DNA of 64,000 nt from Eledone cirrhosa (taxonomy: Eukaryota): the NCBI GenBank assembly GCA_964016885.1, contig OZ024741.1, forward strand, positions 207,514,001 to 207,578,000, given 5' to 3'. Below the pieces are notes generated by a model. That model searched no databases, was not told the origin of the DNA, and saw nothing but the letters and a program-made list of their open reading frames with translations. The position numbers were made by a program, and so were the translations under genes. This document shows positions 1-64,000 of this stretch, in pieces (position 1 is the stretch's first letter; each line of letters opens with the position of its first letter).

Positions 1-240
1 AATAAATCATACACAAAACGCCAGTACCAACAGTTTTCCAAGAGATATCAACATGAATGGACCTGTTATTTTTATCTGAAGATATTTTTTCCAATTCCAC
101 CCCTATCTTATTTCTCATCCTTTCTTCTGATGAAAGACTAACGTCCGAACGCTCTTCCTGCTATATCAAGCGTTAACCTAATATATTCCTTCCGTATACT
201 GTACCGATTGTGTTGTTATTTCAGTTTACCTTTTACATAC

Positions 241-280
<40 letters not shown>

Positions 281-321
281 ATATTAAATAAATGGAAACT
301 ATATTTATAAAACCATATTTA

Positions 322-380
322 TTTTATTATATATATTTCAAGGGTACTAAGACACATTGGTACGCTGTCATCAGATAAAA
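322..380 (-). ncRNA. Type I hammerhead ribozyme (pLTR)
   Basis: ttttat-CTGATGA-stem II-GAAA-TATATA-TA-ataaaa on the minus strand. Confidence 0.75.
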
Positions 381-2032
381 TACGTTTGTTTTATAAATAG
401 AGACATACCTATGAAAATCATACCTTATCGGTTGGATATTCACTGGATAGTGGAAATATATTAGGGATTTTTCAAACTTATGTGTGAATATGCAAATGAA
501 TATGTAAATAATTGAAAAACCGTTTATTTAAACGACTATGGAGAGAGAGAAGAGATAAGAAGAGAAGGATAAAATAGTGCGAGAGAGAGAGAAGAAAGAA
601 ACAAGAGAAGATGAATAAAAACTCATATAACGTTAATTTGAGGGAAATATATTCTAAGTATATATCTTAATAGTATGTGTATTTACGATTATTAGTTGTT
701 TAAAATTTGTTTATAATATAATATTTTTCTTCTATTATAAGTAGATAAATAAATAAATACATAAATAAATAAATAGATGGGTATATCATGTTATAGATAA
801 TTGTTCTAATGAGTTATGAGGGATATTGGTGTTGTATTTAATGTAAATAAATATTAAGTTAAATTAAATTAAATTAACTGAGTTAATAAGAATATTTATA
901 TTTATATGATTTTAAATGGGAAGATATGGAAAAAACTCCAGTTTAATTTATTTATTCGTTAGTGTGAGACTATTTAGTCAAAATAAGTATAGATGTTGAA
1001 AGATACATTTAGCCAGAATCAGTTAGTGGTTATAAATCTATTGAAAAATATTGAAAAAATATTGAAAAATTTGAGAAAATTAAAAAAAAAATAATAATTT
1101 ATAAGAGATAAATAATTTTTAAAGAAATAAAAATAAAGAAATAAAAATTATTAAAATTAAAATTAAAATAAAAAAAAAGATTAGAATTATATACGTATAT
1201 ATTTTATGAAACTAAGAAGTGGAATTACAGCAAATGTTATAGATATTATGATTTAGAGATATCAATATATTAAAACCAAGTGGATGAGATTGTTATGGAA
1301 ATAAGTAGAAATATAAGTATAATTATAAGTTATATATAGTTCTGAATGTTGAATTCTGGCGATGTCTACAAGAATTAAATAAATTCGTTCTTAGATTAAT
1401 AGAGTTTTTACATTTAAGTATGTAAAAAATGTCCTCAATACACAATTTGCAGAATCTAGATAAAGCTGTGTTCCAGTACGCGGGTGCTTTTGAAACTGAT
1501 TCCCAAGCTAATGAATAGTCCATATTCTTGCATTTTAAGTTCCATATCAGGTTTCAAATTTTTCAATATTTTTTCAATACTTTATCAATATTTTTTCAAT
1601 AGATTTATAACCACTAACTGATTCTGGCTAAATTTATCTTTCAACATCTATATTTATTTTAACTAAATAGTCTCACACTAACGAATAAATAAATTAAACT
1701 GGAGTTTTTTCCAGATCTTCCCATTTTAAATCATATAAATATAAATATTCTTATTAACTCAGTTAATTTAATTTAATTTAACTTAATATTTATTTACATT
1801 AAATACAAAACCAATATCCCCCATAACTCATTAGAACAATTATCTATAACATGATATACCCATCTATTTATTTATTTATTTATTTATGTATTTATTTATT
1901 TATTTATTTATCTACTTATAATAGAAGAAAAATATATTATAAACAAATTTTAAACAACTAATAATTATAAATACACGTACTATTAAGATATATACTTAGA
2001 ATATATTTCCCTCAAATTAACGTTATATGAGT

Positions 2033-2115
2033 GCCTTTCATCCTTACAGGGTCGATAAAATAAAGTACCAGTAATGCACTGAGTAATTGCTGGCCTTGCG
2101 CCTAAAGTAGAAACA
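2033..2115 (+). mobile_element. 5'-truncated SINE with 11-bp TSD
   Basis: SINE 3' half flanked by GTTATATGAGT at 2022-2032 and 2116-2126. The empty site is visible in the opposite inverted-repeat arm near 620-632. Confidence 0.9.
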
Positions 2116-2191
2116 GTTATATGAGTTTTTATTCATCTTCTCTTGTTTCTTTCTTCTCTCTCTCTCGCACTATTTTATCCTTCTCTTATCT

Positions 2192-2222
<31 letters not shown>

Positions 2223-2385
2223 AGTCGTTTAAATAAAAGGTTGTTTTTCAATTATTTACATATTCATTTGCATATTCACACATAAGTTTGAAAAATCCCT
2301 AATATATTTCCACTATCCAGTGAATATCCAACCGATAAGGTATGATTTTCATAGGTATGTCTCTATTTATAAAACAAACTTTGTA

Positions 2386-2444
2386 TTTTATCTGATGAAA
2401 GCGTACCAATGTGTCTTGGTACCCTTGAAATATATATAATGAAA
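2386..2444 (+). ncRNA. Type I hammerhead ribozyme (pLTR)
   Basis: CTGATGA at 2392, stem II gtaccaa/ttggtac, GAAA at 2427, palindromic stem III, stem I ttttat/atgaaa. Confidence 0.8.
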
Positions 2445-2859
2445 TAAATATGTTTTTATAAATATAGTTTTCATTTATTTAATATCATTGAATATTTACT
2501 CCAGTAACATGTTGAGTGCTCTAAATTAGTTATAAACATTTACATTTGTCGGACTTCCAACAAATTAAATGACCCTTCTACTTATATATATCTGTGTGTG
2601 TGTGTGTGTATCTATGTATATATATATATCAACGCTTACGTGGACCTTTCAAATTCGTTGGATTTTCAAATTGGATTTTCACCTAAAACTGGATATCAAC
2701 CCAGGGTATACCTTAACTTCCACCAGGAAATCTTTCGTTTCACTGAAATTTTCTTTGCTTCTTGCATTTGAATATAACACGACTCTCTATCACCTTTCCT
2801 CTACTACAATCTTCTTACACCACCTTCTTCTTCTCACCCGTCTATTTTTCACTCCCACC

Positions 2860-3812
2860 CTAGTACCTTCAACTTGCCCAATCTCAAATCTTTTCTCCGC
2901 CGGCTCCATTCCACCCTCAAGCGCTTCCTCCAGCCTCTCCCCCCTATATGCATCCAATCATCCGTGCACCTCTCCAACCTCATCTTCACCAAAACAAAAT
3001 ACAACAGTCAGATCACATTTTTAAGTCGCTGTCTCCACCACCACTTCATTCCCCGAGGTTTCTGCCTCAAGTCCCACCCCACCTCTTACTCTTCTCCCAC
3101 CACTGAGCCCATCCTTACCCGCTCCTCTCGCTAGCTCATGCGATCGAGATCTCCTCCATGGCCTACCTCCATCTCTCCACCACTTGCCACACCCTCCTCG
3201 CTCAATCATTATTTACCTCAATTGCCTCCTCTTCAATGTCCTCACTTCCATTAAAAACAACAAACTCCACACACTAGGCTCCCCGCCTGCTGTCACCACA
3301 CATACTCATATCACCTTCAACCCTAACCCCTCTATCCCGTTACCTACCACCCTCTTTCCTCTCCCCACCACTGAATCTGCACACGCTTTGCCCAACCACC
3401 TTACTCCTCCGCCTCCGCCCCTTTCACTCCCTCACACCCCTGCACTATAGTCACCATACCCCATGACCTGCCACTTTCCGAAGATGAGCGCTCGCTCCTC
3501 GCCCTACCCCTTACCCCAGCACTACCACTCTTCTCCGTCTAGCTGAGTTTGTTCTGACCCCCAATGGCTTTTCCTTTTCGGGTGAATTCTATCAGCAGGT
3601 TTCTGGGGTAGCGATGGGAACCAGAATAGGACCAAACTATGCGAACATGTTTGTTGGCTACGTGGAAGCCCAGATCTTCTCCCAGTACGCTGGACCTACT
3701 CCTGAGCTATACGGTCGTTATATGGACGACTGTATCGCCGCCACCTCACGAGAACAGCTTGACTGCTTTCTATCTTTTGTCCTATCTTTCCATCCTGCTC
3801 TCATTTTCACCG
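2860..3812 (+). mobile_element. Internally deleted PLE fragment of a different clade (Neptune/Poseidon-like RT)
   Basis: FLSRCLHHHFIPRGF N-terminal motif, plus FYQQVSGVAMGTRIGPNYANMFVG...YGRYMDD RT motifs. Confidence 0.8.
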
Positions 3813-3830
3813 CCTCCGTCAGGAAACTGA

Positions 3831-3935
3831 CTGGCCAGTCTGCTGATATGCAAATCTGCCTGATCAGTGGATCTGCTAATATGCAGATCTGACTGATCAG
3901 CCAGTCTGCTAACATGCAAATCAGGCCGATCAGTC
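3831..3935. repeat. 33-bp minisatellite, about 3 copies
   Basis: TCTGCT recurs at 3839, 3872 and 3905. Unit is approximately ctgatcagccagtctgctaatatgcaaatctg. Confidence 0.7.
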
Positions 3936-4225
3936 ACTGTGTATTTTTGAAAATAGCATATATTTTCACTAGCTCTGACGGTTTGGCAGGTGAACAGTGA
4001 GCTGTACTGATGAAGGGTGATACCCAGAAACATTAGTGTCTGCAGTTCTGTTCGCATGCCAACATAAGAGCAAGAATGAAGTGTTAATTCTACTGACATG
4101 CCTATAAAATTGAGGCTTGTTTGTATAATTGCAAACGAATCGAATGTCATTATTAGTATTCGAAAAACTCAGATTACATTTATTGTATTCAGCCATGTAG
4201 AGCGAAATTTTCTTTTATATATATA

Positions 4226-7195
4226 GTAATAATAATAAATTTGAAGACTAAAATCCAAAGAGGGCTCGATAAGGATAAATATATATGAAATATATAAGAA
4301 CCGTAGAGCAAATATTTATTAAAATAACAGATTAAAGTTTAAGCAAAGAATCGCTGCTTTCACCCTTAACGGTATCTTCTGAAACTAAAAAAATCAATCT
4401 GTGAACGCAGACTAAATATTTCGAAAAACGTTGCAACCGAAGGAAGACAGGACGACGATACTTTGGTTCGTGGAAACGTTACCTGGCAAAGAACTAAAAA
4501 AAAAAAACGTCATTATTTGGAACGGTGAAAACAATTACACGCAAAGACAAAAACCACGTTCATGGTATAAATGAAGTCGTAGACTAATATTCTATTAGGT
4601 GGTGTGTGGAAACGTTCACTGGCAATGAACGGAAAAAACGAAGATAATACCTCATTATGTGGACCGCTGAGAACAATTACACGCAAAGACAAAACCACGT
4701 TTACGGTATAACTGAAGTCGTAGACTAAAATTCTATTTAGGAAACCGAATGATTCTCGGAGTTAAGAATAATGTAAATAAATTACAGAGATTATTGAAAT
4801 CAACAATAATTAAATATATAGATGCACGCATCCATATACGTACATACACATGCATACGCGGAAACATCCGCCATGGGTATGCAAATAGAGGCACGTACAC
4901 AAAACTACGCGCACACATACAAAAACCCACGCAAAGCCTGTACCCGCAACATACGAACGTATACAGCAAATACACATAAAACATATAAAAATATATATAT
5001 ATAAAAAAAAATATATATATATATATACATGTGTGTGTGTGTATACATATAATTATATAAACGTATATAAATATACACACATAAATACGTATATAAAGCG
5101 CGCACACACGCTCCCACATGTAAATACACATATGTTCGCTAAACATAAGTTAACCAAAACACTAAGTACACATATACGCACACCCTACATACGTGCAAAC
5201 CCGCATACACAGACAATCGCAAAACTCACGTATACACATAACCATATACACATGTACCAATATATATAATATAATATATACGCCTATAAGAAATTCAAGC
5301 AAATATACGTACGAGAAAGTATACGTACCTTGACAAAACATGCAGGTAATATATACTTACCTTTACAAATAAGTAATGTTATAGACATAAAATATACTTA
5401 GCTACCACATCAAGACGTAAATCATCCGCGTATAGTTCGTACTATCCGTTGGGGTATAAAGTGGGGCTGTATTACAGGAAAGTTTGTGCAATTTATGTTT
5501 ACAAGCCGAAATTGCCTCAGATTTTTTGTTTAGGATGTGGTCATTGGCGTAGAGTATTTCCAGGGCTTCAGCGGCGAGAGATCACATGGTATTTTATTTC
5601 CGTTATACAATCTAGCCCTAGCTAGGATATCCCAGTGATCTCCCAGTGTATATTCGGTGTAGTTGGCTTTTAGACTCCAGATATAAGCTGAAAGTGACGT
5701 CATATTCGTTCTTAAAGGGTTAAGAAAAGAATGGGTATGCATGTAAAGACGCTGCTTCAATCTATTAGCGGTTAACCCTATGTAGGCCCTACGGGACGTG
5801 GGTGTCTCAACCTTACATTTGTGGTTGAGAGGCATTTCCCGGATAGGAGGCATTCAACCCGATTCCTACAATTACAGTTAGTACTAGCTACAGGGTTGCA
5901 CGTGTTTAGCTAAATGTGAAGCAGTGATGTTATGCGCACGGTTAGGGGTTGTAGCGTAAGAAATTTTAATGGTATTTCTATTAAAAATGTTATTATATTT
6001 ATGTGCTGGTGGGGTGGGGGGCATGCTTCATAATAAGGGAGAGAAAGATCTTAGCTAATGGTGTGGCCACCTCCATATTATATGGTGGGTTATACCATAT
6101 AATGTGTCGGGATCTATTTTTCCTAGGTCTATGCTCATACTCGGTATATGCTACCTTATCGACAAATCCACTCCGAGCAAGAGCTTCATTGTAATATGTG
6201 GAATGGTCGGTGAAAATATGCTCGTTTGTAGATAGACGGGAAAGCCTCAAAGAAAGGTTTCTTATCAGGTTCTTGGTTATGCTGGCAGGATGGTTAGAAT
6301 ACTTGCTTATGTAATTAAGCGTATCATTCGCCTTTCTATACGGGTAGTACAAGCCATTCGACAAATTGAGGGTAACGTCGAGGTAATTAACGACCGAGAA
6401 GTTGGTCTCAACTTGTATGGAGAGGTTGCAGCCTTTAAAGAAGACTATGAGTTCTTTTCTGAACCTGTCGCAAGGGCGTAGGCCGCACTTTGTCATGGTC
6501 AAAAGAGCGTCATGGCGGTACAAACCACCGCCCACCTTGGAGAATTCATCCTTGATAGAGACAAGAGGGAAAAGGCCGATAAGATCAGTAACCTCCGCAG
6601 AATCGCTGGTGCCCATACTCTCATCGATCACCACGAAAATATTGTTCCACAGTACAAGGGGGGCCAAGCTTCTAATTTCATGTATCATTCTATCTAAAAT
6701 ACTTTTACTAAGTCTACCTAAATCGGATTTCGTAGGGTTAATAAGCCGAATAGAAGGGTTGTTCGGGAAATTGGATTTGTGATCCTTCAAGGTAAAGTAG
6801 GGAGAAATAGGGTCCAGAGGTTCACTCCGGTCCAGGATGCTGCGATCAGAGGTGATTTTAAACCCAGCATCGTTGATGTCATTAATGACACTCCGATTAG
6901 TTTTACGGTAATCCTTAGTTACATCATTATGTACCAGTTGATGGTAAGTACTGCGCTCCACTTGATATAGATTGCCAGTTTTGTCGGAGTGGACGTGCAC
7001 GGCATTAGAATCCTTAATAGAACGAATTCTATTCTTCAGGTCCTACTGGAAGGAATTGCTCCTATTCCGAAATTTGATACACCGTATGAGTTCCAAGACA
7101 TCATTTTCGAAGGGTAGCAATGCTGGGTTACTCGGAGAGTTATTGTAGGTTTTAAACCCAAATTTATCTTGTTTGTTGTCCGCTCTTCCCTGATT
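4226..7195 (-). mobile_element. Naiad-type PLE family A, degenerate copy (RT, GIY-YIG, pLTR)
   Basis: ORFs 5999-7000 (DKTGNLY, TLKDHK, RLINPTKSDLG, YLDVTL) and 5530-5853 (YIGLT), with frameshifts and an internal deletion. Confidence 0.92.
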
Positions 7196-7776
7196 ACAAT
7201 CCGCGTTAACAGATTGATTTCAAAAGATTCCGTTACGGGTGAAAGCAGCGATTCTTTGCTTAAACTTTAATCTGTTATTTTAATAAATATTTGCTCTACT
7301 GTTCTTATATATATTTATCCTTATCGAGCCCTCTTAGGGTTTTAGTCTTCAAATTTATTATTATTACTATTTGGCTCCCTCGGTTGAGCACTCTAATTAC
7401 TTATATTCATCATGCAGAAACAACATCTGAATATTTCTACAAAGAACATACCCGTACCAAGCAGGAAGAAATACCTAAAACTCCTGATACAGAAAACAGA
7501 CTCGTTCATTAAAAGGTTGCGTTGGTGTGCCTTTTATTTCGATAATCAGGGAAGAGCGGACAACAAACAAGATACATTAATGACATCAACGATGCTGGGT
7601 TTAAAATCACCTCTGATCGCAGCATCCTGGACCGGAGTGAACCTCTGGACCCTATTTCTCCCTACTTTACCCTGAAGGACCACAAATCCAATTTACCGAA
7701 CAACCCTTCTATTCCGTTAATAATAACCCTACGAAGTCTGATTTAGGTAGACTTAGTAAAAGGATTTTAGATAGAA

Positions 7777-7921
7777 CTAGCAGAATGGCCCGGCGTTGCT
7801 CGGAATTTGCTCTAGGGTTCTTATATATTTGATATATATTTATCCTTATAGAACCTCGTGAAATAAATACGTTTGTTTATATTTTGTTATTGTGTATGCA
7901 AAAAATCTGTACACGAATATA

Positions 7922-7973
<52 letters not shown>

Positions 7974-8860
7974 TAACAGATTAAAGTTTAAGCAACGAAT
8001 CACTGCTTTCACACTGAAAATAAAAAATCAATCCAGTGGACGCAGAAAATGAATCGCTGCTTTCACCCTTAACGGGATCTTCTACCTAAAAGCAGTATGA
8101 AGTACACTAAGACTAACTGATGAAATCGTTGGCCTTGTTTGTTTATATTTTGTTTTTGTGTATGCAAAAATATATGTACACGAATATCTATATTAAAATG
8201 GTGAATTGGCAGTATCGGTAGAGGGTCGGACGCCATGCTTTGACGCATAGATATACGGCCCTTGCCATTCTGAGTTCAAATCCCGCCGAGGTTAACTTTG
8301 CCTTTCATCCTTACGGGGGTCGATAAAATAAAGTACCAGTAATACACTGGGAAATTGCTGGCCTTGTGCCAAAAAGTAGAAACAATTAATGTTTAAGCAA
8401 AGAATCGCTGGTTTCAACCTTAACGGGATATTCTGAAACTAAAAAAATCAATCTGTGAACGCAGATGTAAATATTTCGAAAAACGTTGCAAGCGAAGGAA
8501 AACAGGAAGACGATACTTTGGTTCGTGAAGACGTTCCCTGGCATAAGAATATATATATATATACACACACACTATATATACACACACACACTGATCGCGT
8601 CATAATGTCGTAATGCAGACAGCCAGGCATACAGACAGATATTATGAAGGTGTGACCACATATCTATATATCTATCTAAAAAGAGAAATAGAAAGAGATC
8701 GCTAAATCGCATAAAAAGAGAAATACTAAGAGAAAGAGAAAGAGAAAGAAATCTTTTTTGCTCAGAACAATCATTATGTAAAGTTTGAAAAAAAAACGGT
8801 TGGGTAGTTCTAGAGTTTTAGGGAAAGAGATACACATACATTCTTTGTTTTATATATATA
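7777..8860 (-). mobile_element. Non-autonomous Helitron-like element nested in the PLE
   Basis: Minus-strand 3' end CCGAGCAACGCCGGG hairpin followed by CTAG. Segment 8610-8860 is homologous to 46320-46598. Contains PLE pLTR pieces and a SINE. Confidence 0.65.
8200..8384 (+). mobile_element. tRNA-derived SINE (Nin/Deu-like core)
   Basis: A-box TGGCAGTATCGG, B-box GAGTTCAAATCC and core tttgcctttcatccttacggggtcgataaaataaagtaccag. Confidence 0.9.
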
Positions 8861-10780
8861 AATTATAAATGAAATTAGAAGCTTGGTCCCTCTTGCACTG
8901 TGGAACAATTCTTTCGCGGTGATTGATTGATTCAACGGCATATGCAACAAGGAACATTGCAGTTTTATCCAATTCGAAATCAATAATTACTACTCCTCCA
9001 TCACTTTACCACTCCTTCTCAGAGCAATCAATTTCGCTAAAACGCTCGCGGTGTTTAAGGATTTCGAAGTTGATGTCACCCTCAATGCCCGTAAGTCGGT
9101 GATTAATTTCGACGACTCTATTTGGATTAAAAAATCTAATAGTACCCCATTCGATGTAAGTATGGGCGCCAGCGATTCGGCGGAGGTTACTGATCTTATC
9201 GGCCTTTTCCTTCTTTTCTCTATCAAGGAAGAATTCCCCAACGTGGGCGGTGGTTTGTACCGTGATGACGGTCTTTTGACCGTGACAAAGTGCGGCCCAC
9301 GCGCTTGCGATAGGTTCAGAAAAGAACTCACAGCCTTCTTTAAAGGCTTCAACCTCTCCATACAGGTTGAGGCCAACCTTTCGGTCGTTAATTACCTCGA
9401 CGTTACCCTCAATTTGTCGAATGGCTTGTACCAGCCGTATAGAAAGCCGAATGATATGCTTAATTACATAAGCAAACATTTTAACCATCCTGCCAGCATA
9501 ACCAAGAATCTGGTAAGAAACGTTTCTTTGAGGCTTTCCCGTCTATCTACAAACGAGCATATTTTCACCGACCATTCCACATATTGCAATGAAGCTCTTG
9601 CTCGGTGTGGATTTGTCGATAAGCTAGCATATACCAAGTATGAGCATAGACCTAGGAAAAATAGATCCCGACACATTATATGGTATAACCCACCATATAA
9701 TATGGAGGTGGCTACACCATTAGCTAAGATCTTTCTCTCCCTTATTATGAAGCATGCCCCCCACCCCACCAGCACATAAATATAATAATATTTTTAATAG
9801 AAATACCATTAAAATTTCTTACTCTACGACTCCTAACATTGCACATAACATCACTGCTTCAAATTTAGCTAAATTACCTAGTCGTAGGAACACGTGCAAC
9901 CCTGTAGCTACTAACTGTAATTGTAGGAATCGGGTTGACTGCCCCCTATCCGGGAAATGCCTCTCTAGTAACATTTTCTACAAATATAAGGTTGAGACAC
10001 CCACGTTCCGTAGGGCCTACATAGGGTTAACCGCCAATAGATTGAAGCAGCGTCTTTACATGCATACCCATTCTTTTCTTAACCCTTTAAGAAGGAATAT
10101 GACGTCACTTTCAGCTTATATCTGGAGTCTAAATGACAACCACACCCAATATACACCGGGAGATCACTGGGAGATCCTAGCTAGGGCTAGATCGGATAAC
10201 GGAAATAAAAGACCATGTGACCTCTGCGCCGCTGAAGCCCTGGAAATACTCTACGCCAATGACCACATCTTAAACAAGAAATCTGAGGCAATTTCGGCTT
10301 GTAAACATAAATTGCACAAAATTTTCCTGTATTACAGCCCCACTCTATACCCCAACGGATAGTACGAACTATACGCGGATGATTTACGTCTTGATGTGGT
10401 AGCTAAGTATATTTTATGTCTATAACATTACCTATTTTTATAGGTAAGTATATATTACCTGTATGTTTTGTGAAGGAACGTATACTTTCTCGTACATATA
10501 TTTGCTTGTATTTGTTATAGGCGTATATATTATATTATATATACTGGTACATGTGTATATGGTTATGTGTACACGTGAGTTTTGCGTTTGTGTGTGTATG
10601 CGGATTTGCACGTATGTAGGGTGTGCGTATATGTGTACTTCGTGTTTTGGTAGACGTACGTTTAGCGAACATATGTGTATTTACATGTGGGTGTGTGTGT
10701 GTGTGCGTTATATACGTATTTATGTGTGTATATTTATATACGTTTATAGAATTATATGTATACGCGCACGAACACACATG

Positions 10781-10876
<96 letters not shown>

Positions 10877-10881
10877 CATAT

Positions 10882-10928
<47 letters not shown>

Positions 10929-10929
10929 T

Positions 10930-12405
10930 ATTTCTTTTATTTGCCACTAGGGCATCAAAAGTGGGACAAGTACAAAGGGGGGAGTTTACACAAAAAGGCG
11001 TCCTCAATAAGGAGGAGGCAATAACAAAATATAAAAATAAAATAAGATATAACAAAAAATAAAATTTTTAACAAAATCCTCAATAGAGAGGAGGCGCCTT
11101 GGGGGGTCGCACACACCCCCGAAAAAAGTGTGCAACCCTTCTCCTCAGGAGCACAGAGAAGGGGTGCTCCCTTGGTCTTTCATCTTCCTCACCTATAGTC
11201 TGATGTAGAGTGAAGGCCCATTCACACGGGCCATTCTCGCCACTTTCACCCATCTTTCATAGAAACGGCTGGGGTGCAGCACCTCTCTCTCCATCCTGAT
11301 CCTTCTTCCGAAATGATATCGGAAGAAACGGACCAGTTGTTGGCCAGAGAGAAAGGTGCCCGACCTCAGTCCTTTCAGACGCGTCCACCATACAACCTCT
11401 TTCGCCATGGCTATTACGCACAGAAACACCGCCTCTGCTTCATCTTTGAAGGGGGGAGGCGGCTTGATCATTACAATAGACTCGGTGGTCAACCGGATCG
11501 GTCCCACCCTTGACAGCAGTTGTTCGACATAGCCCCACAGATCGGCTACGCCCGAGCAGTGTACTAATGCGTGTGCAACGGTTTCCTCGTCGCACACGCA
11601 TCTGGGACAGATCTTTTTGGCGGGGTCCCTACCCGGGCGCCCGTGTCTGTAGAGCCTTTCTCGAACGGGTAAAGCCCCTCGGTAGCACTGCCAGGCCAGG
11701 GACTTCTGGAAGTTGTCCATAGGTCCCGGGCTGAATGTCCTACCGAAAAGGCTGGCCAGTTCGTCCTCCTCCATGTCTAGGGCTTCTCCGAGGGCGTCGT
11801 CGCACCTGCTGCGTACCAGCCCTCTATAGAATGTTGCGGTGGAGTCTCCACTGATAACCGGATCCGCCTGCCAGAGGGCGGTGAGCGCCTGGGCACACTC
11901 AGTGTGCCAGGCGCCCAGTTTTCTCGGTCTTTGCTTGACCCAGGATTGCAGCTCGGTGAGTGAGACGAGTCTGGGAAAGGTTCGTCTCACAAACGAGGCC
12001 CACACCGGTTGTCCGGTGAGGAATACGTAGAGGTGCCGTAGCCTTAATGCGTGTTTACGCATCATTAGCCACGGCATCCCCAGCCCTCCTTTCGAAGGGT
12101 GTTGACAGCAGATGGATCTCCTCACCATAGGAGCCCGCCTCTTCCAAAGGAATTGGAAGAGCGCGCGCTCCATCTTGGTGAGGGTTTCCCTTGGGCAGGG
12201 CACTACGGTCAGGCGGTAGTAGATGACGGACGCTATGTAGGTGTTCGCCACCTCCGCCCGACCTTTCAGGGATAGTTTGCAACTGGCCCACTTCTGGGTC
12301 AGTGCAAACACTCTGTTCGTAACCTCCGCCCAGTTTTTCTCCACCTGGAGGTCCGGTCCGAACCAGACCCCGAGCAACTTCACCGGGCCCTCCGTCCAGC
12401 GTCCG
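10930..12405 (-). mobile_element. 5'-truncated L1/Tx1-clade LINE (RT C-terminus, zf-RVT, 3' UTR)
   Basis: Uninterrupted 396-aa frame (KLLGVWFG, LSLKGR, GGLG, CPRC...ETVAHALVHC). GC-rich, with AATAAA at its 3' end and (GATA)n on both flanks. Confidence 0.9.
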
Positions 12406-12456
12406 ATAGATAGATAGATAGATATACACGGGTGTGTATGCTTGTGTATAGAAGAT

Positions 12457-12870
12457 TATATTAATAAAAGGAATTCCAACTTTGTCTGATTTACTCGTTT
12501 TATTTACAATCCTTTAACATTTATAATGGTATTAGAATGAAATAGTATGGTAGAATATTAAATGTTAAGTGTTAATTGAACAAGTACTTTCATGCTTTCG
12601 CAATCTTCAGGTTCATAATGTGTGGTGACAGTCAAGTTTACAATTTTCAACTGTGAAATATATATATATAAAAAAAGTTGAAAATTGCAAACTTGACTGT
12701 CACCACACATTATGAACCTGAAATTGCGAAAGCATGAAAGTACTTGTTCAATTAACACTTAACATTTAATATTCTACCATACTATTTCATTCTAATACCA
12801 TTATAAATTTTAAAGGATTGTAAATAAAACGAGTAAATCAGACAAAGTTGGAATTCCTTTTATTAATATA
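12457..12870. repeat. Fold-back PLE-terminus insertion with about 195-bp arms
   Basis: 12457-12652 is the reverse complement of 12676-12870. Confidence 0.9.
12577..12615 (-). ncRNA. Minimal type I hammerhead ribozyme
   Basis: tgaac-CTGAAGA-tTGCgaaaGCAt-GAAA-GTAC-TT-gttca. The copy in the other arm has lost a core G. Confidence 0.75.
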
Positions 12871-13573
12871 TATATATATATATTTTTTATATATATATAT
12901 ATATTATTTTTATATGTTTTATGTGTATTTGCTGAATACGTTCGTATGTGTGCGGGTACAGGCGTTGCGTGGGTTCTTGTATGTGTACACGTAGTTTTGT
13001 GCACGTGCCTGCATTTGCATAACCATGGCGGATGTTTCCGCATATGCATGTGTATGTACTTATATGGATGCGTGCATCTATATATTTAATTATTTTTGAT
13101 TTCAATAACCTCTGTAATTTATTTACATTATTCTTAACTCCGAAGCCGAGAATCATTCTGTTTCCTAAATAGAATTTTAGTCTACGACTTCAGTTATACC
13201 ATAAACGTGGTTTTGTCTTTGCATGTAATTGTTCTCAGCGCTCCACATAATGACGTTTTTTTTTCGTTCTTTGCCAGGGAACGTTTCCACGAACCAAAGT
13301 ATCGTCTTCTTGTCTTCCTTCGGTTGTAACATTTTTCGAAATATTTACTTCTGCGATCACAGATTGATTTTTTTAGTTTCAGAAGATCCCGTTAAGGGTG
13401 AAAGCAACGATTCTTTGCTTAAACTTTAATCTGTTATTTTAATATATATATATATATAAAACTAAGTAAATACAGAAAAAAATCATAAAAAAATAATAAA
13501 TAAATTCTAAAAAGTTCACTTTACTTAGCATATGTGCCCTTACCGCGTTTTCAGATCCCAAACGAATAGATAA

Positions 13574-14418
13574 CACCGTGTAACAAAAACATTTTTTTTC
13601 TCTGTTCCTGGCTTGTAATCACTTTTTTTGTGTTGCTTAGGTAAATAAATAAAAAAAAGTGCTAAAAGTTTGGGTTTGTAAAAATTCTAAGCTATTCACT
13701 AGAATTGTTTGTATGCTGGATTTTACGTTGTATGTAAGTTTAATTTGCTTATCTTAAATGATTTTTTTTAAATATATGTTTCAGGTTAAATTAAAATTAT
13801 AAAATAAAGAGTAATACCTAAAGAAAATTATAAAAGTGCAATAAAGTATAACATTGTTAAAAGTGGAATAAAGAGATTTATTGATACTGGATTTTCGCAC
13901 CTTGATAAAGGCTTTTGGTCCCATGGGATGCAGGATGTCGCTTAAACTCCATATGCTGGACGCTCATCTGGAAAAATTCAAGGACAATATGGGCGCCTAC
14001 TCAGAAGAACAAGGCGAACGATTCCACCAAGATGTGAAAGATATAGAGCGGAGGTACCAGGGCCACTACAATGAAAGAATGATGGGGGACTATATCTGGG
14101 GGCTAGTGCGGGAATGCGACCTGGACTACAACCGAAAATCCAGGAAATCCAGTCATTTCTGACGTGTTATTTGTTTTTACTTTTGATAAGCTTGTGTTAT
14201 AAAATAAATATATACTTTGTTGATTTAATTATATGAACTGATAAATTTAAAAAAAATGTGTTTTTTCTTGAAAAATATGAACATTTTGAAATATCAAACT
14301 CCTGACCACAAACCCAAACTTCTGATTAAATAATAGTGTTTTTTTTTAATAATAATGGGATATAAAAAACCATGAAACGACACTTAGAACCAGGGAACAA
14401 AAAGTCTGTTACACGGTG
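13574..14418 (+). mobile_element. Internally deleted Chapaev3-type DNA transposon
   Basis: TIRs CACCGTGTAACA/TGTTACACGGTG and a 3-bp TAA TSD. Transposase C-terminus SLKLHMLDAHL...SEEQGERFHQD...RYQG at 13881-14162. Superfamily name recalled from the motif and the TSD length. Confidence 0.8.
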
Positions 14419-14853
14419 TAATCCAAGTGGATTTCCATTGCGAAAGAGATCATCGTCAGAATATAAAATTCCCGAGTTAAAATTACAAACTGGCGCCAAT
14501 CCAAACTGCCCCAGAATGAGAGCAAATGAATGATGAAGCAGTATTGTCATGGTACCGTGTGCAAAGACAAAAGCAAGGTGGATTACATGTAGGAACACAT
14601 ACTTTTATTATATATATATATGAGAAAAGTCAACAAAAATAAGCAACACAATGTAATACATTAAATGTATATTAGTTTAACACTTGATATTGTTGGAAAA
14701 GAGTCTTAATATTTCAGGCACTAGTCCTTCATCACCAGATAGGAACAGAGAGAAGACGGGGTATTTAGAAGAGGAAAGTAGAATGAAGACAGACAAAATT
14801 AAAAATCGGATGCAAGAAAAAGGAAAAGAAGCACAAGTTGTTGTTTATCACTC

Positions 14854-14958
<105 letters not shown>

Positions 14959-15771
14959 ATTCAGAACTCAGCAACACGACTACTAAAATAAGGTAGCAAT
15001 AAAGCTTCTTAAGATTTCTTAATGGTTTACCAACATAGTTGTATCGAAACAGAATAATGTAGATTGTGTCTTCAATTTCATTTCATAATTAAAATTTTCT
15101 TCTTGGCGTATAATCAAAAAAATATCTCGAGGTAAATGGGGTGACAATTGTTTAACAAAGAATATAGTTTTCAAAGAGGATAATATGGAGAATGTAACGT
15201 GCATAAAGAATGGATGTATAGTTGAAGTAAGATTTGCTAGTTAAGCTTTCTATACTATTATCCATTGTTCATATGCAGCTACTGAGTCACTTGACTCTTC
15301 CTCTATTTAATTATTTTTGTTTGAGACCATCTGACAAAGCCTTAACGACATGAAACTTCATGTTATGGACGTCAAAATTGTATGTCTAATAACGATTTCA
15401 CTTGGCAGAATTAGTTATCTTTATATAAAAATCTTCATTTTGTGGCATTTACCAATTTGCTACTGTACTGCAAATATTCAATATCAATTACATTCATTTA
15501 AGGTTTCCAATAATATAGGGCCACAATAGCTCTTTTAAATAGACCCCTACCGGACATTAATAGCTACTTTTTACAATGAATTTGTAAGTCATAATCAATG
15601 TTATAGCAATCTGATTTATCCATTCTACCATGCTTTATTTTTCAAATATAATCAAATATGGCAGTCTTCTACTGGTTGAATTAGCTATTGGCTTTAGCAA
15701 AACTCAAATACCAGTTAATCAATCAAACAATCAATCAAGTAATTAATCAATATATATATATGTGTGAGTGA

Positions 15772-15926
<155 letters not shown>

Positions 15927-16125
15927 ATGCGTGTATATATATATATATATATATGTTTTAGGAAATTCCGAAGGAAAAGCAAAGGAAAAAAAGTGCTCTA
16001 TGTATAGAACAGAGCTATTTAATTAGAAATTTAACAACACAAATTATAACTACTCCATTACCAAAGATTTCTGGATCACAGACGATAATAAAAGTAGTTA
16101 TGTTTTGTGTTGTTCAATTTCTAAT

Positions 16126-16228
<103 letters not shown>

Positions 16229-16453
16229 GTGACGTTTTTTTGGGAAAATGAAAAATAAGCGAAGTGACCTACACGAGTGAAAGTATAAAGAAAAAAAGAT
16301 GAAATCGAAAATGCACCTGGAGTCTTATTAAAAAAAATATATATATATTTATTTGGTTTCTTTACCGGTTTCACAGTTCTTCTGCTTTTCAAATGTAGAG
16401 TTGAGATGGAGGGTCTGTGGTAGAAAAAGCACAGACCCTCCATCTCAACTCTA

Positions 16454-16511
<58 letters not shown>

Positions 16512-16530
16512 CATATATATATAGATATTT

Positions 16531-16573
<43 letters not shown>

Positions 16574-16814
16574 GGAAAACGAAGAAACAGTGATGAAATA
16601 TATATATATATATACAATACACGTACATACATACATACATACATACATACATACATACATACATACATACATACATACAAATATATACATACATATTTTT
16701 TTAAATTCATATACTCACATTTGTGGTGTGTGCATCTTTAAATATGAATGCACATATATGTGTGTATGTTAAAATGTGTCTGTGGATATATATGCATATA
16801 TTTGTATGCACACT

Positions 16815-17073
16815 TTAACTGTCCATTGTTAAAAATATAACAAAATAGTACAAAGTGCAGATGAGTCCAAAGCTTGGCATGTATTTCACAGCATCACTTG
16901 AATCAAGACAGCCTGGTTGATAGTATTTGGCCTGTTTACACACTTCCTCTGGTGGGCTCCCTTGGCTGAGATACACCCCTCTCACATACTTGTCGTTCTG
17001 GCTGGTCATCCAGGTGGCACCAGCAAACACCATACCATTAGCTTGTACGAACTGCCTCATGTGAAACAGGCAT
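16815..17073 (-). CDS. Tandem-PEBP protein terminal exon with hydrophobic C-terminal tail
   Basis: Acceptor tctccAG|A (phase 2). Translates RCLFHMRQFVQANGM...CLDSSDAVKYMPSFGLICTLYYFVIFLTMDS, ending at stop TAA 16817-16815. Confidence 0.88.
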
Positions 17074-17404
17074 CTGGAGATAGAAGAGTAAAGTAATTCA
17101 ATATTTGGCCCATACCTCAATAAATCAAAGGTTGATTAGTTGTATAAAAATGATGACGTAAACCATAAGTTAATTTGAAAATTCAAAAACTAAATCAATT
17201 CTGAATTAGCTGCTGATATTTTAATCATAATGAAAATGTCGTAGCGTCATGAGTAAAATACATGACGTTTATTGAAAACATGGATTAATACGATAAAGTT
17301 GGATCTTGAATTGAAATCTGCTCTTTCCATATACGGCAGCCACCGTTAAAATCATCACTAGTCGATGAACTGACTCCATATACATATACATACATACATA
17401 TATA

Positions 17405-17891
<487 letters not shown>

Positions 17892-17998
17892 TATATATAT
17901 ATATATATATATGACCGTTGGCAAATCACTGATGAGGGACTCATTTTATAACATGTTATCCATGTGCAACCATGCAGTATTCTTCTCCCCATATTTTT

Positions 17999-18030
<32 letters not shown>

Positions 18031-18035
18031 ATATA

Positions 18036-19969
<1,934 letters not shown>

Positions 19970-19973
19970 ATAT

Positions 19974-20310
19974 ATATAAAGAATGAATAATAACAGGTAG
20001 ACATCATAAAAAGGTAATTTATTCCGTGTGCTTACAAATGTTTCCACGGAGGTACTACAGCCTAGTTATGCTATGTGCAAATTTACAACTATTTGCAGAA
20101 CTCAAATATCCAATAATGTGACCACTGTATCCTCAGAGCAGAATGCTCTGAGGATACAGTGGTCACAGCATTGGATATTTTAGTTCTGCAAATAGTTGTA
20201 AATTTGCACATATCATAACTAGGCTGTAGTACCTCCGTGGAAACATTTGTAAGCACACGGAATAAATTACCTTTTTATGATGTCTACCTGTTATTATTCA
20301 TTCTTTATAT
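19974..20310. repeat. Near-perfect palindrome with a 3-nt loop, HHR on each strand
   Basis: Axis cagagca-gaa-tgctctg at 20141-20143. Confidence 0.9.
20144..20255 (+). ncRNA. Type I hammerhead ribozyme with about 85-nt stem II extension (mirror copy 20029-20140, minus strand)
   Basis: tgct-CTGAGGA(20148)...GAAA(20240)-CATTTG-TA-agca. Confidence 0.6.
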
Positions 20311-20440
20311 ACACTCCGGAATACAGAAGGATCAGGAACTAAGTTTCTTCAACAATTCTTCCATAACTCGTAGAGTAACCTCTCACCGTACCTCAACCAT
20401 ATCCAGTGTAGTAATTAACCATTACTACATCTTGGATAAT

Positions 20441-20527
<87 letters not shown>

Positions 20528-21391
20528 CTTTTAAGAAATATTGAGAATATTTGAAATTTGAACTTTGAAGAAGTTGATCCTGCTCGGTAATCACATACAT
20601 CTGATTGACCTGTTGAATAGTCAACTTCTTTTCGTCATGCTGTGGATTCTCTGGTTGGAGCCACCTTAACTCATCCCGGGTGAACGCCGACATAAGTACA
20701 AATACATAAAAGCTTAGGAAAAGATGATCATCTACAAATTCACTTCTGAATTATCTGCCAAGGAGAAGTGTGGTACTTTGAACGGATGCCAAATTATGGT
20801 TGAAGAAAGGAAGATTTACATGTTTCAGTCCCAAGCCCATTTTCAAGAGAGAGAAAAGAGAAAGAGAATTCTATGTGTTATAGTTGATCTCTATTCTAGC
20901 AGTTACTATCTAACATCGTGTGCTTTCCTACATCACATCGATATTTGCGACAAAAATAACTCCATGAATCAACTACTAAGATTTTATGAGTTAATATTTT
21001 TGACAATTTGAAACAGAAAATAGCAACCAGACCACTGAGGACATTGCTCTACATATTAGCTACTAGTTGGATAACTGGGTTAACGATTAAATTTAGGGTG
21101 TTTATCAATTCTTTTTCTGCCATTTAACTGTTTTAATCAGCTTGCTCCCAGATAAATAGTCTGTCTTTTAGCAACAAAAGCGTCTATTCTACTAATCTCC
21201 AAAATGTCAATGTGCCACCCCTTGTTTCGATGTTTTTGATAAGAAATAACCACATGACTCAAATTCTGAAATTACTGCTAAGATATTAATTCTTTCGTGG
21301 AAATAATTCTAAAGAAGTACTCTCTATTTTAATTAGCTAATGAAGAATTTTGAAGGATTTACTAAAATCATTAATTGATTTATTACTATGA

Positions 21392-21798
21392 CTAGCAGAA
21401 AAACCACCCTTCGGGTGGTTTTCTGCTAGCATGTGTAGTGTGTATATTGATATTATACGCAGGTATATATACATGTAGATATGATACATGAAATAAAATC
21501 GTAATTGACAATATATAATACATAGAAATTGAACGAAGACTGCGTTACACTGTCTTATTTAATCAGTAACGTAATCCATGATACATTAAAAAAGACGATA
21601 TTATATATAAACTGCATTAGGAGAAAATTAGTATGTTTATTTAAGCGATGGCCACCGGAAGTGTTGAAATTTCAGAAATGTTAAAGAAGTGAATCTTTAA
21701 ATAAACAAAATATATTTAATGAACAGCCACGAAATTTATTAGATAAAAAAGAATAAACCGTACGCAATCCCGCAGACCTTCCTTTATTATAGTTTAGA
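21392..21798 (-). mobile_element. Complete non-autonomous Helitron
   Basis: A|TCTAAACTATAATAAA 5' end, 3' hairpin and CTAG|T, inserted at an AT target with no TSD. Confidence 0.85.
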
Positions 21799-22799
21799 TA
21801 GTAAATTTAAAATATGGTTCTTACATAAAATTATGTTGAAACATTATAATTTAAATAGGAACGCTTCAAAATGGGTGGTTTTATTTCATAGAATCAGAGC
21901 TAGTTTTTGGTGGTTTAGTATCATATTAGATATTATGAATGACACTGACAAGTGGTTTAGTATCATATTAGATATTATGAATGACACTGACAAGAAACAC
22001 CTGGACACTGACGGGGATGACCCATGTATGTGTTGCTTGCCATGTGACTGTTGCCAGTGAACTTGTTCTCTTTCCTCAAATTTGTAATTATCAAGTTTAA
22101 TATCGACTAAAACGTTCATTTTAAAATCTATTAATTTATTACGTAATATAGAGGCACACATTTTAAAAATAAATTTTTCGTGGCTCATTAGTTATGTTTT
22201 GTTAACGTCACGAGTTTTACTAAATTAATAACTGAACAATTAAACATCGTATCCCGTGTTTCTAGACATATGTTTAATTATACGCAGATTTCAAATATAT
22301 TTCAGAGCCAAATATTCGTAAAAATTGATCAGGCTTGACTAAATTTTATGTCATACGTAGAAAGTATTGTATAGGCAGTTTGGAAAACCCTTAACTAAAT
22401 ATATTCATAACAGTAGCTTGGTGTAATTTGAGAACGGATGAGGACACCTACACTCATATTAGCTCTTTCAGTAGTATATTTCTACTACAGTTGACCCCAG
22501 CAAAATTTGAACTAAGAACTTAAAGATACGTAGTTAAATATCCCAAGGATTTACAATTAAATGATGCAATGAGAGACCCTTTACACAATCATTCGTTTTG
22601 CTAGATATGGCAGTCAAATCCCCTTCAATTCATAAATTACTGTCTCAAAAAAGAGGATATATGTGAAAATGTAGTCCTAGTAATGGCTGGAATGTTTGAT
22701 CATTTCCCGAATCAGGATTGGTCTGGCGTCAAATAACAATATCTAAAAACACCCATCCACACACGTACACTCTATAAATGGCCTTGTACCCTTCCTTAC

Positions 22800-23073
22800 C
22801 TGCCCCTTAGTGCCTCGCCGCAATCGGAATAAAACCCATCCAGATCCTCTCTTTTCAGTCTCCGGGGTTGTTTCAGCAGAATAAAGTAGTAGAAATGAGG
22901 ATCCTCATCTGGTGGTAGCGGCCCTATATAGGAGTGCAGTTCTTCCCCAGTTGACAATTGCTTGCCTACAATGTTAATGGTCATCCAATGGATAAGTGGG
23001 TAAGTAGAGTTACCTAATGATTGGTATACCTCGGGGATATCTGGATCAACCATAACAAGAGTATAGAGGGAAC
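22800..23073 (-). CDS. Tandem-PEBP protein exon 7 (core of PEBP domain 2)
   Basis: Acceptor tttacAG|GT (phase 1), donor AG|GTAAG (phase 2). YTLVMVDPDIP...HWMTINI...YIGPLPP...HFYYFILLKQ carries the PEBP signature motifs DPDxP, HW and GPxPP. Confidence 0.93.
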
Positions 23074-23955
23074 CTGTAAAATAAATAAATAAATTAGTAT
23101 TTTAATACTTAATCAATTATTATAAAGAAATAAATGGGGGAGATATGGGATTAGACATGTGTATTTCATTTCAATTTTATTTTATTTTTCTTTGTTTTGT
23201 GTACCCTAACATCTGATGGGACTTGAGAAATAGAAGGCGGCTATTTGCAACATGAAACAGGTGATATTGAAACACTTGTCAGCTATGCAGTGTTACCACT
23301 GCTTCCAGAGTTGAATAACGTACAAATCTATGGTACTTATGTTATTGCTGTTGTGGACACATTCTTCATTCTATCACCATTTCGTGATCGTGTTCTTCTC
23401 AAGATGTTTTTATTCTTGATATAATCATGATACGAAATTCTCAAGCACCTTTGGCAATAGGCATCCAATGTTTTTGTGGTTTTCGTAGTTTCTTTCCACA
23501 TTTCACTATACGTAGAACAAAAAGGCAGTTCTTGATGCTGGTGTTCAGTGAGTTTATAGATCAAATTTTACACATTCATTGAAATACTACTACTTCTTCT
23601 TATCGTGTCCACAAGAGTGTCGGCTACAAAGCTTGGCTAGATGTAGTTCCGCTACAGGTGAACACATTGATGCCCTTTCTCATTAAACTCTGCCAAGTCC
23701 AAAGCTGTGCAGGGGTGTTCTAGCAGGGGGCATATCAGGAGGTGCTGCGTAGTCTGTGGTTCGATGCCGCAGTCACACACAACGTCCCCATACTTTAAAT
23801 ATCCCCACACTACTGTTGCCTTTCAAATTCTGCATTTGGCATTTGTCTCTACTAATTACATTAATAATCTCAGTTAATCGATATTTTTCTACTTACTGGA
23901 ATGAATATGAGAGAATCTGTCTCATGGTACAATTTCTCAGAAATAAATAACTTAC

Positions 23956-24086
23956 GGAGAAATTCTTCCATTTGATGTTGATCAAGGGTCATAAAACTGA
24001 TTGTGACATTAGGATGTACTCCAGACCGGGTATCAACCGCTTTCGCTGTTCCGTTCGCCAGAGGGTTCAAATAAACGACCGCAGCA
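23956..24086 (-). CDS. Tandem-PEBP protein exon 6
   Basis: Acceptor ttttcAG|T (phase 2), donor CTCC|GTAAG (phase 1). Translates AAVVYLNPLANGTAKAVDTRSGVHPNVTISF...EEFL. Confidence 0.85.
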
Positions 24087-24547
24087 CTGAAAATAATATT
24101 AATTTAAACTAGATCTCAGATAAGTAATAATAAATCAGTGTAAAGTGAAGTATAGGGTGTGAATGGTGGATAGAAATACTTCTTTCGATCAAAGATATAG
24201 AAATACAAGACCAAAGAATGAGAAATCTAGGAGTTTGGCTGAAGGTAAAAATCCGACCGTGAGGAGGCTACTCTTAACCGATTACGTAACACTTAATTTC
24301 TGTGCACGCCAGCCTCGTATAGGACTGTCGCCAGCAGATAGAGTAGCAGAAACTAATGAATTAGTCCGGGGTTAGAGAATAACATTCTCTACCCACTCGA
24401 AATCGTTTTTCCTCACCATTTAACATATTAGTGTGCACACTGCTTTCCTTTAGATTGGTATCTTAATGATACTGGGTTAATCAAAGTATTGAGCGAGTGA
24501 GAAAACGATTGAAGGCTTTTCGGTCCTATCCGATGACTTCATTTCAG

Positions 24548-24623
<76 letters not shown>

Positions 24624-24750
24624 TCTTTCTTGAACATGTCGGACCTTGTTGTCTCTTGAGGTCACTGGTTGTGACTTGGTGATAACTCGTATGAACATAA
24701 AGCAAGATGAATGAAAAAAATAATAATAACAACAACAACATAATACATAC

Positions 24751-24871
24751 TTCGATTTATACTCATTGCAGCATGACTGATACGTTATACCGTCAGATCT
24801 GAAGGAAACATACAACCCAACTGTGAGTTGTAGATCAGGTGGAATAAATGATCGTTTGTGTTTTTCAAGTG
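24751..24871 (-). CDS. Tandem-PEBP protein exon 5
   Basis: Acceptor ggcAG|CA (phase 1), donor AA|GTATGT (phase 2). Translates ALEKHKRSFIPPDLQLTVGLYVSFRSDGITYQSCCNEYKS. Confidence 0.8.
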
Positions 24872-24947
24872 CTGCCATCAGATAGGAAATTATGGAATGA
24901 GAAACAAAAAAATGCGTTAAATCAAATACTTTTATAGATGCCTAAAC

Positions 24948-24948
<1 letters not shown>

Positions 24949-25033
<85 letters not shown>

Positions 25034-25096
25034 TTGCTGTTGATGATGATGATGATGACGATGATGATGACGATGATAATGACGATGATGATGATG
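24949..25096. repeat. (GAT)n microsatellite
   Basis: Direct reading. Confidence 0.95.
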
Positions 25097-25801
25097 GCGG
25101 AGACATGGTACGTAAATATTGATCTCATTGCTACACTGATACGAGAAACTAACTTAAATGTATAAACTTTGTCAACTTTTCAAATCTTTTTGTTTAGTTA
25201 GTTATTTGAGTTCACGAGATAAGATATGATGAAATGTTACTCCGTAATACATAGGGAGCAATGGTTGGGCAAGCTGTAATTGTTGAACTGATTTTAACGT
25301 TCTGATTTTGTTGTCTTTATACTTCTATATATAATTGAGAATCCACTTGAAGGTTGCTTTTGTTGGCAACAATCTTGAAGTTTTGAAACAGTAACCATCT
25401 TAAACTACAATGTCTTAGTAGACATATATACAATACATACAAATGTATCAATTATTGTGTTTCTTTGTTCTTGAAATTAATTTCGGATTGCAATTATATA
25501 ATAATATATGACAGGCATTATACAACTCTTAAACACACACGTATATATACGTGTCTGTGTGTGTGTGTATAAAGGATAAAGATCCCATAACTCCTTGTAG
25601 AGTCGTAGAAGCACCGTCGTAAGGCGTGTCTAGGGCACTTTTAAACCGGGCGGAGCCCAACCATCTCCAGCTCTCAACAGAGTCGAACAGAGGAAGAATC
25701 GACCCAGTACTGGACTGGTACTTTTTATCGACCTCGAAAGGATGAAAGGCACAGTTGACCATGGCGGGAGGTGAGACGAATATCGTAATACATTCTAAAC
25801 G

Positions 25802-25897
<96 letters not shown>

Positions 25898-25968
25898 TAT
25901 TGATGTTTCCGTTGAAAATTGAAAAAGTCATAGGAGTAAAGAGTGCTCTATGTAAGTTACAGAGCTAA

Positions 25969-28900
25969 ATTTAATGTATAATAAACAATACAATATAATT
26001 ACCTCATTACCAGAGGTTTCCCGAATAAGACGAATACAAGAAACGTCCTCATTCGTTCGTCAGACAAAGCAATTTAAAACATAGTGAAATATTTGAAAAA
26101 TCTCCTCAAGAAAGGCAAAACTTTAAAGGGCAAAAAAAATATATATATATATATAAATAAAAGTAATGCAAGAGATATATAAAAATAAAATAAGGAAATA
26201 TAGTAAGGGTATGTGTATAAATGTGTGTATATGCACCTACAAATGTACATATGTGTGTTTGTACAAATACATGTGTATAGTGAAAAAATGTGTGCGTAAG
26301 TACATACATGAGGGCAAGCATACCAGTGAATGTGTGACCACAAATACGTATATAATATATGTTGAAAAAAGAAATTGTAAGATAGTTAGCGTACATACAG
26401 ACTCAGGGACTAAGGATTGAAATATATACACATACAAGTATGAAAGCACGCGTATAAACACACACACACGCGCAACCACATACATGCATGTGATATATAC
26501 AGGGAAGGGAGTGTATCAGTCAAAGCAGTGTCAGGCTGAAGGTCGATAAATATATAAAAATATAAAATATGATAAATATAAAAAATGGATAAATAGCTCT
26601 TCCGTAGTACATTGGTTTAATAATATTAAAGATAAAAATAGTTCTAGATTCACCCAATTTGACATTGTAGACTTCTACCCGTCTATTACTCACCCTCTTT
26701 TAACGAAAGCATTAAATTTCGCTAGAAAGTTTATCAATATTTCTGATATTGAAGAGAATGTCACTTTACTATTTACTAATAATGACACTTGGGTAAAAAA
26801 AAAACTAACCCAGAGAACCCATTCGATGTCTCAATGGGTTCTTTTGACAGTGCTGACGTGTGTGTCAGCCTATTCCTCCTACACACACTTAAAGAGAAAT
26901 TCCCTAACCATACCTTTGGGCTTTATCGCGACGATGGTCTAATAATTTCCCATACCACTATAGGCCATAACTTAGATAGATTCAGGAAAGACTTAATAAA
27001 AACCTTCGCTAGTTTTAATCTTAAAATTACCATTGACACTAACCTTTCTAATGTTAATTTTCTAGATATAAACCTAGATCTGCCTACGGCTTCTTATAAA
27101 CCCAATGAAAATTTAAAATATATAAATAAAGGCTCTTGCCATCCTCCTATAGTTTTTAAAAATCTTATTCCTAATATTAGCCGTAGGATCTCCACCCTCT
27201 TTTCCTCAGAAGCTATTTTCAATAAGGCATCCCCTACTATAATAAAGCCCTTCAAAATAGCGGATTTAGCGAACCGATTAAGTACATACCCAACAATACT
27301 AACCCCTTTAAACATAATAATAGGAAAAGAAAAATAATCTGGTTCACACCCCCTACACTTTAGCAGTTAAAACTAATGTAGGCAAAAAATTCCTAGAGCT
27401 CTTAGATAAACATTTTCCTAGAATATAGATACTATAAGATCTTCAATAGAAACTGTGTCAAAATCAGCTACTCCTGCGGTCCCCCTATTAAATCTTATAT
27501 CCTCAATAAGAAAATATCCAGAGAACATCAAAATTGCTCCTGTAGAGTCAAAAGTGAATGCCCATTACAAGGTAAATGCAACACCAAAGCCATTGTATAT
27601 GCGGCTAAAGTGACAACCACCAGCAAAAACCTACCAGCCACCAGCCACCAGCGAACAATATGTGGGTATGACACAAGACAAATTCAAAACGCGTTATTTC
27701 TCATATGTCGCATCTTTCCGACATCCTGAAAAAAGATTTACAACAGCTTTGGCTAGCAGAATATGGGATTTGAAAGACCAAGGTATCCAATATAAATTAG
27801 ATTGGTCAATTTTGAACCAATCTAAAGAATATGCAAGAGGAACAAGAAGATGCGCACTCTGCATAAGTGAAAAATATTGGATTTTACAGAACCTTAAATC
27901 ACCAAAAAACCTTCTTAAATGCAAAAACAGAACTTTTCACCAGTTGCCCACACATGAAATCACACTTGCTTTCCAGCTCATATAAACTTAACTCACTTTC
28001 AGATAGTTATCCTCCATAAACTCTTGTTCTTCACTTTCCTTAACTTACTTTCTTTACAGACTTCTCTTTCTGATTTACTTTTATTTTTATTTTTATTTTA
28101 ATTTTTATTTTTATTTTTATTTTTATTTTTATTTTTTTTATTTTTATTTTTATTTTTATTTTTATTTTTATTTTTATTTTTATTTTTATTTTTATTTTTA
28201 TTTTTATTTTTATTTTTATTTTTATTTTTATTTTTATTTTTATTTTTATTTTTATTTTTATTTTTATTTTTATTTTTATTTTTATTTTTATTTTTATTTT
28301 TATTTTTATTTTTATTTTTATTTTTATTTTTATTTTTATTTTTATTTTTATTTTTATTTTTACTTCATACCCACCAGTGATTCACTTACTTTATATCTTC
28401 ACAATTTTACATATTTTACTTCCCCCTTTTCTTTCACTACCTGATTTGACTGTCACTTGTGTTTTCAACTCCAGATATATTCTGTTGTCCCTCAGCCGCT
28501 TTTATGTATGTTTACTTGCGTATAATTTGTACTCATTTATTCATACGGCTGGTTTTTATATTGTATGTATGCGTGTAAGTGTGCATATGTGTGTATACGT
28601 ATTTGCATATGTATACGAATACATTCGTATGTGAGCGTGTATGTGTATATGTGTGTTTTTATATCTGTTTTTTGCATACTTATATATATGTGTGTGTGTG
28701 TGTGTATATATATATGTGTGTGTGTATATATATATGTATATATATATATATGATCGCGTGCGTGCGTGTGATTAGATGTACATGTATGTATATATATATG
28801 TGCTTCGTGTGTATGTATGCGCACTTTTGTATGTATGTACGCATGTATGTGCTTTTGTCTGTACGTGGTCACACATTCACTGATATGCTTGCCCTCACGT

Positions 28901-29227
28901 ATGTACTTACGCACACATTTTTTCACTATACACATGCATTTGTACATACACACATATATACATTTGTAGGTGCATATATACACATTTATACACTTACCCT
29001 TACTATATTTCCTTATTTATTTTTATATATCTCTTGCGTTACTTTTATTTATATTTTTTCTTTGCCCGTTAAACTGTTGCCTTTCTTGAGGAGATTTTTC
29101 AAATATTTCACTATGTTTTAAATTGACTTGTCTGACGAACAAATGTGGACGTTTCTTGTATTCGTCTTATTCGGGAAACCTCTGGTAATGAGGTAATTAT
29201 ATTGTATTGTTTATTATACATTAAATT
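25969..29227 (+). mobile_element. Naiad-type PLE family C, 5'-truncated, with inverted pLTR
   Basis: RT FDIVDFYPSI, FDVSMGSFDSA and GLYRDDGL, linker CSCRVKSECPLQGKC, EN CALCISEK. Arms 25969-26340 and 28865-29227. A (TTTTTA)n tract lies at 28078-28362. Confidence 0.9.
25999..26072 (-). ncRNA. Type I hammerhead ribozyme (mirror copy 29123-29196, plus strand)
   Basis: ttgctttgt-CTGACGA-stem II cgaatgaggacg/cgtcttattcg-GAAA-CCTCTGG-TA-atgaggtaa. Stem I is 9 bp including G-U pairs. Confidence 0.8.

Positions 29228-44216: not shown

Positions 44217-44222
<6 letters not shown>
43982..44222. repeat. Fold-back insertion containing an HHR
   Basis: Arms 43982-44091 and 44110-44222. Confidence 0.88.
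44049..44110 (-). ncRNA. Type I hammerhead ribozyme
   Basis: ttttat-CTGATGA-GAACACA...TGTTTTC-GAAA-TGCGCA-TA-ataaaa, with palindromic stem III. Confidence 0.85.
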
Positions 44223-44295
<73 letters not shown>

Positions 44296-45309
44296 GAAAT
44301 GGCTGTGTAGTTTCTATTTAAGGTAACTTAGCAAGAACGGGGGGCGGGGAGTTTCCCTCATCAGTTGTCTACTGGGGGTCTCGGATATTTCTACGCTTTA
44401 AATACAAGATATCTACCGCCCAGGGCGTTCAATAACTGGATAAGTTATTGGGAAAATGGAAGGAGGGAAGGAAAGCAATGGGGAAGAAAAGAGAAAATAT
44501 TAACAAAACAGCGGAAAAAATCAACAAACCGAGCAATATGCGAATAGGAAATCCAAGACCACTCGATAAGAGAACATAAGTTCAAGACTGAGTGGTCGAG
44601 AGGAGACACACGTCCGATCGCCGCAGTTCTAAGTGAAAAGAAAACTGCTAAACGGTCAGGCGAGGAGGTGAAAGTGAGAGGGAGAAAGGGAGACGAAGAA
44701 AGTGGGGTAAGAGTAGATAGGGAGAAATGAATGGGAAGAAAGAGGGGTAGGGGTGAGAGTAGAAAGTAGCAAAATAGGTAGGTAGAAGAGGAGAGAAGAA
44801 TGGTCACAGCGAAAAACATGATGAAATATATGAAGAATAGAAATGGCTGTGTAGTTGCTTTTTAAGGTAACTTAAAATGTAGTGGGAATACGAAGAAAGC
44901 AAGAACGGGGGGAGGGGTGTTTTCCTCAACAGTTGTCTACTGGGTCTCGGATATTTCTACGCTTTAAGGACAAGATATCTACCGCCCAGGGCGTTCAATA
45001 TATATGTGTGTGTGTGTGTGTGTGTTATTAAGTTAACAATGAAAATAAAAAGAACAAAGTCAAGTTACTTTCTAACTTTGTTTTTATTTTGTTGTTTTTA
45101 TTTTTATTGTTAATTTAATACCTAATATTTGACTGTGTATCTAAAGAATTAATTCAGCGAAACACAGAACTTCTCTATGGATTTTACAAAATTACATTGA
45201 GTCCTATCTACGATACGGACCCTACCACCAGAGGCAGACCAGACTGAAAAAAGAATATATATATATATAGATTGTTGAACGTATATATATATAAGAATAT
45301 ATATATATA

Positions 45310-46046
45310 TAGATTGTTGAACGTATATACTTACCTTATGCATATTAACGGCTGAGTAGCCCAATTTGTCAGTGTTGAACAAACGAGCAACGGTGGTTGC
45401 TAGACACTACGGCTTAATACGGGATGTTTATTTACAAACACACCGAGCATTATAATAAATGTTCGGTGAATCCATACGTGCATATATATATGTGTGCATG
45501 TATGTATATATATATATACATACTACTGTACGTCGGTATACATATATGTATGTACGTGTACATACTTATATTTAAGTAACAGCCGTACTAAGAGTGGGAA
45601 ATGAAATATCGTTTCATTTTTTCCGTTTATCGTTTTCGGTGCACCCGGCCGATTAACCCACTCGATATGCAAATTGGGCTACTCAGCCGTTAATATGCAT
45701 AAGGTAAGTATATACGTTCAACAATCTGGCAGGAAGGTATACGTTGCTGACGATAGCTAACAAGCTTGAAACTAGTACAGCGTTCCTTTGTCAGTGTTGA
45801 ACAAACGAGCAACGGTGGTTGCTAGACACTACGGCTTAATACGGGATGTTTGTTTACAAACACACCGAGCATTATAATAAATGTTCGGTGAATCCATACG
45901 TGCATATATATATGTGTGCATGTATGTATATATATATATACATACTACTGTACGTCGGTATACATATATGTATGTACGTGTACATACTTATATTTAAGTA
46001 ACAGCCGTACTAAGAGTGGGAAATGAAATATCGTTTCATTTTTTCC

Positions 46047-46052
<6 letters not shown>
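45310..46052 (+). repeat. 422-bp HHR unit (about 1.6 copies) with a short inverted arm, homologue of the 466-bp unit
   Basis: tttgtcagtgttgaac at 45365 and 45787. Inverted piece 45310-45367. The 3' end joins (TA)n. Confidence 0.9.
45741..45783 (+). ncRNA. Minimal type I hammerhead ribozyme
   Basis: acgttg-CTGACGA-tagctaacaagctt-GAAA-CTAG-TA-cagcgt. Confidence 0.9.
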
Positions 46053-46091
<39 letters not shown>

Positions 46092-46092
<1 letters not shown>

Positions 46093-46591
46093 TAGCAGTG
46101 GTATCCAGCGTCGCACGAGATAAGGTATTGTGAAATATATAACCGCCTTAGCTAAGCTTAGTATTGCCACGACCACGGCTGGCAAAGAAGTAAGGGTCTG
46201 GTGGTACGTAAGTAAGCAACACTGGTTTAAAACGTGAGGAAGAAGTTGTGTGCACTTACCAACTGTTTGGGAATGAGTTTGAGATTTGTCTTGAGCAAGG
46301 GTGGCAGAATAACCGGAGGCAGCAGACAGCCAGACATACAGACAGATATTATAAGGGCGCGACGTTATATGTATGTATCTATCTAAAAAGAGTAAGACTA
46401 AGAATTATAGAGAGAGATCGCTAAATCGCCTAATGCGGTCCCTAGGGCATTGAAAATTTGAAATTGTTTTTGCTCAGAACACTCCCTGAAACATAAGTAT
46501 TACATGTGTAAAGTTTGAAAACAGTCGGTTGCGTGCTGCTCTAGTTTTAGGGATGCAAACTCACACACACACAGACAGACATCCTCAGTTT

Positions 46592-46598
<7 letters not shown>
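46092..46598 (-). mobile_element. Non-autonomous Helitron-like element
   Basis: CTAG terminus with a degenerate GC hairpin and a cagacagaca tract near the other end. Homologous to 8610-8860. Confidence 0.65.
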
Positions 46599-46622
<24 letters not shown>

Positions 46623-46623
46623 A

Positions 46624-46654
<31 letters not shown>

Positions 46655-46833
46655 ATTGAATATATAAGAGAGATAAACACAAATATAAACATACATGTGT
46701 TTGAATTGTAAAGGACCAAGTTCACTAGGCTGGAAAAAATACTAACTATAACAATATGGTTTGCCAGACTTAATTTAAAGTAATAAATCAAAAAAAAGTA
46801 ATAGACCCTTTTGAGTTTCTAACTCAAAATCTG

Positions 46834-46870
<37 letters not shown>

Positions 46871-47788
46871 TACATACATATATACATATATACATATATA
46901 CATTTACCTATGTATATAGCTATGCATTTATACATTTGTATATATATTTAAGTGTGTAAGGATGTTGACATGATGTATGTTTTTTTTCTTTGGTAAGGAG
47001 AGAATTTTGTCTCCAGATTTTATTACCTAGGGAGATTAAATACCACAGCTCTGGCTGAAAGCTGACCAGGTTCTCAAGCTCATCAAACACGAACGCCGGC
47101 CTGTGTGTTTATGTATGTATGTATGTGCGTATGCATGTGTGTATATGATTGTATGTATGTATATGTATACACCCACACCTTTCATCACTATTGCTTCTTT
47201 TTCTTGTCGTTTCTGTTATTCTTGTAACTGTTGTCAAAGTTGACGTTGTCCTTATTTTCATTTTTTTTTATTTCTTTCGTTTTTCTTTTATCTCCCTAGG
47301 GAATTTGTTGACAAGCTTCTTTTATTTATTTTCTTTGTTTTCTTCATTCAAATGCATTCACACTGGTTGTCTCAGAGACGTACAAATATGGCTTATAAAA
47401 CTTACCTAAATAAATAGCCTAGTGCCTCGCAAAGCTTCAAAGCCCCCCCCCCCCCCCTAACGCCCCCTTGCTCCAATATCCCCCTAGGGAGCCCCGAAAC
47501 GCCCCTCCCACCGGGGGTGGGGTGTGTGCCCCCCGTTGAGAACCTTTCTTCTAAACCAAACGTAAAGAACTAAGGGAATTAGATAGAAACGATATGAGAT
47601 TAGAGTTGAACACAGTCATATTTTTAATATGTGGCAGACTACCTTATTTTCTTGTAAAATTTTTCTTTTTACCAATATATTAATACCAAATTTCTTTTAT
47701 AACAAAAAGCTCATTTTCTTATACATACCCACCCTTTTCCTTACATCTCGTTTTTTTTACATAAAAAAATCCCTCATTTTCTAATATA

Positions 47789-47849
<61 letters not shown>

Positions 47850-48333
47850 TTGAAGGGAATCAAAGTTAGTAGTTATCGCCAGAAGAAATAATACGAATAG
47901 CTGGTTTACTTTTGATATAAAATTTACTCCACTTCAGTAAAAAAAGAGCAATAAATAAGTTACCACGTGTCGCAAAGGTTGACGATTTTATTTTGTTGTT
48001 GATGTGAAAACAGCTGGTGACCAGGCAATGTTTGTTGGTCGTTGCAGTCATGTAGTAGTCCTCGTGTTGATTGAACCTTCTCTCTCTTGGTACCGGCTAT
48101 TTATATCGCCAGATTCCTCTGTCCCCTGCCTCGACAGATCGCCCACGCACCAACTTGTTTACGCCAAAAGGGTGGTGACCTAGAATTTGACCTTTAAGTG
48201 TCACCCAGGGCTCAAGGTGTGGACAGATTTCGCTACATTAGTTCCCCCGCCTAGATCGATGCGCGGGAGCAGCGATCGATAATCGAAAAGTTAGCGAAAG
48301 AGAAAGAGAAAGAGAAAAAACAAAACAAAAAAA

Positions 48334-48395
<62 letters not shown>

Positions 48396-48396
<1 letters not shown>

Positions 48397-48588
48397 CGAA
48401 GGAAATGTGGTAAGGAACCAGGTGGACCATAACGCACCAAAGTACTCAATACTTAGGGTAGTAGAGTGGGTAATAGGAACGAGTAGGACCCCGACGGCTG
48501 AGCCCAAGCCGTTTCGACGGCTAATTCTGGACTGAATTAGCCGTCGAAACGGCTTGAGCTCAGCCGTCGAGGTCCTACTCGTTCCTAT
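48396..48588. mobile_element. Short PLE-terminus fold-back
   Basis: Arms 48473-48527 and 48534-48588. Diverged homologue of 41950-42154. Confidence 0.8.
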
Positions 48589-48787
48589 ATATATATATAT
48601 ATATATATACACTCATAACAAGGCACCATTCCTTGTTCAGCCTGGAAATAAAACGAAAATGAACTTAAAAAAAAAGAATAATAATAAATATATATATATA
48701 AGACAAAGATAGAGGAGAAAAACAGCTTAAATTCACCATTATACACACGCTTGGCACATATACATATACACACATATATATATATAC

Positions 48788-48856
<69 letters not shown>

Positions 48857-48942
48857 AAAGTTTTATTTAAATTTGTTGGGTTACAACAAGTAAATATTTT
48901 ATAACCGATATAAAGCACTCGACAAGTTTTTGGAGTAGATAT

Positions 48943-49369
48943 ACGATAGTAAACAAATGGAAACTATATTTATAAAACCATATTTATTTCATTATACATA
49001 TTTCAGGGATACCATATTAAAAATATGGCATGCCTTCGTCAGATAAAATACAATATATAAACTGTTTTATAAATAATTTTGACGTACCATAAATATAAGC
49101 CACCATTAAGGTAGGAAGCTCGCTTGGTAGTGAGGTGTTTATAATTATTTAGTTATAGTGTTAAGCACAGTTAGAAAGAAAGACGGAGAGAAAGAAGAAA
49201 TGTATGTAAAGAAAAACAGAGAGAAATAGAGAGAAATGGGGGAGAGAGAAAGAAGGAGGAGGTGAGAAAAGAGAGGCAACCGAAGTCAACAGATGAATAA
49301 TAATAATAATTCACCATACAAATTAGAGAAGAGACGGAGAGAAAGAAAAAAAATGGAGATGACGAGAAA

Positions 49370-49448
<79 letters not shown>

Positions 49449-49785
49449 AGGATGGAATAATAATTATATAGGGGGAGGTGAAAACCAAGAGAGAAATAAG
49501 ATAGAAACATGGGAGGCAAAGTCAAAACGACAGATACATAAACTTCATCAGATATAAAGAGAGAGGAGAAGAAAGAGCTATATCTAGAGAGAGGGATGAT
49601 AGAGTTACATCTTTACGTCATGTCCTATCAATTTGAATTATCAATTCATATGAACTGGGTAATATAATGTAAATATCAATATTCATGAATGAGACATAGA
49701 TATATAATGTGTGAAAATAATTTTGCTCAATAATGACCATATGTTTAGTTTAAAACTCTGAGGTCAATGTACCAAAATCTGAGAT

Positions 49786-49822
<37 letters not shown>

Positions 49823-51403
49823 ACCCTATTTATAAATACATTCACACGCATATGCACTTTCTGAAAAAAGAAAAAGATAAAGAGAAAGTCATGTCAAGCT
49901 CTAGTCGATAATACAGACTCACACATGACTTTACGTGATTAGCTCTATAATTTCTTGTGTCATAAAAAATTTCCTTGTGTTATAAAAAATTTCACTATAT
50001 ATATATATAAAAATAAACGATTAATATTCAAGCCCTCACACATATGATTATCGTTCATGTATATAATATTATGCATATCTGTAACATATACAGAACTATA
50101 CCTACATATATATATACATATATATGTATACACAAGATATCTGCGTGAGTGTTCCAGCATCTCTATGCACACATACAGGCACATTAACAGATAAAATATA
50201 CTCTGTAATCTTTCCATATGCATGTTAATACATATGGCCTTTATATAGAAATAACCAGATATCAATATATCAGCACAGAAATATCAAAACGTTAAAAATA
50301 TTTTCAACACACCCTAGGGTATCTCAGGCCATAAAAACAGTATGCCTCATATATTTACCACAGAAATCTATCCTTCCAATTTTTTCAGACAATATATTGT
50401 AAAGTTCTTTAGAGGCAATCAGAATCAGAAAGCAAATAAAAAACCAAAAATTATTTAACAAAAATTATTTAAAGGATTTAGAAGACCCTGTGTTTCTACG
50501 GATGCTCTTATATTTAGTATAGAAATTTATCTTGCGTAAAATTTATTTAATACATTGGGAGCATTTTTTTTTTTTTTTTTTTTTTAAAGATTTATCTCAG
50601 ATTTTGGTACTAAACATATGGTCATTTACCTCAGAGTTTTAAACTAAACATATGGTCATTATTGAGCAAAATTATTTTCACACATTATATATCTATGTCT
50701 CATTCATGAATATTGATATTTACATTATATTACCCAGTTCATATGAACTGATAATTCAAATTGATAGGACATGACGTAAAGATGTAACTCTATCATCCCT
50801 CTCTCTAGATATAGCTCTTTCTTCTCCTCTCTCTTTATATCTGATGAAGTTTATGTATCTGTCGTTTTGACTTTGCCTCCCATGTTTCTCTCTTATTTCT
50901 CTCTTGGTTTTCACCTCCCCCTATATAATTATTATTATTTTTTCTCCCTCTTTCTTTTCCTCCCACCTCTCTCTCTATTTTCTCGTCATCTCCATTTTTT
51001 TTCTGTCTCTCCGTCTCTTCTCTAATTTGTATGGTGAATTATTATTATTATTCATCTGTTGACTTCGGTTGCCTCTCTTTTCTCACCTCCTCCTTCTTTC
51101 TCTCTCCCCCATTTCTCTCTATTTCTCTCTGTTTTTCTTTACATACATTTCTTCTTTCTCTCCGTCTTTCTTTCTAACTGTGCTTAACACTATAACTAAA
51201 TAATTATAAACACCTCACTACCAAGCCAGCTTCCTACCTTAATGGTGGCTTATATTTATGGTACGTCAAAATTATTTATAAAACAGTTTATATATTGTAT
51301 TTTATCTGACGAAGGCATGCCATATTTTTAATATGGTATCCCTGAAATATGTATAATGAAATAAATATGGTTTTATAAATATAGTTTCCATTTGTTTACT
51401 ATC

Positions 51404-51404
<1 letters not shown>
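48943..51404. repeat. Inverted PLE pLTR pair with about 850-bp arms, inside the Gypsy element
   Basis: 48943-49820 is the reverse complement of 50565-51404. Related to the pLTRs at 276-2580 and 43700-43910. Confidence 0.88.
51300..51361 (+). ncRNA. Type I hammerhead ribozyme (mirror copy 48987-49048, minus strand)
   Basis: ttttat-CTGACGA-aggcatgccatatt/aatatggtatccct-GAAA-TATGTA-TA-atgaaa. Confidence 0.8.
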
Positions 51405-51461
<57 letters not shown>

Positions 51462-54400
51462 TCAGAGCAAGCACGTGGGTGTATAGACACACATATACGA
51501 GACAGGTTGTTGGCCAAGGAAAAAAAAAAGTTTATATTAGTTCAACTCTGTTTCTCTCCTTCCACACACTACTTGTTGTTCATGTCCATAAAGTCTCCAT
51601 CACAACTTGATCTTTTTAACATCTCCAGAAAATGAGATTTTTTTTATTTTTATTTTAACTGTTACATTTTTTTGTGATATTTTCTTTATAAGATAAGACC
51701 AGTAAACAATTAAATGCAAATGAACAAATTATAGATGAGATGAGGAATGTTACTTGCCATATTGAGCATAGCGAGATGGCCTGTGCACACGTCGATCGGA
51801 TCTAGTGCTTGTTGTTGGCATAGAGTTCGGATTGCCGGTGGATGGGAGCACTGGTGTTGGGTTAACTTGATTTGATGATGAGGGTTCATCCAAATCTACA
51901 TGAGCTTTTTTTAACCGGTCGGCACTGACAGCATCGCTCCTTCCATTAATGTCCAAAATGAAATGTTTGGATGCCCTTTTGGGTACTTGGTAGGGCCCCG
52001 AGTACGGTGGTTGCAAAGGAGCCCTGATAGTGTCCCGTCTGACAAAAACGTGTTCATTGCTGTAGGTCGGATGGAACTTGCGTAGTGATGCTTTGAGGGT
52101 GCGGGCAACCGATGGCAGGTTTGCCATATAGGTCCGCAGGAGATGGATATAGTTCATTGGATCTGCGGGGTATTTAGACTCAGGAGCAATCATTTGCCCG
52201 GGTAATACCAATGTCGTGCCATAAACCAGCTTATCCGGCGTAACACCAAGTCCTTCTTTTACGGTGGAGCGAATTCCAAGAAGGATGAAGAGTAAGATCT
52301 CCAACCAGTTGCTGTTGTTGACATAGGCTCTGAGAGCCGATTTTAATTGCCGGTGGAAACGTTCCACCATACCATTAGCTGCAGGGTGATAGGCTGTTGT
52401 ACGTGTTCGACTACAACTTAGGAGGCGTGTCAATTCTTGAAAAATGTTTGATTCGAACTGGCCGCCTCTGTTCGTTGTTATGGTAGAAGGTGTGCCATAA
52501 CGCGAAATCCAATGCTGTAGTAGCGCCTTGGCAATAGATTCGGTTGTAGTGTCGGAAAGAGGAATGGCCTCAGGCCACCGGGAGAATCTGTCCACACAGG
52601 TCAAAAGGTGAGTGCAACCCTGAGAAGGAGGCAGTGGTCCGACGATGTCGATGTGTATGTGTTGGGAACGTGCACCCGGTGTTGCGAAGATTGAATTTTC
52701 GCCTAAGGACACTGAACGCAACGTCTGGCCCATTCCCTGACATCCTTGTTCACACCAATCCAAACAAACCGCGCTGTTAATAATTTCAGGGTAGAGTTGG
52801 TTCCAGGATGCGATAGGTTGTGCAGCGCAGAAAAAACCGAACGTCGATGCTGTAGGGGCACATATGGGCGCGCGTGACCCGTAGACACATCACACCAAAT
52901 ACCATTAGAAGAAAAGGGTAGAGGGAGGAGTTTGAAAGACAAGTAAGAAGAAGATGGAGAATTTCAAAGTTTGAGGAGCTCCCCATCCGTCTGTTGAGCG
53001 GCAGCGATGTCTCTGAGGCTGATGGAAAAAGAGGTATGCAATGCACCCAGGTGTGCACGAGAAAGGGCGTCAGCTGCAGAGATGTCTGAACCTTTAATGT
53101 GGCGAATATCCGTAACATGTGGGTATAGCAGAATGGTTCACCGCCGTGAGGAGGACTGTTGTGGGTTTCCTACTGCCTGACACCAGATATGATGGTATAA
53201 CGCTAACCTCAGCTCCGGTGTCCACCAGAAAACAAACACCGGTTGATCGGTCGCTAATGTGAAACAAGCGGTTAGGTTTGGAAGAGCCAGGTGTAGTTAC
53301 CGCCGTTACTGCCTGACCACGTTGTTTCCCGGAACATAACGGAAATCCCTCCTAAAAGAACAGGGCAATAGGCATTTACGAGCCCTTTCGCCGAATTTAC
53401 GGTGGTAATAGCACATGGGATCGGTCGGCCGGGTACGACTCGGGTCTCACGGGCGCTGGTGGGAAGCGCATCGAGTTGAGCTGGCGTTGCTGCGTGATTG
53501 TAGCTGCAGTTTAGCCATAAGAGCGTTCAGTTGCTCGGCCTGTTCTTCCACCCGAGCCTCGAGCGCCACCACCTCCGAAACAGAAGACGAGGAAGGGGAA
53601 GAATTAGAAAATGAGGAAGAAAGAGGGGAAGAAAAAGAGCTTACTATTGGATGTCTGTGTGTCTCCTGGGTCACGAGTAACAATGGTGCTGCCACCTCTT
53701 TGATCCTATCGGCTGAATCCGCCAGCCCTCGATTGGGGTGGATACTTCACTGGCCGTCAAAATACTGCGAGTGGCTGGTGGCAGTTTTTGTAAGAACAGC
53801 TGTTTTAAGCTGGTCGGCTCCATGGTGTTTTCTCCCAATTAGCCGTCTTAGAAACTGTGACGGTTTCTTGTCGCCTAACTCCTCTGAATATAGCAGCCGA
53901 TTAATCCGTTGCTGCTGCGAGACGGATGTCCACTTTATAGGCTCGGACCTAAATGTAGCATGAGAATATGTGCCTGGTGGTGCTGTAAGCAAATCCCTGA
54001 TCTGCTGCAGGCTCTCGGGAGGAAGCGCCCCGACAACATGGGAAGTTTTAGTCCTGTCTGCCGAAATATGGTGTGTCTCAAATTGGGCCTCGATGAATCT
54101 GAACCAAATGATAGGATCATGAGGCCAGAATGTCGGTATCCGCAGGGATATTGCTGCTTGTACGGACGATGATGCTGGTGATTGTTCCATATTGCTGGGT
54201 GATTATCGTTGGTAATTATAGATGGCTCAGAAAGCTGCGTGTTCTAATGTCGGGTCAGCAATTGAAGGGAATCAAAGTTAGTAGTTATCGTAAGAAGAAA
54301 TAACACGAATAGCTGGTTTACTTTTGATATAAAATTTACTCCAGTCAAAAAGAGCAACAAATATGTTACCATGAGTCGCAAATGTTATTTTGTTGTTGAT

Positions 54401-54848
54401 GTAAAAACAACGAGTGACCAGACAATGTTTGTTGGTCGTTGCAGTCAGGTAGTAGTCCTCGTGTTGATTGAACCTTCTCTCTCTTGGTGGTGACCTTTAA
54501 GTGTCACTCAGGACTCGAGGTGTGGACAGATTTCGCTACATGTTTGTGTGTGTGTATATCGAGGAGTAACCACAGTTAATAAAGGTACTCAATATCTTAG
54601 TAGGGTGTAAGCGTAATTATTTATTATTGAAATGGTTTCTACAGGACTAGAAGTGTTTCATTCGTACGAAATCATACGAATGAAACAGTTCTCGCCCTGT
54701 AGAAGCCATTTCCCCCCCCCTCTCTATATATATATACATATATATAGGAAAAGTAAATAACAACAAGGAGTACAGTTATGAAAGTTTAGGTATTAGGTTC
54801 AAGCTTGAGAGTGGGGGTGGTGGGTAGTATATATATATGTGCGCGCGC

Positions 54849-54897
<49 letters not shown>

Positions 54898-57769
54898 TGT
54901 CTGTATGTATAAATGTATATCAAGTAGAACACTTGTTGACATAACCGCCAGTGTGCCAGCTCTTATGTATGTTCAATAACCCGGAGGGAACATTTTAATT
55001 CCAGTTGTCAGTATTACATCCCTTCGTTTGAAGAAATATAGAAAATTTCGTCAAAACAGGAAACTCAATGTAAAACAAGTGAGGAATGAGAGGATATAAC
55101 ACTTTTTTTAGTGTCCTGAAGCGAAGAAATATCTAACTTCGCAGTAGTGCCGGCCACATAGGGAAGACATTCTTAACTTACAACAAAATGCTGTATATGA
55201 TATAACAATTTCTCAAAATAAAGATCTAATTCCATCTTACTCAACTCTGTCGAACATGTAGTTTCGGCTCCGATACAGAACAACAGCAACTGGGTTTCTT
55301 AGACTCTAGTAGAATTTGAAAATGCAATATTACATATTTTTGCCGTCTTAAAACGTAACGAAGTAACTCTTCTTGCTAAAAATACTTGTAATTTGTACTT
55401 GTGTCGGCGTGCTGCATATGCAGAAATGAATCTAAATCATTGGAAGGATTAAGAAGCATGCTTGTGCCACCCATGTATAAGAAAAGGTTCAAGGTAAGGC
55501 AGTTCTCGAAACCAAGATGCAGCCATGTATGTATGTCAAGTCGCTCTTTAGCGCTACTGGTAACATGTAACTCAGTACAACATGTGCATGCTCGAGTCGT
55601 CGGCGACTAAACTGGCAACTCCACCAAGCTTTCTTGTTGAGGAGGGTGATTTTGGGCACCCTGCGGGATGACAAACAAAACCAGTCAAAGGGCGGAGGAA
55701 CAGAAGAGTCAACGGCCATCCAATAATTTTTTTTTTTTGTGGAGCAAGAGACTCCTAGTCTTCATTAAGACGTCTCTCTAGGAGAAGGTAACTCTGATAT
55801 AAAACTTGCGACTTCGTTTGTATCCAATGATGTACACCTGTTCTACTTTTTGGGCAAATGCATTCGATGTTCAGAGAATGGGATTGACTCCGTGCAAAGC
55901 CTTTCCTCACTTAATAAAAGCTTCAAGCATAGGCATCGGATGATATGTGACATCGTTTGCGATGCATTGTATTGCTGGCCATACGCAAATCCCTAGCAGG
56001 ACTAAAAAGCCACGTTCATGATGTTCATGGTTAAGTATCAAGCGATAGCATTACTCGAAATCGAATTGTAGCCATCATATATGCATGTATAGCGAGAATT
56101 ATGAGTGCAGGTCATAACTACCTTCGTGTTGTCGATGTATAACATGGCGTAAAACACACAATTACACACTGCATGGTTGATTGATCATACAAGCCCAGCT
56201 TTGATACTTCCTTTTCAGACTGTTGTGTAGGATGTCCTGATTGACACAATCGACCTTCTCTGAAATTGGTACTTACGTTTTGTGGCTTCTATACAAGTAT
56301 TCGTTTGTCATGTGTTATATAAATACTATCATTATCATAATGACAATTATTATTTTCTGTATGAGCATCATGTTTATACACACATTCACACACAAATATA
56401 GACATACATATTCAGACATAAACACATACATATAGGCATATACAAACTTTAAGATACTCAACACACGCAAGCGCAAAAAGAACACATCATACTGAAATAG
56501 CGCTATGTACTGACTAGTACTGGGATTATTATAAACAGAAGCCATTATTTCACAAACAACGTGGAGGTTAACTTTGCCTTTCATCCTTACGGGGTCGATA
56601 AAATAAAGTACCAGTAATGCACTGGGATAATTGCTGGCCTTCATAAACAACCGGAAATTTCAAAATGTTCGGAAGATAAATATATAAATATATATACTAT
56701 ATGAACTGGTTGATGTAATTGTGTTTGACTTTGTGGTAGAGGAGATGGCTGTAGTGGTAGTGGTTGTTGTGGTGATGACTGATTCGTTGTAGTGGTTGAT
56801 ATTGTCAGTTGTTGTTTAACCACAGGTCAATTCTAATGAAGCGGACCTAGAGCAAGCAATTATATCTTCAGACCAGAGATCTTACTCGAATCCTCACAAC
56901 TGAGTAGTCACCAAAGGCAAACAATGTGGTGATAAAATGGTAACGTATTGCTTCTATCTTCGAAGATAATATAAAATCCAATCAACAGTCAAACACATGT
57001 TTTCTGTTAGGCCAATTTTACTTAGGGCACTTGGGTCGAACGGAGGCTATGCGCACGAAAAACCCTCCAAAACTACGATGAGGGATATCTGTATTGAGAC
57101 TTGGAGATAACTATGCTACGATATATGCCAATAATTACAGAAATGGATGATTAAGGCTAAATTGTAGGATTTTGTGAAGGACAACAAGAAAGGAAATATC
57201 CTTTTAATCAATCTTTCAATCCCAACAGACGATAAGAAATTGTGAAATTATCCAAATATATAGATCTAAATATAGAGACAATCAGAATGCAAAGATTGAC
57301 GACAAAAGCAATCCGTATTGTAATAGATGTCTTGGGAATGATTAAAATACATGTAGATAAATACATTACCAAAACTTCATCAGTACCACATATATACATT
57401 GTATATAGAAACTTACTACTAGACACTGGCCACATATAGTATTGAACAGCCCAGAGCTGGATATATATGCTATACAGTAAATAGTGCTACTAGTAACTAT
57501 ACGCATATTGTATAGGCGTACAAATATATACAAAAGAGAGAAAATAGTCACTGCGAGGTATTACACACTTATTATAAAATATACTGATGATACAACAGAA
57601 AAAAAGCAAACCACAAGTTGCACAGAGTTGCGCTCGTCGTACTGGCGGGATAGGAAGTAATAATAATAATAATCATAATATAATAAAGGGAGGAGTGCGG
57701 GACTGTGTCCTGAATGTATTTTTTGTATCCCGTTAGTAAAATAAGTTGGATTATTTTGACTAAATAATT

Positions 57770-59210
57770 GTTTCTTCTTTTGGCACAAGTCCAGCAATTA
57801 CCCAGTGCATTACTGGTACTTTATGTTATCGACCCCATAAGGATGAAAGGCAAAGTTAACCTCAAATTACTTTGAATAAATAATTGTCTCTACTTTAGGC
57901 ACAAGGCCTGCAATTACCCAGTGCATTACTGGTACTCTATTTTATCGACCCCGTAAGGATGAAAGGCAAAGTCAACCTCAGCGGGATTTGATCTCAGATC
58001 GTAAAGGGACGTAACTATGCTGGAAAGCATGGCGTCCTACCCTCTATTGATACTGCCAATCCACCGTTGAATAAATAATGAATGAATATTACATAATGTA
58101 TGTACTAAATTTCGTAGCTGTTAATTAAACATAAATATTCTTATATATAATAATTGTTTATTTTAAGATTCAATTCTTTTAAAATGTTCAAATGTCACTA
58201 CTTCCGGTTATGATATAACGGACGCATATCGCATATCGCATATCGCTTATATAAACGTTCATATATTTGCATCGTTATATCATAACGTTTATATTTCCGT
58301 CGCTAATTTTCTCCTTTTTCGTTTTCATTAAATTTCACTGTAATACAGTTTATATATAATATCGTCTTTTTTAAATGTATCATGGATTACTTTACTGATT
58401 ACATAAGAGAGTGTAACACAGTCTCTCTTCAATTTCTGTGCATATTGTCAATTACGATTTTATTTGATGTATCATATCTACATGCACGTATATTTGCACA
58501 CTATACATGTCAGCAGAAAACCACCCGAAGGGTTTTTTCTGCTAGTAATAGTAATAATTGTTTCTACTTTCGGCGCAAGGACTGCAATTTTGCGGAGGGG
58601 AAATCGATTAAATTGATCTCAGTGCATTACTGGTACTTTATTTTATCGACTTCATAAGGATGAAAGGCAAAGTTAACTTCGGCGGGATTTGAACTCAGAT
58701 CATAAAGGGTCGTAACTGATCTGAGTTCAAATCCCGCCGAGGTTAACTTTGCCTTTCATCCTTACGGGGTCGATAAAATAAAGTACCAGTAATGCACTGG
58801 GATAATTGCTGGCCTTGTGCCAAAAAAGTAGAAACAATTATTATTATTGTTATTGTACCCTGTCTTTGCGTGTCCCCTCTATCCTTTACCATTGTAGAAA
58901 ATAAATGAAATCATTCGATAAAATAAAGTGCCAGTCATGCACCAGAGTCGATTTAATCGAACCCCCCCCCCCCCCCTTCAAAATTACAAGCCTTACGCCT
59001 AAAGTAGAAACAGTTAAACAATAATAATAATTGTTTCAAGGCCAGCAATTACCCAGTGCATTACTGGTACTTTATTTTATCGACCCCATAAGGATGAAAG
59101 GCAAAGTCAACCTCGGCGGGATTTGAACTCAGATCGTAAAGGGACGTAACTATGTTGGAAAGCATGGCGTCCGACCCTCTACCGATACTGCCAATCCACC
59201 GCCCTAAACA

Positions 59211-59258
<48 letters not shown>

Positions 59259-59443
59259 TGTTTCTACTTTAGGCACAAGGCCAGCAATTACCCAGTGCGT
59301 TACTGGTACTTTATTTCATCGACCCCGTAAGGATGAAAGGCAAAGTCAACCTCGGCGGGATTTGAACTCAGATCGTAAAGGGACGTAACTATGCTGGAAA
59401 GCATAACGTCCGACCCTCCACCGATACTGCCAATCCGCCGCCC
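57770..59443. mobile_element. Cluster of about 7 SINE copies or fragments
   Basis: Copies near 57770(-), 57885(-), 58558(-)/58718(+), 58915(+), 59030(-) and 59258(-). Further copies at 56563(+) and 60870(-). Confidence 0.88.
58100..58545 (+). mobile_element. Helitron, same family as 21392-21798, 5' end degraded
   Basis: Reverse-complement homology to that copy. Ends agcagaaaaccacccgaagggttttttctgCTAG|T. Confidence 0.8.
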
Positions 59444-59475
59444 TTATAATAATAATAATAATGATCACAACATAC

Positions 59476-59711
59476 CGTTGAAATTGTCAACTCGTTGCCA
59501 AGGATGTTGGTATAGAGACTTTTCACCTTGTTATTGCTTGTATCGAAAAACATAAGGGTGTAATGTTCTGGGTCTGAACTGAACTGAATCCAGCGAACAC
59601 GTGGTGTCTTCCTCATCTGCCAAGGTGTCAACGATGTGGCAGCTGAAGGGTTAACGTCTAAATTGGGATACATATCCATCTTGTATTTATTACCGCATGC
59701 TTTGTACTCTC
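59476..59711 (-). CDS. Tandem-PEBP protein exon 2 (N-half of degenerate PEBP domain 1)
   Basis: Acceptor ttccAG|GA (phase 1), donor ACG|GTATG (phase 0). Translates EYKACGNKY...TPRVRW...HYTLMFFD...LYTNILGNELTIST, with PEBP-like YTLxxxD and NIxGN motifs. Confidence 0.85.
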
Positions 59712-59849
59712 CTGGAAAATTATAAAAATACAATTTATGAATAAATATTATTTCCGGTGGAGGCCATGGGCAAAACCCGTTTCTTCAGACAAAACCATAA
59801 AATATAAACAAATAATAACTTCAAAAATATGGTGTTAAATCCGTTTGGT

Positions 59850-59957
<108 letters not shown>

Positions 59958-62486
59958 ACACACATATATATATTTAGTCTTGTTTGAAAATCGGAGCCTT
60001 ATTAAACATATAGGCTTTTGGACTGAGAATCAAGCAGGATAGTTTCGCATATGTTTAGGCTCCATAGGGAGAGCTTATCTTTGTTTTCTACAAAATGCAA
60101 ACAAGACTAAGCACACCACTTCATTTACATAGTTTCACGGCCCGATATAAATAACCATAGTATCAATACAACTTGGGTTGTAAATGCTTGCATATGTAAG
60201 GCAACAATTATGAAGTTAATATATAAGTACCGTCCTTACTCTAGTTATGTACAAATATAATTTAATACTATAATGCAACCTGATAATTGTCTATATTTAA
60301 TTCTGATCGCAGTTCCTGAATAAAGTTGCCAGAACAGAGAACGTGACACTACGGCTAGTGTCCAAGGAAGAATTCTCTCGAAAATTTATAAATTTAATGA
60401 ATCTTCTACAATCAGACATTGTGGGGAGGAAACAGCCAACTAAATCGACTCCAGTATAAAAGAGAAAATCGACTTCGGTAGGATTTGAACCAAGAATCTA
60501 AAGGGACAGAACAAACTCTGTAAGTTATTTACCCTTGCGCTTCAATGGTTCTGTCGATTCAAACCAATGTAAGACATAAAAGATAAGCAGTTCCTCTGAT
60601 GTTGGCGAACAAGTTTGTCTCCTCTCTTAAGATGGATGATATAATGTTTCATACAAATTTAAGTTGAAATTGAAGCTTTTATTTCATTCGTAATGTATGA
60701 ACCTGTAATTCTTGATGGAGACATGGGGGCGCCGTAGTGACATATGGTGTGAATTGAGCAATTTATCCCTGGCGAAGCCCATGTCCTCTCCAGGTCTGAA
60801 CACAGCCGAATTCTTATAGACAAGGAAAGAGGGTGATAAAAAGAAAATGAGAAAAATATATAGTGGAAGAATCGACCCCAGTATTGGACTAACAGTTTTT
60901 TTTTATCGACCACGAAATGTTGAAAGGCAAAGTTGACCTCAGTTGGGTTTGAATTCAGAACGTAAAGACCTGAACATATATTGCTAAGTATTTTGTCCGA
61001 CGCTCTATCGACTCTGCCGATTTACCGCCCTTCAATTATATTAATTTCTAGCTTAGGCATAACGACAGACGTAGTCAAGAAGTTCATTTCGCAACCGCTG
61101 TTTTCAGTTCGATTTTACTGCACAGAATTTTGTGTAAATGCTTTTTGTTTTTTTACTGTAGTCTAGGGCCGACGAAAACTCTGTGGGGGAAAGTCTGCAA
61201 CAGCTTTGTGTCGATTAAAGTCTGTGAGTGACATTTCCAGACGGAAACTCTGTAGAAGGCAGTCAGAGGGATCGTTCCTGCTCTGGGTAGAAAGCATAAT
61301 TTAACACCCAGTTTAGCACCAGCATCTGGTGCCATTAGCGGAGTCAGCTCTGTTGAAAACATTTGAACAAGGTCTCTGGTTTGAGGATAACGTTTTCCTT
61401 TCTCTCAGCTTCAAAGACATCGTAAAATGTTTATGAATGACGCTCTCCCTCTCTACTTCTCGTCCACATCCCTCTTAACCCCGTACTTACGCTTCCTCGT
61501 CGTCTAATTAGATAGAATAAGAGAGAAACAGGAAAATATGTAACCTTCGGATGAAAAGCCAGCTCTCACACCGAGTTAACACCATAATACAATTTAAAGT
61601 CAAACACATTCATCACGTGATATGACTAACACGAGAGTGCGTATAATGTTAACATCAATATGTGATTAAGCTAACGTTGTAACATGTAATAGAGTTTGTA
61701 GCGAGAGATGATAGTACTATTTTATCGCTGTGACGTAATTTAGTCGTGCTTATAGGGTTGGTGACGTATGAATACAAATAACCACTTTCGCGCAGTAGTA
61801 GAACGTGCCTTTTTCGAAACTAACTAGTCGTTGAGTTTTGGACGTTGATAGTGCAACAGCTCGTAACTCGCCTTCCCACTGTTTTGATTTTTCTCTCCTA
61901 CCTTGAGAGTAGTTCGTTAAGCGGCCTTTCAGAGATTTACCATTTATCTGTCAACTTTCTTTTACCAAATATTCCATTCTTACGGATGAAACATTATTAT
62001 CATTCCTATAACCGCTTTGAAAATGTTACCAACTTTAATAGAGATAGTAAGTATTGATAAATTAGTGCATGCCTCATTACATTTTAGCCTACTAAAAACA
62101 TTTATTTCACTGACATCGCCACAGAGAAAACTTTACTGCATACACTTTGTGCACGTTGTTCAAACACATAAAAATAAATTATTTTTGTATAAAAACTAGC
62201 CTTCTGATATATTTTTTGAACCATTGGAACACTTCTTCAACATCTCCATCTTCCTAAAGTGGCAATCTTGCTAAAAAATGATACTGCCTACTATTGTCGC
62301 ATTTGATTGGGTTATCATTGCTGCACGGGATTTAGATAACATTATATCATGTTATATAGTTACTAACACAACACGGGTTGATATGATGACAAAGGAGAGA
62401 GGTAGAAATAAGAGGTTCTACATTACCTTGTGGAGAACGATATGAGACGTTCAAATAGCGATCGAATCGCTTGATGTTGAACTGAC

Positions 62487-62783
62487 CTGGCTCAAACAAT
62501 AAAGTTAATAGGCTATCACCATTGTTATTGTCGTTCCTATGGCTGATAGTTGTGGTGGTGATGTCAGTGGTGGTGATGGTTAGTGGTTCTTTATAGCAGG
62601 AAATATCCAATTTGGCTTTGTAAGACGGACACAACGAAGAATAAATCCTTCCAAACCAAAAGAGGTCATCACTAGTAAATATTGTCGTGATGAGGTTGAG
62701 ACATTTAAGTATGGTCTGGGCATGATCACCACCACACGTTTTGTTCACTGTTGTTGCTGTAGCAATTATATTGATTGTTGATA
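62487..62783 (-). CDS. Tandem-PEBP protein, first visible exon (end of probable signal peptide, Cys-containing segment, Thr-rich linker)
   Basis: Acceptor tttcAG|TA (phase 1) and donor CCAG|GTCAGT (phase 1). Open frame STINIIATATTVNKTCGG...DSLLTLLFEP joins in frame to G-EYKACG of the next exon, and the join parallels the second repeat LYVSFRSDGITYQSCC. Confidence 0.7.
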
Positions 62784-63052
62784 CTGAAATGTAGACAAAA
62801 CACAACATTAATTCTGAATGCTCTGCATGTGTGTGAGAACATTTACTTGCATACATGTGCTTTACCTCGTGTTCCCCGCCCTTTTCGGTATGTTCTCTGC
62901 GTGTTTTTCTCTTTTTTTCCCTTTTTAATTTTTTTTTTCACTCTTTTTTTCCTTCCCCAATAACTTTCACAAGTTATTGACGCACTGGAGTTAGACATAT
63001 TGTCTTTAATGCATTGAAATATCCGTGACCTCCAGCAGACAATTGAAGAAGG

Positions 63053-63127
<75 letters not shown>

Positions 63128-63603
63128 ATAGAGAGAGAGAGAGAGAAAGAGAGGGGGAGAGGGGGAGAGAAAGGGAAATAGAAAAAGAGATAGAATATAC
63201 ATGGTATAATGGGAATAAGAGACAGATATCAATAAATAATTTTATTATTGTCTATGATCTCTTCGATTCTGTACTGGATGCTCGTATTAAGAGGGGTGGG
63301 AGGGTGCTAAGCTGTCAACTGATCACCATCTAGTTATCTGCAACTTGCGACTACCTAAAACCAAAGGAGCCCACAAAACTGGCAGGTCCATGGCGACCTA
63401 CAGGATAGAGTGGGAAGCATTGGTGGATGAGGATGTCAGATACTATTGCATCAAAATTCAGAGAACTCCCGGAGCAAACTGAGGACGTTGAGATAGAGTG
63501 GAGATTGTTCAGCGCAGCAGATTCTGCTTCAGCTGCTAAATGCTGCGGTCGAAAAACGGCTTGGTGAGGCGCCAGATGGCAGGAGGATCCCTGAGAAAAT
63601 CAT

Positions 63604-63609
63604 CACCAC

Positions 63610-63646
<37 letters not shown>

Positions 63647-63647
63647 G

Positions 63648-63684
<37 letters not shown>

Positions 63685-64000
63685 TTTACGTCCGCTTTTC
63701 CCTGTTTGCAAGGGTGGGACGGGTCCTATTCAGCACAGCATCTCTCCACTTGTCATGGTCCTTCGTCATCTCCACCGTGAGCTTCAGCGATCTGAGGTCT
63801 GTTCTCACCACCTCCACCATGTTTTTCGTTGACTTCCTCTACTACGTCTTCCTTCAACTGGCATTTCTTGGCACTTCTTCACTCATCGGTCATCCTCCAT
63901 GCGCATCAGATGTCCATACCATCGCAGTCTCCTCCCTCGCACACTATAATTTATCCCTCTCAGACAGAGTTTCTCTCTCAACACATATTCCACGCACATT
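63604..64000 (-). mobile_element. RTE-clade LINE 3' end with (GAT)n tail
   Basis: Minus frame RRLRWYGHLMRM...VEGRRSRG..RKTW followed by a (GAT)n tail at 63604-63683. Confidence 0.8.

What the first reader, a model, noticed from the sequence alone, without database searches (positions are those of the whole stretch)
45310..46052. Diverged 422-bp sister of the 466-bp unit shows compensatory base changes, so the whole RNA fold appears to be under selection
Seen: same order of motifs, and identical HHR stems II and III. Stem I swaps a G-U for a U-G (acggtg/catcgt versus acgttg/cagcgt). A long-range helix outside the ribozyme covaries at two positions: TATGGCA/TGCCATA (36774-80/36977-83) versus TACGGCT/AGCCGTA (45830-36/46003-09). 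Local hairpins are kept despite sequence change (cggt..accg versus cggt..gccg, gtttg-ttta-caaac, aaatgaaa..tttcattt), and agcgacg..cgccgct is replaced by ccgagcatt..aatgttcgg. Inference: this is a family of structured non-coding RNAs with functional elements beyond the HHR, such as an RT-recognition structure.
Basis: partly seen in the sequence, partly recalled or inferred. Interest (0 to 1): 0.82.

Follow-up and report, generated by a model that had tools for sequence, protein, structure and literature searches.

The report
Ribozyme retroelement selected for its fold
This is one copy of a very abundant non-coding jumping repeat with a predicted self-cutting RNA motif; base pairs outside the ribozyme were kept while the family spread but decay at random in inserted copies, so the fold likely serves copying by a Penelope-type enzyme rather than the host.

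Summary
The 422-bp unit and the 466-bp array belong to one non-LTR retrozyme family with about 28,600 hammerhead cores in this 3-Gb animal genome, inserted in (TA)n.

Across 101 loci and nine subfamilies, the long-range helix, a second helix and a hairpin show compensatory changes. Folding one subfamily alone gave 7 compensated pairs against 0.9 expected and 5 broken against 21.8 (0 of 5000 simulations). Changes private to single insertions break pairs (69 of 92) and hit paired and unpaired sites equally. Selection therefore acts on the transposing RNA, not on resident copies. 'Whole fold' is overstated: one hairpin is deleted in the 422 type, and several pairs fail.

Copies end at two fixed points about 60 nt apart, one per arm in 20 of 20 classifiable head-to-head insertions. 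This matches the Penelope 'tail'. One strand of each covarying long helix lies in that tail. Two junctions join the unit directly to a Hydra-clade Penelope element, the likely mobiliser.

Transcription, cleavage and circles are untested. The scan noted the two-armed pattern before on other DNA. Verdict: a new member of a known kind that works as a natural structure-function map.

The parts
45311..45368 (-). inverted 5' arm of the 422-type insertion (58 bp); ends in (TA)n at a non-standard point
45365..45628 (+). 5'-truncated first unit (starts 9 nt after the cleavage site, so it has no ribozyme)
45629..46050 (+). complete 422-bp unit ending at the 'long' end, followed by (TA)n 46050-46091
45741..45783 (+). 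type I hammerhead: stem I 45741-46/45778-83, core 45747-77, minimal stem III with palindromic loop; predicted cut after 45777
   Evidence: cleavage not tested
45716..45802 (+). long helix extending stem I (45716-31 with 45789-802)
45830..45836 (+). 5' strand of the long-range helix (also 45408-14 in the first unit)
46003..46009 (+). 3' strand of the long-range helix, inside the tail (also 45581-87)
45865..45888 (+). hairpin with conserved A/U-rich loop; 6 of 8 pairs covary
45985..46000 (+). hairpin whose loop holds the 'short' end (inferred RT start 1)
45991..46050 (+). tail of about 60 nt between the short and long ends; holds the long-range helix 3' strand, a strand of the junction-spanning helix (46014-20) and a terminal hairpin (46021-41)
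45592..45663 (+). helix 45592-98 with 45657-63 that spans the long end, so it needs a multimer or circle; one compensatory pair
36498..39297 (+). sister subfamily: six identical 466-bp units, ending at the short end in (TA)n
36257..36500 (-). inverted arm of the 466 array, ending at the long end in (TA)n

Best explanation
This is a copy of a non-coding hammerhead retrozyme family (about 28,600 cores in the genome, inserted in TA microsatellites) whose helices outside the ribozyme were kept by compensatory change among the spreading subfamilies, likely because a borrowed Hydra-clade Penelope reverse transcriptase needs that fold to start copying. SHOWN: the copy number, the nine-step subfamily ladder, pair-keeping shared changes against pair-breaking private ones, two fixed 3' ends about 60 nt apart with one of each in head-to-head insertions, 5' breakpoints that ignore the ribozyme cut site, and two direct junctions with a Hydra element. 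INFERRED: arrays are transcribed; the hammerheads cut multimers and a host ligase circularises monomers; the Penelope endonuclease nicks both strands of (TA)n; each 3' end primes on the sense RNA at one of the two sites; both cDNAs run through the unit junction, around a circle or along an uncut multimer, and join head to head. The long-range helix and the junction-spanning helix would hold the tail domain that presents the two start sites. Only master copies with an intact fold spread, and the host need not use the RNA.
For: Copy numbers: 13,428 exact cores, 28,570 loose with 10 in the control, 32,465 exact 3' motifs. RNAalifold recovers the long-range helix unprompted; 97.9% of its 189 cells pair. 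Across loci one pair is C-G in 49, U-A in 14 and mismatched in 1; the other is A-U 29, U-A 29, G.U 4, mismatched 3. Tree-aware null: 7 compensated against 0.9, 5 broken against 21.8, 0 of 5000. Private changes break 69 of 92 pairs, at 0.87% (paired) against 0.79% (other) per site. Shared new states are canonical in 17 of 25, Fisher p 1.1e-4. Shared states are G.U 9 to A.C 2, private ones 18 to 20, which points to the sense RNA. Ends: 20 of 25 simple two-armed loci are long+short, 5 have an unclassified arm, 0 have two alike. The same holds in 6 of 6 arrays of a 310-bp family and in the 4 Hydra-A loci of 7 where both arms could be classed. PMC11167929 shows in vitro that a Penelope protein cuts and extends both strands and starts at two internal RNA sites that bound the tail. 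Chimeras L047/L258 and L044 join the unit to a Hydra-B coding region with no TA run and no left-over remainder, and each again has one long and one short end. 1 of 96 5' breakpoints lies within 5 nt of the cut site. One array alternates A-B-A-B-A with 17 differences.
Against: Transcription, cleavage, circles and protein binding are all untested. Each compensated pair rests on one or two events, and R-scape was not available. The number of pairs with a two-sided change in the long-range helix (2) does not beat column shuffles (446 of 500). Several pairs and one hairpin are not kept. The G.U excess over private changes is weak (p 0.08). Sampling is mostly the first 51 Mb of one contig plus 30 loci picked for a core variant. 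Only 2 of 105 loci are chimeras, and insertion followed by deletion could mimic them; the Hydra-B long end was read by eye. No autonomous element with this unit as its terminal repeat was found. The finding's own inverted arm ends at neither standard site. In PMC11167929 ribozyme cleavage was dispensable for insertion in vitro, so circles may not be needed.
Confidence: 0.72

Rival explanations
1. The element and its mobility are as described, but the extra helices are selected only for RNA stability or to keep the hammerhead correctly folded, not for recognition by the reverse transcriptase.
For: Retrozyme circles are predicted to be stable and highly self-paired (PMC7229834). The best-covarying hairpin lies about 100 nt from the tail. 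G.U-tolerant conservation is spread over the whole unit.
Against: Strands of both long helices lie in the tail, and one helix spans the long end. The 310-bp family has no alignable sequence outside the ribozyme, yet is predicted to have the same two helices in the same relation to its two ends (pair probabilities 0.5-1.0 and 0.7-0.9).
Confidence: 0.17
2. The matched changes are mutational artefacts: template switching or palindrome repair during reverse transcription or replication copies one arm onto the other without any selection.
For: The unit is rich in inverted repeats, and Penelope insertion involves template jumps. Hairpin arms are close together. For one long-range pair no one-sided intermediate was seen.
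Against: Copying would give perfect Watson-Crick pairs, yet G.U states persist in dozens of loci (48 and 38 in stem I, 76 in the hairpin) while shared A.C states are rare. Real one-sided states exist for stem I (A-U in 16 loci, U.U in 3) and the junction helix (G.U in 2). The long-range strands are 170-260 nt apart.
Confidence: 0.06
3. The unit is the terminal repeat of an autonomous Penelope element not yet found; the arrays are truncated debris of it, and the structure is selected in the parent.
For: Xenopus retrozymes are related to Penelope terminal repeats (10.64898/2026.07.22.740005). The insertions look exactly like Penelope insertions.
Against: No screened locus showed an ORF running through its stop codon into the unit. 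The 3' ends of the Hydra and Neptune/Nematis-like lineages inspected are unrelated, and Hydra-B has its own different hammerhead. Pure arrays of identical units are common and young.
Confidence: 0.05

Closest known systems
Metazoan non-LTR retrozymes (Cervera and de la Pena 2020, PMC7229834: passages and parts 2 and 4 of 6 read, supplement unreadable; Li, Clavereau and Pollet 2026, 10.64898/2026.07.22.740005: parts 1-3 of 5 read)
   Same: Non-coding tandem units of a few hundred bases, each with a type I hammerhead with a weak stem III and palindromic loop; low GC; thousands of dispersed copies; co-occurs with Penelope-like elements.
   Different: Head-to-head two-armed arrays, two fixed ends, (TA)n targeting, covariation outside the ribozyme and chimeras with a named partner are not described in the parts read. 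RNA circles are shown there but not here.
Endonuclease-bearing Penelope-like elements, Hydra clade (Craig et al. 2021, PMC8557442: passages, section 11 and supplement rows; Arkhipova et al. 2013, PMC3846280: passages)
   Same: Partial tandems, an inverted 5'-truncated copy, a tail at one end only, (TA)n targets; terminal repeats can act in cis for mobilisation in trans. A Hydra family is already listed for an octopus.
   Different: No ORF; the tail is about 60 nt rather than 30-40; not similar in sequence to the local Hydra 3' ends. The 2013 paper explains head-to-head repeats by self-priming on an antisense template, whereas the data here favour two target-primed starts on the sense RNA.
Poseidon element of the green anole, in vitro (Frangieh et al. 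2024, PMC11167929: parts 1-2 of 4 read)
   Same: Two internal RT start sites bound the tail, initiation is at a stem-loop, both DNA strands are cut and extended, and targets are AT-rich.
   Different: There the start site did not differ between strands and the RNA determinant lies in the ORF. Here the two arms of one insertion always used different sites in the classifiable cases, and the determinant is a non-coding fold with natural compensatory variants.

Membership tests
non-LTR retrozyme | type I hammerhead in each tandem unit | tested here: met
   6 of 6 units of the 466 array and many arrays elsewhere; the finding's own locus has only one core. Rfam gave no match at gathering score
non-LTR retrozyme | non-coding unit of a few hundred bases, low GC, no LTR structure | tested here: met
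   monomers 420-538 nt; no ORF of 150 aa or more at the locus; GC about 0.33-0.36
non-LTR retrozyme | dispersed high-copy family | tested here: met
   28,570 cores against 10 in the control
non-LTR retrozyme | self-cleavage of the transcript | not testable with these tools
   core is intact; stem III is minimal and may need a dimer (recalled, not tested)
non-LTR retrozyme | expression as linear and circular monomer RNA | tested here: inconclusive
   no usable RNA data; indirect signs are read-through of the cut site, a helix across the unit junction and one alternating array
Penelope-mobilised element | inverted truncated arm and a tail at one end only | tested here: met
   20 of 20 classifiable two-armed loci are long+short
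Penelope-mobilised element | target-site duplication | tested here: inconclusive
   hidden in (TA)n; one copy nested in a Hydra-B element has a 9-bp duplication, read by eye (L077)
autonomous Penelope-like element | own RT and GIY-YIG ORF | tested here: not met
   no ORF in the unit; no ORF contiguous through its stop codon in the loci screened
Hydra clade (candidate mobiliser) | RWK-like and DKT motifs, CxCx5C linker, CxxC and CxH in the endonuclease, (TA)n targets | tested here: met
   read by eye in 610-760 aa open frames against the description in PMC8557442; no tree built; Hydra-B has a 3' hammerhead, none was found in Hydra-A
host-functional structured ncRNA | purifying selection on resident copies | tested here: not met
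   private changes are as frequent in stems as elsewhere and break 69 of 92 pairs; a few co-opted copies cannot be excluded

The most novel reading that the evidence does not exclude
The two covarying helices form the RNA signal that docks a dimeric Penelope reverse transcriptase so that each nicked DNA strand primes at its own site on one circular RNA. The same topology recurs in an unrelated-looking 310-nt family, so it would be a general cis-element for twin-primed rolling-circle retrotransposition. The chimeras name Hydra-B as the enzyme.
Probability: 0.35. Interest if true: 0.75.

Novelty: new member of a known kind. Interest (0 to 1): 0.52.

Why it matters
Two questions are open in the papers read: how animal retrozymes are copied, and what RNA feature fixes the two Penelope start sites. 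This family offers a candidate enzyme lineage (from chimeric insertions), two start sites mapped to within a few bases, and a ladder of natural compensatory variants that says which helices to mutate first. It also shows a general caution. Covariation among repeat copies can be real and still reflect selection for the element's own spread, and the contrast between shared and private changes tells the two apart.

Tried and rejected
A DNA search of the own genome with the unit found nothing because common words are skipped; patterns were used instead. Rfam at gathering score: 0 matches. Pfam: 0 families for four Penelope fragments.

Sequencing runs: no RNA holder was listed. The three runs laid were contigs of unknown kind; two held a few near-identical low-depth pieces and were not used as independent evidence.

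The first alignment was unusable at its ends and was rebuilt. The uncurated test kept only 20 of 40 and 21 of 43 variable pairs, partly through register shifts and a duplicated tail. Pairs variable on both sides were still kept in 9 of 18 against 11% and 6 of 12 against 14%. One search left out four register-shifted regions and one of the nine subfamilies, and treated sampled subfamilies as ancestors.

An apparent U.G intermediate in the long-range helix was a majority-row artefact (absent from real loci) and was removed: 18 of 26 became 17 of 25. L077 looked chimeric but is a nested insertion. The count of 29 loci near Hydra-B is inflated by a SINE inside one reference. Plus-versus-minus folding energy favours the ribozyme strand here but not in the 310 family, so it is not used.

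No parent with this terminal repeat was found among the Penelope lineages inspected; the search was not exhaustive. No covariance model was built and no R-scape test was run. Further 5' junctions that may join the unit to other elements were not examined, so other mobilisers remain open.

Literature searches listed no paper on this family, on covariation outside the ribozyme of animal retrozymes, or on retrozyme-Penelope chimeras. Most hits were seen only as listings. The library lacks most subscription papers, and the supplement of PMC7229834 could not be read.

Full report
OBSERVATION. The four 7-mers of the long-range helix are at the stated coordinates and differ by two compensatory pairs. 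The 422 period is exact, and the two units are 76% identical. The window holds seven hammerhead cores, six in the 466 array and one at 45747-45777, with none expected by chance. The finding's locus is 1.6 units plus a 58-bp inverted arm between TA runs. With one ribozyme it could not release a monomer by itself (inference).

WHAT IT IS. The genome is 3.0 Gb. I take the host for an octopus-like animal from the recalled look of its repeats; this was not tested. The core occurs 13,428 times exactly and 28,570 times with a free stem II, control 10. A motif near the 3' end occurs 32,465 times. Monomers are 420-538 nt, differing mainly in a central TA tract. This fits the metazoan non-LTR retrozymes of PMC7229834 and 10.64898/2026.07.22.740005. 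Of 101 loci aligned, 99 were clustered and 78 fell into nine subfamilies of three or more. These form a ladder with the 422 and 466 types at its two ends, about 26% apart, while members differ from their subfamily by a median of 0.3-2.2%. Sampling was mostly the first 51 Mb of one contig plus 30 loci picked for a core variant.

IS THE COVARIATION REAL? RNAalifold on 27 real copies recovers the long-range helix, an extended stem I, a helix across the unit junction and the hairpins; 11 of 118 pairs have two-sided changes. The long-range helix pairs in 97.9% of 189 cells, with 16 two-sided cells against 5.1 in shuffles; the count of such pairs (2) is not above shuffles. A 90-pair structure gives 97.8% and 12 such pairs. 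Those shuffles ignore relatedness, so I ran two better tests.

First, I folded one subfamily alone and scattered the 70 observed substitutions along the ladder. This gave 7 compensated pairs against 0.9 and 5 broken against 21.8 (0 of 5000), with similar results from the two end subfamilies. Four register-shifted regions and one subfamily were left out. Second, changes private to one insertion strike stems and other sites alike (0.87% and 0.79%) and break 69 of 92 pairs. States shared by a subfamily are canonical in 17 of 25 after removing one artefact (p 1.1e-4). Shared states are G.U 9 to A.C 2; private ones are 18 to 20. So structure is selected in the copies that spread, probably on the ribozyme strand, and is not maintained once inserted.

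LIMITS OF 'WHOLE FOLD'. One hairpin is deleted in 19-20 loci of the 422 type, one pair is mismatched in 41 loci, and the end pair of the stem I extension is mostly unpaired. One closing helix is 84% paired. The 'replaced' hairpin is homologous and is the best-covarying element. Each compensation is one or two events, so significance pair by pair is unproven.

WHAT THE FOLD MAY BE FOR. Arms end at two fixed points followed by (TA)n: a short end in the loop of the hairpin at 45985-46000 and a long end at 46050. A stricter pass found 60 short, 49 long and 32 other. Of 25 loci with one end per strand, 20 were long+short, 5 had an unclassified arm and none had two alike; nine more complex loci were set aside. 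The rule also holds in 6 of 6 arrays of a 310-bp family and in the four Hydra-A loci of seven with both arms classed.

A tail at one end of inverted Penelope repeats is known (PMC3846280; PMC8557442). PMC11167929 showed that it lies between two internal RT start sites. Here the tail holds the 3' strand of the long-range helix and the 5' strand of a helix that closes across the long end; both are predicted at 0.86-0.99 in the circular 422 unit. The 310-bp family aligns only at the ribozyme but is predicted to place two helices the same way. Only 1 of 96 5' breakpoints lies within 5 nt of the cut site, against about 4 if uniform by my arithmetic, in a sample biased to intact cores. So the template is a circle or an uncut multimer.

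WHO MOVES IT. The genome is rich in Penelope elements that match the Hydra description, a clade already listed for an octopus. None inspected has this unit as its 3' end. Two of 105 loci join the unit directly to Hydra-B coding sequence. In L047/L258 an inverted retrozyme arm with the long end is followed by retrozyme running into Hydra-B, which continues to its own short end with no retrozyme remainder. I expected that short end before fetching the stretch. L044 is the mirror case. Template switching by one enzyme is the simplest reading; insertion plus deletion is possible.

MECHANISM. Shown: family, ladder, selective pattern, two ends, one end per arm, chimeras. Inferred: transcription, cleavage and circularisation; nicking of both strands of (TA)n by a Hydra-B protein; priming of each strand at a different site on the sense RNA; copying through the unit junction; head-to-head joining. 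That the helices are the recognition signal is the least tested step.

NOVELTY. The class is known and the Penelope link is proposed in print. My searches listed no paper with covariation outside the ribozyme, chimeras or the one-end-per-arm rule for animal retrozymes; an unread supplement may bear on this. A sequence look-up of earlier scan notes found nothing. A word look-up showed that other agents noted the two-armed, two-site pattern on the 310-bp family and in other genomes. I had reached that reading earlier, and these notes are not independent support. Verdict: a real observation on a new member of a known kind, useful as a ready-made test of how Penelope enzymes choose their start sites. 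Interest 0.52.

Noticed in passing
window 5999-7042 (-), 8931-10362 (+), 26786-27990 (+): Broken copies of Hydra-clade Penelope elements. One family (Hydra-A) is very abundant, has 690-710 aa open frames elsewhere and a 1.1-kb 3' UTR with two ends about 85 nt apart, but showed no canonical hammerhead in my scan, although the paper calls them universal in Hydra.
   Followed up: partly
window 43910-44264: A miniature head-to-head insertion of the Hydra-B-type 3' end with its own hammerhead (44104, minus strand), 1.2 kb from the finding.
   Followed up: partly
window 374 (-), 2392, 4007, 12610 (-), 26063 (-), 29132, 49042 (-), 51306; also 39594, 40724: Several other hammerhead-like cores of unrelated families, some with a stem III made of TA repeats.
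   Followed up: no
L184-L221 (G000 C1): A 310-bp hammerhead family (15,659 pattern matches, 95 in the control) with a homologous core, two compensatory changes in stem II, the same long+short rule and a similar predicted helix order.
   Followed up: partly
L078: Array alternating A-B-A-B-A with 17 differences between A and B, as expected from copying a dimeric circle or from duplication of a pair.
   Followed up: partly
several loci: Some 5' junctions of the unit abut sequence that by eye resembles the inverted 3' end of other retroelements, which could be further mixed two-armed insertions.
   Followed up: no
L266, L267: A Neptune- or Nematis-like Penelope element with a different hammerhead also ends in (TA)n, tail to tail with retrozyme copies.
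   Followed up: partly
window 45258-45329: A roughly 38-bp stretch with the end of the inverted arm and its TA run is duplicated; this arm ends at neither standard site.
   Followed up: no
window 51750-54202 (-), 11193-12455 (-): LTR-retrotransposon integrase and gag remnants, and a LINE fragment.
   Followed up: no
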